Assembly: GCA_963725075.1 (NCBI GenBank) | Contig: CAVRXA010000026.1 | Coordinates: 110,288-174,287 of the forward strand | Length of the DNA stretch: 64,000 nt | Direction of reading: 5' to 3' | DNA from: an uncultured Acidobacteriota bacterium | GTDB taxonomy: Bacteria > Actinomycetota > Acidimicrobiia > Spongiisociales > ZC4RG35 | Part shown: positions 1-64,000 of the stretch, piece after piece | Layout: every line of letters starts with the position of its first letter | Position numbering within the stretch: the stretch's first letter is position 1 | Program-made: the position numbers and the translations under genes | The notes under the pieces: generated by a model | Seen by the model: only the letters and a program-made list of their open reading frames with translations | The model's database searches: none | Told to the model about the DNA's origin: nothing

Positions 1-1
1 G

Positions 2-667
2 ACCGGAGCCGACGACACTCTCCAGCTCATCCTGAGCGACCCTCAGGCGCTCCAAGGGATGACTGACGCCGAGATCAACGAGGCCGGGCTCCTCCTTCTC
101 CAGGCTGGCTCGATCGTGCTCGTCTTTCAGCTCCTGGGCACCGGTTTCCTCAACCTGACCGTGCACCGCATCGTGGCTTCCGAGCTCGCCGGCGAGCACG
201 TGGGCGCGGGGGCCGCATCCTCACTGGCACTGTCGAGGCTGTTCACACTCATCGTCGCCGGGATCATCGCCTTCGTCCTGGTCGTCCTGGGGCTGTTCGC
301 CCTGATCATCCCTGGGGTGTGGCTCGCCGGCGCTTTCAGCATGATTTCCGCCGTCATCGCCCTGGAGGATGTCGGCCCCGTCGATGCCCTTCGCAGGAGC
401 TTCGCATTGGTGCGCCGCCGATGGTGGCAAACGGTCGGGTTCCTCCTGCTCGTCGGTCTCTTCGGGTCGCTTGCCGCCCAACTCGTCCAGCTCGTGGCCC
501 TTCCCATCGTCGGCGCCGGCGGCGTCGGCATCGGGGCAGGGCTGGGCTTCGTGGTGCTCGTGGTCGCCCAGGGCTTCGTGGTGGCCGCCATCGCGGTGAT
601 GGTGACCCTCTGGTATGTGGATCTCAGGTCCCGGAAAGAGCCCCTTGTCACCGAGAGTCTGCGATGA
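2..667 (+). CDS. polytopic membrane protein, 5' end outside window
   Basis: The frame is open from the window edge to the stop at 665-667. The track ORF 59..667 is G/A/V/L-rich with several hydrophobic helices and GC-rich third codon positions. Confidence 0.6.
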   Translation, partial: TGADDTLQLILSDPQALQGMTDAEINEAGLLLLQAGSIVLVFQLLGTGFLNLTVHRIVASELAGEHVGAGAASSLALSRLFTLIVAGIIAFVLVVLGLFALIIPGVWLAGAFSMISAVIALEDVGPVDALRRSFALVRRRWWQTVGFLLLVGLFGSLAAQLVQLVALPIVGAGGVGIGAGLGFVVLVVAQGFVVAAIAVMVTLWYVDLRSRKEPLVTESLR

Positions 668-1325
668 GCCTCTCCAGGGCTTGCTCCGCTGCTCCCTGCT
701 CGGCGTCTTTCTTGGACCTGCCGGACCCGGATCCCAGGGACATGCCGTCCACCTCGACACTGGCAACGAATGTCCGCTCGTGATCGGGGCCCGAGCCGTC
801 CGTTAGGTACTGGGGGCGTTTGCCGTCCCTGGCCAACACCTCCTGAAGACGGGTCTTGTAGTCCTTGAGCCCGGGGCGCTCTGCTCTCTCTTCGATCCGG
901 CTGCCCCAGAGACGCAGCACCAGGTCGGTAGCGCTCTCGATCCCGGAATCGAGGTAGACCGCCCCGATCACGGCTTCGAGAGCATCGGCCATGATCGAAT
1001 CCTTGTCCCTGCCCCCGGTCCGCTCCTCGGCGATCGTCAGCTCGATGTGATCGCTGAGACCGAAGCTCCGGGCAACGTCGGCCAGTACCGGCCTGCTGAC
1101 CAGGCCTGCCCTGACCTTTGCCAGATTTCCCTCGGGGAGGTCGGTGTAGGTGTTGTACAGATGACCCGTGATCGCCAATTGCAAGACTGCGTCACCCAGG
1201 AACTCGAGACGCTCGTTGTCGTGTCTCGAGCCGTCCTCGCTGCTGACGGAGCGATGGGTGAGCGACAGTTTCAGCAGCTGAGGGTCGGAGAACGTGTAGC
1301 CGAGCTGATCTTCCAGGGTCATCAC
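648..1325 (-). CDS. rnc: ribonuclease III
   Basis: Carries the RNase III signature ERLEFLGDAVLQL and a C-terminal dsRBD-like region (KDYKTRLQE...). Size is typical at 225 aa. Confidence 0.93.
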   Translation of the reverse strand: MMTLEDQLGYTFSDPQLLKLSLTHRSVSSEDGSRHDNERLEFLGDAVLQLAITGHLYNTYTDLPEGNLAKVRAGLVSRPVLADVARSFGLSDHIELTIAEERTGGRDKDSIMADALEAVIGAVYLDSGIESATDLVLRLWGSRIEERAERPGLKDYKTRLQEVLARDGKRPQYLTDGSGPDHERTFVASVEVDGMSLGSGSGRSKKDAEQGAAEQALERLIADSR

Positions 1326-2293
1326 GAGGCGAGACGGGCAGCCAGCAGGCCGGGAAGATCGTTCTTGGCGGCCTCGGCTGCCATCACGAGGGCGTTGGCG
1401 ATGGCCACGCGGTTCGATCTGCCGTGGGCGATCACCACGACTCCTTTCACGCCGAGCAGTTGAGCGCCCCCGTACGTCTCGTAGTCGAGACGGCGTCTCA
1501 CCTCGCCGAGGGCGGGCAAGACGGACTCCTGGACCTCGGGAGCGAGACCTGAGATCGCCTCCAACGAGTACGTCATCATCACCTTGGCCGCCCCCTCCAT
1601 CGTCTTGAGGAAGATGTTGCCGGTAAAGCCGTCGGTGACGATGACATCCGACTTGTCCTCGGCGACGTCGCGGCCCTCGAGGTTTCCGACGAATCTGATC
1701 GGCGCCTGTTCGAGAAGGCCGTATGCCTCCTTTTCGAGGTCCCGGCCCTTTCCCTTCTCCTCACCGATGTTGAGCAGACCGACTCGCGGGTCCTCCGCAC
1801 CGAGCAGGATCTCGGCCGCAACGGAGCCCATGATGGCGAACTGGACGAGTTGCTCCGGCTTCACATCGGGGTTGGCCCCCGAGTCGAGCACGATGGTGGG
1901 GCTGCCGGGGGTGGGGAAGATCGATGCGATCGAGGGCCTGGTCACACCTTTGATCCGCCCGATGTGCACCGCCGCCGCTGCCATTGCGGCTCCGGTGGAG
2001 CCGGCGGACACCATTCCGTCGGCGTTGCCTTCATCCACGAGTTTGGCCGCCACGTTTATGGAGGCACCCGGCTTCTCACGGAGGGCGCGTGCCGGGTCGT
2101 CCCCCATCGCGATCACCTCTGGGGCGTCGACGATGGGTAGACGGGTGTCGTGCTTGGCGAGCTCTGCTTCGAGGAGTTCGGGGAGGCCGACGAGGACGAC
2201 ATCGACGCCGCGTCCGGCCGCATCGACCGCGCCTGCAACCGTCTCGTCAGGGGCGTTATCGCCCCCCATGGCGTCGAGGGCGATCGTGGCCAA
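1322..2293 (-). CDS. plsX: phosphate acyltransferase PlsX
   Basis: N-terminus IALDAMGGDNAP matches PlsX and the protein is full length (323 aa). The start codon appears to be TTG, and the gene overlaps rnc by 4 nt. Confidence 0.9.
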   Translation of the reverse strand: MATIALDAMGGDNAPDETVAGAVDAAGRGVDVVLVGLPELLEAELAKHDTRLPIVDAPEVIAMGDDPARALREKPGASINVAAKLVDEGNADGMVSAGSTGAAMAAAAVHIGRIKGVTRPSIASIFPTPGSPTIVLDSGANPDVKPEQLVQFAIMGSVAAEILLGAEDPRVGLLNIGEEKGKGRDLEKEAYGLLEQAPIRFVGNLEGRDVAEDKSDVIVTDGFTGNIFLKTMEGAAKVMMTYSLEAISGLAPEVQESVLPALGEVRRRLDYETYGGAQLLGVKGVVVIAHGRSNRVAIANALVMAAEAAKNDLPGLLAARLAS

Positions 2294-2296
2294 GGC

Positions 2297-2473
2297 TCAG
2301 GAAGCCTCGATCACCTCGCGGCCGCCGTAGGTGCCACACTCACGACAGGCGCGATGGGGAAGCTTGGGCTTACCGCATTGCTCGCAGGCAACTGAGGTCG
2401 GGCGGGATACCTTCCAGGCCGATTTGCGCTGTCTGGTCCGCGAACGCGACATTTTCTTCTTGGGCACCGCCAT
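2297..2473 (-). CDS. rpmF: 50S ribosomal protein L32
   Basis: Not in the ORF track because it is under 60 aa. My translation is MAVPKKKMSRSRTRQRKSAWKVSRPTSVACEQCGKPKLPHRACRECGTYGGREVIEAS, which has the L32 N-terminal motif and two Cys pairs. It sits in the classic yceD-rpmF-plsX context. Confidence 0.9.
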   Translation of the reverse strand: MAVPKKKMSRSRTRQRKSAWKVSRPTSVACEQCGKPKLPHRACRECGTYGGREVIEAS

Positions 2474-2489
2474 TTGGTGCTCTCCTTGG

Positions 2490-2981
2490 TCAGGGTTCGA
2501 GCAGATCTTTCAGGGTGGCGAAGGGTGAGTCGGAATCATCCCCGTGGCCTCCGCAAGGTTCACTATTCAAGTCGGTTCCACAGGTTGGGCAAAGTCCCAG
2601 ACAGTCCTCCTTGCACAAGGGTTTCGCCGGCAGCGCCAGTGCCAACTCGTCGCGGGCCGGCCCGGAGAGGTCGACCTCGTTCTCGACGATGGCGTAGCCG
2701 TCCTCGTCGGGCATCGTCCGGAAGTACTGCTTGGCCTCGACCGTGACCGGGCCATCCCACTCCGTGAGACATCGCGTGCATGTGAAATGGGCCGTTGCCA
2801 CAGCGGCGAGCTCCGCCTCGACGGCGTCGATGAGGCCGACAACCCGGCCGGAAACCGTCATCGGCCCGTCGACGCTTGAATCGCCGAAATCGAGGCTCAC
2901 TGGATACGTTCCCTTGAACGGCCTCTCCTTGCCAGGCGATCCGATCAGGTCGCCGACCGGGACCACGAGATCGTGGCTCAT
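2490..2981 (-). CDS. YceD/DUF177 family protein
   Basis: C-terminal CKEDCLGLCPTCGTDLN motif plus position immediately upstream of rpmF. I trimmed the start to the ATG at 2981, 1 nt after the upstream stop. Confidence 0.8.
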   Translation of the reverse strand: MSHDLVVPVGDLIGSPGKERPFKGTYPVSLDFGDSSVDGPMTVSGRVVGLIDAVEAELAAVATAHFTCTRCLTEWDGPVTVEAKQYFRTMPDEDGYAIVENEVDLSGPARDELALALPAKPLCKEDCLGLCPTCGTDLNSEPCGGHGDDSDSPFATLKDLLEP

Positions 2982-2982
2982 C

Positions 2983-3525
2983 TCAGAGTGGGACGTCGGG
3001 TGGCTTGGGACGCGCCTCGTGTAGCTCGTCCCGTGCATCCTGGATCTGGTCGAGGATCTGGTTGAGGATCAGCTCGAGGCGCTGCAGCTTCCGCTCGATT
3101 TCGTCTTCGGTCTCCAGCCGGAGCCGGCGCGCCTCCCCTTCGGCACGTCGCACCAGGATGTTCGCCTCTTCCACCGCCTCGGCCATGATGTTCGAGTCCG
3201 AGACCAGAGCGTCGGCTTCCTTTCGGGCGCGATCGACGATCTCGCGAGCCTTCTCGTTGGTGCGTGCGATGAATGCCTCACGCTCACGGACCATCCACCT
3301 CGCCGCCCGCAGCTCGTCCGGCAGGTCGGCGCGGATCTTCTCCAGCATCCCGAGGAACTGCTCCCTATCGACCATGGCATTGCCGGACAACGGAACATTC
3401 TTCGCCTCGTGCAGATAGACGATCAGATCGTCGACCGTGTCCTGAAGGTCGCTCAGCTCGGCCCGGCTCTCCTGCTCGACCGGCTCGATCGCCTCGGCTA
3501 GCGGGGCTTCCTGCTCGTCGGTCAT
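2983..3525 (-). CDS. coiled-coil protein (ATP-synthase-b/DivIVA-like), conserved between coaD and yceD
   Basis: Charged heptad-rich 180 aa sequence. It has an ATGA overlap with the coaD stop. Confidence 0.6.
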   Translation of the reverse strand: MTDEQEAPLAEAIEPVEQESRAELSDLQDTVDDLIVYLHEAKNVPLSGNAMVDREQFLGMLEKIRADLPDELRAARWMVREREAFIARTNEKAREIVDRARKEADALVSDSNIMAEAVEEANILVRRAEGEARRLRLETEDEIERKLQRLELILNQILDQIQDARDELHEARPKPPDVPL

Positions 3526-3989
3526 GTCAGACGCTCCTGGAGGGCTTTTTCGACGGCACTTGGTACCAGACCGTCGATCGATCCGCCCAGTTTGGCAACT
3601 TCCTTGACCAGGGACGACGAGATGAAGCTCCAGTCCGACTTGGTGGCCATGAACACGGTCTCCATCCCGGAGAGGTTCCGGTTCATCTGTGACATCTGCA
3701 CCTCGTACTCGTAGTCGTCGATGGTGCGCAGGCCCTTCACCACCACATCCGCGCCCACTTCGGCGGCGTATTCGACGAGGAGACCTGAGAACGACCCGAT
3801 CTCCGCCCGCCCCCCGAACAACTCCTCGAGCAACGAAATACGCTCCTCGATCGAGAACAGCGACTCCTTCGACGGGTTGTCCACGACCGAAACCACCACC
3901 CGGTCAAAGGCAGCGATGGCCCGCTCGATGACGTCCACGTGCCCATTGGTCGGTGGGTCGAAGCTCCCGGGACAGAGTGCGGTGGTCAT
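3522..3989 (-). CDS. coaD: phosphopantetheine adenylyltransferase
   Basis: N-terminus CPGSFDPPTNGHVDVIERA carries the HxGH nucleotidyltransferase motif. Length is 155 aa. Confidence 0.93.
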   Translation of the reverse strand: MTTALCPGSFDPPTNGHVDVIERAIAAFDRVVVSVVDNPSKESLFSIEERISLLEELFGGRAEIGSFSGLLVEYAAEVGADVVVKGLRTIDDYEYEVQMSQMNRNLSGMETVFMATKSDWSFISSSLVKEVAKLGGSIDGLVPSAVEKALQERLT

Positions 3990-4534
3990 ACGGCTTCAGC
4001 TTCCTTTTCGTACCGGACGATTCTGGTATCCCCGTACCGCCTATCGGTGGCAACACTCCAGTTTGGCGGCGCCTCCGGGACGGTGTCGGTGTGACGTCTG
4101 GAGAGGACCACCTCAGCCCTCGCCGCCAATAGCCGCTCGAGGGCACTCAGATCGGAGGCCAAAACGGACGAAGCCATGTCCCACGGCGGGTCGATGAACA
4201 CGAGGTCGAACTCGCCACTGGATCGTTCGAGGAAGTCCCGGACCTTGGAAGTCACCAACGTGCCACCCAGACCCACACCTTTGATGTTCTGTCTCAAGGC
4301 CTCGAGTGCCCGATTGCCGCTCTCGACGAAGGTGGCCGCAGCGGCGCCACGGGAAAGCGCTTCGAGCCCGAACGACCCGGACCCGGCGTAGAGGTCCAGC
4401 ACTTTGGCCTCCTCAACCCACCCACCGATCATCGAAAACACCGCCTCTCTCGCTCGGTCGGTGACCGGCCTTGTGGCCGGAGTGTCGGGGGCGACAAGCC
4501 GTCTCCCTTTCGCCTTGCCGCTGATGATTCGCAT
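3986..4534 (-). CDS. rsmD: 16S rRNA (guanine966-N2)-methyltransferase RsmD
   Basis: MRIISGKAKGRRL...PTxDRxREAxF and LDLYAGSGSFGLEALSRGA motifs. The start is trimmed to the ATG at 4534, downstream of the recG stop (4539-4541). Confidence 0.88.
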   Translation of the reverse strand: MRIISGKAKGRRLVAPDTPATRPVTDRAREAVFSMIGGWVEEAKVLDLYAGSGSFGLEALSRGAAAATFVESGNRALEALRQNIKGVGLGGTLVTSKVRDFLERSSGEFDLVFIDPPWDMASSVLASDLSALERLLAARAEVVLSRRHTDTVPEAPPNWSVATDRRYGDTRIVRYEKEAEAV

Positions 4535-4538
4535 CGCC

Positions 4539-6701
4539 TCAGCTCTTGAACAGCCAGTCGACCGATTCTCCGAGCATGGCCCGGACCTCCTCGGCAAGCT
4601 CGGGATGGTCGGCGAGCCCCGGATCCCGGTCGACGATGGCGAAGGCGTCGTTGCGTGCGGCAGAAAGGAGATCGAGGTCCCGGAGCAAATCGGCGAGCTT
4701 CAGATCGGCAACGCCGGATTGTCTTGCCCCGAACACGGTCCCCTGACCTCGAATCCTCAGGTCTTCCTGGGCCAGGACGAACCCGTCGGTGGTGGCGGCC
4801 ATCGCGGTCAGCCGCTCTTCGGCATCTTCGGTGGCGGGATCGGCGATCAGCAAACACAGACCCGGGTGCTGGCCGCGGCCCACCCGGCCCCGCAGTTGAT
4901 GGAGCTGACTCAGACCGAACCGATCGGCGTCCTCGATCACCATCACGGTGGCGTTGGGTATGTCTATCCCTACCTCGATGACTGTCGTCGCCACCAGCAC
5001 GTCGATCTCACCTGCCCGAAACTCCGACATGACTGCCTCTTTCTCCACCGGTCTGAGCTGGCCATGGATGAGGCCCACGCGTAGGTCTGGCATCAAGGCC
5101 GAGAGGCGGTGGAACTCGGCCGTTGCGGACGCGGCCTCGACCTTGGGGCTGTCCTCGACGAGGGGACAGACGACGAAGGCTTGACGCCCGGCGGCGACGT
5201 CCTTCGCTATCCGTTTCCAGGCCAGAGCCTCCTCCAACCTGGAAAGGACCTTCGTCTTGACCGGAGTACGTCCTGGCGGCATCTCGTCGATGATCGAAAC
5301 GTCGAGATCCCCGTAGAGGGTCATGGACAGTGTCCTGGGGATTGGCGTGGCGGTCATGATCAGCAAATCGGGGTCGATCTCATCGGCCTTCTCCTTCAGC
5401 ATGACCCGCTGAGACACGCCAAATCGGTGCTGTTCGTCCACCACGGCGACACCCAGCCGGTGGAACTCAACCCCTTCCTGAATGAGTGCGTGGGTCCCGA
5501 CCAGGATGTCGACTTGGCCTGAGGCGACGTCGGCGAGCAGGTCTGCACGACCGACATCGGGCCGGTAATTGGCGGCGGCAGTCGAACCCGTGAGGATCCC
5601 GATGTGCACGGCCGGCCCATCCGTGCCGAAGAGGCTGTCCATCCCCAGCTCGCTGGGAGCGGCGAACGGCTCCGGAGACAGCCCGGCCTGGGCAAGGAGC
5701 CCGGTCACGCCCAGGTAATGCTGCACAGCGAGCACCTCGGTCGGTGCCATGATCGCCCCCTGCCAGCCCCCCTCTACTCCGCTTAGGAGGGCGGACACCG
5801 CGACCACGGTCTTGCCCGAGCCGACCTCACCCTGCAGGAGACGATGCATCGGGTGGGGCTCACGGAGATCTTGGTCGATCTCGTCCAGAACCCGCTTCTG
5901 GGCACCGGTGAGCTCGTACGGCAATCCGGCGACGAATCGGCCCGCCAGTTCCCCGCTCGGGGTGTGGGCGAACCCGGTGGCGTCATCCATCTGACGGCGC
6001 TTCTGGAGGGCAAGCGACAATTCGAGCCGGAAGAACTCGTCGTACACCAGGCGATTCCGCGCCGGGTCTACTCGATCCAGGGACTCGGGGAAATGGATGT
6101 CGCTGAAGGCCTGGTCGCGGCTGATCAAGCCCTTCCGCGCCAGCAGCTCGGCGGGGATCGGGTCGGGAATGGGCCGAGCCCGATTCAAGGCGATGTGCAT
6201 TGCGCGCAGGATTGCCCAGGGTTTCACCGACCCCACCTGTGGATGCACCGGCACGATCCGACCGGTGACGATCGATTCCTGGTCGTCTCCAAGCATCTCC
6301 ACCACCGGGTTCGCCATCTGCAGAGCCCCGTTGCGAGACGTCACGGTCCCGGAGAAGGCCGCCTCGGTGCCAACCGGGAGACGTTTTTGTCGGTAGGGCT
6401 GGTTGAACCAGATCACTTTGAGTGTCGCCGTCTCGTCGGCGATGACGGCCTCGGTGATCGAAACCTTCTTCGGGCGCCGCGTGTTGATCTTTTTGACCTC
6501 GGCGATGATCGTCACCTCGGTGTCGAGGGAGACGCGATCCAGTCTGGGCTTGTTGCTGCGATCGATGTACGTCCTGGGAACGTGATGAAGCAGATCGGCC
6601 ACGGTCCGGATCCCCGCCTTGACCAGAGGCGCGGAATTCTTAGACCCCAGCCATTTGATCTCTGACACCGGCACCTCGGCCAGACGGGTCAGAGTGGCCA
6701 T
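4539..6701 (-). CDS. recG: ATP-dependent DNA helicase RecG
   Basis: Wedge/OB N-terminus followed by helicase motifs GEVGSGKT and DEQHRFG. I chose the start at MATLTRL (6701); the longer track ORF runs into the divergent rpmB promoter region. Confidence 0.92.
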   Translation of the reverse strand: MATLTRLAEVPVSEIKWLGSKNSAPLVKAGIRTVADLLHHVPRTYIDRSNKPRLDRVSLDTEVTIIAEVKKINTRRPKKVSITEAVIADETATLKVIWFNQPYRQKRLPVGTEAAFSGTVTSRNGALQMANPVVEMLGDDQESIVTGRIVPVHPQVGSVKPWAILRAMHIALNRARPIPDPIPAELLARKGLISRDQAFSDIHFPESLDRVDPARNRLVYDEFFRLELSLALQKRRQMDDATGFAHTPSGELAGRFVAGLPYELTGAQKRVLDEIDQDLREPHPMHRLLQGEVGSGKTVVAVSALLSGVEGGWQGAIMAPTEVLAVQHYLGVTGLLAQAGLSPEPFAAPSELGMDSLFGTDGPAVHIGILTGSTAAANYRPDVGRADLLADVASGQVDILVGTHALIQEGVEFHRLGVAVVDEQHRFGVSQRVMLKEKADEIDPDLLIMTATPIPRTLSMTLYGDLDVSIIDEMPPGRTPVKTKVLSRLEEALAWKRIAKDVAAGRQAFVVCPLVEDSPKVEAASATAEFHRLSALMPDLRVGLIHGQLRPVEKEAVMSEFRAGEIDVLVATTVIEVGIDIPNATVMVIEDADRFGLSQLHQLRGRVGRGQHPGLCLLIADPATEDAEERLTAMAATTDGFVLAQEDLRIRGQGTVFGARQSGVADLKLADLLRDLDLLSAARNDAFAIVDRDPGLADHPELAEEVRAMLGESVDWLFKS

Positions 6702-6737
6702 CTCAACTCGCTCGACGGTGTCGTCGCCACCAGGCGA

Positions 6738-6759
6738 ACGGTAACTGCGGACTGTGACT
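6738..6759 (-). promoter_or_regulatory. candidate DNA-damage promoter motif aGTCAcag-N8-TACCGT upstream of recG
   Basis: The minus strand reads AGTCACAGTCCGCAGTTACCGT about 36 nt upstream of the recG ATG. The same architecture occurs at 20090 and 22239. Confidence 0.3.
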
Positions 6760-6845
6760 TGACCCGGATCACAGCTATTCTTCCGCCTGGTCGTGACGGG
6801 CCTCACGCCCGTCTACTCTTCCAGACCACTCCAGGAGTTTTCGAG

Positions 6846-7034
6846 ATGTCTTATCGCTGTGAGATCTGCGGCAAGGAGCCGAGCTACGGGAAGACCGTGA
6901 GCTTCTCCCACAAGCGGAACAATCGCCGTTGGCTGCCCAACATCCAGAAGGTGCGGGTCCGCCACGGTTCCAACACCCGCCGCGCCCGGGTGTGCACCTC
7001 GTGCATCCGAGCGGGCAAGATCGAGAAGGCCTGA
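6846..7034 (+). CDS. rpmB: 50S ribosomal protein L28
   Basis: MSYRCEICGKEPSYGKTVSFSHKRNNRRWLPNIQKVRV is an L28 signature. ATG at 6846. Confidence 0.9.
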   Translation: MSYRCEICGKEPSYGKTVSFSHKRNNRRWLPNIQKVRVRHGSNTRRARVCTSCIRAGKIEKA

Positions 7035-7036
7035 GC

Positions 7037-7252
7037 ATGCCGCAGGGCGTGGTCAAGACCTACGACCCTGTGACCGGCGCCGGCATCGTCGTCCGGGATG
7101 ACGATCGGTCCGAGGTGTACCTCCGCCCCGGGTCCCTAAAAGGGTCGATCTTCCGCTCACTGCGTCAGGGCCAGCGCCTCGTTTTCGAGACAGTCGAAGA
7201 AGACGGCAGCGTCTTTGTGTCTTCTCTCAGGGTGGGGCAAGAGGGGTATTGA
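7037..7252 (+). CDS. small cold-shock-domain-like protein
   Basis: MPQGVVKTYDPVTGAGIVVRDD... has an OB/CSD-like N-terminus and GC-rich third positions. It starts 2 nt after the rpmB stop. Canonical RNP motifs are not evident. Confidence 0.6.
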   Translation: MPQGVVKTYDPVTGAGIVVRDDDRSEVYLRPGSLKGSIFRSLRQGQRLVFETVEEDGSVFVSSLRVGQEGY

Positions 7253-7257
7253 GTTTC

Positions 7258-7307
7258 GGGTGGTGGGTGGTGAGTCTTGAGTTCCGACCCATAACCCATA
7301 ACCCACT
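7258..7307. repeat. G/C-tract repeats 3' of the four-helix-bundle gene
   Basis: GGGTGGTGGGTGGTG at 7258-7272 on the plus strand, then three ACCCNNN heptads (ACCCATA ACCCATA ACCCACT) at 7287-7307. Confidence 0.8.
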
Positions 7308-7309
7308 AC

Positions 7310-7663
7310 TCAGGACCCAGCCTCGACTCTCGCCTGCAACTTGATCAGCTGGCGACGAACGCTGATCACATCACCGAGCAGACTTTCTGGGTCCTCGATG
7401 ATCCCCAGGCGATGCGCGACCCTTATTTGACTCTCGACCTCTGATACCGAGCCAATCGCAATCTGCAGAAAGCGAGAGGTGTCTGATCCACCTCTCCGGC
7501 CAGCTCCCTCCGCGATGTTCGAGCTAACCGAAACGGCCGCACTCCTCAGTTGCGCTATCAGTCCGAATCGTTCCGATGAGGGAAACCCATCAGTCACCTC
7601 ATAGACGCGTTCCGCCAGGTGAACACTCGCCTCCCACACTCTCAGTCTCGTGAAGTCCTGCAC
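7310..7663 (-). CDS. four-helix-bundle protein (23S rRNA intervening-sequence protein / Avd-like family)
   Basis: FTRLRVWEASVHLAERVYEVTDGFPSSERFGLIAQLRSAAVSVSSNIAEG matches the family consensus as I recall it. The gene is visibly lower in GC, with weaker third-position GC, than its neighbours. Confidence 0.8.
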   Translation of the reverse strand: MQDFTRLRVWEASVHLAERVYEVTDGFPSSERFGLIAQLRSAAVSVSSNIAEGAGRRGGSDTSRFLQIAIGSVSEVESQIRVAHRLGIIEDPESLLGDVISVRRQLIKLQARVEAGS

Positions 7664-7750
7664 GCTTACTCAATACAGCCGCCACATGTCCTTCGCCAGA
7701 CCGCCGATCACCACCACAGACCCGTCAACACTCACAACTCAAAACCGACC

Positions 7751-7792
7751 ACCCGTAACCCATCACCCACAACCCATAACCCGCCACCCATT
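7751..7792. repeat. six tandem ACCCNNN heptads (GGGT-N3 x6 on the minus strand), G-quadruplex-capable
   Basis: ACCCGTA ACCCATC ACCCACA ACCCATA ACCCGCC ACCCATT, lying 88-130 nt upstream of the minus-strand gene start at 7663. Confidence 0.85.
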
Positions 7793-7832
7793 CACTAGGG
7801 TCACGCCGACCCGAGACCCTAAGGAGGCTCAT

Positions 7833-8066
7833 TTGGTCCAGGCCTATGTCCTGATCCAGACCGAGGTCGGCAAGGCCGCCCTGGTCGCAGAGGAAGTGCG
7901 CGAGATCCCCGGCGTCGATTCAGCCGACGACGTGACCGGCCCCTATGACGTCATCGTCAAGGCCACCAGCGACGACGTCGATTCCCTGGGGAAACTGGTC
8001 GTGGCCAAGATCCAGGCAATCGACGGGATCACCCGCACACTCACCTGCCCGGTGGTGCACCTCTGA
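7833..8066 (+). CDS. small Lrp/AsnC ligand-binding-domain protein
   Basis: TTG start at 7833 preceded by AAGGAGG at 7821-7827. The sequence VQAYVLIQTEVGKAALVAEEVREIPGV...YDVIVK is typical of the AsnC-type domain (77 aa). Confidence 0.7.
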   Translation: MVQAYVLIQTEVGKAALVAEEVREIPGVDSADDVTGPYDVIVKATSDDVDSLGKLVVAKIQAIDGITRTLTCPVVHL

Positions 8067-8087
8067 TCCGGAGAAGAGCCGACTGAG

Positions 8088-8113
8088 AAAGGACCGGCAC
8101 CCGCCGGTCCTTT
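8088..8113. terminator. 11-bp GC-rich hairpin between convergent genes
   Basis: AAAGGACCGGC-ACCC-GCCGGTCCTTT lies between the stop at 8066 and the ddl stop at 8118. The T-run is only the one that forms part of the stem. Confidence 0.55.
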
Positions 8114-8117
8114 CTGG

Positions 8118-9194
8118 TTAACCGAGTTTCGAGGCGATGGTGCCTGCGCTCCGCAGCGCCGTCCCATCGCTTCCCGCCACCGAGAACATCCGCACCGGCC
8201 CGCTTCGGGCCTCCTCCACCATGTCACGGAACAACTGCTCACGACCGATGGGCGGGTCGATCCACAGATACGCACCCATCGAGCCGGGGATGGTGTTCAC
8301 CTCGTTGACGACGATCTCGCCGTCGCGCTCCAGGTAGTCGATCCGGGCAATCCCCCTCAACCCGGCCACCTCGGTCACCCGGACGGAAAGACGACGGATC
8401 TCCTCCTCGAGCGCTGATTCGAGCACGGCGGGCAGCTCCCGACCCGCGCTCACCTCACCGCCCCAGGCGAGATATTTCTGGTCGTACGAATAGATCCCAT
8501 CGGAGGCCCTGGCCGGAGCCTCGATCGCCGACAGCTCCCACTTGGGATACGTGCGCACCGCCACCTGGAGGTCCCGACTCGCGGCGAGGAATGGCTCGAC
8601 GACCGCGCCCTGGTCCAGGAAGGTCGAACGTCTCTTCAAGGCGAGAACTGTCGGCCAGTCCTCGGCCACCTCGATGCCGATCGAGGAGCCGCCGAAACGG
8701 GGCTTGACGATGAAAGGCCCTTCGAATGACGGAGCGGGCTCCTCGCCGGTGGCGACCATGGCACGGGGCAGTGTGGGCAGGCCGGCCGCCGCCATCGCCG
8801 CCCCGAAAGCCAGCTTGTCCATGCCCAGGGCCGAAGCGGCCTGACCCGGGCCGCTGTAGCGAAGACCGACGAGATCGAGAAGGCCTTGCAAGGTGCCATC
8901 CTCGCCCGGTCCACCGTGACAGGCGATGACCACCGCGTCGATGTCCAGCCGCCGCTTTTTGAGAATCAGACCCTGACCAGGGGCGGCGACGAAGGTCAGC
9001 TCACGGGAGGGGCGGGGCACGCCGTCGGCGAATTCTGCCGCCTCCAGATCGGGCTCTACCTCGAACCAGTCCCCCGTCTTCGACCAGTAGATGGCGTGGA
9101 CATCGCCGAGGGCGCGGGTGACCTGAAGACCGGTGAGGATCGAGATGTCGTGCTCGTCGGACGGGCCGCCGAAGATGACCGCCGGTTTAGCCAT
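8118..9194 (-). CDS. ddl: D-alanine--D-alanine ligase
   Basis: VIFGGPSDEHDISILTG, HGGPGEDGTLQGLLDLVGLRYSG, MDKLAFG and NEVNTIPG motifs. The start is trimmed to MAKPAV (ATG at 9194). Confidence 0.88.
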   Translation of the reverse strand: MAKPAVIFGGPSDEHDISILTGLQVTRALGDVHAIYWSKTGDWFEVEPDLEAAEFADGVPRPSRELTFVAAPGQGLILKKRRLDIDAVVIACHGGPGEDGTLQGLLDLVGLRYSGPGQAASALGMDKLAFGAAMAAAGLPTLPRAMVATGEEPAPSFEGPFIVKPRFGGSSIGIEVAEDWPTVLALKRRSTFLDQGAVVEPFLAASRDLQVAVRTYPKWELSAIEAPARASDGIYSYDQKYLAWGGEVSAGRELPAVLESALEEEIRRLSVRVTEVAGLRGIARIDYLERDGEIVVNEVNTIPGSMGAYLWIDPPIGREQLFRDMVEEARSGPVRMFSVAGSDGTALRSAGTIASKLG

Positions 9195-9202
9195 TCCGCT
9201 CC

Positions 9203-10695
9203 TCAGGGATAGTGGTCGGGGAGATCGTTCTCGTAGAGGACGGCGTCTCCGGGGCCCAGGTGCTGCCGGACCCAATCGACCGCCTCCTCGCGAGAGGTGA
9301 CGACGGTAACCGAGGCACCGCCCTTGGCGGAACCTTCGAGCAATGCACCGCGATTGGTCCGGCCGACGATGAGAAGGTCGTCGGCGAGGGCCGCAGATTC
9401 GGCGGCAAAGGTGAGGTTCTCGTCGAACTGATCCGGCCCGAGCTCGACCATGCCCGGAGTCACCACGACCTTTCGCCCGCCGTCGCCGACCCTCTCGAGG
9501 ACCCCCAGGGCAGCCCTCGCCCCAGCCGGGTTCGAGTTGAAGGTGTCATCGATGACGGCGAACCCTCGTTCCGAGCTGGACAAGGTTTGCCGGTGCTCCG
9601 GGCGCGGAAGCCCATCCAGCCTTGACACCATGTCCCCCGGTTCCACGCCGAGGGCGAGCCCGATCCCGAGGGCCACCGCCAAATTCACCGCGAACACGTC
9701 TTCGGGGGCATTCCCAACCTCCGTGCCGTCGATCCGGATGACACCCTCCTGGACGTGACCCTGGCGTCCGCGCCATCCCCCGAAACGGTGACGACATCCA
9801 TCCTTCCCGTCCGCTCGGCGGCCAGGCTGGCAAGAAGGGGGTGATCAACTGCAATGACACCGACCCTGGCCCGGTCGAGGATCTCGGACTTGGCAGCGAC
9901 GATCCGTTCCAGGGTCCGGAAACGCTCGAGATGGACCGGGCCGATGGCGACCATCGCCGCGACATCCGGCCGGATCCATCGAGTGAGCTCCTCGATCTCC
10001 CCTGGACCGTACGTCCCCATCTCGGCGACGAAGACCTCGGTGCCCGGTACGAGTTGCTCGTTGATGGCCCGAGCCAGACCCATGCGGTTGTTGAACGAAG
10101 CCGGGCTGGCCACCGTGCGAAACGTTCCGGCGAGGAGATGGGCCGCGTATTGCTTGGTGGTCGTCTTGCCGTAGGAACCGGTTATCGCCACCACCTTTGC
10201 CCCCGAGGATCCGAGACGGGCGGATGCCTGGTCGACCCACCGGTTGCCCATGATTCGCTCGATCGGCCCGAGGACGAGGAGGGCGATGTCGATCAATGCC
10301 GGCAGGAGGAAGAGACCGAGGGCGATGAAGAAGCCAGACTCGATGGCGGCGCCGCCGAGGTAGACAGCGAGCGTCAGGATCCCGGCCACAACAGCCACCC
10401 GACGCAGCCGCGCCGTCCAGGCGAGCGGCGAGGTGCGGCCACGGATCGAGAGACCGATCGGGCCTATCTGTGCCACCGGCACCAGAAACGCCCACCACAC
10501 ACTCCACCATGACCCGACGAGCCCGATCACCATCAGCGCCAGGAGGACCACGTTCAGGAGTCCGGATGTCCACCAGCGGCCGGCGAAGGTGGCGACAGCG
10601 CCGGCCAGGTAGTGCTCGCGTTGGGCAACCCGCAGCCAGCGCAGCCCGGCCGGGATCGCGGCCAGGGCACACGCTGCGAGGAGCGCCGGGATCAC
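9203..10695 (-). pseudogene. Mur-ligase (MurF-like) with N-terminal multi-pass membrane domain, interrupted by one frameshift near 9750-9757
   Basis: Track ORF 9685..10695 has about 5 TM helices followed by ITGSYGKTTTKQY. Track ORF 9203..9697 has DDTFNSNPAGARAAL and a C-terminal domain. My translation across the junction reads ...DGADARVT / VQEGVIRIDGTEVGNAPEDVFAVNL, which requires a -1 shift. Confidence 0.75.
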
Positions 10696-11393
10696 GATCG
10701 AAGCTCCTCGGCCAGAACCCGGGAGATGGCATGCGGCGCCTGGGTCGGGACGAGGTGGCCCACCCCGGACAGCACCTCGAGCTCGGCGGTCCCACCGGCC
10801 TGTCTGATGACGCGTAGCGCCTGCTCCGCCACCGCCACCGGCACCTCGTGGTCGTTCTCTCCCCAGAGAAGGAGTACCCGATTCCGCAGCCCCTTCAATT
10901 GCGGCTCATAGCTCTCGTTGACCACCCGGACGAGGATGTCCCGCATAACTCCGCTCGCCGCCCGGTAGTCGGCGGATCCACGACTGCGACGGATCTCCTC
11001 CATCCGATCGTCCGAGACCACACGTGCGCGATTGAGCAATCGGAGCATCCGGTAGCCAGGAGAGGGTTTCTTGCTCGGCCCGAGACGGAGCAAGGGGGCT
11101 CCGCTGATCACCAGAGAAGCGACTCGATCCGGGTGGGCGGCGGCCAGACAGACGGCGATGCGCCCCCCGAAGGAGTGGCCGACGACGACTGGTGGCGTCT
11201 CGAATGCGTCCAGAACGGGGGCGACGAGCCCCGCATAGCCCTCGGCCCCGAGAACCTCGGCCGGTGCGGGTGTCGCCCCAAATCCGGGGAGATCGACCGC
11301 AAGAGCGTCGAATTCGGCCAATGATGAGGCGAAATCGTTGCCGCGGCGCCCCCAACCGTGAAGTGCCAGCACGCCGCGGCGATCCGTCACCAT
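10692..11393 (-). CDS. alpha/beta hydrolase
   Basis: HGWGRRGNDF, nucleophile elbow GHSFGG and a C-terminal GVGHLV. I chose the ATG at 11393; the 393-aa track ORF has an implausible Gly/Arg/Asp-rich extension. It overlaps the ligase start by 4 nt. Confidence 0.8.
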   Translation of the reverse strand: MVTDRRGVLALHGWGRRGNDFASSLAEFDALAVDLPGFGATPAPAEVLGAEGYAGLVAPVLDAFETPPVVVGHSFGGRIAVCLAAAHPDRVASLVISGAPLLRLGPSKKPSPGYRMLRLLNRARVVSDDRMEEIRRSRGSADYRAASGVMRDILVRVVNESYEPQLKGLRNRVLLLWGENDHEVPVAVAEQALRVIRQAGGTAELEVLSGVGHLVPTQAPHAISRVLAEELRS

Positions 11394-11498
11394 ATGCCTC
11401 TGCGAACAATGCGCCATCGGCGAGGGCGCGCAAAGCCACGTATCTAGTCCTTGTTCGGAAATGCCGAGAATACAGTCGGAAGGCTTCCATTCTGTGAC

Positions 11499-13283
11499 AT
11501 GGACGGGATGACACCAACGACGCATCAGGCCATGGCCCGATTTCGGGCCTCTTTGCTTCGTCGCGCCTCCGCAGTGGCTTGGGTAGTCCTGATCATCATC
11601 GCCGCCCAGGCGGTGCGCCAGCAGGTATTCACACAACCCGGCTTCTGGATCCCGATGGCCGGTCTTGCCGCGATGCTGGTTGTCTCCACCGCCACCCGAT
11701 GGGATCGGCCGATGGCCACCCGGTACGCGCCCTGGATCGCCGTCGCCTGGCTGACGGGTCTCATCCTCGGGATCACGGCCTTTGCCTTGATCGAGCCGCT
11801 CGAGGCCACCGCCACTCCGATCCTCTATGGGATCGCCGCCGTTTCCGGGCTGCTCCTCACCTGGTGGGCCCATGCGTTCATGACCGTCCTCATCGGGTTG
11901 GCGATCGCATTCATCGCCCTCGAGGCAGGTGCGGACGCGATCGCAGACTTCGTAGCCCCGGTCCTGACCGTCGCCGTGGTGTCCGCCGCCACGGCGCTGG
12001 TCGGTCTGGAGTTCGAGCGTGAGGCGGTTCGATCGGCCTCACGTGAGACCCAGATCGACCAGCAACGCCTCGATTTCGAGCGTCTCTACGAGGTGAGCGC
12101 CACTCTGGCCCGGGCCGAGTCTTTGGCCGAGATCGTGCCCCATCTCGTTGGCACCATCTGCAAGTACCTGGACGCCCAGGTCGGTGTTGTCCTCCTCTAC
12201 AACCCGGAGCGCCACCGCCTCGAGGTGATGAGCCCGATCTGGGTCAACGGGTATCCCCTGGAGACCGAACCCATCGTCCTCGACGTAGCCTCGCCCGCCA
12301 TCGTGGCCCAGGTCTACCGGTCCGGACGCCCCTTCTTCGTTCGGGACATCGATCAGGACACCGACGCCCATGTCCTCCTCAGGGAGCTGGGGTTGCGCCA
12401 GGCGCTGGTGGCGCCGTTGAAGGTCGAGAACCTGCGGGTGGGCGCCATCATCGTCGGCGACCCGTATGTGGGCAGCTTCAACGAGGATCAGCTCGACCAG
12501 CTCGGCTCATTGGCGGCTCCGGCAGGTCTGGTCCTGTCTCAGATCGGGCGTTACGAGGCGCAGGCAGAGATGACGAGACGTCTGGAGGAGGTGGCCCAGA
12601 TGAAGACCGACTTCGTCTCCACCGTCAGCCACGAGCTCCGCACGCCCCTCACCTCCATCATCGGCTCCCTGGACACCGTCAACCGGCCCGAGCTGGCCCC
12701 GACCCAGGTCGCGGCGCAACAACTCCTGTCCACGGCACGTCGCCAGGCGGGACGGCTCCAGCGTCTGATCGACGACTTGCTCGTGGTATCCCGGATCGAC
12801 CGCGGGGCGATACCGGTCCATCTCGAGCCGGTACCCCTCAAATTGGCCTTCGAGGAGGTGAACCGGGTCGTCTCGATCGAGCCGACCTTCACCATCGAGC
12901 CCCCGGACCTCACTGTCGAGGCCGACCGCGACCATCTCACCCGGATCTTGATCAACTTGGTCGAGAATGCCGCCAAGTACGCGGTGGGGAGCCCTGTCGA
13001 GCTGTATGCCTGGGAGCGTCCCAACAAGGCGGTGATCGCGGTCGTCGACCACGGGCCTGGCATCCCTGACGACGAGAGGGAGCGTGTCTTCGAGCGATTC
13101 ACCCAGATCGACCAGTCGGACACCCGGTCGAAGGGCGGGACCGGTCTCGGTCTCTCCATCGTCAAGAGCCTGGCCGAGGTGATGTATGGGGCGGTGCGGG
13201 TAGAAGCCACGGAAGGCGGCGGAGCCACCTTCGTCGTCGAGTTGCCCTTGGCGCGTGCCCTGCAGAAAGTCGAGAGCCGCTAG
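11499..13283 (+). CDS. sensor histidine kinase with membrane, GAF and HisKA-HATPase domains
   Basis: Multi-TM N-terminus, GAF-like block, H-box FVSTVSHELRTPLTSI, N-box NLVENAAKYA and G-box GTGLGLSIV. The start is uncertain (11451-11532). No response regulator is adjacent. Confidence 0.85.
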   Translation: MDGMTPTTHQAMARFRASLLRRASAVAWVVLIIIAAQAVRQQVFTQPGFWIPMAGLAAMLVVSTATRWDRPMATRYAPWIAVAWLTGLILGITAFALIEPLEATATPILYGIAAVSGLLLTWWAHAFMTVLIGLAIAFIALEAGADAIADFVAPVLTVAVVSAATALVGLEFEREAVRSASRETQIDQQRLDFERLYEVSATLARAESLAEIVPHLVGTICKYLDAQVGVVLLYNPERHRLEVMSPIWVNGYPLETEPIVLDVASPAIVAQVYRSGRPFFVRDIDQDTDAHVLLRELGLRQALVAPLKVENLRVGAIIVGDPYVGSFNEDQLDQLGSLAAPAGLVLSQIGRYEAQAEMTRRLEEVAQMKTDFVSTVSHELRTPLTSIIGSLDTVNRPELAPTQVAAQQLLSTARRQAGRLQRLIDDLLVVSRIDRGAIPVHLEPVPLKLAFEEVNRVVSIEPTFTIEPPDLTVEADRDHLTRILINLVENAAKYAVGSPVELYAWERPNKAVIAVVDHGPGIPDDERERVFERFTQIDQSDTRSKGGTGLGLSIVKSLAEVMYGAVRVEATEGGGATFVVELPLARALQKVESR

Positions 13284-14062
13284 TCGGTTCGCTCGCCCCC
13301 GGAGGCGATGGCATGAAACCCACCGTCGACGTGAACCACTTCGCCGGAGGTCATCGGCGCCCAGTCACTGAGGAGCACGCACACCATCCGGGCCACCGGT
13401 TCCGGGTTCGATCCGTCCCAGGAGAGGGGGGCCCGCTCCTTCCACACGCGGTCGAAGGCATCGAAGCCCGGGATCGACTTTGCGGCCACCGTGCTCAGTG
13501 GCCCCGCCGACACCGCATTGACCCTCACTCGGTGTGGCCCGAGGTCGCGGGCCAGATACCGGGTGACGCTCTGCAGGGCAGACTTGGCCACACCCATCCA
13601 GTCGTACGCGGGCCAGGCCTGCGAATTGTCGAAGTCGAGAGTGACCAATGCCCCACCGTCCGTCATCAGCGGAAGTAGGGCGACCGCCAGTGTCTTGTAG
13701 GAGAAGGCAGACGTCATGAAGGCGGTCTGCGCCGATTCGGGTGGGGTGTTCAGGAAGTTCCCCCCGAGGGCGTCCTCCGGTGCGAATGCAATGGCATGGA
13801 GGGCTCCGTCCACCCGCCCCCACCGCTCCCCCAAGTCTGCCACCAGTGACGAGACCTGATCCGGGTCGTTGATGTCGAGCTCGAGGACCGGACAGGGATC
13901 GGGCAGCCGCTGCACCGACCGCTCCGTGAGCCGGAGTCCGCGCCCGAAACCGGTAGCGACGATGTCGGCGCCCTCCTCCTGGGCGATTCTGGCCACATGC
14001 CAGGCGATGGAGTCGTCGGTGAGAACCCCGGTGATGAGGAGTTTCTTGTTCTCGAGCAGCAT
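13280..14062 (-). CDS. fabI: enoyl-[acyl-carrier-protein] reductase (NADH), FabI/InhA type
   Basis: KKLLITGVLTDDSIAW..., the YDWMGVAKSALQS catalytic Y/K region and SAGPL. An AAGGAGG RBS precedes the ATG at 14062. Confidence 0.85.
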   Translation of the reverse strand: MLLENKKLLITGVLTDDSIAWHVARIAQEEGADIVATGFGRGLRLTERSVQRLPDPCPVLELDINDPDQVSSLVADLGERWGRVDGALHAIAFAPEDALGGNFLNTPPESAQTAFMTSAFSYKTLAVALLPLMTDGGALVTLDFDNSQAWPAYDWMGVAKSALQSVTRYLARDLGPHRVRVNAVSAGPLSTVAAKSIPGFDAFDRVWKERAPLSWDGSNPEPVARMVCVLLSDWAPMTSGEVVHVDGGFHAIASGGERTD

Positions 14063-14072
14063 CGCCACCTCC

Positions 14073-14444
14073 TTAGAAGTTGCCACCGAAGGTGAGGATC
14101 CCCCTGATGGCGAGCCCCATTGTGAACAGAAGCAGTAGCCCGTAATAGAAGGCCGGTCGTTTGCGGAACTGGGCCCGATAGATGTACGCGAACGAGAAGG
14201 TCACCGCGATTACGACACCGTAGAAGACGTGCTGGTTACCCGGGTCGATTCCACCATTCGCCACGATCACTCCAGTCACGATCTGGAGGAGGAGGGCCGA
14301 GATCGCCAGCCCGACGCCGTAGTAGAACGCCCGGGGCGGGGGCTCACGACGTCTGATCAAGATCCCCCAGAGTCCCACGATCCCGCTGATCCCGGCCGCG
14401 ACGTAGCCCCAGTTGGTGTGGAAATCGCTCAACAAAATGAGCAT
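14073..14444 (-). CDS. hypothetical 4-TM membrane protein
   Basis: 123-aa hydrophobic ORF located 10 nt upstream of fabI on the same strand. Confidence 0.6.
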   Translation of the reverse strand: MLILLSDFHTNWGYVAAGISGIVGLWGILIRRREPPPRAFYYGVGLAISALLLQIVTGVIVANGGIDPGNQHVFYGVVIAVTFSFAYIYRAQFRKRPAFYYGLLLLFTMGLAIRGILTFGGNF

Positions 14445-14501
14445 AGGGAGCAGTGCAAATGGCCCGTCGTCTTCTGTACAATTGTTTCAGGAGGCTGGTG
14501 A

Positions 14502-14762
14502 ATGTTCGAGGCGGTGGAGTTCACAGAGGTCCGCGGAAGCGATGAGCCCGATCAGAGGGTGATCGGCACCTTTCCGGACGAGATCGGTGCGGTAGAGGCG
14601 GTCCGGTCCGCGAAGACAGAGTTCGTCGAGTCCGGCTCCGAGGATTTCGCCTGGTGGGTGGTCCGTCAACCGGGAGCCACTCTGGCGCAGTTCATCTCCG
14701 ATTCGAAGAGCGACAAGGAATTCATCGTCGATCTGACGACGGGTCAATTGATCGAGGTCTGA
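14502..14762 (+). CDS. hypothetical small acidic protein
   Basis: AGGAGG lies 7 nt upstream of the ATG, and third codon positions are GC-rich throughout. No recognisable family. Confidence 0.55.
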   Translation: MFEAVEFTEVRGSDEPDQRVIGTFPDEIGAVEAVRSAKTEFVESGSEDFAWWVVRQPGATLAQFISDSKSDKEFIVDLTTGQLIEV

Positions 14763-14799
14763 CCCGAGATCACTCGCGGGGGCGGGCGGCTTGAGGAAG

Positions 14800-16413
14800 T
14801 CAGCTGTCTTCCATGAGGAGGTTGGCGTATTCGTTCCTGACGACCTTCTTGTCGAACTTGCCGGTGCCTGTCTTGGGGATCTGGTCGATGAACAGGATCT
14901 TGTCGGGCAGCCACCACTTGGCGACCCGCTCCTCGAGGAAGGAATGCAGATCCTCCTCCGACACCTCGGCACCTTCCCGCGGGACGACGAAGGCCACCGG
15001 GCGCTCCTGCCATTTCACGTGCTTCAGGCCGACGACGGTTGCCTCGCTCACGTCGGGGTGGGCCATGAGGGCGTTCTCCAGGTCGATCGATGAGATCCAC
15101 TCCCCGCCCGACTTGATCACGTCCTTTGCCCGGTCGGTGATCTTGATGTAACCCTCGGGCGTGATCTTGCACACGTCTCCGGTGCGGAGCCACCCGTCCT
15201 CGAACGACTGGGCGGAGCGGGTGTCCTGGTAGTACTCGGCGGCGATCCAGGGGCCGCGGATCAGCAGCTCCCCGAACGCCTCCCCGTCGTGGGGCAGCTC
15301 CTCCCCGATCTCGTCGACGATCTTCACCTGCAGCCCTGCCACCGGGATGCCCGCCGTCTCGAGAAAGTCGAGCTGCCGTTCCAGGTCCCATTCCTCCATC
15401 TCGGGCTTGAGCAGGCTCGTGGAGGCGACCGGGTTGGTCTCGGTCATGCCCCAGCCCTGCACGACCCGGATTCCCTGGACCTTCCAGTACCACTCGATCA
15501 TCGCTCGGGGGACCGCCGATCCACCGCAGAGGAAGGCGCGGATCGAGGAGAGGTCGACATCCGGATTCGCCTCGAGATACTGCTTGATCCCCAACCAGAC
15601 CGTGGGGACCCCGGCACTGAATGTCACTTTCTCCCGTTCGAGCAGGGGCACCAGACCCTGGGGGGTCAAGTCGGGACCGGGATAGGTGAGTTTGGCCCCC
15701 TGGGTGACTGCCATGAACGGGTACCCCCAGGCGGCCGCGTGGAACATCGGCACCACGGGCAGCACGTTGTCGCTCGGCAGCATGTTGAAGTTGGCCAAAT
15801 TGGAGATCGTGTGCAGATAGGTGGATCTCTGGGTGTAGGCGACCCCTTTGGGATTGCCGGTTGTTCCCGATGAGTAACAGAACATCATCGGGGACCGCTC
15901 ATCGAGCTGGGGCCAGGGACCGTGGGGCCCGGCGTCCCCGATCAGGTCTTCATATGCGATCGATCCCGGAATCGCGTCCGAGGCCGACTCGCCCATCACG
16001 ACGTAGGTCTCCACTGTTTTCAGCTCTGGTGTGATGGGTCCCAGGAGTGGGGCGAGATCGGGATCGACGAACATCACCTTGTCGCCGGCGTGATTGACGA
16101 TGTAGGCGATCTGGTCGGCGAAGAGCCTGATATTGACCGTGTGACAGACGAGCCCGGTGTTGGCGGTCGCCCAGTAGAGCTCGTGGTGCCGGCGGTTGTT
16201 CCAGGCAAACGTCCCCACGGGGTCGCCCTGCGTCAGACCCAGGCCCTGCAGCGCTGTGGCGAGACGCCGCACCCTGGTGTCGGTCTCGCCGTAGGTGGTG
16301 CGGGTTACCGACCGGTCGGCCTCGACGGAGACGATCTCCTGATCCGGGTAGAGCCAGACCGCACGGTCGTAGAGGGTGGACATATTGAGCGGGAAGTCCT
16401 GCATGTGTGGCAT
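14800..16413 (-). CDS. fatty-acid--CoA ligase (AMP-dependent synthetase)
   Basis: The AMP-binding motif YSSGTTGNPKG is present in the 537-aa track ORF, and a GEWISS motif lies in the C-terminal domain. Confidence 0.85.
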   Translation of the reverse strand: MPHMQDFPLNMSTLYDRAVWLYPDQEIVSVEADRSVTRTTYGETDTRVRRLATALQGLGLTQGDPVGTFAWNNRRHHELYWATANTGLVCHTVNIRLFADQIAYIVNHAGDKVMFVDPDLAPLLGPITPELKTVETYVVMGESASDAIPGSIAYEDLIGDAGPHGPWPQLDERSPMMFCYSSGTTGNPKGVAYTQRSTYLHTISNLANFNMLPSDNVLPVVPMFHAAAWGYPFMAVTQGAKLTYPGPDLTPQGLVPLLEREKVTFSAGVPTVWLGIKQYLEANPDVDLSSIRAFLCGGSAVPRAMIEWYWKVQGIRVVQGWGMTETNPVASTSLLKPEMEEWDLERQLDFLETAGIPVAGLQVKIVDEIGEELPHDGEAFGELLIRGPWIAAEYYQDTRSAQSFEDGWLRTGDVCKITPEGYIKITDRAKDVIKSGGEWISSIDLENALMAHPDVSEATVVGLKHVKWQERPVAFVVPREGAEVSEEDLHSFLEERVAKWWLPDKILFIDQIPKTGTGKFDKKVVRNEYANLLMEDS

Positions 16414-17024
16414 CAGGCGCCTCCTAACAGCTTCTGCTTCTCGGCTTCGAACTCGCTATCGGTCAGCTTGCCCTCGTCGTGGAGCCGGGACAGCGTCGCC
16501 AATTGAGATGCGGAGCTCTCCGCCGCAGCCGCCCGCCCCCCTGATTGCAATGAGTGCTGGCGGTCCTCTCTCGCCTGGTAGATCAGCGACTGGATCGCCT
16601 CTGGGTCGGGGATATCGGTGTAGTGGGTTTGCCCGTGCGTCCCGGCCGACTCGATGACGAGATCACCGGTCCCGAAAATCCGCTCCCATGCCGATTGCTT
16701 GAACGCCACATCGTTGATGACCTCGAGCGGGAGCTCTTTGCCTTGTTTGGAGAGCATGCCCACTCGGTGGATGAGGCGCTCGGTCGTTATGACGTGCAAG
16801 GTCGTGAACCAGCGAATGAACCCTCTCGCCGTCAGAACAAGCCACACGATGATGAGCGCGCCGATCACCCACACCGCCCAATCGAATCCCTGGAGAGCCA
16901 AGAAGACGATGATTGCGAGGGCGAGGATGGAGAGAAGGGCTTCCTTCAGGATCCCGGACCAGTGGGGTCTGAATTCGGCCTTGATCTCCTCGCCCGGGCT
17001 GAGCAGTTTCTCTGGATACGCCAT
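16413..17024 (-). CDS. membrane bPH (YdbS-like) domain protein with C-terminal SHOCT motif
   Basis: Two TM helices followed by HVITTERLIHRVGMLSKQGKELPL (bacterial PH), and a C-terminal LATLSRLHDEGKLTDSEFEAEKQKLL (SHOCT). The stop overlaps the downstream ATG (TGATG). Confidence 0.7.
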   Translation of the reverse strand: MAYPEKLLSPGEEIKAEFRPHWSGILKEALLSILALAIIVFLALQGFDWAVWVIGALIIVWLVLTARGFIRWFTTLHVITTERLIHRVGMLSKQGKELPLEVINDVAFKQSAWERIFGTGDLVIESAGTHGQTHYTDIPDPEAIQSLIYQAREDRQHSLQSGGRAAAAESSASQLATLSRLHDEGKLTDSEFEAEKQKLLGGA

Positions 17025-17083
17025 CGCGGCAGGCTACCGATCGGGTGGATGGGGTGACGGCCCACGATCACCGGGAGTCGGCC

Positions 17084-18415
17084 CTATCCATCGACCAGAT
17101 AGAGCTGCCAGGAGTCTTCGATACCCTTCAATTCGTGGGTTCCCGCATCCTTGAAGGCGAAGCCTGACCCTCCGGCCAGATCCTTGACCGTGCGTGACAC
17201 CATGACCGACCCGGGCGGCGCCAATCCCATGACCCGAGCCGCGACATGGACGCCAAACCCGCCGATGTCATCCCCCCCGGTTTCGATCTCCCCGGTGTGC
17301 AGCCCGGCACGGATCTCAATCCCCAATCCCCGGACCGCGTCTCGAATCGCCAGCGCCGCCCGGATGGCGCGGGCCGGGCCGTCGAAGGTCGCCAGCAGCC
17401 CGTCCCCGGTGGTCTTGACCAGACGACCTTGATACCGGTTGAGCTGGCGATCACTGACGCGGTTGTGCATCTCGAGCAACTCTCTCCACCGCTTGTCGCC
17501 GAAGGCGGACGCCTGCTCGGTAGACCCGACGATGTCGGTAAACAACACCGTCGCCAGTCTCCGATCCGGGTCACCACCACCGCGCTCTCCGGTCAGGAAC
17601 TCCTCTACCTCATCAATAAATCCGTCGACGTCGCCTAGACCCAATCCGTAATCGGCTCCAGGCAGCTCGACCAAGCGGGCGCCGGAGATGTTGTCGGCCA
17701 GGTAGCGCGTGCTCTCGCTGGACACCATGGCGTTGTCGCGACGATGCAGGACCAGGGTGGGGGCCTGGATCGACGGCAGGGCAGCCCGGACATCGATCTG
17801 AAAGAGCGTGCGGAGCACATCGCCGGCCGTGGCGGGACTCGCGGCGAGACGCAGGTACCGCGCCCAGGCCTGCTGACCCTCAGGATCTTCGGCCAGACTC
17901 GGATTCGTGGCAAGCATGATGGTGGGGCCACCCCAGGCCTGCTCCGTCATATCGATGAGCGCCTCCTGTGTGCTCTCGGGAATCCCGTACGGATAGTCGG
18001 GCGCCTCAGAGAGCCGGGCGCTGGTGTTGGCCAAGATGAGGGCTGACACTCGCTCCGGGTGGGTCGCCGAAAACAGCGCAGCCATCATCCCGCCGTCGGC
18101 CGCTCCCAACAGCGCAGCTTGTTCGACACCGACCGCGTCCATTACGGCGCGCACGTCGTCCATCCAGTCCTCGAGCGGCGGCGGCGCCCCAGGCGGAGTG
18201 GGGTCGGACATGCCGATGCCGTATTTGTCGAATGCGATCACGCGGGCAAATGCGCCGAGCCGATCCAACATGTGAGCGAATCCCGGTATCTCCCAGCGTG
18301 CCTCGAGATGACTGAACCAAACCGAGACGATCACGAGATCGATCGGCCCGTCCCCGGTCACCTGATAGGCGACGTGGATGTCACCGCGGGTGGCGTAACG
18401 GGTCTCGCCTTGCAT
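17084..18415 (-). CDS. alpha/beta-hydrolase-fold domain fused to class III adenylate/guanylate cyclase
   Basis: C-terminal ATVLFTDIVGSTE...KTTGDGLLATF...GLHTGE...GFGVHVAARV is a class III cyclase. The N-terminal 280 aa has a hydrolase-like fold. ATG at 18415 (or GTG at 18418). Confidence 0.85.
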   Translation of the reverse strand: MQGETRYATRGDIHVAYQVTGDGPIDLVIVSVWFSHLEARWEIPGFAHMLDRLGAFARVIAFDKYGIGMSDPTPPGAPPPLEDWMDDVRAVMDAVGVEQAALLGAADGGMMAALFSATHPERVSALILANTSARLSEAPDYPYGIPESTQEALIDMTEQAWGGPTIMLATNPSLAEDPEGQQAWARYLRLAASPATAGDVLRTLFQIDVRAALPSIQAPTLVLHRRDNAMVSSESTRYLADNISGARLVELPGADYGLGLGDVDGFIDEVEEFLTGERGGGDPDRRLATVLFTDIVGSTEQASAFGDKRWRELLEMHNRVSDRQLNRYQGRLVKTTGDGLLATFDGPARAIRAALAIRDAVRGLGIEIRAGLHTGEIETGGDDIGGFGVHVAARVMGLAPPGSVMVSRTVKDLAGGSGFAFKDAGTHELKGIEDSWQLYLVDG

Positions 18416-18439
18416 CACCGGACGCTAACGCCCCGATCG

Positions 18440-18885
18440 GCAGGGGTCCCACACAACGAGAAAGTCCCGAGGGAGCCTTGGCCGAAGCCTCAACCCTCTC
18501 GGGACTCTCGCCCATTCGATGTCGGGCCGGGGACCCAACTCCGAATGGAGTTCTTGCCGATGGCCGAAGCCGTCGGCAGGTGTGCGATCCGAAGATCGCG
18601 ACCTCCCCGTCTCCGAGAAGACCTTGCGGGTTTTTACATCCGCCGTTCGAAGGCCGCTCGACGATCCCGAAGGATCCCCGTCCGACTTCCGACCGTCCCT
18701 GACGCCCTCGGTTTCCCGGTGGCTCCAGGTTCCCGCACCACGGCCTCGGAGCGGCTCTCACCTCTCCGAACCTCTTGATTCGGGCCGCCGCCGGGTTTCC
18801 CCGTCGGCGTGGGTGGAAACGTAGACCGGCACCCCGGTGCCGGCAACTCAAGTCGGTCATTGTTTTTCGCGAGTGATCGAAAGTT
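18440..18885 (-). ncRNA. candidate large structured RNA / hairpin-repeat module A (unclassified)
   Basis: There is no credible ORF. At least 8 hairpins are present, including four capped C(UUCG)G and one GAAA when read on the minus strand. A terminal 52-nt hairpin (18458-18509) is shared with module B. Strand is inferred only from the tetraloop type. Confidence 0.4.
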
Positions 18886-18989
18886 TCCGCGGGGCTGACG
18901 GGGCGGGGGAAGTCGCCCCTAATTTCGCATTCGTCGTCGCCGACGCTCCTCGATGTGCTCGCAGATGTGGTGGAAGCGGCAGAAGAGCT

Positions 18990-19181
18990 TGCCCGAACAA
19001 GGGGAACGACCCGGTCACGGTCGAATGGTTCGGTTCCGTGCTGCGGCTCGACTCCGACGATCACTATGAGACCGGGCCGATCGGGGAGGTGCTCGACCCG
19101 GGCGCGTACGTCGTGACCTCGCGCCCCTACCCGATGCCGATGCTGCGGGTCGTCGATCCGGCCGCGCCAGTCACTGACTAA
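18990..19181 (+). other. orphan coding-like segment (possible gene remnant) between the two hairpin modules
   Basis: The frame of track ORF 18837..19181 has about 87% third-position GC over the last 56 codons (my count), against about 69% for the antisense frame. There is no in-frame start with an RBS apart from the distant ATG at 18837, and I recognise no family. Confidence 0.3.
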
Positions 19182-19196
19182 GGCAGCCCAGGACGC

Positions 19197-19430
19197 GAGA
19201 GACCCCGAGAAAGCTTTGGCCGAGGCCTCAGCCCTCTCGGGGCTCTCAGTGCCACTCGACCGGGAAAGCGGGCCCCCAGTCAGGTGGCGATCCGGAGGGA
19301 CCGAAGCCCTCTCCTTCCCCGACCCGGGCGAACCCGTGTCGGTAAGCGGCAACGTACGAAATCCGGCTTCACCCGTCAAGCCATACCGGGGCCTTGTTTT
19401 CGCGGCCTAGCCGATCTTTTCGCGTTTAGC
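19197..19430 (-). ncRNA. candidate structured RNA / hairpin-repeat module B, related to module A
   Basis: The hairpin at 19197-19247 is homologous to 18458-18509 with compensatory stem changes. A further C(UUCG)G hairpin lies at 19294-19314, and TTTTCGCG motifs at 19396 and 19416. Confidence 0.35.
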
Positions 19431-19438
19431 CTTGGCCC

Positions 19439-20059
19439 ATGGCAACGGCCCGGAAGAGCGTGCCGACTGCATGGGCCGTGGTCTTCTTTCTCATCACAGT
19501 GGTGCTCGTCTTCGCTGTGATCCGGGTGACGATCGACAGCCAGAACATCGCCAACGGAGTGATCCCAGATGAGGGCGAGTTCGATCGCCGCTACGCCCAG
19601 TACCCGATCCTGGCCTACGCCCACATCCTCCCCGGAGTCGTCTATCTGGTCCTTGCCCCCTTCCAGGTCTCTCGCCGATTCCGCAACCGCCATCTCGATC
19701 TGCACCGCAAGATGGGCCGCTTCCTGGTGCCGATCGGAATCCTCTCGGGAGTGCTCGGAGTCATCTTTGGCTTCTTCTTCTCCTTCGGCGGATTCGCCGA
19801 GGCCAGCGCCGCGGTGGTGTTCGGCACCTGGTTCGTCGTCGCTCTCGCCCTGGCCTACAGCTACATCCGCGCCGGCGACACCGTCCGTCATCGCCGATGG
19901 ATGATCCGGGCCTTCGCGATCGGCCTCGGAGTCGGGACGATCAGGATCTGGGTGGGGCTGTTCGAGGGATTCGGCCTACTCGACGAAGTCACTTCCTTCG
20001 GCGCGGCGTTCTGGTTGTCTTTTACGCTGCACGTGATCGCCGCCGAGATCTGGCTGTGA
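19439..20059 (+). CDS. DUF2306-like membrane protein
   Basis: 206-aa multi-TM ORF. The YAHILPGVVYLVLAPFQ and HRRWMIRAFAIGLGVGTIR regions resemble the family as I recall it. Confidence 0.6.
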   Translation: MATARKSVPTAWAVVFFLITVVLVFAVIRVTIDSQNIANGVIPDEGEFDRRYAQYPILAYAHILPGVVYLVLAPFQVSRRFRNRHLDLHRKMGRFLVPIGILSGVLGVIFGFFFSFGGFAEASAAVVFGTWFVVALALAYSYIRAGDTVRHRRWMIRAFAIGLGVGTIRIWVGLFEGFGLLDEVTSFGAAFWLSFTLHVIAAEIWL

Positions 20060-20089
20060 CGACGGCCCACCTGACCGATCTCCCCATTC

Positions 20090-20112
20090 CTGTCACAGGC
20101 CGGTCTTACACT
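20090..20112 (+). promoter_or_regulatory. candidate DNA-damage promoter motif TGTCAcag-N9-TACACT; probable leaderless transcript
   Basis: TGTCACAGGCCCGGTCTTACACT is followed by 7 nt and then the GTG start at 20120. Confidence 0.35.
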
Positions 20113-20119
20113 CGGCTTC

Positions 20120-20908
20120 GTGACTGTCGAACTGGAATTGGCCCCCCTGGAGACCCTCTCCCCGAGCCGTGCCGGGGACTTCAAGGCGTGTCCACAGCTC
20201 TTCAAGTTCCGGGCCATCGACCGGCTGAGCGAGCCCGCATCGGTGTATCAGGCCCGGGGCACCACGGCCCATCTCGCACTGCAGCGACTCTTCGACCACC
20301 CCTCCATCGATCGTTCGCCCGAACTTCTCTACGACCTGTTCCGAGAGGCCTGGACCGAGCTCCGAGGGAGCGAGGAGTTCGAGGACCTGTTCGGCGACAC
20401 CGACGAGGAGCGCCAATGGGGAGTTGAGTCCCTCGCCCTTCTCACCAACTACTTCAGCATCGAGGACCCGACCGGGTTCGACCCGGTGGACCGCGAGCTG
20501 GACATGCTCGAGGACCTCGACGGAATCACGATCAGGGGGATCCTCGACCGGATCGACCGCGACGAGGACGGTCGTCTCGTCATCACCGATTACAAGACGG
20601 GAAAGGCCCCTCCGGAGCGATATGCCCTCCCCGCCTTCTTCGCCCTGAAGATCTACGCCCTCCTCATCCGACGCCGCACCGGGGAGACTCCCAAGGAGCT
20701 TCGCCTCCTCTATCTCAGCGGGCCGACCCTGTACAGGCTGGACATCGACGACCGCCAGCTCGATGCCATGGACTCGCAGCTCCGGGCGCTGTGGAACGCC
20801 ATCGACCGCGCCCTGGCCACCCGAAACTTCCCCACCCGACCAGGCACGTTGTGCAACTGGTGCTCGTTCAAGGAGATCTGCCCCGCCTTCACCGGGATGA
20901 CCGCCTAG
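20120..20908 (+). CDS. PD-(D/E)XK RecB-family exonuclease with 4-Cys (Cas4-like) cluster
   Basis: FKACPQLFKF at the N-terminus, the ILDRIDRDEDGRLVITDYKTG nuclease core and C-terminal CNWCSFKEICP. Confidence 0.8.
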   Translation: MTVELELAPLETLSPSRAGDFKACPQLFKFRAIDRLSEPASVYQARGTTAHLALQRLFDHPSIDRSPELLYDLFREAWTELRGSEEFEDLFGDTDEERQWGVESLALLTNYFSIEDPTGFDPVDRELDMLEDLDGITIRGILDRIDRDEDGRLVITDYKTGKAPPERYALPAFFALKIYALLIRRRTGETPKELRLLYLSGPTLYRLDIDDRQLDAMDSQLRALWNAIDRALATRNFPTRPGTLCNWCSFKEICPAFTGMTA

Positions 20909-22176
20909 GGGAAGATCCCCCGCACCAGCTTGGCGTCGGCCACCTTGCGGATCCCCTTGATGAGGGCGGCAGTCCTCAGGTCGACGTCTTCGTTGATGGC
21001 GATGTTGTGTACGTCGCTGAAGGCCCGAGTCATGATCTCCCGCAGCCGCGCCACCACTTCGTTCTCGGTCCAGAAGTACTTCTGGACGTCCTGCACCCAC
21101 TCGAAATAGGAGACCGTGACACCTCCGGCGTTGGCCAGGATGTCCGGGATGATCAGGACATCCTTCTCGCGGAGAATGTCGTCGGCTTCGATCGTGGTCG
21201 GCCCGTTGGCGCCTTCGATGATGATCTTGGCCTGGATCTCCCCGGCGTTGTCCCCACGGATGACGTTCTGGATCGCGGCCGGCACGAGGACATCGACGGG
21301 CAGGGAGAAGATCTTGTCACCGTCGATGAAGTCGGCGTCGGGGAATCCTTCGAGGAAGCGGTTCTCGTCGACCCACTTCGCCACCGCGTCGACCTCGAGC
21401 CCCTCTGGGTCGTAGAGCGCACCGGAGATGTCCGACACAGCCGCGATCTTGACTCCCATCTGATGACCGGCGATTGCCGCATACCTGCCCACGTTGCCGA
21501 AGCCGTGGATCGCGACCGTGACACTGTTGGGGTCGATCTCCCGCACCCCGGCCGCCTGGGGTAGGAGGAACATCAGCCCGCGGCCAGTCGCCTCGCGTCG
21601 GGCCACGCTGCCCCCAAGAGCCGGCGGCTTTCCGGTGACCACGGCGGGGACCGAGTGCCCGACATGTTGGGAGTACGTGTCCATGAGCCAGGCCATCACC
21701 TGCTCGTTGGTGCCGAGGTCGGGGGCGGGGATGTCGGTTTCCGGCCCGATCACGTTGATGATCTCCATCGTGAAGCGCCTGGTCACCCGTTGCAGCTCGG
21801 CCCGGGAAAGCTGCATCGGGTCGACACGGACGCCACCCTTTGCCCCGCCGAAGGGAAGACCGACGATCGAGCATTTCCAGGTCATCAACATGGCGAGCGC
21901 GGCGACCTCGCCCAGGTCTACGTCGGGAGCGAAACGGATCCCGCCTTTGGTGGGGCCCATGGTGGTGAGGTGCTGGATCCGGTAACCGAAGAGGGTCTCC
22001 ACCTCCGAATAGGTGTCACGGCGGAACGGGAAGCTGACCATGGTCGACTTTTGCGGGACACGGAGCCGGTCGGCGACGTTGTCGTCCAGGCCCATTAGCC
22101 GGGCCACCCGGTCGAACTGGCCGGCGGCCTCCTTGTACATCGGTGAGTCGAATTCGTTGCCAACCGCAGTGGTCAC
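20905..22176 (-). CDS. gdhA: glutamate dehydrogenase (Glu/Leu/Phe/Val dehydrogenase family)
   Basis: LPFGGAKGGVRVDP catalytic-Lys motif and GFGNVG Rossmann motif. Length 423 aa. Confidence 0.85.
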   Translation of the reverse strand: MTTAVGNEFDSPMYKEAAGQFDRVARLMGLDDNVADRLRVPQKSTMVSFPFRRDTYSEVETLFGYRIQHLTTMGPTKGGIRFAPDVDLGEVAALAMLMTWKCSIVGLPFGGAKGGVRVDPMQLSRAELQRVTRRFTMEIINVIGPETDIPAPDLGTNEQVMAWLMDTYSQHVGHSVPAVVTGKPPALGGSVARREATGRGLMFLLPQAAGVREIDPNSVTVAIHGFGNVGRYAAIAGHQMGVKIAAVSDISGALYDPEGLEVDAVAKWVDENRFLEGFPDADFIDGDKIFSLPVDVLVPAAIQNVIRGDNAGEIQAKIIIEGANGPTTIEADDILREKDVLIIPDILANAGGVTVSYFEWVQDVQKYFWTENEVVARLREIMTRAFSDVHNIAINEDVDLRTAALIKGIRKVADAKLVRGIFP

Positions 22177-22238
22177 GCCGACCTCTTTTCATTCACCGCC
22201 ACGCTGCCCATCCTATGCGCTGGAACCTTCGGGAAATG

Positions 22239-22260
22239 TGTCACACCCAACCGATAGCTT
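22239..22260 (+). promoter_or_regulatory. candidate DNA-damage promoter motif TGTCAcac-N8-TAGCTT; probable leaderless transcript
   Basis: TGTCACACCCAACCGATAGCTT is followed by 7 nt and then the ATG at 22268. Its spacing is identical to the mycobacterial tTGTCRgtg-N8-TAnnnT motif as I recall it. Confidence 0.4.
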
Positions 22261-22267
22261 CCTCGAC

Positions 22268-22405
22268 ATGAGCTACTTCGAGACATCCCAACCGGCCACC
22301 GAGCCCGACGCCGACCCGTTCACCGACCCCGTCCGCTACCTGGCCGAACATGGGATCGAGGCCGAGCTGGTCGCGGAGATCGCCCGGCTTCCGGAGGCGG
22401 CCTGA
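22268..22405 (+). CDS. small acidic protein (45 aa) preceding adnA
   Basis: MSYFETSQPATEPDADPFTDPVRYLAEHGIEAELVAEIARLPEAA. About 89% third-position GC by my count. It ends 16 nt before the adnA GTG. Confidence 0.5.
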   Translation: MSYFETSQPATEPDADPFTDPVRYLAEHGIEAELVAEIARLPEAA

Positions 22406-22421
22406 CCCTACGATCAGCACC

Positions 22422-25373
22422 GTGCCGTTGACCGAGATCCGGCTCGAGCCGGAAGACTGGGGCCCCGCGCTCGCCGATGCCGATGGCCCCCAAATCGTGG
22501 TGGCCGGGCCGGGCACCGGGAAGACCGAGTTTCTGGTGCGCCGGGTCTGTTCTCTCGTCGAATCAGGGCAGGCGCGGAGAGACCAGATCGCCCTCCTGAC
22601 TTTCTCCCGGCGTACTGCCGGAGACATCCGGCGTCGAGTCGAAGCCGCCCTCGGTGGCGGCGGGATGCCCATCGGCGCCTCCACATTCCACTCGCTGGCC
22701 CTCCGGCTATTGGAGGCCGCGCCCGGATCCGACCGTCCCATTCCCCTAACCACACCCGAGCAGATCGGTCTGGTCGGTGAGCTTCTCCAGACCGAGGACC
22801 CGGAACAGTGGCCGATCCTGTATCGGGGCATCCTGGGCTCGAGCGCCTTCGCCGGTGAGGTCGCCGACTTCCTCATGCGGTGCTCCGAGAGGATGCTCTC
22901 CCCCGAGGACCTAGAGGCGAGGGCGACCGAGCGCGCCGACTGGCGGGGCATCCCGGGCTTGTTCCGCCGGTACCGGGAGACACTGGCGGAGCGCGGCCGC
23001 ACCGACTACGCAACCCTCCTCGTCTCGGCTGTCGATCTGCTCGGACGCCCGGAGGGACAGGAACTGGCAGCTCAGTTCACCCACGTCCTCGTCGACGAGT
23101 ATCAGGACACCTCGACCGTACAAGCCGAAATCGCCCGTCTCATGGCCCTGCCCCACGGAAATCTCACGGCGGCCGGAGACCCCTACCAGTCGATCTACTC
23201 GTTCCGGGGCGCAGAGGTGAGGAACATCGCCGCGTTCACCGAACAGCACCCCGACGCACGGCGGATCGTGCTGGGCAGGAGCCTGAGGGTCCCGGCACAG
23301 ATCCTCGACTCGGCGCTTCGCATCGTCTCCGCCGGCGATCTTCCCGGCTCGGCCGGTCCGGTCGCCCCGGCCGCCCACGCCGGACGGGTCGAGACCTACG
23401 TGTTCGACCAGGAGACCGCCGAGGCAGATTGGATTGCGCGGGACATCGAGCACCAAATCCGCGTCGAAGGGCGAGAGCCGTCAACCATCGCGGTGCTGGT
23501 TCGGTCCAAACGGGAGATGCTCAACGAGCTGAGCCGGGCGCTGGACCGAAGAAACGTGCCCCACGACTCGCCGGAGACCCGACTCACCGAGAACCCGGCG
23601 GTGCGGATGATCCAGGATCTGGTGACCGTGGCCAAGAGCGGCGGGCCTACACCCGTGGTCACACCCGGAGAAGCGGCCGACGCCGACCGGGCGATGCGAA
23701 GACTGTTGTTGGGCCCCTTGATCGGATTAGGGCTGGGAAAAGAACGGGAGATCCTGCGTTCCCGAATCCGCACCTGGGATCCCTGGCCTGCCGTCCTTGC
23801 CCGCGAGCTTCCCGAGCACGCCGGGCTGGCCGCTCTGCTCGACCAGCGCGAATGGGCGGTTGAGCTGCCGGCGATCGACGGCTTCTGGAAACTCTGGACC
23901 AGCATCGATGAACTGGAACGGGTGGTACTCGACCCGGAGCGGAAGGATTGGCGTCTCGCCTTCACGTCGTTCTCCCAGGTGTTGGAGCGTCAGGCGGAGC
24001 GGGACGCCACGGTGACACTCGACGCTGTGTTCAGGTTGAGCGAGGAGGACGGGATCGAATCGACCCCGCTTCTCCCCTACCGGTCCGACGAGCAGCACGT
24101 CACGCTGACCACTCTGCACCAGGCCAAGGGCCTCGAATTCGAAGTCGTCTACATCGCCAACGCCGTGGAGGGGGTCTTCCCCGACCTTCGACGAGGGCGG
24201 AGGATGTTGAGGCCCGAGTTGCTCTCTCCGGAACGGACCACCAACCCCGAGGCTCAGCATCTGTTTCAGATCCAGGAGGAGATGCGTCTCGCCTACACCG
24301 CTATGACACGGGCCAGATCCAAGGTGGTCTGGACCGCCACCTCGGCCGGTGTCGATCAAGGTGAGCACCGCCCATCTCGATTCCTCATGGCCGCCGCCGA
24401 GCCCGGGGTGGGTCCCGGCCTGCCCGAGGAGCAGGACGGCCCACCGGTTTCGCTCGGCGAGGCCGAGGTCTCCCTGAGACGGACCCTGCTCGACCCCGGC
24501 GCCACCGCGTTCGATCGTCTCGCCGCCGCACAGCTACTGGCACGGCCACCGGCTCCCTGGTGGAATCCCATGGCATTCGCCGGGGTGCCCGCGCCCGGGC
24601 CTGACCAGCCGATCCTTGGGGAGGGTCTGCGTCTTTCCCCCAGCCAGGCCGGCGCCTACGTCAATTGTCCCCGGCAGTATGCCCTGGAGCGTCGTCTCGG
24701 CTTGAGCGAGTCCTTCTCCCCGTACGCCGCGTTGGGGACGCTGGTCCATTCGGCGTTGGAGGCAGCGGAGAAAGAGGTCATCGGCTCGGGAAAGACCCAT
24801 GCCGATCTCGCCGACGCCATGAGGCACCTGGAGAAGGTGTGGGCGGAGGCAGACTTCGGCACCCCTCAACTCGACCAAGCATGGCTGGGCCACGCCCGTG
24901 AAGCCGTCATCAAGCTCTACGAGAAATGGCCCAGCGATGGGTTGCCTATCGAGGTGGAGAAAAAGGTCGAGACCGAGATCGGCGGCGTCCAATGGGTCGG
25001 CTACATCGACAGGCTGGAGAAAGGCCCCGACGGGCTGCGGGTCATCGACTACAAGACCTCCAGGAACCCGCCGAGCGTCGCTGATGCCAAAGAGTCGGTG
25101 CAACTCGCCTTCTATGCCTCGGCTGTGGGCAAGGAAACCGGGGAACCGGTCGTCGCAGCCGAGATGTGGTTCCCTCGCACCGACGCCGTGTCCGTGACCA
25201 AGAGGTCGTTCGACATGGATCTCCTCCCCGAGGTCGTGGAGACCATGGAGGAAGTGACCACCGCGATCCTGGAGGAGCGTTGGGAACCCAGGGTCAACAA
25301 CCGGTGCAAGAGATGCGACTTCCGGTTGTCCTGCCCGGCCTGGGCCGAAGGAAAGGGCGCCTACCTGCCATGA
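22422..25373 (+). CDS. adnA: helicase-nuclease subunit AdnA-like (UvrD-type motor plus C-terminal RecB-type nuclease)
   Basis: GPGTGKTE Walker A, VDEYQDT, C-terminal GYIDRLEKGPDGLRVIDYKTS nuclease motif, and a 4-Cys set (CPRQ...CKRCDFRLSCP). GTG start at 22422. Confidence 0.85.
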   Translation: MPLTEIRLEPEDWGPALADADGPQIVVAGPGTGKTEFLVRRVCSLVESGQARRDQIALLTFSRRTAGDIRRRVEAALGGGGMPIGASTFHSLALRLLEAAPGSDRPIPLTTPEQIGLVGELLQTEDPEQWPILYRGILGSSAFAGEVADFLMRCSERMLSPEDLEARATERADWRGIPGLFRRYRETLAERGRTDYATLLVSAVDLLGRPEGQELAAQFTHVLVDEYQDTSTVQAEIARLMALPHGNLTAAGDPYQSIYSFRGAEVRNIAAFTEQHPDARRIVLGRSLRVPAQILDSALRIVSAGDLPGSAGPVAPAAHAGRVETYVFDQETAEADWIARDIEHQIRVEGREPSTIAVLVRSKREMLNELSRALDRRNVPHDSPETRLTENPAVRMIQDLVTVAKSGGPTPVVTPGEAADADRAMRRLLLGPLIGLGLGKEREILRSRIRTWDPWPAVLARELPEHAGLAALLDQREWAVELPAIDGFWKLWTSIDELERVVLDPERKDWRLAFTSFSQVLERQAERDATVTLDAVFRLSEEDGIESTPLLPYRSDEQHVTLTTLHQAKGLEFEVVYIANAVEGVFPDLRRGRRMLRPELLSPERTTNPEAQHLFQIQEEMRLAYTAMTRARSKVVWTATSAGVDQGEHRPSRFLMAAAEPGVGPGLPEEQDGPPVSLGEAEVSLRRTLLDPGATAFDRLAAAQLLARPPAPWWNPMAFAGVPAPGPDQPILGEGLRLSPSQAGAYVNCPRQYALERRLGLSESFSPYAALGTLVHSALEAAEKEVIGSGKTHADLADAMRHLEKVWAEADFGTPQLDQAWLGHAREAVIKLYEKWPSDGLPIEVEKKVETEIGGVQWVGYIDRLEKGPDGLRVIDYKTSRNPPSVADAKESVQLAFYASAVGKETGEPVVAAEMWFPRTDAVSVTKRSFDMDLLPEVVETMEEVTTAILEERWEPRVNNRCKRCDFRLSCPAWAEGKGAYLP

Positions 25374-28300
25374 GCTCGTTCGAGCCGTCACCAGAGCAGA
25401 AGACGGTTCTCGACATGGGTCTCGACACGATCCGGATACGGGCCGGGGCCGGCACCGGCAAGACAACGACCGTCGCCCTCGTCATCGCCAACCTCGTGGA
25501 GAACCACGGTGTCGACCCGGAGCGGATCCTGGGAATCACGTTCACCAACAAGGCGGCATCCGAGCTGGCCGACAAGGTGAAGGCGTTTCTCGGGTCCGCG
25601 GTGGAGGAAGGCCGTCAGGCAGAGGTCCACACCTATCACGGGTTCGCCGCCCAGATCCTGGCGGAGTTCGGCGCCCTCGCCGGGGTCGACACCAGGGTCA
25701 GGGTTATCACCCCGACCTTCTCCCGACAGATCCTGTCCGAGACCTATCACCACACCACGTATGACCATCTCGACATCACCAACGCACACGGGTTGGACAA
25801 GATCCGGACGCTGGGCGACCGCATGGGCGACCACCTCCTCACCCCTGCCGATCTCCTACCGCATGTCGACCCCACCGACGAGGTGTGGGCGATGCGGTCC
25901 GAGATGTTGAAAACGCTGGAACGCTATGACACCGACAAGCGGCGGCTGAGAGTTGTCGATTACGCCGATTTGGTGACCTTGTCCACCGATCTCCTCAGAA
26001 GTCACCCCGAGCTGGCGGCAGAGATCCGGGACCGCTACCAGGTCGTGATCCTGGACGAGTACCAGGACACCAACCCGGCGCAGCGAGTGTTGCTCACCAC
26101 GGTGTTCGGGCCCTCCGATGGGCAGACGGGGATCCCGGTGATCGCGGTGGGTGACGAGGACCAGACGATCTACGAATGGCGGGGAGCATCAGCCGAGAAC
26201 TTCGAGCTCTTCCCCACCCATTTCCCGGCGCCGGACGGAGGTCCCGCCAAGCACGGCGCCCTCACCCTCAACAGGCGCTCGGCTCCTGAGATACTCGAGG
26301 TTGCCAATGAGATCAGGCGGCGGGCCAACCCGGATGCTGAAGACCTGGTTTCCCACGAGCCCGAATCGAAGGGCGAGGTGGTGACGTACTGGGCAGAGGA
26401 CGCCGTTGCAGAAGCCGATTGGATCGCTCGCAGGTTCGAAGCGTTGCACGAGGCGGACACACCCTGGTCGGAGATGGCGGTCCTGTTCAGGAAGAACAGG
26501 GATTTCGCCGTCGTGGTGGACGCCTTCGCCCGGCATGACATACCGGTCGAGGTGGCCAACCTCGGGGGACTGCTCTCGGTCCCCGAGGTGGCCGACCTCC
26601 GGGCGTGGCTTACGGTGCTCGACCGGCCCGAGCACTCGGCCTCGCTGGTCCAGATCCTCTTCGGCAGCCGCTATCGCCTCGGCTACGCCGACATCGCCCC
26701 CCTGACTCGCAGGCTGGGCGGCACCCGCCGGGAGGATGTGGATCGCGATGCGGTGCCCGGCGTGAGCCTGCTCGAGGCGATCGAGCAGGTCGACGAGATC
26801 GAAGGGCTGCGTCCCGGAGCCAGGGCTGCCTACGAGCACTTCCTGAACATCTATCGAGAGGTGCTATCCGAGAGCCAGGGCGCCAGCCTGGTCGAGGTCT
26901 GCCGGCTCGTCCTGGACAGGACCCGCGCCTGGCAGGACGTCGAGTCACTCCCTATCAATCAGAGGACCACCGCCCGGCTCAATCTCTATCGCCTTCTAGA
27001 CCTGGCCGAAGAGTGGAGCCCGCTCATGGGACGCCCGTCGCTTTCGGCCTTCCTCGACTACCTGGAGGCGATGGAGGACGAGCCGGCCGAGGAGCTCGAC
27101 TCGGCTCATCTCTCGGGAGAAGAGGCGGTCACGCTGGTGACCGTGCACCGGGCGAAAGGGCTGGAATGGGATGTGGTCGCCATCCCGGCGGTCACCGATA
27201 GGAGCTTTCCGGTGACGACCGGGGCTTTCCCGGACCCCGTCCGGTTCGCCCAGTTCCTGCCTCCGGAGCATCGGATCGACGACGCACTGGCCGACATGCC
27301 TGACGACGAGGAGGAGCGAAAGGACTACTTCCGGGGTCAGAACGCTCTCCAGGAATGGAGGGTGGCCTATGTGGCGGCGACCCGGGCCCGGTCGATGCTG
27401 ATCATGACCGGTTCCTACTGGTATGGGCTCCCCGAGCCCACCATCAATGCCAAGAAGCCATCGGAGCTCTTCGATCTCGTCGAACAGCACCCGGTCACGC
27501 GCAAAGAGGGCCATGTCGACGAGCCAGAGCGGCCGGCGCTGCTGCGATTCGCCGCCGCAGGCGCCACCCCCGACCCATTGTTCGAGGAAGGCTGGGACGG
27601 CGCATTGCGGGCCGCGGTCGCGGACGAAGACGCTCTTCTGGAGATGGCCGGGGCGATGGGCGTCGCCGAGGCGTACCAGCAGAAGGTCGAGGAGATGCGC
27701 CAGACTCTGTTCGATCTCGACGCCCTCGGGGACATCGTTGCCGACCCTCAGAAGAGAAGGGTCGTCTCGGTGACGGGGCTCGTCACCTATGCCCAGTGCC
27801 CCAAGCGGTTCTTCTGGTCCGAGGTCGACCCGTTGCCCCGTCGTCGCAACATGGCCGCCGTCGCCGGCACCGAGTTGCATCGCCGGATCGAGCTTCATCA
27901 GAGGGGTCAGGTCCCCTTCGATGACTTCGAGCCCGGGAACTACGACGCCATGGACGAATCGACCGGCGATGGCGGCTTCAAGGCTTTTCTCGGGTCCCGC
28001 TACGGGACCGACGAGGCTCTGTTGGTGGAAGCGCCGTTCACCTTGCCCACCGAGAGCGGATACCAGATCAAGGGCCGGATCGACGCGATCTACGAGAGCG
28101 ATGGGAACTGGGAGATCGTCGACTTCAAGAGCGGGAGATGGAGGGACGACCCCGCTCGCCTCGTCCAGCTCCAGGCCTACGCGGTGGCCGCCACCGAGGT
28201 GGATTTCGGCGTGGGCAAGCCGCAAGAGATCGATGTCACCTTCGCCTACCTCGGAGGTGGGCTCGATGTCCACACGGAGCATGCCGATGAGGAGTGGCGC

Positions 28301-28438
28301 CTGGATGCGGCCAGGAACCTCGAAGGGTTGACCTCTGCCATCGAAGACGACCGGTTCGAGGCGGTGCCCGGAGACTGGTGTCGCCATTGTGACTTTCTCC
28401 GCTTCTGCCCGGAGGGCAAAAGCGAAGTCGGGGAATGA
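25370..28438 (+). CDS. adnB: helicase-nuclease subunit AdnB-like
   Basis: The ATG at 25370 overlaps the adnA stop (ATGA). Motifs: GAGTGKTT, LDEYQDTNPAQ, TVHRAKGLEWD, C-terminal GRIDAIYESDGNWEIVDFKSG and CPKRF...CRHCDFLRFCP. Confidence 0.88.
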   Translation: MSSFEPSPEQKTVLDMGLDTIRIRAGAGTGKTTTVALVIANLVENHGVDPERILGITFTNKAASELADKVKAFLGSAVEEGRQAEVHTYHGFAAQILAEFGALAGVDTRVRVITPTFSRQILSETYHHTTYDHLDITNAHGLDKIRTLGDRMGDHLLTPADLLPHVDPTDEVWAMRSEMLKTLERYDTDKRRLRVVDYADLVTLSTDLLRSHPELAAEIRDRYQVVILDEYQDTNPAQRVLLTTVFGPSDGQTGIPVIAVGDEDQTIYEWRGASAENFELFPTHFPAPDGGPAKHGALTLNRRSAPEILEVANEIRRRANPDAEDLVSHEPESKGEVVTYWAEDAVAEADWIARRFEALHEADTPWSEMAVLFRKNRDFAVVVDAFARHDIPVEVANLGGLLSVPEVADLRAWLTVLDRPEHSASLVQILFGSRYRLGYADIAPLTRRLGGTRREDVDRDAVPGVSLLEAIEQVDEIEGLRPGARAAYEHFLNIYREVLSESQGASLVEVCRLVLDRTRAWQDVESLPINQRTTARLNLYRLLDLAEEWSPLMGRPSLSAFLDYLEAMEDEPAEELDSAHLSGEEAVTLVTVHRAKGLEWDVVAIPAVTDRSFPVTTGAFPDPVRFAQFLPPEHRIDDALADMPDDEEERKDYFRGQNALQEWRVAYVAATRARSMLIMTGSYWYGLPEPTINAKKPSELFDLVEQHPVTRKEGHVDEPERPALLRFAAAGATPDPLFEEGWDGALRAAVADEDALLEMAGAMGVAEAYQQKVEEMRQTLFDLDALGDIVADPQKRRVVSVTGLVTYAQCPKRFFWSEVDPLPRRRNMAAVAGTELHRRIELHQRGQVPFDDFEPGNYDAMDESTGDGGFKAFLGSRYGTDEALLVEAPFTLPTESGYQIKGRIDAIYESDGNWEIVDFKSGRWRDDPARLVQLQAYAVAATEVDFGVGKPQEIDVTFAYLGGGLDVHTEHADEEWRLDAARNLEGLTSAIEDDRFEAVPGDWCRHCDFLRFCPEGKSEVGE

Positions 28439-29058
28439 CGATTCTCCTGGCGGCCCTGGCCGGGTATGTCATCGGTTCCTTGCCCACCGCCGTCTGGCTG
28501 GGCCGGCTCTGGGGGGTCGAGCTCCTGCGGGACGGGTCGCAGAACCCCGGTGCGAACAATGCCCGGCGTCTCGGCGGCGACACGCTCGCCGTCCTGGTTC
28601 TGATCATCGAGATCGCCAAGGGTCTGACGGCCGTGGTGGTCGGCATGGTCATCGGTGGCGAGACCGCGGCCGTTGGCAGCGAAGCCGCTGCGCTGGCAGC
28701 GGGATTGGGCGCTGTGACCGGGAATGTCTACAACGTCTGGCACCGGTTCAAGGGTGGGAAAGGCCTCGGCATCAGCGGTGGCGTGATCCTGGGTCTCTGG
28801 CCGGCCGCCTTCCCCTTCGTGGTGCTGACGCTTGTCTTCGCCTCTGCCCTGACGAGGTCGACGGGGATCGGGACCCTCGTGACCCTGGGGGCACTCCTCG
28901 CCGGCGCCTTCGCCTGGGAGAGCACCGGGCTCGACAACCCCTGGGGTCTCGCCGACCCTGCCCTGCTCGTGGTGATGGTGATCGGCATCGGGCTGATCAT
29001 CGGCCCGAGGCATTGGCGGGATGCCCAGAACCGTCTCAGGTCACCCGTCCGTCCCTGA
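28435..29058 (+). CDS. plsY: glycerol-3-phosphate acyltransferase PlsY
   Basis: GSLPTA, GSQNPGANN and HRFKGGKGLG motifs in a multi-TM protein. It overlaps the adnB stop by 4 nt. Confidence 0.88.
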   Translation: MTILLAALAGYVIGSLPTAVWLGRLWGVELLRDGSQNPGANNARRLGGDTLAVLVLIIEIAKGLTAVVVGMVIGGETAAVGSEAAALAAGLGAVTGNVYNVWHRFKGGKGLGISGGVILGLWPAAFPFVVLTLVFASALTRSTGIGTLVTLGALLAGAFAWESTGLDNPWGLADPALLVVMVIGIGLIIGPRHWRDAQNRLRSPVRP

Positions 29059-29491
29059 TCTCCAACAAGATCGTCACCGGGCCGGAGTTGACCAGCTCCA
29101 CATTCATCGACGCCCCGAACACACCGGTCTCGACGTGGATGCCCGTGCCGCGCAGCACCTCCACGAAGCGATCGACCAACGCCTCGGCCTGTTCTGGTGG
29201 GGCCGCCCCGACGAATGACGGTCGTCGTCCCTTACGGAGGTCACCGAGAAGCGTGAACTGACTCACGACCAGAGCCGAGCCTCCGGTCTCGAGGAGCGAT
29301 CGGTTCATCTGCCCTGCCTCGTCAGGGAACACCCTGAGATGGGCAACCTTCTCCACGGCGCGCGTCATGTCGTCCTCCGTGTCCGAGGGCTCGATGCCGA
29401 CGAGAAGGAGGAACCCGGAATCGATCGAGCCGACCTCGACGCCATCGACATCGACCGAGGCCCGGGTCACACGTTGCACCACGATCCGCAC
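29036..29491 (-). CDS. dtd: D-aminoacyl-tRNA deacylase
   Basis: MRIVVQRV...VSQFTLLGD...GRRPSF...NSGPVT motifs. Length 151 aa. Its 3' end overlaps plsY by 23 nt (convergent). Confidence 0.9.
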   Translation of the reverse strand: MRIVVQRVTRASVDVDGVEVGSIDSGFLLLVGIEPSDTEDDMTRAVEKVAHLRVFPDEAGQMNRSLLETGGSALVVSQFTLLGDLRKGRRPSFVGAAPPEQAEALVDRFVEVLRGTGIHVETGVFGASMNVELVNSGPVTILLEIRDGRVT

Positions 29492-29526
29492 GGGAGGCGA
29501 TTGTGGCAGCCCAATAGAGTGGTGCC

Positions 29527-31800
29527 GTGGCGAGGAAGTCGGCCGATCCCCCAGAATTGCTAAGCGGTCCGGCCGACTCGCGGGTCGTCTACCTGCTCGA
29601 CGCCGCCTCCGACTACGAGGCCTCCCTCCTCACCCGATGGGCCGGGGAGGAGATCGGTCGCGAGGTCGAGACGGTCAGGATCACGTCGTCGCGCCGGGGA
29701 AAGGGTGGTGACATCGAAGCCCTGATCGATGCCCTGGCCGCTGCTGACGACCCCTTCCTGATACCGCTTCGCGTCCTCTGGCTGGCACCGATCAAGAAGG
29801 GTCGTCGGGCCGTCAGCTGGTGGGACATGTTGCGACCCGGGGACGCCAGGGATCCGAGAGGGGTAAGGGCGAGATGGGTCCGAATGGCCCGTCCGGGGCG
29901 GATTCGATTCACCGCCGCCGCCGGAGCACATGCCTCGGACCTCGCCGATGACTATCAGGCCTCGGGCCAGGTGGACCCGTTGTCCAACTACGTGACCAGG
30001 AGAGCCTGGCTCATCCTCGACCGGGCCGAGCGGAGGCTCGTGGGCAACCGTTACAAGATCCCCCGGTTCGTGCCGGAGGCCATCCTCTCCCGCCGGGAGT
30101 TTCTCGAGGCGGTGGACGCCGTCGCCGCCGAGACCGACATGCCCCCGGCCCTGGCACGCGAAAAGGCGGAGCGGTATCTCCGGGAGATCGCTGCCACCCA
30201 CTCGCCGTACGTGATCGACCTGATCGCCAACGGCATCCACAAGCTCTACAGCCAGGGCTACGGCGACATCAAGTACTCGGAAGACGACGTCCGGCGTCTC
30301 GCCGCCCTGGGCGATGGCGACCCGATCATCTTCCTACCCGCCCACCGTTCGAATCTCGACCGTCTCAGCCTCCAGTTCATGCTCTGGGAGAACGATTTTC
30401 CGCCCAACCACACGGCGGGTGGCATCAATCTGAACTTCTTCCCGGTCGGGCCGCTCGTCCGACGCACCGGTGTGTTCTTCATCCGCCGCTCCTTCAAGGA
30501 CAACCCTCTCTACAAGATGGTCCTGCGCTCGTATCTGGACTATCTGGTCGAGAAGCGATTCCCCCTCGAGTGGTACATGGAAGGCGGGCGGTCGCGCTCG
30601 GGGAAGCTGATGCCTCCACGTCTAGGGCTCCTGAGCTACGTGGCGGATTCCATGCACCGGGGCAAGGCAGAGGACCTCCAGTTGGTCCCGGTGTCCATCG
30701 CCTACGACCAGATCCAGGACGTCCCCGACTATGCCCGCGAGGCGCAGGGGAAGGACAAGGAGAAGGAATCCCTCGGATGGATGCTGAAGGCGGTGCGGTC
30801 ACTGCGGCGGCGATACGGCGACATCCACATCCGGTTCGGGGAGCCTGTCTCGGCGCGGAGCATGGTCGGACCAGCCGACCTCGGCGAGGAGACGTCCATC
30901 GGGCTGCAGAAACTGGCCTTCGAGGTGATGTATCGGATTGCACATGTCACCCCGATCACCCCGACCGCCCTCATAAGTGTCGCCCTCCTCGCGGCGAGGG
31001 GAACTGCCCGGTCATCAGATCAACTGGCCGAGGGTGCTGCCCGGCTCGTGGAGTTCGCCCGGGCCCGCGACCTCCCCACCACCGAGGATTCAGATCTGCG
31101 CGACCCGTCACGGGTGGCCACCATCCTCGACTGGCTCGCCGAGCACGACAACGTGAGCAGTCACGAGGCCCTCGGGCGGCGGGTCTTCTGGCTCGACGAG
31201 GACCAGATGATTCGGATCTCGTACTACCGCAACATGATCGTTCACTTTTTCGTCAATCGGGCCCTGGCCGAGATGGCGATCGGCTCTGCGGCCGAGACCG
31301 GCGAGGAGCGGCCGGAACAAGTGAGGAAAGCGCTTCTCGCCTACCGCGACCTGCTCAAGTTCGAGTTCTTCTTCCCCGAAAAGGACCAGTTCCTCGCCGA
31401 CGTCGATTCCGACATCGTCATCGACGTCCCCGGTTGGGAGCATGTTCTGACCACGACGGGGTCGGCCGAGGTGCAGGCCAAGCTGGGGCCACCGCTGGCC
31501 TACTGGGCCGTGCTGCCGATCCTCGACGCCTATCAGGTGGTAGGTGACGAGCTGGAAAACCTCAAGGGCCGATTTGAAGAGAAGTCCTTTCTCAAGGCGT
31601 GTCTCGCCCGGGCCCGCATGTATCGGATCGAGGAGCGGCTCATCTCGGGCGAGAGCGCCAGCCAGGTCCTCTTCAAGTCGGCGCTGTCCCTTGCCGCCAA
31701 CCGGGGCCTGGTCGATGACGCCGACGGTGTGGCCGCCCGCCGCGCCGCCTTCGCAACCGAGGTCCGCAACGCCCGGACGCTCGCCGCCGCCGGTTTGTAG
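29527..31800 (+). CDS. plsB: glycerol-3-phosphate acyltransferase PlsB
   Basis: HXXXXD motif PAHRSNLD, then GPLVRRTGVFFIRRSF and EGGRSRSGK blocks. Length 757 aa. The start is uncertain because it lies only 35 nt from the divergent dtd start. Confidence 0.85.
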   Translation: MARKSADPPELLSGPADSRVVYLLDAASDYEASLLTRWAGEEIGREVETVRITSSRRGKGGDIEALIDALAAADDPFLIPLRVLWLAPIKKGRRAVSWWDMLRPGDARDPRGVRARWVRMARPGRIRFTAAAGAHASDLADDYQASGQVDPLSNYVTRRAWLILDRAERRLVGNRYKIPRFVPEAILSRREFLEAVDAVAAETDMPPALAREKAERYLREIAATHSPYVIDLIANGIHKLYSQGYGDIKYSEDDVRRLAALGDGDPIIFLPAHRSNLDRLSLQFMLWENDFPPNHTAGGINLNFFPVGPLVRRTGVFFIRRSFKDNPLYKMVLRSYLDYLVEKRFPLEWYMEGGRSRSGKLMPPRLGLLSYVADSMHRGKAEDLQLVPVSIAYDQIQDVPDYAREAQGKDKEKESLGWMLKAVRSLRRRYGDIHIRFGEPVSARSMVGPADLGEETSIGLQKLAFEVMYRIAHVTPITPTALISVALLAARGTARSSDQLAEGAARLVEFARARDLPTTEDSDLRDPSRVATILDWLAEHDNVSSHEALGRRVFWLDEDQMIRISYYRNMIVHFFVNRALAEMAIGSAAETGEERPEQVRKALLAYRDLLKFEFFFPEKDQFLADVDSDIVIDVPGWEHVLTTTGSAEVQAKLGPPLAYWAVLPILDAYQVVGDELENLKGRFEEKSFLKACLARARMYRIEERLISGESASQVLFKSALSLAANRGLVDDADGVAARRAAFATEVRNARTLAAAGL

Positions 31801-31808
31801 CGAACCAC

Positions 31809-32304
31809 TCAACGCGGTCTATTCCACTTCTTGCGCGCCTCGTCGATCAGCTGGCGCGAGGTCTTCGGCTCGGGAGGTACCAGCGGTGGGGGGAGGTCGG
31901 CAGGGTCCACGGCTGGAGTCTCCGTCGGCGCCGGGACAGGCTTTGGCGCCGACCTGACCGGTGGGGGTGGAGGCGGAATTGGCGCCGGGGGCATTTCCGT
32001 CTGTGACGATTCGATCCGGATGGTTGGCACCCGCTTCTCGGTTGGGCCGGGCACCGGAGCCGGGGCGACCGGCTCGATTTGCGTCTCCATGGTGCGGGCC
32101 CGGCGGCGCAGGGCGCGACCGGCCCACAAGAGCAGGACACCAGGGATGGCACTCCCAAACGCACCGGCGAAGAAACCCTCGCTGATACCCACGTCCGGAG
32201 ACCAGGCCAATTCCTGCCAACACGAGGAAGCCGAGCCACAGTGTCCCGAGGATGGTGAGGACCCGCCCCAGACATCCGACTGGATTGATGTTCTGATCAG
32301 CCAC
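31809..32304 (-). CDS. membrane-anchored proline-rich protein (possible +1 frame break near 32197)
   Basis: The C-terminal 130 aa (frame of ORF 31809..32318) has one TM helix and a PAPxP-rich tail. A second TM-like helix (VLTILGTLWLGFLVLAGIGLV) is encoded just upstream in the frame of ORF 31819..32304. Alternatively there is a GTG start near 32190. Confidence 0.45.
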
Positions 32305-32321
32305 CGATGTTCATTCAAACA

Positions 32322-33492
32322 TCAGGGCCGGGTCAGCACCGCCCGAAGCCGCCAGGCGGCAAGCAAGAGCAGAACGGTGGCGTAGACGACGAGAACACCG
32401 AGCTCGGGGAGGATGTCGGCCACGGTCCCATCCCGGCGGACTAGCTCGGCGAACCCGTCGAGCGCCCATGCGTGCGGCGTGAGATGCGCAACCCGGGTCA
32501 TCGCCGGGGAGAACAGCTCGATCGGGAGCATGCACCCGCCGAGGGCCGCCAGCCCGAGACTGAGGACGACACCGATTCCGCCGGCCTGCTGGTCGTTCTT
32601 GAAGGTCGCCCCCATCAGCATCCCCGCTCCGGCCCCGACTGCGGAGAAGGCCACCAGGATGAGAAGAGCACCCCATGGGTCCCCCCAATCGACCCGGAAC
32701 AGCAGGTAGGTCACGATCACGATGTAGAGACCCTGGACCATGGCCACCGCCCAGCGCCCGGCGCCTTCGCCGCCCACGATCGTCCCCGTGGAGGTCGGGG
32801 TGGAGAGCATGCGGCGTGAGATGCCGAGCTTCCTGCTGAGGATCAGGGCGGCGGACCCGGCGAGGGCCGTCAGAAAGGTGAACAGGACGAGTTGCTGCGC
32901 CGCATCCGAGGTCGAACCGGCCAAGAGTCGAGGGGAAGAGGGCCTCTCCGACCGCAGTGGTCTCGACATCGAGCCCGGGGGCGGCATCGGTCTGCGACCT
33001 CGCCACATCGAGAGCCTCGTCGAAGCTGGCCCCAGCTTTCTCGGCACCAAACTGGGCGGCGCCCACCGGCGTCATGACACGGGCCACGCCTGGCGCTGAC
33101 GACCGACTGCAGTTGCGGGCCGGCCCCGTCGGGTCTGGCCACGAATCCCACCTCGACCTGCTCGCCGGATTCGGCAAGATCACTGGCCCCCGCCGGAATG
33201 AACACACCGGCCTGGACGCCACCTCGCTCGACGGCGTCGAGCAATTCGTCCCGGGTCTCGAAGATCGTCACCGCCAACGAGTCGTCGCTCTGGATCTCTT
33301 CGGTGATGGCCGTCGCCAGCGGGTCCTCGTCCTCATGGTGGATCCCGACGCCCGGGATCGAAGTCACCTCCGAACTGGGCGCCGATGAGGAGGATCAGGG
33401 CGATCGGGAAAGATGAAGACGAAGAAGATGTTGGAGCGCTCACGCAACATGCGACGCACGTTGGAGGCGGCGATGGCGAGGATCTTCCTCAT
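32322..33492 (-). pseudogene. ABC-2 type exporter permease, second copy, with about 4 frame breaks
   Basis: The protein text continues across four frames: MRKILAIAASNVRRMLRERSNIFFVFIFP / IALILLIGAQFGG / VTSIPGVGIHH...QSVVSA / VARVMTPVGAAQFGAEK...GRFD / AAQQLVLFTFL...HAWALDGF... Breaks are near 33405, 33368, 33090 and 32910, and all are +1. Confidence 0.7.
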
Positions 33493-34675
33493 CGGGTCAG
33501 CTTCCTCTGCAGGAGCACCCAGGCCACCGTCCCGAAGACGAGGGTGAACAGCAGCAGAGCGCCAACTGCCGGCAGATACTTCGGTCCACTCCGCACCACC
33601 TGATATGGTCGGAAAGACCACGCATGAACCAGGCGTGCGGTGTCAGGTAGGAGAGTCTGGCCAGGAAGTCGTTGCCCTGGCCGATCGGGAAGAAGGTCCC
33701 GCCCAGCATCCCCAGGATCACGGCGACGATCGCCCCGAGGTTGGCGGCGCCATCGGCACTGGTGGCGGTGGCGGCGATCACCCCCATGATGGAGGTGGCG
33801 GCAAGGACGCCGGCGATCGACCAGCAACGCCACCCCCAGAGGGCGGGCCCCACTCCGCATCCATCAGGTAGTGCGTGGCAACGATCAGGACCGTCATCGA
33901 GATGAGACCGAGGGAGAAGGAGAGAATCGCCTTGCCCGCCACCACGCTGGTGTGGCCTGATCGGCGCCGCGAGGAGCCTCGCCAGGGTTCCGCCCTGTTT
34001 CTCCTCGAGGATGCCGACAACGCCGAACTGAACGGTGAAGAAGAGGAAGAACACAGCCATCCCCGCGGCAAAGAACGTGTTGGCGTCGAGTTGCCGGGTG
34101 GCGGCGGAGACATCGACGAAGGTGAAGGCCGGCGGTCGAAGGGCAGCCTCCTCGCCCCAGGAAACCACTTCTTCCGGAGGCGGTCCCTCGCCAAGAGCGA
34201 TCGCCGTGGTCACCGAGAGCTGGGAACGCTCGATGGCCGATCCGAACCCGGAGGCGATCGAGGAAACCACCTGGGTCGTGGTCTGGCTGTCGACGTCGCC
34301 GACGACCTCGATCGTGAATGGCTGGGCCTGGATCGCAGCGTCGCCCAGACCGGCGTTGAGGAGGATGTAGGCACCGATCTCGCCCTCTTCGACCGACGCC
34401 TCGGCCGAGGCGGCGTCGTCGAAGTCGGTCACGACCAGGATCCCCTCGGCTTCCATCCCGGAGAGCGCCTCGCCCAGGGACTGCGACACCTGGGTTTGGT
34501 CCAGATCGACCAATCCCACCTCGAGATCCAGGCTTTCGGCGGTGAACGTGTCGCCGAAGACGAGATGGAAGATGTAGGCCAGAGCGAGCGGCGTGATGAT
34601 CCCCATGATGAAGAAGGACCGATCACGGACCCGGAGCTTGAGGTCCTTCCCCGCGATCTGGGTCGCTGCACCCAT
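33489..34675 (-). pseudogene. ABC-2 type exporter permease, first copy, with at least 3 frame breaks
   Basis: The main ORF loses sense after LLAAPIRP. The sequence continues in another frame (SVVAGKAILSFSLGLISMTVLIVATHYLMDAEWG), then PLGVALLV, then returns (IAGVLAATSIMG...HAWFMRGLSD). The C-terminus VVRSGPKYLPAVGALLLFTLVFGTVAWVLLQRKLTR is in the third frame. Breaks are near 33953, 33850, 33818 and 33605. Confidence 0.7.
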
Positions 34676-34677
34676 GA

Positions 34678-35617
34678 TCAGTCGCGCAGGGCCTTGCCGG
34701 TCAGATGGAGAAACACTGCTTCGAGATTGGGCTCCGAGACCGCCACACCGGTGACGTTGGCCCCGGTGGCGGACACCCGGGAGAGCAATTCGGGGAGGAG
34801 TGACGAGGCGTCGTTGGCCAGTACGTCAATGCCCGCAGTCGGCAGGGCTGGCCTCATGGACCGCGGGCAATTCGGCGGCGACTCGGGCCACCTCGACCAG
34901 GTCCCCGGTCACCGTCACCCGGATCCTGTCCTTCTCCCCCACCAGCGACACCAGCTCGCGTCTGGTGCCCTCTGCCTTGATCACGCCCTCGTCGATGATG
35001 GCCACGCGGTCGCAGAGACGCTCGGCCTCTTCCATGTAGTGGGTGGTGTAGAGGACTGCAATCCCCTCGCCCGACAGGTCTTCGACCGACTCGAGGATGG
35101 CGTTCCGGGACTGCGGATCGACCCCGACCGTCGGCTCGTCCAGTATGAGCAGGCGGGGCCGATGGAGCAGCCCGATGCCGATGTTCAGTCTCCGTTGCAT
35201 GCCGCCGGAGAACTCGCTGACGAGGTCGTCCTGGCGCTCGGAGAGACCGATCACCTCGAGCACCTCCTCCACCCGTTTGTCCAGTGTCTCGCCGGGCATG
35301 TCGTAGAGACGCCCGAAGAACCTGAGGTTCTCCGTCGCAGTCAGATCGGGGTAGATGGCGATTTCCTGGGGCACGAGACCGATGTCAGACCGTCCGGCGG
35401 TCGAGTTCGTCCGGATCGGCGTCCCGGCAACGTGGATGGTGCCGTTGTCCGGCTCCAGGAGCCCAGCCACCATCGAGATCGAGGTGGTCTTGCCCGCCCC
35501 GTTGGGCCCGAGGAGCCCGAAGGTCTCCCCCTCCGCGATCTCGAAGCTGACCCCATTCACCGCGATCAGATCACCGAAGCTCTTGATGAGCCCTTGCGCC
35601 GCCAGAACCGTCGTCAT
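34678..35617 (-). pseudogene. ABC transporter ATP-binding protein with one +1 break near 34830
   Basis: GPNGAGKTT, LSGGMQRRL-like SGGMQRRLNIG and LILDEPT are intact. The track ORF stops at 34826, but the +1 frame continues IDVLANDASSLLPELLSRVSATGANVTGVAVSEPNLEAVFLHLTGKALRD to a stop at 34678-34680, 2 nt before the permease ATG. Confidence 0.75.
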
Positions 35618-35663
35618 CTACTCCTCTATGCCGATGCGAGCGGCACCCTACCGATGGTGAGGC

Positions 35664-37034
35664 CTACCGCTGCCGCCTGACCGGGGTGGGCTCGGCGCAG
35701 CAGAACCAACTCTCGGTGAGGCGCGGCGCCGGCGGCGACGCGGGCATGGGCGCCATTTCGACTCCTGCGACCTCACCGATCCTCTCCCGCATGACGAGCA
35801 GCGTGTCGCCGGCCTCCGCCCCGCAATCGGAGGCCTCGGCGGCGATCGAGTCGAGTTCTCCGTGCAATTGCTCCGTGGTCTGATCTGCAAACCGCCACGA
35901 CCAGGTCAGCGATTCCGGCTGGTAGGCGGTCAGGTATGGCTCTACTGCGGGGTGGCTCTCCAGGAGCGACCCCTCGGGGATGAGGAGCTTGATCGACAAC
36001 TGCACCGGGTCAGTCGCCGACCACAGCCGATGATCGTCGATGAAGCTCACTATGCCGGCCACATCGGATCGGGGATGGTCCAGGGGAAGAATGGGAGCCA
36101 GGTCGGCCGTACGTGAATGCCGGCTGTGCGGAGCACTGTCACTGCCTCGGACATGTCCGCCGCTGTGTGGTTCTTGTCGAGCACCTCCAGTGTGTGATGG
36201 TCTGTGCTCTCGAAGGCGCTGACCACGAAGAGAACACCGAGCTCTCCCATCTCCGGCCACAGGTCGCGATGGGCAAGGACGTGCTCGACCTTCACGGTCA
36301 CGTCGAAGGTCAGCTCGGGGTGGGCGCCATGGGCCTGCCTCAACAGGTCCATCGAATACCGCGGCGCGTTGAGAAAGTCGGGATCGCCGAACGTCACATG
36401 CTGGATCCCATCGGCGGCGAGCTGGTCGATGTCCGTCAGCACGGCATCTGCTCCGACCACCCTCATCCTGCCGTCGTAGACGACGGGAATCGGGCAATGA
36501 CGACAGCGGTGCCGGCACCCGTGTGACGCCTCGACGGCCGCGGCAAGACGGGCTTCGCCCATCCATTCGAGACGGGCGTAGTTGTCGTGCCAGGGCAGAA
36601 CCGGATCGCTCGGGCCGGTGGAATCTCGACGAGCCCCTGCTCCGGCTCATGCCGTTTCCTTCACTGCCCGACGCGACGCTCATGGCCCATTCCACGAGAG
36701 CCGGCTCGTACTCGCCGACAAAGACCGAATCGGCGACATCGCCAACCACTCGGTCCTGACCGACACCGGCGTACAGACCGTAAAAGGCGATCGGAAGCCC
36801 GGGCCGCTGGCGGCGCAACTCCCGCGCCATCGGGATGGCAAGACGCATTGCGGTGTGCATCGGCACCGAGAAGGCGACTGCGTCAGCACCGTTCAGACGA
36901 GAGGTGTCCCAGTCCTCCACTGCGAGATCGATGGCGACGACGTCGACCCCGGCCGCGGCCAGTGCAGCCGCCGGAGAGGCGATGTGGACCGGCTGACGCC
37001 CCAGCTCATAGGTGGAGACGAGGAGCAAGCGCAT
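35664..37034 (-). pseudogene. B12-binding-domain radical SAM protein with C-terminal CCAEP tail, two frame breaks
   Basis: The N-terminal domain (MRLLLVSTYELGRQPVH...) and the C-terminus (...SWFCCAEPTPV) are in one frame. The radical-SAM core with CRHRCRHCP (CX3CX2C) is in track ORF 36050..36562. Breaks are near 36600 (+1) and 36070 (-1). Confidence 0.7.
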
Positions 37035-37072
37035 CGAGCCAGTGTATGACCGGCCCCGGTAGCCTTTCGACG

Positions 37073-37957
37073 ATGGGCGACTATGTGAACACCCCCCACG
37101 GACCGATGCACGAGGTCGATTTCGGGGGCACCGGGCCGAGCCTGACACTCATCCACGGTCTCGGTGGATCGACCACCAACTGGAACGCGGTGGCACCGGC
37201 CCTGACCGCAATCGGTCGGGTACGGGCCATCGACCTCCCCGGGTTCGGCCTCACCCCACCACGGTCGGACTTCCGACTCGAGACACATCGCGATTCGGTG
37301 ATCGGCTATCTCGAAACCAAGGACGGGCCCTCCACGCTCATCGGGAACTCGACCGGTGGGCTCCTTGCCGAGTTGATCGCGTCGGCTCGGCCGGACCTCG
37401 TCGATCGGTTGATCCTGGTGTCGCCGGCCACCCCGCCGGTGGTCCCGGACCCACGATTCGACTGGCCCACTGCAGCCCGGCTCGCCATACAGGCCACGCC
37501 CGTCATCGGCGAGGCCTATGGCCGACGATTCCTCCGGACCAACAGCGCCGAGCAGCTGGTGCGGAAGAGCATGAACATGATCACCCACAAGCCGGGGCGG
37601 GTCCCGATGTCCCTCATCGAGGAGTCACGGGAGATGGCCCGGATCCGGAAGCAGCTCCCCTGGGCCCAATACGCCACGGCGCGGACGGCAACCTCGATCG
37701 CACAGCTCTATTCGCGACGGCCCGTGTACGTGAAAATGATCCTCGCCATCGAGGCACCCACCCTGGTGGTGCAGGGGGTTTCGGACCACATCGTCTCGCC
37801 CACGGCAGTCGAGTGGCTCTGCGCCCTCCGGCCCGATTGGGAGCTGGTCCACCTCGACGACACCGGGCACACCCCCCAGATGGACGCCCCTCATCGTTTC
37901 GTCGATGTCGTTCGCAGTTGGCTGACGCGAGCCGAAGACCAGGCGGTGGGTGCGTAG
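37073..37957 (+). CDS. alpha/beta hydrolase
   Basis: HGLGGSTTNW, nucleophile elbow GNSTGG and a C-terminal DTGHTPQMD. The start is trimmed to the ATG at 37073. Confidence 0.8.
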   Translation: MGDYVNTPHGPMHEVDFGGTGPSLTLIHGLGGSTTNWNAVAPALTAIGRVRAIDLPGFGLTPPRSDFRLETHRDSVIGYLETKDGPSTLIGNSTGGLLAELIASARPDLVDRLILVSPATPPVVPDPRFDWPTAARLAIQATPVIGEAYGRRFLRTNSAEQLVRKSMNMITHKPGRVPMSLIEESREMARIRKQLPWAQYATARTATSIAQLYSRRPVYVKMILAIEAPTLVVQGVSDHIVSPTAVEWLCALRPDWELVHLDDTGHTPQMDAPHRFVDVVRSWLTRAEDQAVGA

Positions 37958-38002
37958 AACCTCCTGGGGGGAGAAATACCTCCGCTAACTAGGCTTGGAC
38001 TC

Positions 38003-40723
38003 ATGACAGGCGATCTGAGTCGCACCCTCGGCGACGAGTACGTCCATCAGATGCCGGACTCCGATCCGGTGGAGACCCAGGAGTGGATCGACTCCCTCGA
38101 CGCGGTCGTCAACGAGCAAGGGCCGGACCGCGCCAAGTACCTCGTGGCCAAGCTCCTCGAGCGCGCCCACGAGAACAACGTCGGCATCGCCGGGGCAATT
38201 ACCACCCCGTACATCAACACGATTCCGCCCGAGGAGGAAGCCGAGTTCCCCGGTGACGCGGACATCGAGAGGCGAATCCGGCGGTTCATCCGGTGGAATG
38301 CGGCCGTGATGGTGATCAAGGCCAACCACCGCTCCAAGGGAATCGGGGGACACCTGTCCACCTTCGCCTCATCGGCCACGCTCTACGAGGTCGGCTTCAA
38401 CCATTTCTTCAAGGGCAAGGGTGCCGACGGCAAGGGCGACCACGTCTACATGCAGGGGCACGCTGCTCCCGGGATCTATGCCCGGGCCTATCTCGAGGGG
38501 AGATTCGACGAGAAGCACCTCGACAACTTCCGATTCGAGATCGATGGCCACGGCCTCTCCTCCTACCCACACCCCCGTCTCATGCCGGACTTCTGGGAGT
38601 TCCCCACCGTGTCGATGGGTCTGGGGCCGATCAACTCGATCTACCACGCCCGTTTCAACAAGTACCTCCACAACCGGGGTCTCGACGACACCTCCAAGTC
38701 GAGGGTCTGGTGCTTCATCGGCGATGGCGAGGTCGACGAGCCCGAGACCCTGGGTGCCATCTCGTTGGCCACCCGGGAAGGGCTGGACAACCTCACCTGG
38801 GTGGTGAACTGCAACCTTCAACGGCTCGATGGCCCGGTGCGGGGCAACGGCCAGATCATCACCGAGCTCGAGTCGGTCTTCCGCGGCGCCGGTTGGAACG
38901 TGATCAAAGTGATCTGGGGCTCCGGCTGGGATGCCCTTCTCGCCCGCGACCATGAGGGCGCGCTCATCAATGTGATGAACACCACCGTCGACGGGGAGTA
39001 CCAGCGGTACAAGGCGGAGAACGGCGCCTACGTCCGGGAGCATTTCTTCGGCAAGGATCCCCGCACCAAGGAGATGGTCGCCGAGATGAGCGACGACGAG
39101 GTGTGGGCGCTGCGTCGGGGAGGTCTCGACTACAAGAAGGTCTACGCCGCCTACAAGGTGGCGACCGAGCTCGACAACGGCAAGCCAACGGTGATCCTGG
39201 CCAAGACGATCAAGGGCTGGACCCTCGGCCCGGACGTCGAGGGCAGGAATGCGACCCACCAGATCAAGGAGATGACCAACCAGCAGCTGATGGGGCTTCG
39301 GGAGAGGCTCAGTCTGCAGAACGAGATCCCCGAGGAGTCACTCGCCGGTGAGAGCGAGCCGCCGTACTTCCGACCGGAGCCCGGCACACCCGAGCACGAG
39401 TATCTGCATGCCAGACGTCAGGAATTGGGTGGTTTCCTCCCCAGCCGGGTCGTGCCCGAAAACACTCTCGAGCTCCCCTCGCCCGAGACATTCTCCGAGG
39501 TATATGCCGGCTCGGGCAAGATCGAGGCCTCGACGACGACCGCCTTCACACGCCTGCTTCGCGGTCTGGCCCGGTCTGAGGGATTCGGCAAGCATGTGGT
39601 GCCGATCGTCCCCGACGAGGCGCGCACGTTCGGCATGGATTCGCTCTTCCGCGAGCTCAAGATCTACGCCTCCAAGGGCCAGCTCTACGAGCCGGTGGAC
39701 GCATCGATGATCCTCTCCTACTCGGAGAGCCAGAGCGGCCAGATCCTCGAGGAGGGGATCACCGAGGCCGGGTCGATGGCTTCCTGGATCGCCGCCGGGA
39801 CCTCGTATGCCACCCGCGGCGTCCCGATGGTCCCGTTCTTCATCTTCTACTCGATGTTCGGCTTTCAGCGAGTCGGTGACTTGATCTGGTCGGCGGCAGA
39901 CTCCCGTGTGCGCGGCTTTCTCCTGGGGGCGACCGCCGGTCGAACGACTCTGGAAGGCGAAGGCCTGCAGCACCAGGACGGACACAGCCTGGTGTTGGCG
40001 ACCTCGGTACCCGTGTGCGAGGCGTACGACCCCGCATTCGCCTATGAGGTCGGGACGATCGTCGAGCATGGCCTGGGACGCATGTACGGGGCAGAGCCGG
40101 AGGACATCTTCTACTACCTGACCGTCTACAACGAGAACCACCCACAGCCGCCTCGCCCGGAGGGCGCCGAACAGGGCATCGTCGATGGGCTCTACAAATG
40201 GGCCGACGGCCCGTCGGCGTCCGGGCCGAAGGCGGCACTCCTCTTCTCGGGATCCGCCAACCTCGCCGCACGTCAAGCGGCCGAGGACCTGGCTGAGCAC
40301 TACGACGTCAGCGCGGAGTTGTGGTCGGCTACCTCCTACAAGCGACTCCGGGAAGAGGCGCTCGCCGTCACCCGGTGGAACCTCCTTCATCCGACCGAGG
40401 AGCGTCGCATCCCGATGGTGACCCGTCTCCTCTCCGACGTCGACGGGCCCGTCATCGCGGTCACCGATTACATGCGGTTGGTGCCGGACCAGGTGTCGCG
40501 ATGGGTCCCCAGGCCATTCACCACCCTCGGCACCGACGGATTCGGCCGTTCCGACGCACGCAAGGCATTACGCCGGCATTTCGAGGTGGACACCGGCCAC
40601 ATCGTCGTCACCACGCTTTCCACCCTGGCAGGTCAGGGAACCGTTCCGGAAACGGTGGTGAGAGACGCCTTCGACCGCTACGACATCGACCCCGAAGCCC
40701 CGGACCCCGCCATCTCCCGCTGA
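38003..40723 (+). CDS. aceE: pyruvate dehydrogenase E1 component (homodimeric type)
   Basis: 906 aa with the AceE N-terminus DSDPVETQEWIDSLD and an intact GDGEVDEPE ThDP motif. Confidence 0.92.
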   Translation: MTGDLSRTLGDEYVHQMPDSDPVETQEWIDSLDAVVNEQGPDRAKYLVAKLLERAHENNVGIAGAITTPYINTIPPEEEAEFPGDADIERRIRRFIRWNAAVMVIKANHRSKGIGGHLSTFASSATLYEVGFNHFFKGKGADGKGDHVYMQGHAAPGIYARAYLEGRFDEKHLDNFRFEIDGHGLSSYPHPRLMPDFWEFPTVSMGLGPINSIYHARFNKYLHNRGLDDTSKSRVWCFIGDGEVDEPETLGAISLATREGLDNLTWVVNCNLQRLDGPVRGNGQIITELESVFRGAGWNVIKVIWGSGWDALLARDHEGALINVMNTTVDGEYQRYKAENGAYVREHFFGKDPRTKEMVAEMSDDEVWALRRGGLDYKKVYAAYKVATELDNGKPTVILAKTIKGWTLGPDVEGRNATHQIKEMTNQQLMGLRERLSLQNEIPEESLAGESEPPYFRPEPGTPEHEYLHARRQELGGFLPSRVVPENTLELPSPETFSEVYAGSGKIEASTTTAFTRLLRGLARSEGFGKHVVPIVPDEARTFGMDSLFRELKIYASKGQLYEPVDASMILSYSESQSGQILEEGITEAGSMASWIAAGTSYATRGVPMVPFFIFYSMFGFQRVGDLIWSAADSRVRGFLLGATAGRTTLEGEGLQHQDGHSLVLATSVPVCEAYDPAFAYEVGTIVEHGLGRMYGAEPEDIFYYLTVYNENHPQPPRPEGAEQGIVDGLYKWADGPSASGPKAALLFSGSANLAARQAAEDLAEHYDVSAELWSATSYKRLREEALAVTRWNLLHPTEERRIPMVTRLLSDVDGPVIAVTDYMRLVPDQVSRWVPRPFTTLGTDGFGRSDARKALRRHFEVDTGHIVVTTLSTLAGQGTVPETVVRDAFDRYDIDPEAPDPAISR

Positions 40724-41901
40724 TGACCTCCTATCGCGACCTCGTCAGCCGGGCCCGTGCGGAGATCGACGAGCTGACGCCCGAAGCACTGGAGCCGAAG
40801 CTGGACGAGGTCCTTCTCATCGACGTTCGCGAGACCGGGGAGCACGAGCAAGGCTCGATCCGGGGCGCCCGCCTCCTTCCCCGAGGGTTGCTGGAGCGGG
40901 ACATCGCCGGTGTCGCTCCAGACCTATCACGACCTGTCGTCCTCTACTGCGCCAGCGGCGGGCGCTCGGCGCTGGCCGCCGCGAGCTTGAACGAGATGGG
41001 GTATGAGGAGGTCTACTCGCTCGCCGGAGGATTCGATCGCTGGAAGACCGAGGGGCGGGCCTGGGGTGCGGGCGAAGGGCTCACAGCCGAGCAACGCGAC
41101 CGGTATTCGCGACATGTCGTCCTCGAAGAGGTCGGCGAGGCCGGTCAGGCTCGCCTGCTCGACTCCAGCGTTCTGTTGATCGGCGCCGGAGGGTTGGGCT
41201 CGCCGGCGGCGCTGTACCTGGCGGCCGCCGGCGTGGGGACGATCGGCATCGTCGACTACGACGTGGTGGACAGGACAAATCTGCAGCGTCAGGTGCTCCA
41301 CAACCTCGACCGGGTGGGGATGCCGAAGACGGAGTCCGCCCGCGAGGCGATATCGGCCCTCAATCCGGACGTCAAGGTGGTCACACACAACGAGCGTCTC
41401 GACGCCGGTAACGCCCTCGACATCATGAGGGGATACGACGTGGTCCTGGATGGCGGCGACAACTTCCCCACCCGCTACCTGGTCAACGACGCTTCGCTGC
41501 ACCTCCGGGTCCCGGTGGTCCATGGCTCGATCTTCCGATTCGAGGGCCAGGTCTCGGTGTTCGACCCCTACGTCGGCCCGTGTTACCGATGTCTCTTCCC
41601 GGAGCCACCCCCTCCCGAGCTCGCCCCTTCCTGCGCCGAGGCCGGCGTCCTCGGAGTGCTACCCGGGATCATCGGGTCGATCGAGGCCATGGAGGCGATC
41701 AAGCTCCTGCTCGAGCTCGGGGAGCCGTTGACCGGGAGACTCCTCGTCTACGACGCCCTCGAGGAGGACTTCAGCACGGTGAGCATCGACCGTGACCCGA
41801 ACTGCCCGGCTTGCGCCGACCCCGATCGGCCACCAAAGATCGTCGAGTACGACCAGACCTGTCGCCCGGCGGGCAACGTGGTGCGTGCTACGTCTTCCTG
41901 A
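40723..41901 (+). CDS. rhodanese-ThiF/MoeB-type adenylyltransferase (rhodanese domain N-terminal)
   Basis: The ATG overlaps the aceE stop (TGATG). Residues 1-125 form a rhodanese with active-site loop CASGGRS. This is followed by RYSRHVVLEEVG, GAGGLGSP and Zn-site motifs CYRC and CPAC. Confidence 0.82.
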   Translation: MTSYRDLVSRARAEIDELTPEALEPKLDEVLLIDVRETGEHEQGSIRGARLLPRGLLERDIAGVAPDLSRPVVLYCASGGRSALAAASLNEMGYEEVYSLAGGFDRWKTEGRAWGAGEGLTAEQRDRYSRHVVLEEVGEAGQARLLDSSVLLIGAGGLGSPAALYLAAAGVGTIGIVDYDVVDRTNLQRQVLHNLDRVGMPKTESAREAISALNPDVKVVTHNERLDAGNALDIMRGYDVVLDGGDNFPTRYLVNDASLHLRVPVVHGSIFRFEGQVSVFDPYVGPCYRCLFPEPPPPELAPSCAEAGVLGVLPGIIGSIEAMEAIKLLLELGEPLTGRLLVYDALEEDFSTVSIDRDPNCPACADPDRPPKIVEYDQTCRPAGNVVRATSS

Positions 41902-42265
41902 CCAGATCCGGTGGGCCATCCTGGCCCATGCCGAGAATTGCGCCCCGGATGAGTGTTGTGGCCTCCTCGCCATGGACGATGAAGGGCGGCTGCGGTTTGC
42001 CTATCCACTCACCAACGCCGACCCGTCGCCGGTTTCCTACACGATCGACCCCGATGAGCACTTCCGGGCCATGCGGCACGCCGAGTCGATGGGGTGGGAG
42101 ATCGCCGGGGTGTTCCACTCCCACCCCGGTGGGACCGCCATGCCGTCGATGATCGACGTGCAGAGTGCGCTGGAGCCGGACTGGCTCTATCTGGTCGCGG
42201 CCCCGGGCGAGATCCGGAGCTTTCGAATCAGAGCAGGTGCGATCGAGGAGATCGAACTGAGCTGA
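41885..42265 (+). CDS. JAMM/MPN+ metalloprotease (Mec/CysO-peptidase-like)
   Basis: E..CG motif PDECCG and HSHPGGTAMPSMID (HxHx7Sx2D). The GTG start at 41885 overlaps the upstream gene by 17 nt. Confidence 0.8.
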   Translation: MLRLPDQIRWAILAHAENCAPDECCGLLAMDDEGRLRFAYPLTNADPSPVSYTIDPDEHFRAMRHAESMGWEIAGVFHSHPGGTAMPSMIDVQSALEPDWLYLVAAPGEIRSFRIRAGAIEEIELS

Positions 42266-42268
42266 GGA

Positions 42269-42916
42269 TCAGCCCAATGCCGTCGCAGCCATCTCCTCCA
42301 TCTGTTCGTCGGTTATCTCCTGCGACAAGGAGAACAAGACGACAACGGTCTCTCCCTGTCTCGCCACGACATAGCTGATACGGCCAGGACTCGATGAGCC
42401 GAAACGCAGCAGCTTCGTCCCCGATCCCACTCAACTGCCTCAGGCGGGAGATAGGCGCCCTCGGGCGGAAACGACAGCTCATAGCTCTCCGCTCCAGACA
42501 GGACATTGACACCGACGATATCCGCCACCGTCGGCGGTCGAATAGTTGGCGCATGTCCCTCCTGAGCGGCGGCGGTGGCGCCTCTCTCGACTGCCACCAC
42601 GGCCACCCCGGTGATTGCTTCCACGTCGGCCGCCGTGAGTGAGGGGCACTCTGAGGAAGCTGCCTCAGTCCCCAGCGTGGTAGCGACCGTCCCGCTCTCG
42701 GTCGTAGTCGACGGATCGGCCGCTGCTGGTCGAAGCGGCCGGAAGTCGACGTCGACAGTTCGGGAGGCGACAGTGGTCGCGGATCCGGAGTCCCCAGCAC
42801 AGGCAACGGCGAGCAGCAGCCGTCACACACAGAAGCCAGCCGAGATGTCCACGACCTCTCGATCGGGCACCATTCCCTGTGCCCACCTCATCGTCGAGCG
42901 AATGTCGGATTCTCAT
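42269..42916 (-). pseudogene. lipoprotein of unknown function with about 3 frame breaks
   Basis: The signal peptide RSRGRGHLGWLLCVTAAA is in one frame. The lipobox and body (AVACAGDSGSATTV...PPEAVEW) are in a second, GIGDEAAAFRLIE in a third, and the C-terminus ISYVVARQGETVVVLFSLSQEITDEQMEEMAATALG returns to the first. Breaks are near 42815, 42420 and 42385. Confidence 0.55.
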
Positions 42917-43031
42917 CGCGGCCCCCCTCTGGCCGAAACCGATCGATTCCGGCCGTCTTCTCGCATAACCCGTGAGCGCGTCGACAACCGAAGCTATCAG
43001 AGTGATCGACCAGATACCTCTCGACTGAGGA

Positions 43032-43448
43032 TCACACCCAGACGGTGACGATCACCGCCACGATTATGTAGGCGATCACCGCATTGAGCCCGTTGAGCAG
43101 CCAGTACGAAGACCCCTTCTGCTCGTAGATCTGGGTGACCAGGGCGCTCACGACACCGAAGCCCACTCCCAGGGCCCCGCCCAGCGCGACCCCGTCCACC
43201 ACTTCGACGGCGCCAATGCCACGAGCGATGAGCGCGATCACGATCGTGGTCACGAAGTAGCCGACGAGGGTCGGGCCGAAGAGAGATGCCAGCGGCGGGC
43301 CTTCCGTCGTCATGTCGACCTTCGAGGCTTTCTGCCAGGCCTTGCTCAAGGGCGGGACCGAGTACCAAATGGCGCTGAATGCGAACCAGGCGATCGTTGC
43401 CACCACGATCGCCAGCCAGTTCAACTCGCCGAAGAAATCGAAGATCAT
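43032..43448 (-). CDS. DUF1761-like membrane protein
   Basis: 138-aa 4-TM ORF. The NWLAIVVATIAWFAFSAIWYS start is typical of the family as I recall it. Confidence 0.6.
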   Translation of the reverse strand: MIFDFFGELNWLAIVVATIAWFAFSAIWYSVPPLSKAWQKASKVDMTTEGPPLASLFGPTLVGYFVTTIVIALIARGIGAVEVVDGVALGGALGVGFGVVSALVTQIYEQKGSSYWLLNGLNAVIAYIIVAVIVTVWV

Positions 43449-43527
43449 CTCGTCCTCCGTTTCGGGGCCGATCGAGGGTCAAGGTACCGATTCGGAAGGA
43501 GTGGGCCAAGCACCAGCCGACGGGCAA

Positions 43528-44351
43528 TCAGAGATCGATCGCCCGGTTCACCCACACCGACGTGACCTCCATCCCGACCTTTTCGTAGAGGCCGAGGGCA
43601 CCGGTTCGGGAGTCGGTGGAGAGCTCGGACCGGCTGGCTCCATGAGCCCGCGCCTCGGAGAAGGCATCGGCGAGGAGCGCCTGACCCAGACCAAGGCCTC
43701 GCAGGTCCTTTCGAACGGCCAGTTTCTCCACGAACCCGGTGCTGTCGGCGATGAGGATCAACGCCGCTCCGACGACCTCATCCGACTGGTCCGTCACCAC
43801 TCGCAGGTTCCACGGCTCGAAGCCGGGACGCTGCATCACCTGGGCCGAGAAGTCCTCGAAGCTCTGTCGGTCACGCACCGACCATTCCAGGAACGCGTCT
43901 TCGATCACGGACCATGCGGCCCGATGATCTGATTCAGTCGCGGTGCGGATGGTGTAGCCCGGGGGTAGAGGGCGATCTTCGATGTTTCGGCCCTCGGGGA
44001 GGGCCAGCACCCAGCTGGTCCAGCGAACTCGATAGCCGAGACCCTCGAGCAGCCGGTCGCCGGGTGAGCCTTCGGCACCGGCATCCCGATCGTCTCCAGA
44101 CCACGGCCTCGGGCATGATCCTGCATCCAGGCGGCGAGATAGGTGCCGATCCCACGCCCCCGGTAGTCGGGATCGACGGCGGCGTCCGCCCTGTCACCAC
44201 CCGAGAGCTCGGCGTAGGCCACCAACCGGTCATCGTCGAAGATGCCGATGGTGCTGGCCGAGACGTCATAGCTCGGACGCTGCCAATCGCTGACGATGTC
44301 GGCCTCCTCGATGACGACTTCGCCGATGTCAGCCAGCTGCCCGGCGGCCAT
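43528..44351 (-). pseudogene. tandem-GNAT N-acetyltransferase with one frame break near 44070
   Basis: The N-terminal GNAT domain (VDPDYRGRGIGTYLAAWM) is in ORF 43905..44351 and the C-terminal one (VRKDLRGLGLGQALL) in ORF 43528..44010. My translation joins ...GLETIGMPVP to GSPGDRLLEGLGYRVRWTSWVLALPEGR after a -1 shift. Confidence 0.7.
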
Positions 44352-44543
44352 GACGGCGGCAACCGCTGACTCGTCGCCCGGGGCGAGCGAGCGCGATGGA
44401 AAGGCCAGGTGGCAGTGTCCATCGCGATATTGAAGCCGGGATGGAGGACCACGGAGGGCGAATTACGAACCCCGGCTCCAACGGCAGGCTGCGGGACGCA
44501 AGATAGAAGAAATCTACGACGTACCACTTGTTTCTGTCACTGG

Positions 44544-44559
44544 TCGAACGTATGTTCGT
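44544..44559. promoter_or_regulatory. LexA SOS box (Cheo-box type)
   Basis: TCGAACGTATGTTCGT matches the actinobacterial/Gram-positive consensus TCGAAC-N4-GTTCGA at 15 of 16 positions. It lies 5 nt upstream of the ATG at 44564. Confidence 0.7.
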
Positions 44560-44563
44560 GAGT

Positions 44564-45682
44564 ATGGAGCGAGCCTTGCTCTCGACCGATCGACTCGAAC
44601 AGCGAATGCTGGAACGCAGGGCGAAGATGAGCCGACTCGCTGCCGAGGAGTTGCTCGACCTCGAAGAAATGGATTACCGGCAGGTCGCCACCGCCGATGG
44701 TTGCCGGTCGCTGTCGGAGTGGACCACCGCCCGTCTGGATCTTCATCCGGATACTGCCAAATCTCTGGTCCGGACCATGCGGAGAACCGTGGAACGTCCC
44801 GACCTGCGGGACGCTCTGGCCGGCGGGGAGATCACCTTCGACCGTCTGGAGGCCCTATCCCGGATCCCCGAAGGGGTGGGACTCTTGGAGCATCTGGATG
44901 TGGCCGGGGTCCGTCGGGAAGCAGCCAACCGAGCCGGTATCAGCGCCGAAGACGAATACCGGACCGCTTCTGACCAGTTCCTGGTCCTCCAACCTTCCCT
45001 GGACGAATCATGGTGGAAACTATGGGGAGGTCTCGACGGAGCCAGCGGTGCCCTCGTGAACAAGGTGATATCCGAGAAGGCAGATGATCTACCCCTTCTC
45101 CCCGACGGGAGCAGAGGCGACTCATCGTGGCGCAAAGCAATCGCCCTGGCCGAACTCTGTGTCAGCGACGATCCCCCACCCGCCCAGCTCACCGTCTTCG
45201 TCGACGCCACCCAGGCAAGCCCATCCAACGGGGAAGCTGGAGTGGTCCTCGAAGCCGGACCCCGGATCGGCCGGGACGCCCTAGAAGCCATCCTCTGTGA
45301 TGCGGTCACCGAGATCACCGCCCGGACCGAAGACGGCACCCCAATGGTCTACGGGCGGAGAACCAGGACCATCCCACCCGCCCTACGACGGGCCATCCTC
45401 CACCGCGACGGGAACACCTGCACCGGTGACGGCTGTCCCAGCACCCACCGACTCCAAGTCCACCACATCATCCCCTGGTCACAAGGCGGAACCACCGACC
45501 CCGACAATCTGATCACACTGTGCTGGTACCACCATCAGATCGTCGTCCACCAACGAGGCTTCCAGCCCTACCACCATCCCGACCACGGACGAATCAGATT
45601 CCGCAAGCCAGCCTCCGCGGGCCACCGGACTAACCAGCGGCCGTGGTCTCCGTCGGAGCCTCGGTCTGCGCCACCTCGGTAG
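44564..45682 (+). CDS. DUF222 / HNH endonuclease (REP13E12-like family)
   Basis: The N-terminal DUF222-like region and the C-terminal HNH motif (CTGDGCPSTHRLQVHHIIPWSQGGTTDPDNLITLCWYHH) are both present. The start could also be 44528 or 44552. Confidence 0.8.
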   Translation: MERALLSTDRLEQRMLERRAKMSRLAAEELLDLEEMDYRQVATADGCRSLSEWTTARLDLHPDTAKSLVRTMRRTVERPDLRDALAGGEITFDRLEALSRIPEGVGLLEHLDVAGVRREAANRAGISAEDEYRTASDQFLVLQPSLDESWWKLWGGLDGASGALVNKVISEKADDLPLLPDGSRGDSSWRKAIALAELCVSDDPPPAQLTVFVDATQASPSNGEAGVVLEAGPRIGRDALEAILCDAVTEITARTEDGTPMVYGRRTRTIPPALRRAILHRDGNTCTGDGCPSTHRLQVHHIIPWSQGGTTDPDNLITLCWYHHQIVVHQRGFQPYHHPDHGRIRFRKPASAGHRTNQRPWSPSEPRSAPPR

Positions 45683-45896
45683 TCGCGACCTCAGGACTGG
45701 TCGTTCCGCTGTCCTCGGTGGTGACCGTCGTCACCGTGGTGTCGTCCGTCTCGCCGTCGCCGAGATACACAACGGCGAGGATCACCACCAGCACTATCAC
45801 CGCGCCCAGGATGACCCACCATCCGGGCCAGGTGGCTGGCTGCTGCGGGGTCGGCTGCTGCGGGGTCGGCTGAATTGGATCTTGGGGAGTGGTCAT
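45630..45896 (-). CDS. small single-pass membrane protein with Pro/Gln-rich N-terminus and Thr/Glu-rich tail
   Basis: GGAGG RBS before the ATG at 45896, a TM helix WWVILGAVIVLVVILAVVYL and GC-rich third positions. Its 3' end overlaps the HNH gene by 53 nt. Confidence 0.6.
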   Translation of the reverse strand: MTTPQDPIQPTPQQPTPQQPATWPGWWVILGAVIVLVVILAVVYLGDGETDDTTVTTVTTEDSGTTSPEVATTEVAQTEAPTETTAAG

Positions 45897-45992
45897 CGTC
45901 GGTACCTCCGGATGCTGGGGCGTTCGCACCCACGCTGGCGACAGCCTAAGAGCCACCCTCACACCTACTCGGGCAATGAACCTGGCGGGTGA

Positions 45993-46848
45993 CTAACCCG
46001 CGTCGCCGACCAGGCCCAATTCGTGGCGGAACAGATACCTGTCGGCCAGGTAATTGAGGATGCGTCTCGCCTCGGTGAAGCGGTCGGCGACAGTGCGCAG
46101 GAAAGTCGGGCCGGTCGAGATCGCTGCCATTGCACTCGTCCACCGAGCGCCGATACCAGCCGGCTCCCGCCACCTCCATGAAATGCAGGGCCTGCTCCTC
46201 GACGAGAGCCTCGGTGGGGCCGAGCACCGCCGATTGGGCCAGCCACTCCCGTTGGGAAGGTGTGTAGGGATGCCTGGCCGTGTGGTCGGGCATCACGCCA
46301 CTCAGGAACAGGGCGACATCGCCTAGTCGTCGGTATCCACCCGGTCTCTCCGCCGGTGGCAAGAGCTCGACCATCTCGGCGAGGGCGACCGGGTCGAGTT
46401 CGCTAAACCGCTTGCGTCGTAGACCATCGCGGGTCTGCACCACGAAGCTGCCGCTGGCAACGGTTGTGAACGAGTTGAGGATTTCGATGAGGAAGTAGCG
46501 ACGTGCTCCGTCATCGAGGAAATGGCGCAGCGGCTCGACGTCGAAGATGGGAAGGCGCTTTCCGGGCGCTGCCCACTCCGGGACGTAACTGGCGTCCTGC
46601 AGATCGCTCGCCGATCGGTTGACCAGAGCGGCGAAGGCCAGGAATGAGGACGCCCCCGGCTCGGCGAGATCGCTGGAGCCATCGAAGATCGTGTCGAAGA
46701 GGCGGCGAGACGCCAGAAGCTCGTCGATCACCTCGGGGCGTTCCAGCATCCGCTGCTTCAAGGCCTCGCCACCGGTACCGGCGGTCTGTGCCAGCAGCTC
46801 GAAGTCCCCTTGGCTGAGATGCTCCAGATAGAGCAGTGGATAGTTCAT
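45993..46848 (-). pseudogene. conserved hypothetical protein with one +1 frame break near 46131
   Basis: The track ORF becomes Arg/Pro-rich after GWYRRSVDE. The +1 frame continues MAAISTGPTFLRTVADRFTEARRILNYLADRYLFRHELGLVGDAG to a stop at 45993-45995. Confidence 0.6.
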
Positions 46849-46964
46849 ATCGCACCCTGCCGACCTTCCGGTCCGAGCTCTTGGCTCGGCCCTGCTGGTT
46901 CAGTTCACTCTAAGAATCGGCATGGTGAGCGAGTGGGATCAACGGGTCGATCGGCCCATCTGTG

Positions 46965-48005
46965 TCAAACCGCGGCGAACCATCCCATCGCCCCGCGTTC
47001 TGCCAGCCAATGCTGGTGCGGATGGAACATGTAGCGCCCGACTGTGGGCAGTGTGAACTCGAGGATCGCCCGCTGGGCCATGCCCAGGACGAGAGTGTCC
47101 TCGCGGGACGACGGATTGTCCCCCATGCCCCCCGGATAGACGTCGAAGGTCTCTGCGTGGAGATGGAAAGAGGCGAGGGGCTCGTGCTCCAACATGTTGA
47201 CCAGATAGAGCCGGACCGGCTCACCCACCGGAACCTTGATCGGATGGTGGTGATAGAAGCCGGCCACTCCGTTCCACGCCACGATGCCGTTCCGGCCAAT
47301 CCGGTCGTCTGAGAATCCGGACAGTACGAGGGCAACCTCGGTGGCCGGTGGCCGCCCGCCTGGCGGATCGACGATCAGCATGCCATAGAGACCGCGGGCG
47401 ATGTGATCGGCCAGGGGAGCCGTATGACAGTGATAGGGATGAAGCCCGGCCGGGCCGGCGGCGATCTCATAAGTCGTCCCGCCGCCTGGTGGCACCGGCT
47501 CCCACCCGTCGTGCTCGGGCCGATGCGCCCCGTGGAAGTGGATGTTGTGCGGGTTGCCGGTGCGGTTCTCGAAGTGGATCCGGAGCAAATCACCCTCGGT
47601 GGCTCGCAGGATCGGGGCCGGCACCGTCCCGTTGTAGGTCCACGCCTCGATGTGGGCGCCCGAGCCCACTTCGATGAGACGCTCCTCGACGACGATCTCG
47701 ATGTCGCGCACCGAACCGGGCGGCAGGTCGTCGGGTGGGGAGGGGAACGTGTGCCCATCCAGCGCATCGGGGCCCAGGGCGGCAGGCGGCGAGTAGATGT
47801 CGCCATAGAGCTCCGGGGCACCCTGCTCGTGCATGGTGGAGTGACCCACCAGGCCGGGGTTGGCGTAGTCGGCCTCGGCGGCCTGGGCCTGGTGCTGGAC
47901 GGTGTGGCCGATGACCGAGCCGCCGAGAAAGACCGCACCACCGAGGCCGGCCTTCTTCAGGAGCTCCCTTCGGGAGAGACCGTCCGTCGATTCAGACGAT
48001 CCCAC
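46965..48005 (-). CDS. Tat-exported two-domain multicopper oxidase (NirK-like fold)
   Basis: Twin-arginine signal SRRELLKKAG. Copper motifs HNIHFHGAH, YHCHTAPLADHIARGLYGM and FHPHQH. Confidence 0.7.
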   Translation of the reverse strand: MGSSESTDGLSRRELLKKAGLGGAVFLGGSVIGHTVQHQAQAAEADYANPGLVGHSTMHEQGAPELYGDIYSPPAALGPDALDGHTFPSPPDDLPPGSVRDIEIVVEERLIEVGSGAHIEAWTYNGTVPAPILRATEGDLLRIHFENRTGNPHNIHFHGAHRPEHDGWEPVPPGGGTTYEIAAGPAGLHPYHCHTAPLADHIARGLYGMLIVDPPGGRPPATEVALVLSGFSDDRIGRNGIVAWNGVAGFYHHHPIKVPVGEPVRLYLVNMLEHEPLASFHLHAETFDVYPGGMGDNPSSREDTLVLGMAQRAILEFTLPTVGRYMFHPHQHWLAERGAMGWFAAV

Positions 48006-49641
48006 CGATGACCATCCCGAGACCGAGGAACAGCAGATACACGGCCAGGCCCCCGGCGATGAACACCCAACGCTGCCAGGCAGGGATCGTGCTCTTACCG
48101 AAGATGTAATAGGCCACCACGCCGAGGAAAGGGATGATCAGGATCGCCGCCATCCATGCGATCGTCTTGCCGCGGCCGAGGTCTTCTCTCCGCGCCAGGT
48201 CCAATAGCGCCAGGACCACCCAGGAGGTGTAGAGGACCAGGGGCAGGACGTAGGCGTACAGCCCGAAGAACACTCCGGCGGCCGAGGCGAAGCTCACACC
48301 CATGACATTGATTCCTTTCTGCTGGGTGACTTCCAAATCCGACGGCATCTCGGGGATGCCGATGCTCTCGATATCGGGCCGTGATCCGGCGAATACGTCG
48401 ACTGCCGGCGTGACGGGCGCGTCGGCGCCCTCCGGCATGTTCGGCTGCGGCCCGGGATGGGGCAGTGAGGCGATGTCGACGTGGGGCTGGAGGTCCAGCC
48501 CGCTCTCGAAGAGACGGCCCAGTTGCGCGGTGGTCGACCCGATCTCGAACAACGCGGGGAAACGAAGACCCTCGCATGGTTGCTTGATCTCGAGGGCCGG
48601 CGGGAGCGACGTCGAGAACACGTTGTCCTCGAAGCAGTTGCCCGATGTCGCCGGGCCGCCCAACGTCAGATCGGCAAGACCCGACCCCTCGACGACGTTC
48701 TCAACGACTTCGTGGTCGTAAGACATGTAGAAGTTGTCGTCGAGCATTGGGAATATGGCGATGCCGCTCTGCGGGTGGTTGAACACACGGTTCCGCGCCA
48801 CATAGGAGTCTCCGCCTCCGGCGAGGAGGATGCCGTTGCCCTGCGCCGCCCACTCGAAGGCCAGAGCGGGGGCGTCGACATTCCCGTTGTCGTGCACCAG
48901 ATTGCCCACCACTGTCACGTTGTGGAACGGCGGCAACAACTCTCCGTCGAGGGTGTTGGGGGCGACCCCGGCGACGTTGTGACGGAAGATCGAATTGACG
49001 ATGTAGAGGTCGGAGGAGGCGTTGGTGCCCGAGTAGCCCAGACCGTTCCACTCCGAGATCGAGTCGGTGATGGTGGCCTGGCACGGGTCGCATTGCCCGA
49101 TGTAGAAACCTGCGTCGGGTGAGCCCGATGCGTAGGAATGATCGAAGAGACCGTCGCCGGAGTCGAAGGCGTAAATCCCGTAGACGGCGTTGTTGACCGC
49201 GGTCAGATACGACCCCCGGTAGCCGCGGACGCTGCTCCAGAAGAATCCGTTGGAGGTGTTGTTGATGGCAGTCATGTTCTCCACCACGACCCCGTCGGCG
49301 GCAAGGACACTCACGCCGTTGGGCCGCTGGAACTCGCCATCGATCACCACCTCGTTCCGATCGACTCCACGCAGAGTCAACCCAGGTGTGGTGACCTGGA
49401 CCTGCTCGCGATAGGTGCCGCGGTCGATCAAGATCAGGTCGCCGGGCGCGGCGGCGTCCACCGCCGCCTGGATCGTCGGATAGTCCTGGGGGACGAGTCT
49501 GGTCTCCCCCGACCACTCGGAGGGTGAATCAGTTGCCGGGTCACCGACGGCAGCGGGGGACGGCTCGCCTTCCGGTGGCCCGGCGCAGGCTGCGAAGGTG
49601 AGGGCGATTCCCGCAATCAGCAGGAGCCGGCCCTTCTTCAT
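47992..49641 (-). CDS. lipoprotein with right-handed beta-helix (NosD-like) domain and C-terminal PLDc_N-type membrane domain
   Basis: Lipobox LTFAAC, repetitive beta-helix-like N/G-rich segments, and a C-terminal 3-TM region with WMAAILIIPFLGVVAYYIFG. Confidence 0.6.
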   Translation of the reverse strand: MKKGRLLLIAGIALTFAACAGPPEGEPSPAAVGDPATDSPSEWSGETRLVPQDYPTIQAAVDAAAPGDLILIDRGTYREQVQVTTPGLTLRGVDRNEVVIDGEFQRPNGVSVLAADGVVVENMTAINNTSNGFFWSSVRGYRGSYLTAVNNAVYGIYAFDSGDGLFDHSYASGSPDAGFYIGQCDPCQATITDSISEWNGLGYSGTNASSDLYIVNSIFRHNVAGVAPNTLDGELLPPFHNVTVVGNLVHDNGNVDAPALAFEWAAQGNGILLAGGGDSYVARNRVFNHPQSGIAIFPMLDDNFYMSYDHEVVENVVEGSGLADLTLGGPATSGNCFEDNVFSTSLPPALEIKQPCEGLRFPALFEIGSTTAQLGRLFESGLDLQPHVDIASLPHPGPQPNMPEGADAPVTPAVDVFAGSRPDIESIGIPEMPSDLEVTQQKGINVMGVSFASAAGVFFGLYAYVLPLVLYTSWVVLALLDLARREDLGRGKTIAWMAAILIIPFLGVVAYYIFGKSTIPAWQRWVFIAGGLAVYLLFLGLGMVIGGIV

Positions 49642-50013
49642 TCGCCGGCCGGCCCCACGACGAGAGTGCCGGACATCCCATCTCCGTCGGCATTCCCATG
49701 GAAGGTGCAGAAGAAGACGTACTCGCCTGCCTCGTCGAAGGTCAGAACAGCCTCATCGCCCTCGAGTTGCTCGAGACTGCCGAACACGTCCTCGGTTGAC
49801 CAGGAGCCGTCGGCGGCGACCGCGTTGTGGGGATTGCGGCCAGCCCCGACAAAGGTGACCGTCCCGCCGACAGTCACATTGACCTCGGTGAACTCGTACC
49901 GGTTGTCGAACATGTCGACCACGACGTCATCCCCGGACACCGGCTCGCCCTCGCCGCCCCCTCCGCCGCAGGCGACGACAGCAAGCGGAGAGCCCGATCA
50001 AAGAGCGGCGCAT
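49638..50013 (-). pseudogene. cupredoxin (plastocyanin/azurin-like) lipoprotein with +1 break inside the signal peptide
   Basis: The cupredoxin body ends with the copper-ligand motif CTFHGNADGDGM. The ATG at 50013 encodes MRRSLIGLS, but the lipobox LAVVACGGGGG is in the +1 frame, and that frame has a TGA upstream with no alternative start. Confidence 0.65.
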
Positions 50014-50014
50014 C

Positions 50015-50572
50015 CTACTTCTCCCCTCGTCCGAACAGACCGGTGAACCAGCTCCACAGCGAAGCGAAGAACAGGGAAATCCCCTGCACCTCGCCCGCTT
50101 CTATGGTCGACGCCTCAGCCACGGTCTCGGCGCCGAGTTTGCCCTCGAGACACTGGACGAACTCACCGATCAGGCGCTTCGACATCTCGTTGATGAGACC
50201 GGTGCGGCCGAACTGGGCGACAGGCCCGGACAGCGTCACGTCGGCGTCGATCCCGACCTTCGAACCGGAGCCTTCGGGTGCGATCTGATACGACACCTTG
50301 ACCTGGCCCCGGGAGCCACCGCTTCGGTCAACCCCCTTCCCCTCGATCACGGCGCTCTTGGACCCGGGATCCGGGGTGACCGTCGCCTTCCCCTCGAAGG
50401 ACGCCGCCATCGGACCCAGCTTCACTGAGAGCTTCCCGTCGTAGGAGCCATCGTCGGACCGGCCCTGCAGCTCCGCCCCGGGCAGGCACTGTGCTACCGA
50501 GGGGATGTCCTGGAAGAACTCCCAGACCCGGTCGGGGGCGCGGCCCACCGTGAACTCGTGCTCGATCTTCAT
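50015..50572 (-). CDS. SRPBCC / CoxG family protein
   Basis: MKIEHEFTVGRAPDRVWEFFQDIPSVAQCLPGAEL is a typical CoxG start. Length 185 aa. Confidence 0.75.
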   Translation of the reverse strand: MKIEHEFTVGRAPDRVWEFFQDIPSVAQCLPGAELQGRSDDGSYDGKLSVKLGPMAASFEGKATVTPDPGSKSAVIEGKGVDRSGGSRGQVKVSYQIAPEGSGSKVGIDADVTLSGPVAQFGRTGLINEMSKRLIGEFVQCLEGKLGAETVAEASTIEAGEVQGISLFFASLWSWFTGLFGRGEK

Positions 50573-50629
50573 CGTCCTCCTGCAGCCTGAAGCGGGGACG
50601 AACGGTAGTGACCGCCGGGGCTGTATCCC

Positions 50630-51109
50630 CTAACGGTGCTCGGTGTCGCCGGCGAGGAGATCTAGAGCGTGCGGCACGAGGTCCAGGATGGCCTCCAACC
50701 CCTCCACCGATCCCTTCGTGGACCCGGGCAGGTTGACCACGAGTGTCGATCCGATCGACCCGGCCTTGGCCCTGGAGAGTGCTGCCATTGGGGTCGATTC
50801 GAGACCCCTCGACATCATCACATGCGTCAGTCCAGGCGCCTCCCGTTCCAACACCAGGGCGGTGGCCTCGGGAGTCACGTCCCGCGGTCCGAAACCGGTG
50901 CCGCCCGTGGTGAGCACCAATCTGGCTACCGACGCAGCGTCGTGTATGGCCGAGACGATGGCTTTCTCCTCATCGGGGACGATTGTGCGCCCAACGATGA
51001 AGCCGGCATCGGACAGGATCCGGGTCAGGGCTTCACCGGACAGGTCGTCCCGAACTCCGGCGGCGACACCGTCGCTCACCGTGATCACGTGGGCGGTTGT
51101 GGCCTTCAA
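50630..51109 (-). CDS. mog: molybdenum cofactor biosynthesis protein MogA/MoaB family
   Basis: TVSDG...DLSG, TTGGTGFGPRDVTPEA and LPGSTKG motifs. The proposed TTG start at 51109 overlaps the upstream stop (TTGA). Confidence 0.8.
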   Translation of the reverse strand: MKATTAHVITVSDGVAAGVRDDLSGEALTRILSDAGFIVGRTIVPDEEKAIVSAIHDAASVARLVLTTGGTGFGPRDVTPEATALVLEREAPGLTHVMMSRGLESTPMAALSRAKAGSIGSTLVVNLPGSTKGSVEGLEAILDLVPHALDLLAGDTEHR

Positions 51110-51951
51110 CCCCAGAGGAGGGGGTTGACCGACACTCCGCCACGGAGCACGAGTTGCTCGAAGAGGAGGATCACGACCAGGGTTGCCCCCAGTCCCCAGG
51201 GCCATGGCGTCTCTCGAAGGTCTTCGGGACCGTGGACGGTCGTAGTGCCGTGCGCGGCCGCGAGCGTCGCCAGGAAGATCACCGCGGTCAGAGGGAGTGC
51301 CGGCACCACGCCGCTCCCGGCGTCGGGCACAAAGAACGGGATGGATAGGAACACCGCGGCGATGGCCGGTACGAGGGCAATCCAGAACGCGAAGGTGACG
51401 CGCTTTCTCCCCGTGGAGATCATCTTGTCGTGTGGTGTGAAGGCGAGGAAGGCAGCTGCCGCTGAAAGCGCCACCAGAAGGAGGCCGATCGCACCCCCGG
51501 CGGACAACACGTATTCGAGCCCGGCCGGCGCGTCGAGAGTCTGATAGGCAAGCGCGAGCGGGCTATCGGCATCGAACGGCACCATGACTGCCTGGACGAA
51601 GGCCTGCCTGAGCAGATGGAGGACCGTCCACAGCAGGGTCAGGCGTGCCACTCCATGGCCACGCGCCGTGGGATAGGAGAAGAGGGCGAGGAAGCCGACA
51701 ATCAGGCAGAGAAGGAAGCCGCCAGCCCAGACGAGGTCTGAGGAGACGCCCGTGACCTCCACCCGGTTGTTGTAGATGACTGCGTTGCCACCCAGGATCA
51801 AGGCCATGATGCCGTCACCGAGGTCATCGACGAATTGCGCGACGACGATCCCCAGCGTCGACCCCAGGGCCGATGCCACAACGAGGGAAGGGCCGATTCT
51901 CTTGATTGTCTCGGTCGTCAGTGGTCCCGAGACGGTTACTTCACCAGTCAC
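51106..51951 (-). CDS. hypothetical polytopic membrane protein
   Basis: 281-aa ORF with about 7 hydrophobic helices. No recognisable family. Confidence 0.55.
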   Translation of the reverse strand: MTGEVTVSGPLTTETIKRIGPSLVVASALGSTLGIVVAQFVDDLGDGIMALILGGNAVIYNNRVEVTGVSSDLVWAGGFLLCLIVGFLALFSYPTARGHGVARLTLLWTVLHLLRQAFVQAVMVPFDADSPLALAYQTLDAPAGLEYVLSAGGAIGLLLVALSAAAAFLAFTPHDKMISTGRKRVTFAFWIALVPAIAAVFLSIPFFVPDAGSGVVPALPLTAVIFLATLAAAHGTTTVHGPEDLRETPWPWGLGATLVVILLFEQLVLRGGVSVNPLLWG

Positions 51952-52017
51952 AAACGGTCATCCTAAACGAGGGTCATATGCACGATCAGGTAGGTAATCG
52001 GCAGGTAATCGAGGCTT

Positions 52018-52272
52018 CTAAATGGCGAGGATGAGAGTTCCGATCATCCATATCACCAGCAATCCGATCGAGACGAGGAGGACCGGCGCGGTCCTTCGCC
52101 AATTGAGACCTGACCAAATCGCGATAAGCGCCAAACCTGCAGCCATCGCGATGCTCCACCACGGTGGTACCAGGCCGGCGACGGCCGCGCCGACTATCAG
52201 GATCGCCACCACAGTCAGGAACCCGGCGGCAACCAGGGCATAGAGGACCTGTCTCGGGCTCGGCTCACTCAC
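52018..52272 (-). CDS. small 3-TM membrane protein
   Basis: The GTG at 52272 overlaps the mug stop (GTGA). The protein is hydrophobic and 84 aa long. Confidence 0.5.
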   Translation of the reverse strand: MSEPSPRQVLYALVAAGFLTVVAILIVGAAVAGLVPPWWSIAMAAGLALIAIWSGLNWRRTAPVLLVSIGLLVIWMIGTLILAI

Positions 52273-52832
52273 AACAGTCCCGCCGCTTCTCCAACCCGGC
52301 GATACCACTGGCCGAGAGACTCGATCGTCTCGTGAGCGTTCAACCCACTCGGGTTGGGCACAACCCACAATCGAGCATCGGCGATCGCCTCCGGTTGCTC
52401 TCCGAGGACCGCCCGGGGTCGTTCGAATGCGCTGCGATAGGCCGTGAGGCCGGCAACCGCCACCACCACCGGCTTCACCTCGGCCACGACGGTCGCCAGG
52501 CGTCCCGCCCCCTCACGCAGCTCGGCTCTGCCCAACTCCGATGCCCGAACCGTCGCCCTTCGGACGAGGTTGGTGATCCCGATCCCGCTCCTCTCCAAAC
52601 GCTCCTTCTCCTCCGGGCTCATCCCCGTAGATGTGTCGATCGACCAGTCGATGAGCCCGGCCTCGCGCAAGGCCGGGTAGAAGCGGTTGGAGGGATGACA
52701 GAAATGAGTATTCGTCGCTGCCGTCCACAACCCGGGGTTGATTCCGACGAATAGCAGTCGGACATGAGGACCGAGAAGGTCGTCAACGGTCTTGCCGTGG
52801 AAAGCGGCCAGTTGCTCCCTGGTGAAACCCAT
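52269..52832 (-). CDS. mug: mismatch-specific uracil-DNA glycosylase (family 2, Mug/TDG-like)
   Basis: FVGINPGLWTA and VVPNPSGLNAH motifs. Length 187 aa. Confidence 0.82.
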   Translation of the reverse strand: MGFTREQLAAFHGKTVDDLLGPHVRLLFVGINPGLWTAATNTHFCHPSNRFYPALREAGLIDWSIDTSTGMSPEEKERLERSGIGITNLVRRATVRASELGRAELREGAGRLATVVAEVKPVVVAVAGLTAYRSAFERPRAVLGEQPEAIADARLWVVPNPSGLNAHETIESLGQWYRRVGEAAGLL

Positions 52833-52847
52833 CGAGCGCAGTGACCC

Positions 52848-53770
52848 TCAGCCCGCCGGGAGCCAGGGAGGTGGGGGCGCGTCGATTCGAGACAGCTTGG
52901 AGGAAACCGGGCCGAAACGGTCCAGGTCGTGTTCCTGCCACGCCTTCCAGGCGCTGGTGATCTCCTCCTTGCTCCGGGCGACGAAGTTCCACCACATCTC
53001 GATCGGCTCGCCCAGGGGCTCACCGCCGAGGACCAGGAACCGGGTCTCGTCGCCGGCCCCCTCGATCGGGAGAGTCTCGGCGCCGGCAGGCACCAGGGCG
53101 AGCCATCCCGGCTCGACGATGGCGTCCTCCACCTTCAACTTGTGGTCGATCGGGATCACGGCGTACTCGAAACCAGCATCGGCAGGGATCTCGATCCTCT
53201 GCCCGTGGAGGGTGACATCGAGGCCGACCGTTGCCCAGTCGACCTCGGCAGGCGACCGATTTCCGTCGAGCTCGCCGATCATGACCTTCACCTCGGCGGC
53301 AGGGAAGTCCGCCACCGGCAGATCCGGGATGTGCTCGAATCTGGAGCTTCCGTGTCTCGTCCCTTCGGGCTGGGCCAGCCACATCTGCACCCCGTGGATC
53401 CCTTCCGTGGTCCCCAGCTCGGCGTGCGCGATCCCGTTGCCTGCCGACATCAGGTTCAGCTGCCCGGGCCTGATCGCTGCTCACTGCCCAGGGAGTCGGT
53501 GTGCAGAGCTTCGCCCTCGAGCAGCCACGTAACCGTCGACAGACCGGTGTGGGGATGGGGACCGACCTCCAAGGGATGAGGATCGTCGAAGTCGGGGGGC
53601 AGAATCAGGTCTACGAAGCACCACGGGCCCACGGTCCTCCGCCCCTTGGTGGGCAGGACCCTGCTGATCGGCACACCGCCGACCGTGGTCGAACGGCCCT
53701 CACGGACATCGATGCGAGCCAGAGGTCCCTGTTGGACCGTGGCGTCGACGGGTTGGACCGGCCCGCTCAA
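52848..53770 (-). pseudogene. pirin family protein with one frame break near 53475
   Basis: The N-terminal ORF ends HPHTGLSTVTWLLEGEALHTDSLGSEQ+RSGPGS*. The shifted frame continues IRPGQLNLMSAGNGIAHAE..., the canonical pirin continuation. Confidence 0.75.
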
Positions 53771-53797
53771 CGGCGCTCCCCGAATCGCGGAGTCGAT

Positions 53798-54412
53798 CTA
53801 CTTCTTCTGGCTCTGGTAGTAGGGGTCTTCACCAGACGCATGATCGGTGACGTCGACGACCTGGGTCAGGGCGGGGATGGACTCGAGGAGTATTCGCTCG
53901 ATGCCCTGCTTGAGGGTGACCTGGGCGAGACCGCAACCCTGGCAACCGCCGAAGAGGCGCAGATAGGCAATGGTGCCGTCGACGGATACCAACTCGGCAC
54001 CACCGCCGTGGGCCGCTATCGCCGGGTTCACCTGTTCCTTGATCACCTGCTGCACCTGGTCTACGAGTGGACCGGACAGGTCGCCTCCGGGAGCCGACAT
54101 CGGAGGCGGTGCCGGGCTGTTCGGGTTGTTCATCGACAGACCCTGATCGGTCAGCTCGAGAGCTGCGCCGTCGAGCTTCTCCGTGTCGTCCTCGGGGAAG
54201 ATCAGGGCCAGGCCGTCATGTCTCTCCGTGACCCAGCCCTCTTTCTTGTCGTCGAGGGCGACGAAGGCGAGCTCGTAGGTGAACTGAGGGCCCCGGAACC
54301 CGGTCACCTCGATGGAGAGGGCGAACTCCCCGTCCCCCGGCTCCTGATCCCTCAACTGGAGGATCATGTCCAGGGCATCGGGCGCGACGCTGAGAACGGT
54401 GTCTTCTGACAT
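53798..54412 (-). CDS. NfuA-like Fe-S cluster carrier (A-type-scaffold-like N-domain plus Nfu C-domain)
   Basis: C-terminal GGCQGCG motif and the IKEQVNPAIAAHGGGAELV Nfu block. ATG at 54412. Confidence 0.75.
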   Translation of the reverse strand: MSEDTVLSVAPDALDMILQLRDQEPGDGEFALSIEVTGFRGPQFTYELAFVALDDKKEGWVTERHDGLALIFPEDDTEKLDGAALELTDQGLSMNNPNSPAPPPMSAPGGDLSGPLVDQVQQVIKEQVNPAIAAHGGGAELVSVDGTIAYLRLFGGCQGCGLAQVTLKQGIERILLESIPALTQVVDVTDHASGEDPYYQSQKK

Positions 54413-54420
54413 CTGTAAGG

Positions 54421-55650
54421 ATGGTACCTGGTCCCACGACCCAATCCACATGCCCACTGCTGATCGTCCTCCTCCCCAGCACCACCTATCGCGCAGCTGA
54501 CTTCGTGCGCGCCGCCGAAGGGCTCGGCGTCGACCTGATAGTCGCCTCGGAGAACCCGCCGCCTTTCGACATGGGTGACCGCTATCTCCAGGTCGATTGC
54601 TCGGATCCGGACCTCGCGGCCGAGGCGATCGTCCGCATCGGTGATGACGCCCCGATCGACGGCGTCGTGGCCGCCGACGATGCCGGAGTGGTGGCCGCCG
54701 CCATCGCCGGCAGAAAGCTGGGCGTCCGGGCCAACGAGCCCGAGGCTGCCGCCGCCACCCGGGACAAAGGCCGGCAACGCGCCCTGCTTCGGGCCGCCGA
54801 GGTGCCCCAGCCGAGGTTCGAAACGATCTCTCCCGGAGAGGACGGAGTGCAGGCCGCAGCGAGCGTTGGCTACCCCCTCGTGATCAAGCCTTTGGACCGG
54901 GCCGCCGGGCAGGGGGTGATGCGGGTCGACCAAGACTCTGACCTCTCGACGGCAATGACGCGAGTGCGCTCCATTGTCGGCGATAACGCTCCCCTCCTCG
55001 TCGAGGAGTTCATGCCAGGGGACGAGGTGGCGCTGGAGGGCCTGGTACGAGATGGGGAATTGACCACGCTCGCCCTCTTCGACAAGCCCGACGCCGTGGA
55101 AGGGCCTTTCTTCCCGGAGACGATCCTCGTCACCCCGAGTCGTCTCGACGAGAAGACCCAGGCTGAATGCCGCCGGGTATCAGCATCGGCGCTGGCCGCC
55201 ATCGGCATCAGCCACGGCCCGGTGCACGTCGAGATGAAGGTGGATGGCCCCCTGGTCCGTGTCATCGAGGTCGCGGCCAGATCGATCGGTGGCCTTTGCT
55301 CACGAAGCTTGAACTTCGGGTTGCTCGGCACCACCTTGGAGACACTGATCCTGCGCAACGCGATCGGCATGGAGAAGCCCGAGCTGCGTCGGGAGCCGAT
55401 CGCCAGTGGAGTGCTCATGATCCCGATCCCGCGATCGGGGACCTTCATCGGCATCGACGGACTGGACCAGGTGCGTGAGCTCGAGCTGATCTCCGCTATC
55501 GACATCACGGCCACTCCGGGTAGCCAGGTGCAACCTCCGCCGGAGGGCGACCGGTACCTCGGTTTCGTCTTCGCCAAGGGCCAGGATCGGGAGACAGTCG
55601 AGGCCTCGCTGCGTCAAGCGCGGGACCTCATCAGCGTGGAGGTCGAATGA
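54421..55650 (+). CDS. ATP-grasp domain protein (amino-acid/carboxylate ligase-like)
   Basis: Pre-ATP-grasp N-domain, then PLVIKPLDRAAGQGV, VEEFMPGDEVALEG and VHVEMK..VIEVAARSIGG blocks. Length 409 aa. Confidence 0.7.
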   Translation: MVPGPTTQSTCPLLIVLLPSTTYRAADFVRAAEGLGVDLIVASENPPPFDMGDRYLQVDCSDPDLAAEAIVRIGDDAPIDGVVAADDAGVVAAAIAGRKLGVRANEPEAAAATRDKGRQRALLRAAEVPQPRFETISPGEDGVQAAASVGYPLVIKPLDRAAGQGVMRVDQDSDLSTAMTRVRSIVGDNAPLLVEEFMPGDEVALEGLVRDGELTTLALFDKPDAVEGPFFPETILVTPSRLDEKTQAECRRVSASALAAIGISHGPVHVEMKVDGPLVRVIEVAARSIGGLCSRSLNFGLLGTTLETLILRNAIGMEKPELRREPIASGVLMIPIPRSGTFIGIDGLDQVRELELISAIDITATPGSQVQPPPEGDRYLGFVFAKGQDRETVEASLRQARDLISVEVE

Positions 55651-55660
55651 CCGGCCCAAT

Positions 55661-55687
55661 GACCCTCACTGCCGAGGGACCGTTTTG
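55661..55687 (+). terminator. weak hairpin plus T-run after the ATP-grasp gene
   Basis: CCCTC-ACTGCC-GAGGG followed by ACCGTTTTG. Confidence 0.3.
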
Positions 55688-55737
55688 CCCAATGCCGGTA
55701 GCTCCGCCGAGCTTCAACCTCTACTTGACGGTTAGTG

Positions 55738-55770
55738 CTTACCCGCGAAAGCGCGCGTAAGACGATTTTG
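55738..55770 (+). terminator. hairpin plus T-run (terminator or attenuator-like) ending 6 nt before the next start codon
   Basis: CTTACCCGCG-AAA-GCGCGCGTAAG followed by ACGATTTTG. The ATG is at 55776. Confidence 0.35.
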
Positions 55771-55775
55771 TCATT

Positions 55776-56400
55776 ATGGACACCATTCTGATCTTCGCCG
55801 GTGGTGACCTCCCCGATGCCGGAATCGCCGAGGAGCTCCCCTCCGCCGACCTGGTGGTGGCCGCCGACAGTGGCTACGACGCCGCCGAGCATCTCGGGTT
55901 CCGGGTGGATGTGCTGGTCGGCGATCTCGACTCTGTCGAGACGGCGCCCATCCCCCGACATGTCATCGTTGAGCGCCATCCCGTCGACAAGGATCAGACC
56001 GACCTCGACCTGGCTCTCGAGCTGGCGGTCCGCGAGGATCCCTCACGGGTGGTGGTCATAGGCGGCGCAGGGGGCAGGTTCGACCACGAGATGTCGACGG
56101 TGGGGCTCCTTTGCTCTGATCGCTGGTCGGTCATCGACGAGCTCGACTGGGTCTCGTCACGCAGTCGCGCCTATGTCCTGCGCCGACGACGGATCCTGCA
56201 CGGCGATGTGGGCGCACTGGTCAGCCTCATCCCGGTGGGTGGCCCGGTCACCGGGCTCACCACCAACGGGCTCCAATGGGAGCTCGACGGGGACACCTTC
56301 GACGCCGGGAACGACCAGAGGGGTGAGCAATGTGATGCGGGCCCCTGTGGCCGATATCAGGATCGACTCGGGGTGCCTCCTCGTCGTGTTCCCGACCTAG
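55776..56400 (+). pseudogene. thiamine pyrophosphokinase with one +1 frame break near 56306-56318
   Basis: The N-terminal ILIFAGGD, VGDLDS and KDQTDLDLAL motifs are intact. After LQWELDGDTFDAG the sense continues in ORF 56173..56400 as TRGVSNVMRAPVADIRIDSGCLLVVFPT, which is the canonical TPK C-terminus. Confidence 0.75.
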
Positions 56401-56413
56401 AGGCTTCGGCCGG

Positions 56414-57940
56414 TCAGAGACCGGCCGACACCGACGGGTCGAGCCGTGTGTAGCCGGCCAGGTACTCCGACCGCTCCTTGCCCAGCCGGGCCACCATCTC
56501 CTGGTACTCCGCCTCCCTACCCATCCTCTGATAGAGCCGCACCGGTTGGAGCAATTCGGCGTCGTCTACATCGGGCACACTCGAGGCGATCTCGTAACCG
56601 AAGTCGGGATCGGTGGCCCACTCGATCGTGCCTTGCACGATGCCCTGGACGATGGCCGACGAGTCCTGGATCCTGACTTTCTTCGAGCCCTCTTCCTCTC
56701 CCCCCACGCGGCCGGTGTTGAGCACGAACGCCTCCAGGTCAGGGATCGTCTCGAGCAGCTCCAGCAGGCGATTGCCCTGCAGCGCATCGTCGTCGAAGAA
56801 GAACGGATTGGTGCCGGGCACCCGAAGGCTCTTGCCCGCCTCGGCAGCACCCCCGGCTGACGTTCCCTTCGTCTCCCCCAGCATGAAGAACGCCGGGATC
56901 TGGTCACGTCGGAGCCTGGCGACAGCAGGGATCACGTGGTCGGAACGATTCAGCATGAGGAGATAACGGGCCGGAGGGACGTCTCTCGGGTCGCGGTGCC
57001 TGATGTTGGCCAGGGGGAAGGTGCTTCGCCCGTTGGCCGTGTAGTTGGTGTCGAAGAAGTCGACCTTGCCGTCACCCGTGACCGAGACGTTCTCCAGCCA
57101 CGCGTCTGGCCTGGTGGTTCCTCCATAGATCGTGGGCTCGTCGTCGGCGTCGAGACCGAAGGTCTTGGCGAAGCACCCGTTCTCGGTGGTGCGGATCGCC
57201 CCACCGGGCATGAGGGCCACGAAATCGTCCTGCACCGGGAGGGATCCCACCTGCTGACGGAAGGTGGTAGTCGTCTTGCCGGTCCCGGAGAGGCCGATGA
57301 TCAGCATCGACTCTTCGTCGCCAGACCGGGTCGACTCGGCGGGAAAGGTCTTGAGCCCGGCGTGGAGGGCGAGACCACCCCAGTCGTGCGCCAGCCTGCC
57401 CCACATCCGGAGAGACCCCATTTTCGACTCCCCGAAGTAGTCGGAGCCGAGGACCCGGGTCACCCAGTTCTCGAGGTCGACGATGATGAGACGGTCGTCC
57501 GGCTTCCCCGGCGCTGGAAGCGATGGGGTGTAGACGACGGTGAACTGTGGCTCACCGCCCGGAGCAGGTGGGAAGAAGAGCTGGGCCTGCATTCCGGCGA
57601 TGTTGGCCCCCATTGCCTCGATCATCAGCCGGCTCGGGGTGCTGAAGGATGGATCGGGCCCTACCCGACCTTCGATCAGCAACATGTCCTGGCCGGCGAT
57701 GTGCGCATCCTGGCGCGCAGCCCACTCGTCGGCCTCGACCCGGGATATCCGGTTCTGGTGGATCTCCTGGTCGGCAACGAAGAAGGTGGAGTTCTTGAGA
57801 CGTGCGGTGATCTCGGCCTGGTAGTTGAGGTTTCCGAACTCGGTGACCGTGATACGAGGCATGCGCTCCAGGGTCAGCTCACGGAGGCGTTCCTGACTCG
57901 GGTTGACCTCGATGGACCTGGCTTGGGGCAATTCGAACAT
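56414..57940 (-). CDS. pckA: phosphoenolpyruvate carboxykinase (ATP)
   Basis: GLSGTGKTTT kinase-1a motif and full-length ATP-type PEPCK architecture (508 aa). Confidence 0.88.
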   Translation of the reverse strand: MFELPQARSIEVNPSQERLRELTLERMPRITVTEFGNLNYQAEITARLKNSTFFVADQEIHQNRISRVEADEWAARQDAHIAGQDMLLIEGRVGPDPSFSTPSRLMIEAMGANIAGMQAQLFFPPAPGGEPQFTVVYTPSLPAPGKPDDRLIIVDLENWVTRVLGSDYFGESKMGSLRMWGRLAHDWGGLALHAGLKTFPAESTRSGDEESMLIIGLSGTGKTTTTFRQQVGSLPVQDDFVALMPGGAIRTTENGCFAKTFGLDADDEPTIYGGTTRPDAWLENVSVTGDGKVDFFDTNYTANGRSTFPLANIRHRDPRDVPPARYLLMLNRSDHVIPAVARLRRDQIPAFFMLGETKGTSAGGAAEAGKSLRVPGTNPFFFDDDALQGNRLLELLETIPDLEAFVLNTGRVGGEEEGSKKVRIQDSSAIVQGIVQGTIEWATDPDFGYEIASSVPDVDDAELLQPVRLYQRMGREAEYQEMVARLGKERSEYLAGYTRLDPSVSAGL

Positions 57941-57943
57941 GGG

Positions 57944-58955
57944 TCAGCTATCACTCGATTCAGAGGGGGAACCCGGAACAGAGTAGTCGCCGGATGGCTG
58001 ATCGGCGCTGCCCGGAAGCCATGCAGGCATGGGTTCCTGCTTGAGATAGGCGACCAGATTTGCCACGGCGAGGGCGGCCATCGCCCTCCGCGCCGGGATG
58101 GTCGCACTGCCGATGTGAGGCACCACCAGGCAGTTGGAGAACTGGAGCAGGGGATGATCGGGGGGCAACGGCTCCGGGTCGGTTACATCCAGCGCGGCCC
58201 CACCGATCATGCCGTCAGCCAACGCCTCCACCAGGGCGTCGGTGTCGACGATCGGGCCGCGGGCCACATTCACGAGCAATGCCGAGTCCTTCATCAGCCC
58301 GAGCTCGGCCGCGACCGATCATCCCGCGCGTCTCACCGGAGAGAGGGACGGCGATCACCACGATGTCCGACCTCTCGAGCAGCGTGGCGAGATCGAGTCG
58401 CTCCGCCCCAGAGATGTCCTTGGTCGTCCGCGCCGTGTACAGCACCTCCATGTCGAACCCACGAGCACGCCGTGCAATCGCCTGGCCGATCCGCCCCATC
58501 CCTACGATTCCGAGAGTGGCGCCGTGCAGGTCGCCGCTGAGGAAGTGCCATGGGTCCCACGGGCCCCACGCCCCGGACTTGACGATGGCTTCTCCCTCGG
58601 GGAGACGTCTGACGGCAGCGCCGATGAGGGCGAATGCGGTGTCCGCCGTGGTCTCCGTCAGAACGTCGGGGGTGTGGCCAACCGAAACCCCGTGACTCCG
58701 GCAGGCCTCGACGTCGATGTTGTCGACTCCCACCGACATCTGGGAGATCACTCTCAGCTTCGGGACTGATTCGAGCAATTCCACATCGATGGTGTCCGAC
58801 AGCATCGACAGCCACCCGTCACAATCGTTCAGTCGCTCGAGGAGTGTCGGGCGGGGCACCCGTTCCTCTTGATCCCAGACCTCGACGTCGGCGAGCGTCT
58901 CCAGGGGCTCGAGGATGTCCCCCGGGATGAAGTCGCTGACGAACACCCTCGGCAT
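57944..58955 (-). pseudogene. D-isomer-specific 2-hydroxyacid dehydrogenase (glyoxylate/hydroxypyruvate reductase-like) with one +1 frame break near 58311
   Basis: GIVGMGRIGQAIARR lies in ORF 58215..58955. After ...SGETRGMIG the sense continues in ORF 57944..58294 ([26 protein letters not shown]...PHIGSAT). Confidence 0.75.
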
Positions 58956-59023
58956 CGGGGCCGCAGGCTAACCCGGGCAACACAGAACAGTTCCGTTCCA
59001 AGGTGCCGATACCATTCCTCGAG

Positions 59024-59821
59024 ATGCGACGCATCGCCCTGACCGTCCTCCTCAGCATGGCAGTCGCCGGCTGTGCCAGCGCCGACGCGACTGAGCCTGC
59101 CCCGACCGTCCCACCTACCACCAGCGTCGCGTCGACGACCACCACGCCATCCACTACGACCACTTCGGTCGCCACCACCACGACGGTTGAGGAGGCCCTC
59201 GACGTCGAGTCCCTTCCGGAGGGTTCCTCTCTCATCCTCGGTGCGCGCGAAGCGGTCGAAGTCTTCGCCGGGCCAAACGAAACCGAGGCGATCCGCACCC
59301 TGGAACCGACCACGATCCTGGGGACCACAACGGTGCTCATGGTCACGGAAGGTCCGGATGATGGGTGGGCCCGGGTCCTACTCCCCGGCCGTCCCAATGG
59401 CTCCGAAGGATGGGTCCGCGCCGACGAGATGGTCGCCTTCGTCGTCAAGGGCAAGGTGCTGATCGACCTCTCCGACCGAACCCTCAGCTATTTCGTGGGA
59501 GACAACGAGGTGATCGCCACCCCTGTCGGAGTCGGCAGCGAGGCCAACCCAACCCCGACGGGGAACTTCTTCGTCACCGACAGTGTCGCTCTGGCCGACC
59601 CCAACAGCCCCTGGGGCCCGCATGCCCTCGGTCTGTCCGCCCGATCGGACACCGTCACCGAATACAACGGGGGTGACGGGATCATCGGCATCCACGGGAC
59701 CAACAACCCGGGGTCTATCGGTCTTGCGCTGTCACTGGGATGCGTCCGCGTCGCCAACGAAGTCATCACCCGTCTTCACGACGTGGTCGCCATCGGGACA
59801 CCGGTGGAGATCCGAGCCTGA
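59024..59821 (+). CDS. L,D-transpeptidase (YkuD domain) lipoprotein
   Basis: Signal and lipobox MRRIALTVLLSMAVAGC, a Thr/Pro-rich linker and the catalytic motif HGTNNPGSIGLALSLGCVRV. Confidence 0.85.
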   Translation: MRRIALTVLLSMAVAGCASADATEPAPTVPPTTSVASTTTTPSTTTTSVATTTTVEEALDVESLPEGSSLILGAREAVEVFAGPNETEAIRTLEPTTILGTTTVLMVTEGPDDGWARVLLPGRPNGSEGWVRADEMVAFVVKGKVLIDLSDRTLSYFVGDNEVIATPVGVGSEANPTPTGNFFVTDSVALADPNSPWGPHALGLSARSDTVTEYNGGDGIIGIHGTNNPGSIGLALSLGCVRVANEVITRLHDVVAIGTPVEIRA

Positions 59822-59838
59822 CGGCACGGATCTCCGTT

Positions 59839-60700
59839 CTACGTTCTACGTCTTACGACACCGTTGGAGAGCACCGTTGCGCCTCGCTCCTTGGCCGTAG
59901 CGGTCACCACTATCTGGTCGCCATCGTCCCAAATCGAGCTGACCAGCGTCTCCCCCGGGTAGACGACGCCCGAGAAGCGGGCCCGAAACGAGGCCACCGC
60001 ATCGGACCGTCCGTCGAGGACATGGTCGACCACCGCCTTGCACACGATCCCGTAGGTGCACAACCCGTGCAGGATCGGACGATCGAAGCCGGCGAAGGCG
60101 GCGAATCCGGGGTCTGCATGGAGCGGGTTCTTGTCCCGCGATGCCATCCGGTAGAGCAGTGCCTGCTGGGGGAGAGTGACCGACTCGACGACGTGGTCGG
60201 GATCCCGCGATGGCCTGAGATCGGTCGTCGATGGGCCGCTGTCCCCACCGAAGCCCGCCCTCTCCCCTGATGAAGATCGACGCACGATTGGTGAACAGCG
60301 GCTTGCCGGTTTTCTCCAGGACGGAAACGATCTCGACGACTGCCAGTGCTCCCTTTCCTTTATCCAGGATCTCGATGACGCTGCCGGTCTGGATCACCGC
60401 CCCGCTGGTCGGGATCGGCTCGTGGATCACGATCTCATGCTCCCCGTGGAGGATCATCGCCGGGTTGATATCGAATCCAGGGGCGTATCCCACGCTCATC
60501 ATCACCGGGAATTGGGGGATGGATGCGTATGTGGGGAGAACACGTAGGTCGCCCTCATAGGCGTAGCGCAACTCACCCGGGTCGGTGGGCGGCACGCCGG
60601 CGCCAACGCCCAGGTGATAGAGGATGATGTCGTCCTCATCCCAGACGGCGGTCCCTCCGGCGAGCTCCGCCCCGATGGCTTTCTCGAGATCGATCGGCAT
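59839..60700 (-). pseudogene. double hot-dog MaoC-like (R)-specific enoyl-CoA hydratase with one +1 frame break near 60253
   Basis: The N-terminal hot-dog domain is in ORF 59846..60700 up to ...IFIRGEGG. The sense then continues in ORF 59839..60285 (FGGDSGPS...YRMASRDKNPLHADPGFAAFAGFDRPILHG). Confidence 0.75.
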
Positions 60701-61608
60701 CAGCCGCCTGCCAGACGGGCGAGGATCATCAGTTCCTCGTTGATATCCCCCGGGATCAAATACTCGGTGACATCGCGGATCTCATCGAGGTGCTCCACGA
60801 GGTCCTCGACCGTGGGCACCACGCCCTGGCCGGCGAACCACCCGGAATTGGTGCCGATGAAGACCCGGCCGTATCTGCCCCCGCCGACCGTGAAGATCTC
60901 GTGGGTGTGCTCGTTCTGCTCAGAGCAGAGATAGACGACCATCGGCATCACCTGCTGAGGGTCGAGCATCTCGACGAACGGGCCGAGGATGTCCTCGGTC
61001 ATCCGGGTGCGGGCAGTGGGCGCGACCGCATTCGACTTGATGTTGTACTTCGCGCCTTCGATCGCGAGCACGTTGGACAGACCAACCAGCCCGGCCTTGG
61101 CCGCGCCGTAGTTGGCCTGGCCGAAGTTGCCGAAGAGACCGGAGGCCGAGCTCGTGTGGACGAACCGGCCGTATCCCCGTTCCTTCATCTGCTTGAAGGC
61201 CGGATGCGACACGTGGAAAGCACCCTTGAGGTGCACATCGAGGACCGCATCGACCTCATCGAGGGTCATGTTGGCGAACGACTTGTCCCTGAGGATCCCC
61301 GCGTTGTTGATCACGATGTCGACCGACCCGAAGGCATCAAGGGCAGTCTGGATGATGCCCTCGCCGCCCTCGCGAGTGGCAACCGAGTCGTAGCTGGCCA
61401 CCGCCTCACCTCCGGCGCCCTTGATCTGATTCACCACCACGTCGGCAGCGGAATGCGACGAGCCGCTGCCGTCTACTGCGCCCCCCAGGTCGTTGACCAC
61501 GACCATGGCTCCCCGTCGCCCCAGCTCGAGGGCGTACTCCCTGCCCAGGCCCCCACCGGCCCCGGTGACCACAGCCACCCGCCCATCGAACGTGATTGGC
61601 TCAGCCAT
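60700..61608 (-). CDS. SDR-family 3-hydroxyacyl-CoA dehydrogenase-like oxidoreductase
   Basis: VTGAGGGLGREYA, NNAG and the YGAAK catalytic motif. Length 302 aa. Its stop shares one nucleotide with the downstream MaoC start. Confidence 0.82.
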   Translation of the reverse strand: MAEPITFDGRVAVVTGAGGGLGREYALELGRRGAMVVVNDLGGAVDGSGSSHSAADVVVNQIKGAGGEAVASYDSVATREGGEGIIQTALDAFGSVDIVINNAGILRDKSFANMTLDEVDAVLDVHLKGAFHVSHPAFKQMKERGYGRFVHTSSASGLFGNFGQANYGAAKAGLVGLSNVLAIEGAKYNIKSNAVAPTARTRMTEDILGPFVEMLDPQQVMPMVVYLCSEQNEHTHEIFTVGGGRYGRVFIGTNSGWFAGQGVVPTVEDLVEHLDEIRDVTEYLIPGDINEELMILARLAGG

Positions 61609-61662
61609 GCTTCTCTCTTTCGCTAATTGGGTTCCACACGCCCGTATATGACACTTTTGGGT

Positions 61663-61681
61663 CCCAATTTCGGAAATTGGG
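61663..61681. promoter_or_regulatory. perfect 9-bp-arm palindrome CCCAATTTC-G-GAAATTGGG (operator or hairpin) upstream of the SDR gene
   Basis: It lies in the 81-nt gap between the ACAD stop (61690) and the SDR start (61608). The half-site AATTGGGTTC is repeated at 61625-61634. Confidence 0.4.
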
Positions 61682-61689
61682 TTCTTCGC

Positions 61690-62838
61690 TCAGAGACCGA
61701 GAGACCGCCCGATGATCTCTTTCATGATCTCGGTCGTCCCTCCATAGATGGTCTGGACCCGTGCGTCCCGATATGCCCTGGCGATGGGGTACTCCTCCAT
61801 ATAGCCCCACCCACCAAAGAGCTGGAGACAGCGGTCGATCACCCTCTTCTCCATCTCTGTCACCCACCACTTGGCCTTGGCAGCATCCTCCGCGCTCAGC
61901 TCTCCCCGGTTGAGCGCGATCACCTGGCGATCGACATAGGTCTGAGCGATGTCGAGCTCGGTCCTCATCTCGGCCATCACGTGTTTCACCGTCTGGAAGC
62001 TCCCGATCGGTTGATCGAACGCCCGACGCTCCTTGACGTACTCGAGGGTCCACTCGAAAGCGGCCTGAGCGTGGGCAACAGAGCCGGTGGCGAGGCTGAG
62101 CCGCTCCTGGGGCAGGTTCTCCATCAGGTAGACGAAGCCCATTCCCTCGTCCCCCAGCCGATTCGAGACCGGCACCCTTACATCGTCGAAGAAGAGCTCG
62201 GCGGTGTCCTGGGCGTGGAGGCCGATCTTCTCCAGGTTCCGCCCCCGGCTGAAGCCCTCCGAGCCGTCCTCGATGACGAGGAGGCTCATACCGCTGTGTT
62301 TCTCCTGGGGGTTCGTCTTGACAGCGGTGATCACGAGATCGGAGTTGATCCCATTGGTGATGAACGTCTTGGACCCGTTGACGACATAGACGTCGCCGTC
62401 GCGGATGGCCGTTGTCTTGATCCCTGCCAGATCCGACCCAGCCCCGGGCTCGGTCATGGCTATCGCCGACATCAGGTCCCCCGACACGAGTCCGGGCATC
62501 CACCGCCTGGCCTGCTCGCCGTCGCAAAGGTGGGTGAAGTAGGGCAGACACACATCGTTGTGAAGGGTGATGCACATCCCCGAGGCCATGGCGTCGGCAC
62601 GCATCAATTCCTCGCCGACCACCATGTTGAATCGGAAATCGGCTATCCCGCCTCCGCCATGCTCCTCGGGCACGGCCATACCAAGAAGCCCGGCCTTGCC
62701 CGCCTTGCGGAACATGTCTTTGTCGACCCTCCCCTGCGCCTCCCATTTGGCGACGTTGGGAGCCACCTCCCGCTCGACGAACTCACGGGCGGTGGAGCGG
62801 AATAGCTCGTGATCCGCTTCGAACAGGTCTCGTTGCAT
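61690..62838 (-). CDS. acyl-CoA dehydrogenase
   Basis: AMTEPGAGSD, the FITNG region and a C-terminal YGGTTEIMKEIIGR. Length 382 aa. Confidence 0.9.
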   Translation of the reverse strand: MQRDLFEADHELFRSTAREFVEREVAPNVAKWEAQGRVDKDMFRKAGKAGLLGMAVPEEHGGGGIADFRFNMVVGEELMRADAMASGMCITLHNDVCLPYFTHLCDGEQARRWMPGLVSGDLMSAIAMTEPGAGSDLAGIKTTAIRDGDVYVVNGSKTFITNGINSDLVITAVKTNPQEKHSGMSLLVIEDGSEGFSRGRNLEKIGLHAQDTAELFFDDVRVPVSNRLGDEGMGFVYLMENLPQERLSLATGSVAHAQAAFEWTLEYVKERRAFDQPIGSFQTVKHVMAEMRTELDIAQTYVDRQVIALNRGELSAEDAAKAKWWVTEMEKRVIDRCLQLFGGWGYMEEYPIARAYRDARVQTIYGGTTEIMKEIIGRSLGL

Positions 62839-62857
62839 ATCCGCCCGCGGCCGGGTC

Positions 62858-64000
62858 TCAGACTCCTACGTAAAGACTCTCGATCTCACTCGCGTACTTG
62901 TCGAGCACGACCTTGCGCTTGAGCTTGAGGGACGGTGTCACCTCGCCCGAGTCGGGGGTCCACTCGTCGGGCACGATGATCCACTTCTTCACCTGCTCGA
63001 CCGATGAGACGGTCTCGTTGGCCTCGTCCATCGCCCGCTCGATCTCGGCATTCACCTCGGCAAGCCTGGAGAAGGTCGCCAGGTCCTCATAGACCAGACC
63101 GTTGGCCTCGGCCCACGCCGGTGCCTCCTCGTGGTCGAGGGCAACGATCATCGCCAGGAACTTGCGACCATCGCCGACCATGCACGCCTTGGAGATGAGA
63201 GCATGGTTGCCCAGGAGCGTCTCCAGCTTGGCCGGGGCGATGTTCTTTCCCCCGGCGGTGATGATGATCTCTTTCTTTCGGCCGACGATCCATACAAAAC
63301 CGTCGTCGTCGATCCGGGCCAGATCGCCGGAGTGGAGCCAGCCCTTGGAATCGAACGCCTCGGCGGTGTCATCGGGCAGCTTGTAATAGCCCTGGGTGAT
63401 GACTCCGCCCCTCATCAGCAGCTCGTCGTCCTCGGCGAGCTCGACCTCGACGCCCGGAAGGGCCTTCCCCACCGAGCCGAGTCGGAAGACGCCGGGAACA
63501 TTCGTCGTCGCCGGGCCGGTGGTCTCCGACATGCCGTACAACTCGAAAAGGGGGATACCCAGGGTCTGGAAGAACAGGATCAGGTCCGGATTGATCGGCG
63601 CAGCTGCGGTGATCGCGATCTCGACCTGGTCCATCCCCAGCTGTTCCCGCACCTTGGACAGGACGAGCGAGTCGAGCGTCCCGGCCATCATCGGGCCGGA
63701 TTGTCCTTCCTGCTCGGCCAGGACACGTTTCCGGTTGGCGTCGAGGGCCCGGTCGAGCAGGGTCTTCTTGACCCCGTGAGTATCGGCGAAACGGGCAGTG
63801 AGCCGGGAGTGGAACTTCTCGTAGACACGGGGAACGCCGACAAAGACGGTCGGCCGTGCCTCCTGGATGTACTCGAGGACACCGGCGAGATTCGGGCAGA
63901 ACCACACCTGGCCGGCCAGGTACGTGGCCAGATAGTGGGTGGCGAGCCGCTCGGCGATGTGAGCCAGAGGCAGATAGGAGACCATTCGGGGCCCGAGGTC
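62858..64000 (-). CDS. long-chain fatty-acid--CoA ligase, N-terminus outside window
   Basis: The frame is open to the window edge. Motifs YLPLAHIAERL, ELYGMSETTG, GWLHSGDL and ITAGGKNIAP. Confidence 0.85.
   Translation of the reverse strand, partial: DLGPRMVSYLPLAHIAERLATHYLATYLAGQVWFCPNLAGVLEYIQEARPTVFVGVPRVYEKFHSRLTARFADTHGVKKTLLDRALDANRKRVLAEQEGQSGPMMAGTLDSLVLSKVREQLGMDQVEIAITAAAPINPDLILFFQTLGIPLFELYGMSETTGPATTNVPGVFRLGSVGKALPGVEVELAEDDELLMRGGVITQGYYKLPDDTAEAFDSKGWLHSGDLARIDDDGFVWIVGRKKEIIITAGGKNIAPAKLETLLGNHALISKACMVGDGRKFLAMIVALDHEEAPAWAEANGLVYEDLATFSRLAEVNAEIERAMDEANETVSSVEQVKKWIIVPDEWTPDSGEVTPSLKLKRKVVLDKYASEIESLYVGV

Follow-up and report, generated by a model that had tools for sequence, protein, structure and literature searches.

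Layout of the gap and its signals

The window (the whole stretch of 64,000 nucleotides that was analyzed) contains a gap of about 1 kb whose minus strand carries two modules arranged head to tail, RNA B and then RNA A. Both share one architecture, consisting of a pair of CGCGAAAA boxes at a distance of 21 bp, a TTGNNN-17-TACNTT motif, a helical body, and a 50-nt hairpin at the 3′ end. The helices within the bodies are capped by UUCG or GNRA tetraloops. The features are listed below.

19397–19424, minus strand: box pair of RNA B, two copies of CGCGAAAA (19424–19417 and 19404–19397); probable regulator binding site
19351–19379, minus strand: inferred promoter of RNA B, −35 TTGACG (19379–19374), 17-nt spacer, −10 TACGTT (19356–19351); TTGA and TA..TT positions invariant in 47 species
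19192–19343, minus strand: RNA B, about 150 nt, both ends inferred; supported by covariation, module length, and folding z-score
19197–19247, minus strand: B copy of the shared 3′ hairpin, with CUCG as its loop (in this genome) and a UCUCUCGCG tail after it; identified by hairpin comparison
18863–18891, minus strand: box pair of RNA A, CGCGGAAA (18891–18884) and CGCGAAAAA (18871–18863); more than 50 species show the layout of RNA B
18818–18846, minus strand: inferred promoter of RNA A, −35 TTGCCG (18846–18841), 17-nt spacer, −10 TACGTT (18823–18818); conserved motif
18453–18810, minus strand: RNA A, about 355 nt, both ends inferred; supported by covariation, folding z-score, and homologue lengths
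18458–18509, minus strand: A copy of the shared 3′ hairpin, with UUCG as its loop and a UUUCUCGUUG tail after it; nine invariant pairs in 36 species

The original prediction, which had been made from this DNA alone, proposed two related modules of unclassified structured RNA, and the limits that it set coincide almost exactly with the extents of gene plus promoter. It had also pointed to segments containing TTTTCGCG; these exist and correspond to the upstream minus-strand boxes, which do not vary. In RNA B, the CGCGAAAA boxes are invariant across 47 species, with 20 to 21 bp from start to start and centers at about −78 and −58 relative to the inferred start. In RNA A, the CGCGGAAA box carries one additional G in this clade. 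In the ~0.75 Mb examined, the box pair was specific to these RNA genes: 142 of its 146 occurrences precede one of them and the other four lie at locus ends. The 64 kb window holds one complete pair, where none would be expected. No wider regulon for the CGCGAAAA boxes was detected in the same ~0.75 Mb. We infer that one factor may bind the boxes and co-regulate both RNAs. The neighboring gene of 262 amino acids was considered as a source of such a regulator and discarded, as it encodes a PD-(D/E)XK nuclease and not a DNA-binding regulator.

The TTGNNN-17-TACNTT motif would serve as a housekeeping-type promoter, with the start predicted at an A about 7 nt beyond it; from this inferred start, each RNA would open directly with a hairpin. 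Across 47 species, the TTGA and TA..TT positions of the RNA B promoter are invariant and their spacing is fixed. The full motif was present in all RNA A homologues listed, with T1, A2, T5, and T6 of the −10 box invariant. A simple consensus scan called neither promoter, and the −10 box fits TATAAT at only three of six positions; the RNA B promoter was missed because its −10 box follows the TANNNT pattern.

From 5′ to 3′, RNA B comprises P1 (the 5′ hairpin), P2, whose loop is UUCG, P3, and finally the 3′ hairpin common to both RNAs; P3 is formed by an outer GCCAC/GUGGC helix and an inner CUGGGGG[CCCGCU]UUCCCGG hairpin. RNA A begins with a GAAA-capped hairpin (18810–18786), which is followed by a variable set of GNRA- or UUCG-capped hairpins. 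Next come a conserved core, ACGGGGAUCC-UUCG-GGAUCGUCGAGCGG, and the hairpin GGAGUUGGG[UCCCCGG]CCCGAC; the common 3′ hairpin closes the molecule. The GAAA-capped stem that had been recognized at 18787–18808 is indeed present and represents the 5′-terminal hairpin of RNA A. Likewise, the two 3′ hairpins lie at the positions first given for them. They are direct copies that are 86% identical over 44 nt, and reading of the sequence agrees that 29 of their final 32 nt are the same. The compensatory change noted between them is real, as T18465–A18504 in the A copy corresponds to C19203–G19242 in the B copy.

Distribution and covariation of the two modules

The genome sample was defined by exact matches to a 23-nt hairpin probe in a scan of 185,579 genomes. 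The probe matched 91 loci, nearly all in metagenome-assembled genomes of Acidimicrobiia. This exact selection inflates the apparent invariance of the upper part of the hairpin and limits the taxonomic breadth that can be claimed. We found that about 85 species of Acidimicrobiia carry RNA A and RNA B in conserved form, in one order and at a single syntenic locus; the A-type always comes before the B-type on the same strand, at a distance of 464 to 2721 nt (44 loci and the window). All genomes found here with these RNAs are metagenome-assembled. The pair is flanked by a bPH/SHOCT gene in 67 and by a PD-(D/E)XK nuclease gene in 67 of the 91 loci, within a conserved AMP-binding / bPH / RNAs / PD-(D/E)XK / GDH block. 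The cyclase and DUF2306 genes that adjoin the RNAs in the window are rare inserts, and the cyclase occurs in only 6 of the 91 loci. As to whether the modules would prove dispersed or syntenic with the cyclase, they occupy a single syntenic locus, but the cyclase is not their usual neighbor. Conservation reaches its maxima on both modules and falls over the cyclase, DUF2306, and positions 18900–19150. The RNA B module measures 230 to 242 nt in 47 species, while RNA A ranges from 338 to 463 nt across a set of 43 related species, of which 36 entered its alignment.

Both alignments support conserved secondary structures. For RNA B, the 51 pairs were 94.9% paired across 47 species, as compared to 38 to 63% when the partners were slid, with compensatory changes at 29 pairs. 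For RNA A, the 109 pairs were 91.9% paired across 36 species, as compared to 35 to 51%, with compensatory changes at 57 pairs. In neither case was any of 500 shuffles as good. These counts were made on the same alignments from which the structures had been derived. The folding energy was also lower than that of shuffled sequence (z = −6.0 for RNA A and −4.6 for RNA B), and no shuffle was as stable. The consensus folds of both RNAs are series of local hairpins; the single long-range helix predicted in RNA A is weak (79% paired). Homologues differ by insertions and deletions of whole hairpins, not of codons.

The minus strand is identified as the RNA strand because G·U pairs far exceed A·C pairs, with 385 versus 33 cells in the RNA B alignment and 401 versus 78 in that of RNA A. 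In addition, UUCG, GAAA, and GAGA loops are present only in the minus-strand reading. The hexamer CCGAAG, to which attention had been drawn, lies on the plus strand at 18482, 18564, 18589, 18667, and 19301. Its expected frequency is low, as had been estimated: 82 occurrences per 128 kb of strand in the window correspond to ~0.65 in the gap, and at least five would arise with a Poisson probability of ~7e-4. Taken alone, this excess is suggestive; combined with the cross-species data it is decisive, because the loops are either conserved or exchanged for other stable tetraloops.

The shared 3′ hairpin behaves differently from the remaining helices. In the B copy, the lower stem CCCCGAG/CUCGGGG is invariant in 47 species, whereas the other helices covary freely, and in the A copy nine base pairs are invariant in 36 species. 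Overall, eight to nine stem pairs of the hairpin do not vary across 36 to 47 species, as compared to 60 to 90% covarying pairs in other helices. The hairpin is probably an intrinsic terminator, and together with the UUUCUC tail it would end transcription. The terminators were not called by a simple scan, and the tail contains only four U in eight positions. The hairpin is also a probable protein-binding module; sequence constraint on both of its arms is what a recognition site would be expected to show.

Known RNA families offered no match. At the gathering threshold, Rfam 15 covariance models gave no hit in the whole window or in 18 homologous loci. In E-value mode, only scattered, chance-level matches to eukaryotic miRNA and lncRNA models appeared in this region of the window, and nothing overlapped RNA A or RNA B in eight divergent loci. 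Apart from these chance-level matches, the two modes returned nothing in the window and 26 homologous loci. The initial impression that the modules fit neither RNase P, tmRNA, SRP, or 6S RNA nor the TPP or cobalamin riboswitches is upheld for the window by the covariance models. A plus-strand GAAAGTCC resembles the P4 motif of RNase P; conservation is lacking, with GAAACCCC in most species, the Rfam models did not match, and this candidate was rejected. We found no described Acidimicrobiia ncRNA in the literature. The absence from Rfam is probably explained by the purely metagenome-assembled carriers.

In terms of sequence, the modules have the features of standalone sRNA genes, namely, a promoter motif, a structured body, a terminator-like end, and flat codon-position GC, while their transcription is inferred and consensus scans missed the signals. 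The proposal of two related, unclassified structured RNAs on the minus strand is supported by covariation in 36 to 47 species, the G·U over A·C asymmetry, and the lack of an Rfam family. We consider it very likely that RNA A and RNA B are structured RNAs encoded on the minus strand and likely that they form separate, predicted transcription units. Our main reading, to which we assign a probability of about 0.6, is that each module is a gene of its own on this strand, paralogous to the other, and encodes a stable, structured small RNA. Because no expression data exist, the strand, ends, and abundance of both RNAs are deduced from sequence alone.

Leader, repeat, and coding-gene explanations

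RNA A always lies upstream of a co-oriented gene, and in many loci the end of its hairpin is only 41 to 90 nt from the start codon. This is the arrangement of a cis-acting leader or attenuator, with RNA A as the hypothetical 5′ leader of that gene (ancestrally bPH/SHOCT, here the cyclase) and the hairpin as a regulated terminator. However, a conserved TANNNT box belonging to the downstream gene itself lies 6 to 8 nt before the ATG, and this gene is leaderless at any hairpin distance (41 to 315 nt); for the cyclase, the box reads TAGCGT and lies 6 nt before the ATG. Moreover, RNA B has the same architecture and precedes the RNA A promoter, not a gene, which agrees with the earlier remark that no gene lies downstream of this module in the minus orientation. 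The hairpin is the most conserved part of the RNA, the opposite of a riboswitch expression platform, and inspection revealed no conserved antiterminator pairing. Because the cyclase and bPH genes have leaderless promoters of their own, we regard a leader as very unlikely. The suggestion of a long structured leader of the cyclase is not sustained, given the rarity of this gene at the locus and its own −10 box.

A repeat at the DNA level (REP or MITE copies, recombination sites around cargo genes, or the ends of an IS200/IS605-type element) could account for two 50-bp imperfect palindromes in direct repeat with variable genes between and beside them, and several assemblies end at the hairpin. 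Against this, the window contains only two hairpin copies, and no assembly among the 185,579 genomes had more than two exact probe matches, all at one syntenic locus, which also disposes of the repeat element entertained in the original prediction. Viral contig and plasmid collections contained no match, and a phage or plasmid origin was rejected on this ground. No associated transposase or integrase was seen. Among the inspected ORFs between the hairpins (first 60 residues, no Pfam run), we recognized no transposase, and the flanks are fixed. Inserts also occur away from any hairpin, upstream of the RNA B boxes, and covariation with G·U asymmetry is a signature of RNA, not DNA. We judge a repeat or mobile-element remnant to be highly improbable. 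An integron attC site was likewise dismissed, as no GTTRRRY core was seen in the hairpin, synteny is fixed, and no integrase was seen. As for a decayed or frameshifted protein-coding gene across the region, which had been named as a finding that would refute the RNAs, mechanical ORFs of 332 amino acids (minus strand) and 114 amino acids (plus strand) exist, and positions 18980–19181 form the only stretch with a coding-like GC3 pattern. Yet neither ORF had a Pfam match, no homologue emerged among 5.8 billion protein clusters, codon-position GC is flat over both RNA genes, and homologues vary by whole-hairpin insertions and deletions. The 18980–19181 stretch is a spacer between the RNA genes, without homologue and missing from all related loci. 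The statement that the gap holds no credible ORF was therefore essentially right, and a coding gene can be practically ruled out.

Mode of action and relation to known RNAs

If the two modules are independent small RNA genes, they might act in trans through protein binding and not base-pairing, an inference that we hold only tentatively. It is based on the apical loops, which are interchangeable inert tetraloops (UUCG, CUCG, GAAA, and GCAA), and on the sequence constraint in the 3′ hairpin. Stable, co-regulated, protein-binding RNAs are the most likely description of RNA A and RNA B, with function inferred only. There is no direct evidence for any particular protein partner.

In actinobacterial 6C RNA, C-rich loops are described as pairing with G-rich mRNA ribosome-binding regions. 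RNA A and RNA B could work as base-pairing sRNAs in a similar manner, with the C-rich loops UCCCCGG and CCCGCU as seeds and the other hairpins merely stabilizing. The two loops are invariant in the main clade, and the RNAs are standalone, with an inferred promoter and a terminator-like end. However, distant members carry UUCG at these positions (L043, L044, and L046 for A; L001, L022, L062, and L087 for B), so the C-rich loops are not universally needed. The size, class-level conservation, and dense covariation are also atypical of pairing sRNAs, and the Rfam 6C model did not match. We consider trans-acting base-pairing unlikely, but, with two apical loops conserved and C-rich in the main clade, it remains possible.

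Among conceivable protein partners, RNA polymerase is a doubtful one, suggested only by analogy with Ms1 and CoRP, and its binding is untested. Lineage-specific RNA-polymerase-binding RNAs (Ms1 and CoRP) occur in the same phylum, and their discoverers expect further classes (PMC11077062). By the same analogy, and as no more than a speculative and improbable proposal, RNA A and RNA B could be the abundant RNAs that bind RNA polymerase in Acidimicrobiia and that have so far been missing there. They would then add a fourth class to 6S, Ms1, and CoRP, one split into two co-regulated paralogues. The 3′ hairpin would dock, and the CGCGAAAA boxes would tie synthesis to growth state. The idea that Actinomycetota have lineage-specific RNAs of this function now becomes directly testable in a new class.

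Ms1 RNA (MTS2823 / scr3559) of Actinomycetia is a highly structured RNA of the same phylum and resembles the present pair in its standalone gene, which has a terminator and a promoter of the housekeeping type (both inferred for RNA A and RNA B), and in its length (~300 nt versus ~355 nt for RNA A). The Ms1 gene has a HAD hydrolase/SerB-like gene on one side, while the opposite neighbor encodes an oxidoreductase, a PH-domain protein, or a regulator; in some Micrococcales, a "PH domain-containing protein" gene borders its intergenic region (PMC9130861). At our locus a PH-domain flank is present as well (bPH_2/SHOCT), a parallel at the level of domain type, but the conserved block has no HAD-hydrolase gene. 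Ms1 folds into a long hairpin with a central bubble (PMC4191392), unlike the hairpin string of RNA A and RNA B. It is also a single gene, as opposed to two paralogous ones, and is reported only in orders of Actinomycetia. Profiles of both RNAs gave no match to Ms1 of S. coelicolor at E ≤ 100 (nhmmer --max; a single Ms1 sequence). With no similarity to this single sequence and none in fold, homology to Ms1 was rejected. 6S RNA is likewise a stable, structured, protein-binding regulatory RNA from a housekeeping-type promoter, protein binding being inferred in our case; Rfam 6S models did not match, and RNA A and RNA B lack its rod-plus-bubble. A string of hairpins in place of a rod with a central bubble, as in 6S and Ms1, speaks against the RNA-polymerase-binding analogy.

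CoRP of Corynebacterium works as pieces of 318 and 198 nt (PMC11077062), sizes comparable to the ~355 and 150 nt of RNA A and RNA B. It too is a lineage-restricted, abundant structured RNA, from an actinobacterial group without 6S and Ms1. However, it is made as one 516-nt transcript that is cleaved and lies between tRNA genes, whereas RNA A and RNA B are two genes with their own inferred promoters in another neighborhood. REP/BIME elements share the ~50-bp imperfect, GC-rich intergenic palindromes present in more than one copy, but the present hairpins number only two per genome, keep to a fixed locus, and are each part of a longer, conserved, covarying RNA.

Soil, freshwater, and marine communities harbor Acidimicrobiia in abundance, but the class has barely been cultured. 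The 1-kb "empty" gaps of the kind described here warrant annotation as RNA genes. Large bacterial RNAs of unknown function have repeatedly proved to be ribozymes, ribonucleoprotein scaffolds, or global regulators. With covariation and presence in ~85 species-level genomes, RNA A (355 nt) and RNA B (150 nt) join the small group of large bacterial RNAs whose function is unknown. Like raiA, OLE, ROOL, and GOLLD, they have large covarying folds rich in GNRA and UUCG loops, are conserved over a wide taxon, and have a function that is unknown or barely known. Those four RNAs are all in Rfam, where none matches, and come from other taxa. RNA A and RNA B differ from them further in forming a tandem paralogous pair with common promoter boxes and a common 3′ hairpin, and this paired layout, with the same boxes, promoter, and 3′ hairpin on different bodies, provides a good experimental handle.

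Two covarying RNA structures on the minus strand

We read the sequence from 18200 to 19700 and found both predicted hairpins in place (18458-18509 and 19197-19247), with their last 32 nt matching at 29/32 positions as proposed; a repeat finder reported them as a direct repeat pair with 86% identity across 44 nt. The stem change said to preserve pairing was likewise present, T18465-A18504 in copy A corresponding to C19203-G19242 in copy B. A 30-nt degenerate probe (≤3 mismatches) detected no copy but these two in the 64 kb window, where none was expected. CCGAAG was found at all five plus-strand positions listed for it; its window-wide frequency (82 per 128 kb of strand) predicts ~0.65 in the region, and by our own calculation, the Poisson probability of at least five is ~7e-4. 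The fold stability of the window's own RNA A and RNA B, the genes containing these hairpins, gave z = -6.0 and z = -4.6 against shuffles. The hairpin-dense structured region is thus real.

Homologous modules were aligned by MAFFT, with structures predicted from the same data. The RNA B consensus (47 species, module length 230-242 nt) contains 51 base pairs that were 94.9% paired, as compared to 38-63% with partners slid by 1-3 columns, and none of 500 shuffles matched it on any of five measures. For RNA A (36 species), the 109 consensus pairs were 91.9% paired versus 35-51% when slid, and 0/500 shuffles were as good. Compensatory changes occurred at 29 of the 51 and 57 of the 109 pairs, respectively, upholding the claim of two related, covarying modules. 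G·U cells outnumbered A·C cells by 385 to 33 in RNA B and 401 to 78 in RNA A, and the same pairs taken as plus-strand RNA were just 80-83% paired. Read as minus-strand RNA, the commonest 4-nt loops were UUCG, GAGA, GAAA, and CUCG; read as plus-strand RNA, they were CGAA, UCUC, and UUUC. Tetraloops change from one stable class to another between species (P1 of RNA B, for instance, has UUCG, GCAA, or GAAA); such swapping is typical of structural RNA. Together, these data show that both minus-strand RNA structures are conserved and covary, at a fixed locus and with flanking motifs in common.

Every module carries the same minus-strand series: CGCGAAAA - N12/13 - CGCGAAAA(A)CAA - ~14 nt - TTGNNN - 17 nt - TACNTT - ~7 nt - structured body - long hairpin - UUUCUCGCG.

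Features of the two RNA genes in the window (all minus strand)
19424-19417 and 19404-19397: RNA B boxes, the paired motifs upstream of the promoter
19379-19374: RNA B -35, TTGACG (inferred)
19356-19351: RNA B -10, TACGTT (inferred)
~19343: RNA B likely start, A (inferred)
19247-19197: RNA B 3' hairpin
~19192: RNA B 3' end (inferred), length ~150 nt
18891-18884 and 18871-18863: RNA A boxes
18846-18841: RNA A -35, TTGCCG (inferred)
18823-18818: RNA A -10, TACGTT (inferred)
~18810: RNA A likely start, A (inferred)
18509-18458: RNA A 3' hairpin
~18453: RNA A 3' end (inferred), length ~355 nt

The -10 boxes are of the TANNNT type, which is usual in Actinomycetota. Consensus scans called neither promoter nor terminator: the -10 box is missed by a TATAAT-based scan and the tail, poor in U, by the terminator rule, so we assigned both signals from their position and their invariance between species. 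In all sequence examined, we counted 146 box pairs, 142 followed by the 3' hairpin and four cut by locus ends, and the pair was confined to these RNA genes. With the inferred ends, either RNA would have a hairpin at its very start and another at its close, the design expected of a stable RNA.

In the 43 related species that were collected, RNA A is 338-463 nt long, the length varying through gain or loss of whole GNRA-capped hairpins. Its core ACGGGGAUCC-UUCG-GGAUCGUCGAGCGG and the hairpin GGAGUUGGG[UCCCCGG]CCCGAC hardly vary in the main clade, and the RNA B hairpin CNGGGGG[CCCGCU]UUCCNGG is invariant; more distant members carry UUCG in place of the UCCCCGG and CCCGCU loops.

A fixed RNA pair among variable genes

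The 23-nt hairpin core GGCCGANGCCTCANCCCTCTCGG matched 91 stretches in 185,579 genomes (one per species), the matched set being skewed toward relatives sharing the exact probe. Two matches, in Sutterella and Bathyarchaeota assemblies, had unrelated flanks and were dismissed as chance. The others lie in metagenome-assembled genomes labeled Acidimicrobiia, Actinomycetota or, for the closest relatives, "Acidobacteriota," with no named isolate among them. Conservation beyond each hairpin extended only rightward on the plus strand. At 44 loci and in the window, type A (..CTCAACCC..) precedes type B (..CTCAGCCC..) on the same strand, with 464-2721 nt between hairpins.

Conserved blocks (blastn, window 16000-22000 against all loci)
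16000-17050: AMP-binding enzyme and bPH_2/SHOCT protein
18450-18890: module A
19150-19430: module B
20100-22176: PD-(D/E)XK nuclease and glutamate dehydrogenase

The fixed order, the conserved flanking blocks, and the presence of never more than two hairpin copies per assembly speak against a repeat element. Synteny with the cyclase gene did not hold either: this hydrolase-cyclase fusion (17084-18415, minus) is found at only 6/91 loci, the DUF2306 gene (19439-20059, plus) at 10/91, and 18900-19150 at none. Judged from sequence, these three are lineage-specific inserts; the RNA locus tolerates, or attracts, gene insertion. In other genomes, these three gaps are occupied by genes of entirely different kinds.

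The closest relatives (95-99% protein identity; six loci and others) were deposited as 'uncultured Acidobacteriota bacterium' (MFD isolates). Because ~70 other assemblies with the same locus are labeled Acidimicrobiia, the 'Acidobacteriota' label looks wrong. One copy lies in an assembly labeled Boseongicola (Alphaproteobacteria), probably on a mis-binned contig. At six loci, short-read assemblies end at the hairpin, with matches ~100 nt or less from contig ends; such breaks are expected because a 50-nt sequence is present twice ~500 nt apart, and annotation pipelines will frequently pick up just half of the RNA pair. One hairpin arm is partly duplicated in tandem beside the RNA A hairpin of a related locus (L054:4131-4200), and at another locus a short GTACTGA/GTACCAA microsatellite lies downstream of the hairpin, between it and the bPH gene.

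Leader, coding, and mobile-element explanations

The original prediction allowed for a long cyclase leader. The cyclase has its own TAGCGT box (18427-18422), 6 nt ahead of its ATG at 18415. Elsewhere, the gene downstream of RNA A, usually bPH/SHOCT, lies 41-315 nt from the hairpin and carries a conserved TANNNT box of its own 6-8 nt ahead of the ATG, and RNA B is followed by the RNA A promoter; we therefore rejected the leader reading. The box precedes the bPH/SHOCT start codon in >40 species, and both this gene and the cyclase are apparently expressed as leaderless mRNAs. As to coding, mechanical ORFs of 332 aa (minus) and 114 aa (plus) do exist, neither with a Pfam hit, so that the absence of a credible ORF essentially stands. 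GC by codon position is flat across 18440-18900 and 19185-19438, and the lack of any homologue of the 114-aa ORF in 5.8 billion protein clusters led us to reject a pseudogene. A mobile element could account for the diverse genes between A and B, some of which resemble oxidoreductases, methyltransferases, HNH-like, and membrane proteins (first residues by eye, no Pfam). We rejected it, as no similar sequence was found in viral contigs or plasmids and the diverse inserts fill all three intergenic gaps, a pattern that looks more like a permissive site than like site-specific capture.

Within the RNA A/RNA B spacer, ~200 nt at 18980-19181 (plus, inside ORF 18837-19181) have coding-like GC by codon position (0.67/0.47/0.87). 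This segment has neither a Pfam hit nor a homologue in the 5.8 billion protein clusters, is missing from all 91 related loci, the closest included, and could be either a small orphan gene or what is left of an insert.

At 20091-20122 (plus), the GTG start (20120) of the neighboring PD-(D/E)XK gene lies 7 nt past a TACACT box, itself 8 nt past TGTCACAG. We take this arrangement to match the RecA-independent (PafBC-type) promoter of the actinobacterial DNA-damage response, which has the form TGTCRGTG-N8-TANNNT and a leaderless start; the alignment of related loci shows the motif to be conserved. Genes for AdnAB-like helicase-nucleases are found close by (22350-28438). Both the codon-position GC and a Pfam hit support the 262-aa plus-strand ORF (20120-20908) as the nuclease, and the overlapping 335-aa minus-strand ORF (20093-21100), the longest there, was discarded as spurious.

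Mode of action and relation to known RNAs

RNA A and RNA B would be separate, co-regulated transcription units making stable trans-acting RNAs, an inference without expression data. We tentatively favor protein binding (probability about 0.4, no binding data), because most apical loops are inert tetraloops that can replace one another, conservation spans the class and comes with dense covariation, and the stem pairs of the shared 3' hairpin are unchanging next to freely covarying helices (8-9 pairs unchanged in 36-47 species). Base-pairing ranks below it and seems unlikely. The invariant pairs point to a putative sequence-specific recognition exceeding the needs of termination. This invariance is partly selection bias, since the exact probe spans the loop, upper stem, and 3' arm; yet the lower-stem 5' arm, CCCCGAG, lies outside the probe and is also invariant. 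As one candidate protein partner, RNA polymerase is more doubtful still.

In line with the original failure to match either module to such RNAs as RNase P or tmRNA, no Rfam family reached threshold in the window, and a permissive scan of the region gave only chance-level hits to eukaryotic models. Nothing was found in 18 homologous loci at the gathering threshold or in eight divergent ones at E ≤ 1, and full-text literature searches returned no described Acidimicrobiia ncRNA. Among known RNAs, the closest in kind are the abundant ones of Actinomycetota that bind RNA polymerase. Ms1, reported in Actinomycetia orders only, is ~300 nt long, has a rod shape with a bubble at its center, and is linked to a HAD-hydrolase gene (PMC4191392, PMC9130861). 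Cellulomonas-type Ms1 loci have a PH-domain gene on one flank (PMC9130861); one conserved flank of RNA A/B is bPH_2/SHOCT. In contrast, the RNA A and RNA B profiles do not match S. coelicolor Ms1, their fold is not rod-like, and their conserved block lacks the HAD gene. CoRP of Corynebacterium, a 516-nt RNA cleaved into 318 and 198 nt, is encoded between tRNA genes (PMC11077062). Given the absence of Rfam matches and the mismatch to Ms1 in profile and fold, membership of these families is not supported. CoRP shows that RNA-polymerase-binding RNAs are lineage-specific and unrecognizable from sequence, and its authors propose the existence of further classes (PMC11077062); a functional analogy of RNA A and RNA B with Ms1 and CoRP, drawn without binding data, is possible.

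Follow-up and report, generated by a model that had tools for sequence, protein, structure and literature searches.

At positions 31809-37034 of the window, by which is meant the whole 64,000-nucleotide stretch of DNA that was analysed, lies a five-gene operon in which a radical SAM gene accompanies the components of an ABC-2 exporter. In the following list, frame breaks are given as bases gained (+) or lost (-).

31809-37034, minus strand: five-gene operon, all genes co-directional
35626-37034, minus strand: CCAEP-tail, B12-domain-like radical SAM gene of the NF040546 subclade, ATG start at 37034; +1 at 36602, +2 at 36068-36069, -1 at 35685
35688-35702, minus strand: codons of the C-C-A-E-P tail, TGC TGC GCC GAG CCC, read from the sequence; both cysteine codons are TGC, not TGA
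34678-35617, minus strand: DrrA-like ABC ATPase with a TIGR01188 match; +1 at 34836
33489-34675, minus strand: ABC-2 permease 1 (PF12698/PF01061); +1 at 33957, 33844, 33817, 33608 and 33577
32322-33492, minus strand: ABC-2 permease 2 (PF12698/PF01061); +1 at 33411, 33350, 33091 and 32908
31809-32304, minus strand: Pro-rich membrane protein gene, GTG start; +1 at 32196, and -1 at 32306, just 5' of the start
37058, no strand assigned: intergenic G-run upstream of the radical SAM start, one base shorter than in L081 and L085

The identities assigned in the original prediction, from the radical SAM protein and DrrA-like ATPase to the two ABC-2 permeases and the Pro-rich reading frame, are borne out by family searches, as is its reference to a family with CUAEP/CCAEP tails, which is NF040546; its reading of both tail cysteines as TGC is likewise correct. 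Pieces of the radical SAM protein in two frames match NF040546. The ATPase scores 276 bits against TIGR01188 on its piece and 300.8 bits, over profile positions 1-302 of 302, when read through the break. The Pro-rich protein, for which the family search gave no match, begins with two hydrophobic helices predicted at the N-terminus, continues through a Pro-rich linker and ends in a basic C-terminus that is conserved, and its gene has intact orthologues in L003 and L081. The genes annotated upstream (two UvrD/AddA-type helicase-nucleases, PlsY, Dtd and PlsB) are broadly those that had been named. In all close relatives the operon is syntenic and adjoins plsB, which argues against its earlier description as accessory.

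Distribution of the frame breaks

The breaks were located by the kind of comparison that the original prediction had recommended, a protein-to-DNA alignment that allows for frameshifts, made against the intact orthologues of L003, together with a MAFFT alignment including L081-L085. The latter are five independently assembled JGI metagenome contigs; L001 and L003 are GTDB metagenome-assembled genomes. Compared with the five contigs, the window carries twelve insertions of one base, a single insertion of two bases, and two or three one-base deletions. That all five genes are interrupted, mostly by +1 breaks and four times so in permease 2, had been recognised beforehand, with nearly all positions right and the counts slightly low for the radical SAM gene (two rather than three) and permease 1 (about four rather than five).

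The affected span, 32196-37058, matches the operon almost exactly. In the aligned flanks (29121-31808 and 37059-38000) there are no such indel differences from the relatives, and the 11.8 kb upstream of the operon show no consistent indel against the same comparison data sets. Coding sequence in the operon carries 2.5 indels/kb, 49 times the figure of about 0.05/kb for the rest of the window (binomial p = 3e-12). Within the operon, the density of breaks peaks at 32.9-34.0 kb, a spacing that is only weakly significant (p about 0.01-0.1) and on which uniform neutral decay along the operon was rejected.

A window that is error-ridden throughout was also considered and is true in part: the indels outside the operon are mostly intergenic, with two or three in coding sequence. 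The intergenic ones are ordinary strain variation, and the difference in the G-run at 37058 is probably ordinary length variation. Sporadic single-base indels within coding sequence have broken up genes unrelated to the operon as well, at 44070 and 60253.

The spectrum of the operon indels is strongly skewed and does not look biological, with insertions accounting for 13 of the 15-16 events and more than half of the events non-templated. Homopolymer slippage was rejected as their cause, as most inserted bases are unlike both neighbours and no run of four or more bases is involved at any break. Bacterial pseudogenes typically show a deletion bias, mixed indel sizes and homopolymer slippage; a spectrum of that kind was looked for in the operon, where the events are instead nearly all +1 and mostly non-templated.

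Every extra base is absent from L081-L085, L001 and L003 as well as from Logan contigs of 12 runs from several studies, and all public contigs that cross a break do so without the extra base. The closest of these are nearly identical to the window. One contig (X36) is identical at 109 of 109 positions except for the missing base at 34836; another (X1) has four mismatches in 457 nt and a gap at the same position, and a third (X35) has two mismatches in 126 nt and a gap at 33957-59. In a k-mer search with a 431-nt insertion-bearing stretch the shared fraction was at most 0.20 in every run, from which it follows that no run carries the insertions; across the operon, public runs never share more than 0.21 of its words, compared with 0.46 in the flank. 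Contigs of X1 are 93-97% identical to the window in the indel-rich parts and 98-99% identical both in the flanks and over the indel-poor 34.2-35.0 kb, and by this measure the operon is the locus of greatest strain divergence. The operon frames of L081-L085, L001 and L003 are intact. The original prediction had named uninterrupted frames in reads or in a sister genome as a sign of assembly error, and in sister sequences such frames are what is found at these positions.

Origin of the breaks

The coding sequence that underlies the breaks bears the marks of continued selection. When the indels are ignored, the 1,730 read-through codons contain no stop codon. The dN/dS of the window operon is 0.11, within the range of 0.09-0.13 seen among intact relatives, and the substitutions specific to the window comprise 67 synonymous and 9 non-synonymous changes. 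Its distances to L084 and L085 (0.152 and 0.151) do not exceed those of L081 to the same two contigs (0.167 and 0.161), so that the window branch is not longer. Ratios of indels to substitutions are typically about 1:10. Fifteen neutral indels would therefore be expected alongside at least about 100 non-synonymous changes, together with several stops. A decay signature in the window lineage, whether higher dN/dS, nonsense codons or a faster rate, was sought and not found, and on these comparisons purifying selection on the operon is undiminished.

These observations bear most directly on a real and very recent inactivation, in which about 15 small indels accumulated in the population and turned all five genes into pseudogenes. 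Such an inactivation predicts that the affected span coincides with the operon, as it does; the indels do not extend beyond the transcription unit with its promoter region, the adjacent genes being free of them, and the splits at 44070 and 60253 could mean a genome tolerant of pseudogenes. Against this stand unrelaxed selection, the lack of any stop and an unaccelerated rate, along with a 13:2 bias toward mostly non-templated insertions that is opposite to the deletion bias and homopolymer slippage of bacterial pseudogenes. Moreover, near-identical strains exist without the insertions, and because one polar frameshift would have been enough, 15 events unaccompanied by substitutions would require an indel-only mutational burst. 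Real inactivation is thus improbable, and the recent decay suggested in the original prediction finds no support in the selection measures or in the near-identical strains.

The arrangement of the inserted bases points in another direction. At 10 of the 12 single insertions, the conserved protein can be regained in two ways, by deleting one or the other of two adjacent bases that differ; under the null, a site has a probability of 0.36 of behaving so, giving p = 0.001 for 10 of 12 and p = 0.03 for a strict count of 8 of 12. At all four sites in permease 2, deleting the neighbouring base in place of the inserted one makes a synonymous difference. For 33844 and 33817, one alternative matches the haplotype of L081 and the other that of L084/L085 (12/12), and the window is their exact merge. 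The exceptions are the insertions at 34836 and 33608 and the +2 event. Each of the 10 conforming sites thus looks like a polymorphic position whose two alleles, the inserted base and the one next to it, have been written side by side.

Taken together, the lack of a decay signal, the absence of the breaks from other sequences and the pattern of alleles are characteristic of consensus errors in a metagenome assembly of mixed strains. The one-directional, largely non-templated indels and the sporadic splits at 44070 and 60253 favour the same reading, as does the radical SAM protein, whose read-through score against its family profile (483 bits) equals or exceeds those of intact orthologues (454 and 478). 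It is highly probable that the organism carries an intact five-gene operon and that the frame breaks are errors of the deposited consensus. In the mechanism envisaged, an assembly, probably of long metagenomic reads, would have crossed a locus at which at least two co-occurring haplotypes differ by several percent. Where reads pile up at polymorphic sites, a substitution may be rendered as an insertion plus a deletion; a consensus that retained the insertion and dropped the deletion would leave both alleles adjacent and the frame shifted by +1. Under such an artefact, the concentration of breaks on the operon is accounted for solely by the higher strain divergence there.

Unsupported indels that break reading frames have been documented for long-read metagenome assemblers (10.1101/2025.04.22.649783; PMC12007338). 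The window resembles such errors in strain-mixed Nanopore or PacBio assemblies in its patchy clusters of single-base indels within conserved reading frames, which are missing from independent assemblies, biased toward insertion and densest where co-occurring haplotypes differ. It departs from the documented cases in that the cluster coincides with one operon and in that we infer the link to technology and reads, including the sequencing technology itself and the exact consensus step.

The adjacency of alleles could also have arisen if the extra bases were real scars of recombination, left when a divergent operon allele was imported and the heteroduplex mismatches were cut and then end-joined or filled in so that both alleles remained next to each other. 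Actinobacteria possess NucS/EndoMS and Ku/LigD. The presence of both alleles at most positions, the two sites that merge known haplotypes and the greater divergence of the operon than of its flanks from a co-occurring strain would all be explained, and if true, a single event would have inactivated a whole operon through a mutational outcome undescribed in Actinomycetota. Yet an outcome of this kind is known from no organism, and it would require about a dozen independent double-strand breaks in 5 kb, each repaired as +1; the bases are missing from near-identical strains, and a mixed-strain consensus is expected to give the identical pattern. This explanation is very unlikely. Programmed recoding, whether by +1 ribosomal frameshifting, quadruplet decoding or transcript editing, would fit events that are nearly all +1 and proteins that are perfectly conserved behind the breaks, but can be set aside almost entirely, as the 13 sites share no motif or four-base word, -1 events and a +2 event are present as well, orthologues are encoded by ordinary open frames in all relatives, and a dozen unrelated recoded sites correspond to no known system.

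If the breaks are consensus errors, as we consider highly probable, the locus also serves as a caution, since at face value five pseudogenes and the loss of an accessory pathway would be annotated. The side-by-side pattern of alleles, combined with dN/dS and a relative-rate check, offers a quick test for such artefacts that needs no reads.

The radical SAM family and its predicted function

A profile search with the repaired radical SAM protein, also recommended beforehand, gives a score of 483 bits against NF040546 over profile positions 2-467 of 468, just below the equivalog cutoff of 500 bits. Intact orthologues from Acidimicrobiia score similarly (454 bits for L003 and 478 for L001), whereas a Chloroflexota form with selenocysteine (Sec; L039) reaches 532 bits; on these scores, the shortfall is a trait of the subclade and not the result of damage. 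The CxxxCxxC motif, CRHRCRHC, lies in the middle piece of the protein (PF04055, 44.9 bits), and an N-terminal B12-binding-like domain is detected at a borderline score (PF02310, 31.5 bits versus a cutoff of 32.1). The tail, WFC[C/U]AEPT, is kept in 74 of 80 homologous loci, in about 30 of these with TGA (Sec). Judged by its full-length profile match, the CxxxCxxC motif, the B12-binding-like domain and the WFCCAEPT tail, the window operon belongs, as an unexceptional case, to the NF040546 family of CUAEP/CCAEP-tail radical SAM (seleno)proteins, which is uncharacterised (10.1101/2022.07.06.499078). It differs from family members in other phyla in its neighbours: in this subclade, in Acidimicrobiia, the gene is linked to an ABC-2 exporter, whereas in those phyla it adjoins a NifU-like protein and an L-amino-acid ligase of the ATP-grasp type. 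Adjacency of the radical SAM gene to an ABC-2 exporter is found in about 17 of 80 species, so that the coupling is lineage-specific, and operon linkage was for this reason rejected as a clue to function.

The second-best family match, over nearly all of the protein, is to ArsL (NF040542), at 258.5 bits far under the cutoff of 450 bits. ArsL is a radical SAM enzyme of arsinothricin biosynthesis whose tail binds arsenite and in which a SAM-derived ACP radical forms a C-As bond (10.1101/2024.02.01.577332; PMC8552651). The two proteins share their domain order and a Cys-rich C-terminal tail, but the tail is CCAEP in the window and RCCLKC in ArsL, and neither arsM nor genes of an ars operon occur among the annotated window genes. 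By sequence comparison, ArsL is the nearest characterised relative of the radical SAM protein, which is not itself an ArsL.

The exporter resembles DrrAB-type systems (TIGR01188/TIGR01247; PF12698) in having a DrrA-like ATPase followed by ABC-2 membrane subunits whose first extracytoplasmic loop is large. Unlike those systems, it comprises two different permease genes followed by a conserved Pro-rich membrane protein, and scores fall under the curated cutoffs; the arrangement suggests that the two permeases form a heterodimer. By analogy with ArsL and from the gene context, the Cys-Cys tail probably binds a substrate that is a soft metal or metalloid and that a SAM-derived radical would alkylate, and the exporter probably exports the product or provides self-protection.

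A role as a RiPP maturase with its exporter was rejected. No SPASM-type family is among the family matches of the radical SAM protein, the best of which are small-molecule B12-radical SAM families, and the neighbours in other phyla are the ATP-grasp ligase and NifU-like protein, not precursors. The peptide modification suggested in the original prediction is accordingly unsupported; ArsL, the nearest characterised relative, acts on a small molecule, and no precursor is needed. With its tail of vicinal thiols or Cys-Sec, the family as a whole, beyond its representative in the window, is a reasonable target in the search for new organometallic or organometalloid chemistry.

A radical SAM operon with breaks in every gene

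The minus-strand region 31809-37034 holds five co-directional genes. Breaks in their reading frames were mapped by protein-to-DNA alignment that tolerates changes of frame, together with a MAFFT alignment of window positions 29121-38000 with five JGI metagenome contigs carrying relatives of the operon (L081-L085).

Genes of the operon with their window-specific breaks, further differences, and flanking genes
Gene 1, minus strand: radical SAM protein, NCBIfam NF040546 ("CUAEP/CCAEP-tail radical SAM (seleno)protein"); +1 at 36602, +2 at 36068-69, -1 at 35685
Gene 2, minus strand: DrrA-like ABC ATPase, last 50 residues in a different frame; +1 at 34836
Genes 3 and 4, minus strand: ABC-2 permeases (PF12698, PF01061), each with several breaks; permease 1, +1 at 33957, 33844, 33817, 33608 and 33577; permease 2, +1 at 33411, 33350, 33091 and 32908
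Gene 5, minus strand: Pro-rich membrane ORF; +1 at 32196
32306: additional -1, visible against near-identical contigs
37058: intergenic G-run difference
plsB-side flank: two UvrD/AddA-type helicase-nucleases, plsY, dtd, plsB
Opposite flank: alpha/beta hydrolase, pyruvate dehydrogenase E1 component

In the radical SAM gene, positions 2-132 of the NF040546 profile and the tail are read in one frame and positions 166-327 in another, the CRHRCRHC of the radical SAM core being encoded within the second of these pieces. The tail codons are TGC TGC GCC GAG CCC. Family profile searches returned no match for the Pro-rich ORF. In the same alignments, plsB (29121-31808) and positions 37059-38000 contain zero window-specific indels. 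The same list of indels was recovered independently when contigs from soil and mine-drainage metagenomes were aligned with the window, and the 11.8 kb upstream show no consistent indel against the assembled contigs of those public metagenomes. The frame breaks of the original prediction are thus confirmed by two alignments and by independent contigs, with nearly all of their positions right, and the upstream genes that it described as clean are so; plsY, dtd and plsB are present among them, along with the two helicase-nucleases. Its assignment to a CUAEP/CCAEP-tail family was likewise correct, as was its reading of both tail cysteines as TGC.

Origin of the breaks

Comparison with related sequences makes it highly probable that the breaks arose as consensus errors when a metagenome of mixed strains was assembled, probably from long reads; most likely, the frameshifts do not exist in the organism. 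For long-read metagenome assemblers, ORF-breaking indels without any read support have been documented (10.1101/2025.04.22.649783; PMC12007338). Each single insertion was examined for whether removal of either of two different adjacent bases restores the conserved protein, and at 10 of the 12 both removals do so. In eight cases the change is strictly synonymous and mostly affects a third codon position, and the other two are S/G and V/I polymorphisms found among relatives; the expectation for random insertions is 36% (p = 0.03 for 8/12, p = 0.001 for 10/12). One alternative at 33844 and 33817 is identical in every base to the L081/L082 haplotype, and the other to that of L084/L085. The window sequence at these sites merges the two, neighbouring SNPs having probably been written as an insertion and a deletion, with the insertion alone retained. 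In keeping with such a merge, strain divergence is greatest where indels are frequent: co-occurring strains are 93-97% identical to the window in the indel-rich parts of the operon, compared with 98-99% in the flanks and in the indel-poor 34.2-35.0 kb. That the operon, except at 34.2-35.0 kb, diverges more than its flanks points to either a recombination tract or allelic diversity at this locus.

Uninterrupted frames in sister genomes, which the original prediction had named as a sign of assembly error, are found at the same plsB-adjoining site in two Acidimicrobiia GTDB MAGs (L001, L003) and in L081-L085, the latter with 85-88% nucleotide identity to the window. Much closer strains are available from several soil samples of one study, in which the share of flank 31-mers is high (0.46, 0.39, 0.32 and 0.31), indicating that the strain itself, or one very close to it, occurs there. 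Break-crossing contigs from these samples lack the extra base; across 34836, one contig matches the window at 109 of 109 remaining positions and a second has 4 mismatches in 457 nt, and across 33957-59 a contig has 2 mismatches in 126 nt. None of the data sets compared with the window contains the operon insertions.

That the indels are real, including a small chance that they are mismatch-processing scars following recombination with a divergent allele, is improbable. Only the coincidence of the affected span with the operon is better explained by real decay; an assembly artefact accounts for it solely through the higher strain divergence of the locus. When the frames of the relatives are applied and the window's extra bases ignored, the five genes contain 0 stops in 1,730 codons, dN/dS is 0.11 between the window and L081 (0.09 between the intact L081 and L082), and changes private to the window comprise 67 synonymous and 9 non-synonymous. 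Nor is the window further than L081 from the outgroups L084/L085 (0.152/0.151 and 0.167/0.161, respectively). In bacterial mutation accumulation, the usual ratio of indels to substitutions is about 1:10, so that fifteen neutral indels imply about 150 substitutions, of which about 100 would be non-synonymous and several nonsense; the data leave no room for these. The repaired radical SAM protein scores 483 bits on NF040546, above the intact orthologues of L003 (454) and L001 (478). Insertions make up 13 of the 15-16 events, over half of the added bases are unlike both neighbours, and none lies within a long homopolymer. Such a spectrum is unlike that of bacterial pseudogenes, in which deletions predominate and slippage occurs in runs. 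The recently decayed operon of the original prediction is therefore not supported, as selection is undiminished, the spectrum is insertion-biased, and near-identical strains are free of the insertions. Programmed recoding is rejected, since no sequence context is common to the sites, the relatives encode these genes in plain frames, and events of -1 and +2 also occur.

Family and likely chemistry

In gene content the operon is an ordinary member of a known family, NF040546, described as uncharacterised (10.1101/2022.07.06.499078), and it is probably functional. The second-best family match of the radical SAM protein, and its nearest characterised relative, is ArsL (258 bits, almost full length). 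As a non-canonical member of the radical SAM enzymes, ArsL generates a 3-amino-3-carboxypropyl radical by cleavage of SAM and makes a C-As bond; arsenite is bound by its Cys-rich tail, RCCLKC (10.1101/2024.02.01.577332). The window protein has a CxxxCxxC motif and, in place of RCCLKC, a WFCCAEPT tail. Of 80 homologues, drawn from Acidimicrobiia, Thermoleophilia, Chloroflexota and other groups, 74 conserve this tail. In about 30 of the 80, the second tail cysteine is TGA/selenocysteine, giving C-TGA-AEP (e.g. L021, L039-L043, L045-L046, L048-L050); close Acidimicrobiia relatives of the window have TGC in all cases. Such a vicinal thiol (or thiol-selenol) tail would hold a soft metal or metalloid, which the enzyme would then alkylate.

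Adjacency of the radical SAM gene to a DrrAB-type ABC-2 exporter is confined to near relatives, about 17 of the 80 species. More widespread is a context seen in Chloroflexota, Solirubrobacterales and other Actinomycetota (L020, L025, L039), where an ATP-grasp L-amino-acid ligase (ATP-grasp_4 + LAL_C2) precedes the radical SAM gene and a NifU-like Fe-S protein of about 200-230 aa with a NifU domain accompanies it (also in L049 and L071). These neighbours point away from a modified peptide and towards a small molecule resembling an amino acid; together with ArsL as nearest characterised relative, they leave the earlier peptide-modification idea without support.

Indels elsewhere in the window

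Outside the operon, about 30 other small indels separate the window from the same metagenome runs. A gene map based on codon-position GC places nearly all of them between genes or at gene boundaries, and these are ordinary strain variation. Two others fall within coding sequence (44070 and 60253). Indels within coding sequence have a density of 2.5/kb inside the operon and about 0.05/kb elsewhere (49-fold, p = 3e-12).

At 43531-44462 (minus strand), two overlapping ORFs each carry GNAT domains, the first domain being cut at about 44084; after 44070, a T missing from the window is present in contigs of three runs. The two ORFs are probably parts of a single double-GNAT (MshD-like) gene, interrupted by a sporadic -1 in the window. 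At 59842-60781 (minus strand), an MFE-2 hydratase N-domain and a MaoC hot-dog domain occupy two overlapping frames, and contigs of two runs (X1, X4) are one base shorter at 60253; the two frames probably belong to one double hot-dog hydratase gene that a +1 in the window has divided. A possible third in-CDS case is 46126, where the window exceeds X1 and X4 contigs by one base, which may alter the C-terminus of the minus-strand gene 46105-46848, which has no Pfam match. Finally, 42265-43032 comprises about 770 bp without an ORF supported by codon-position GC. It differs by one base from relatives at 42377 and 42435, one contig joins across 42204-43025, and the stretch may be an insert that varies between strains or else a non-coding gene.
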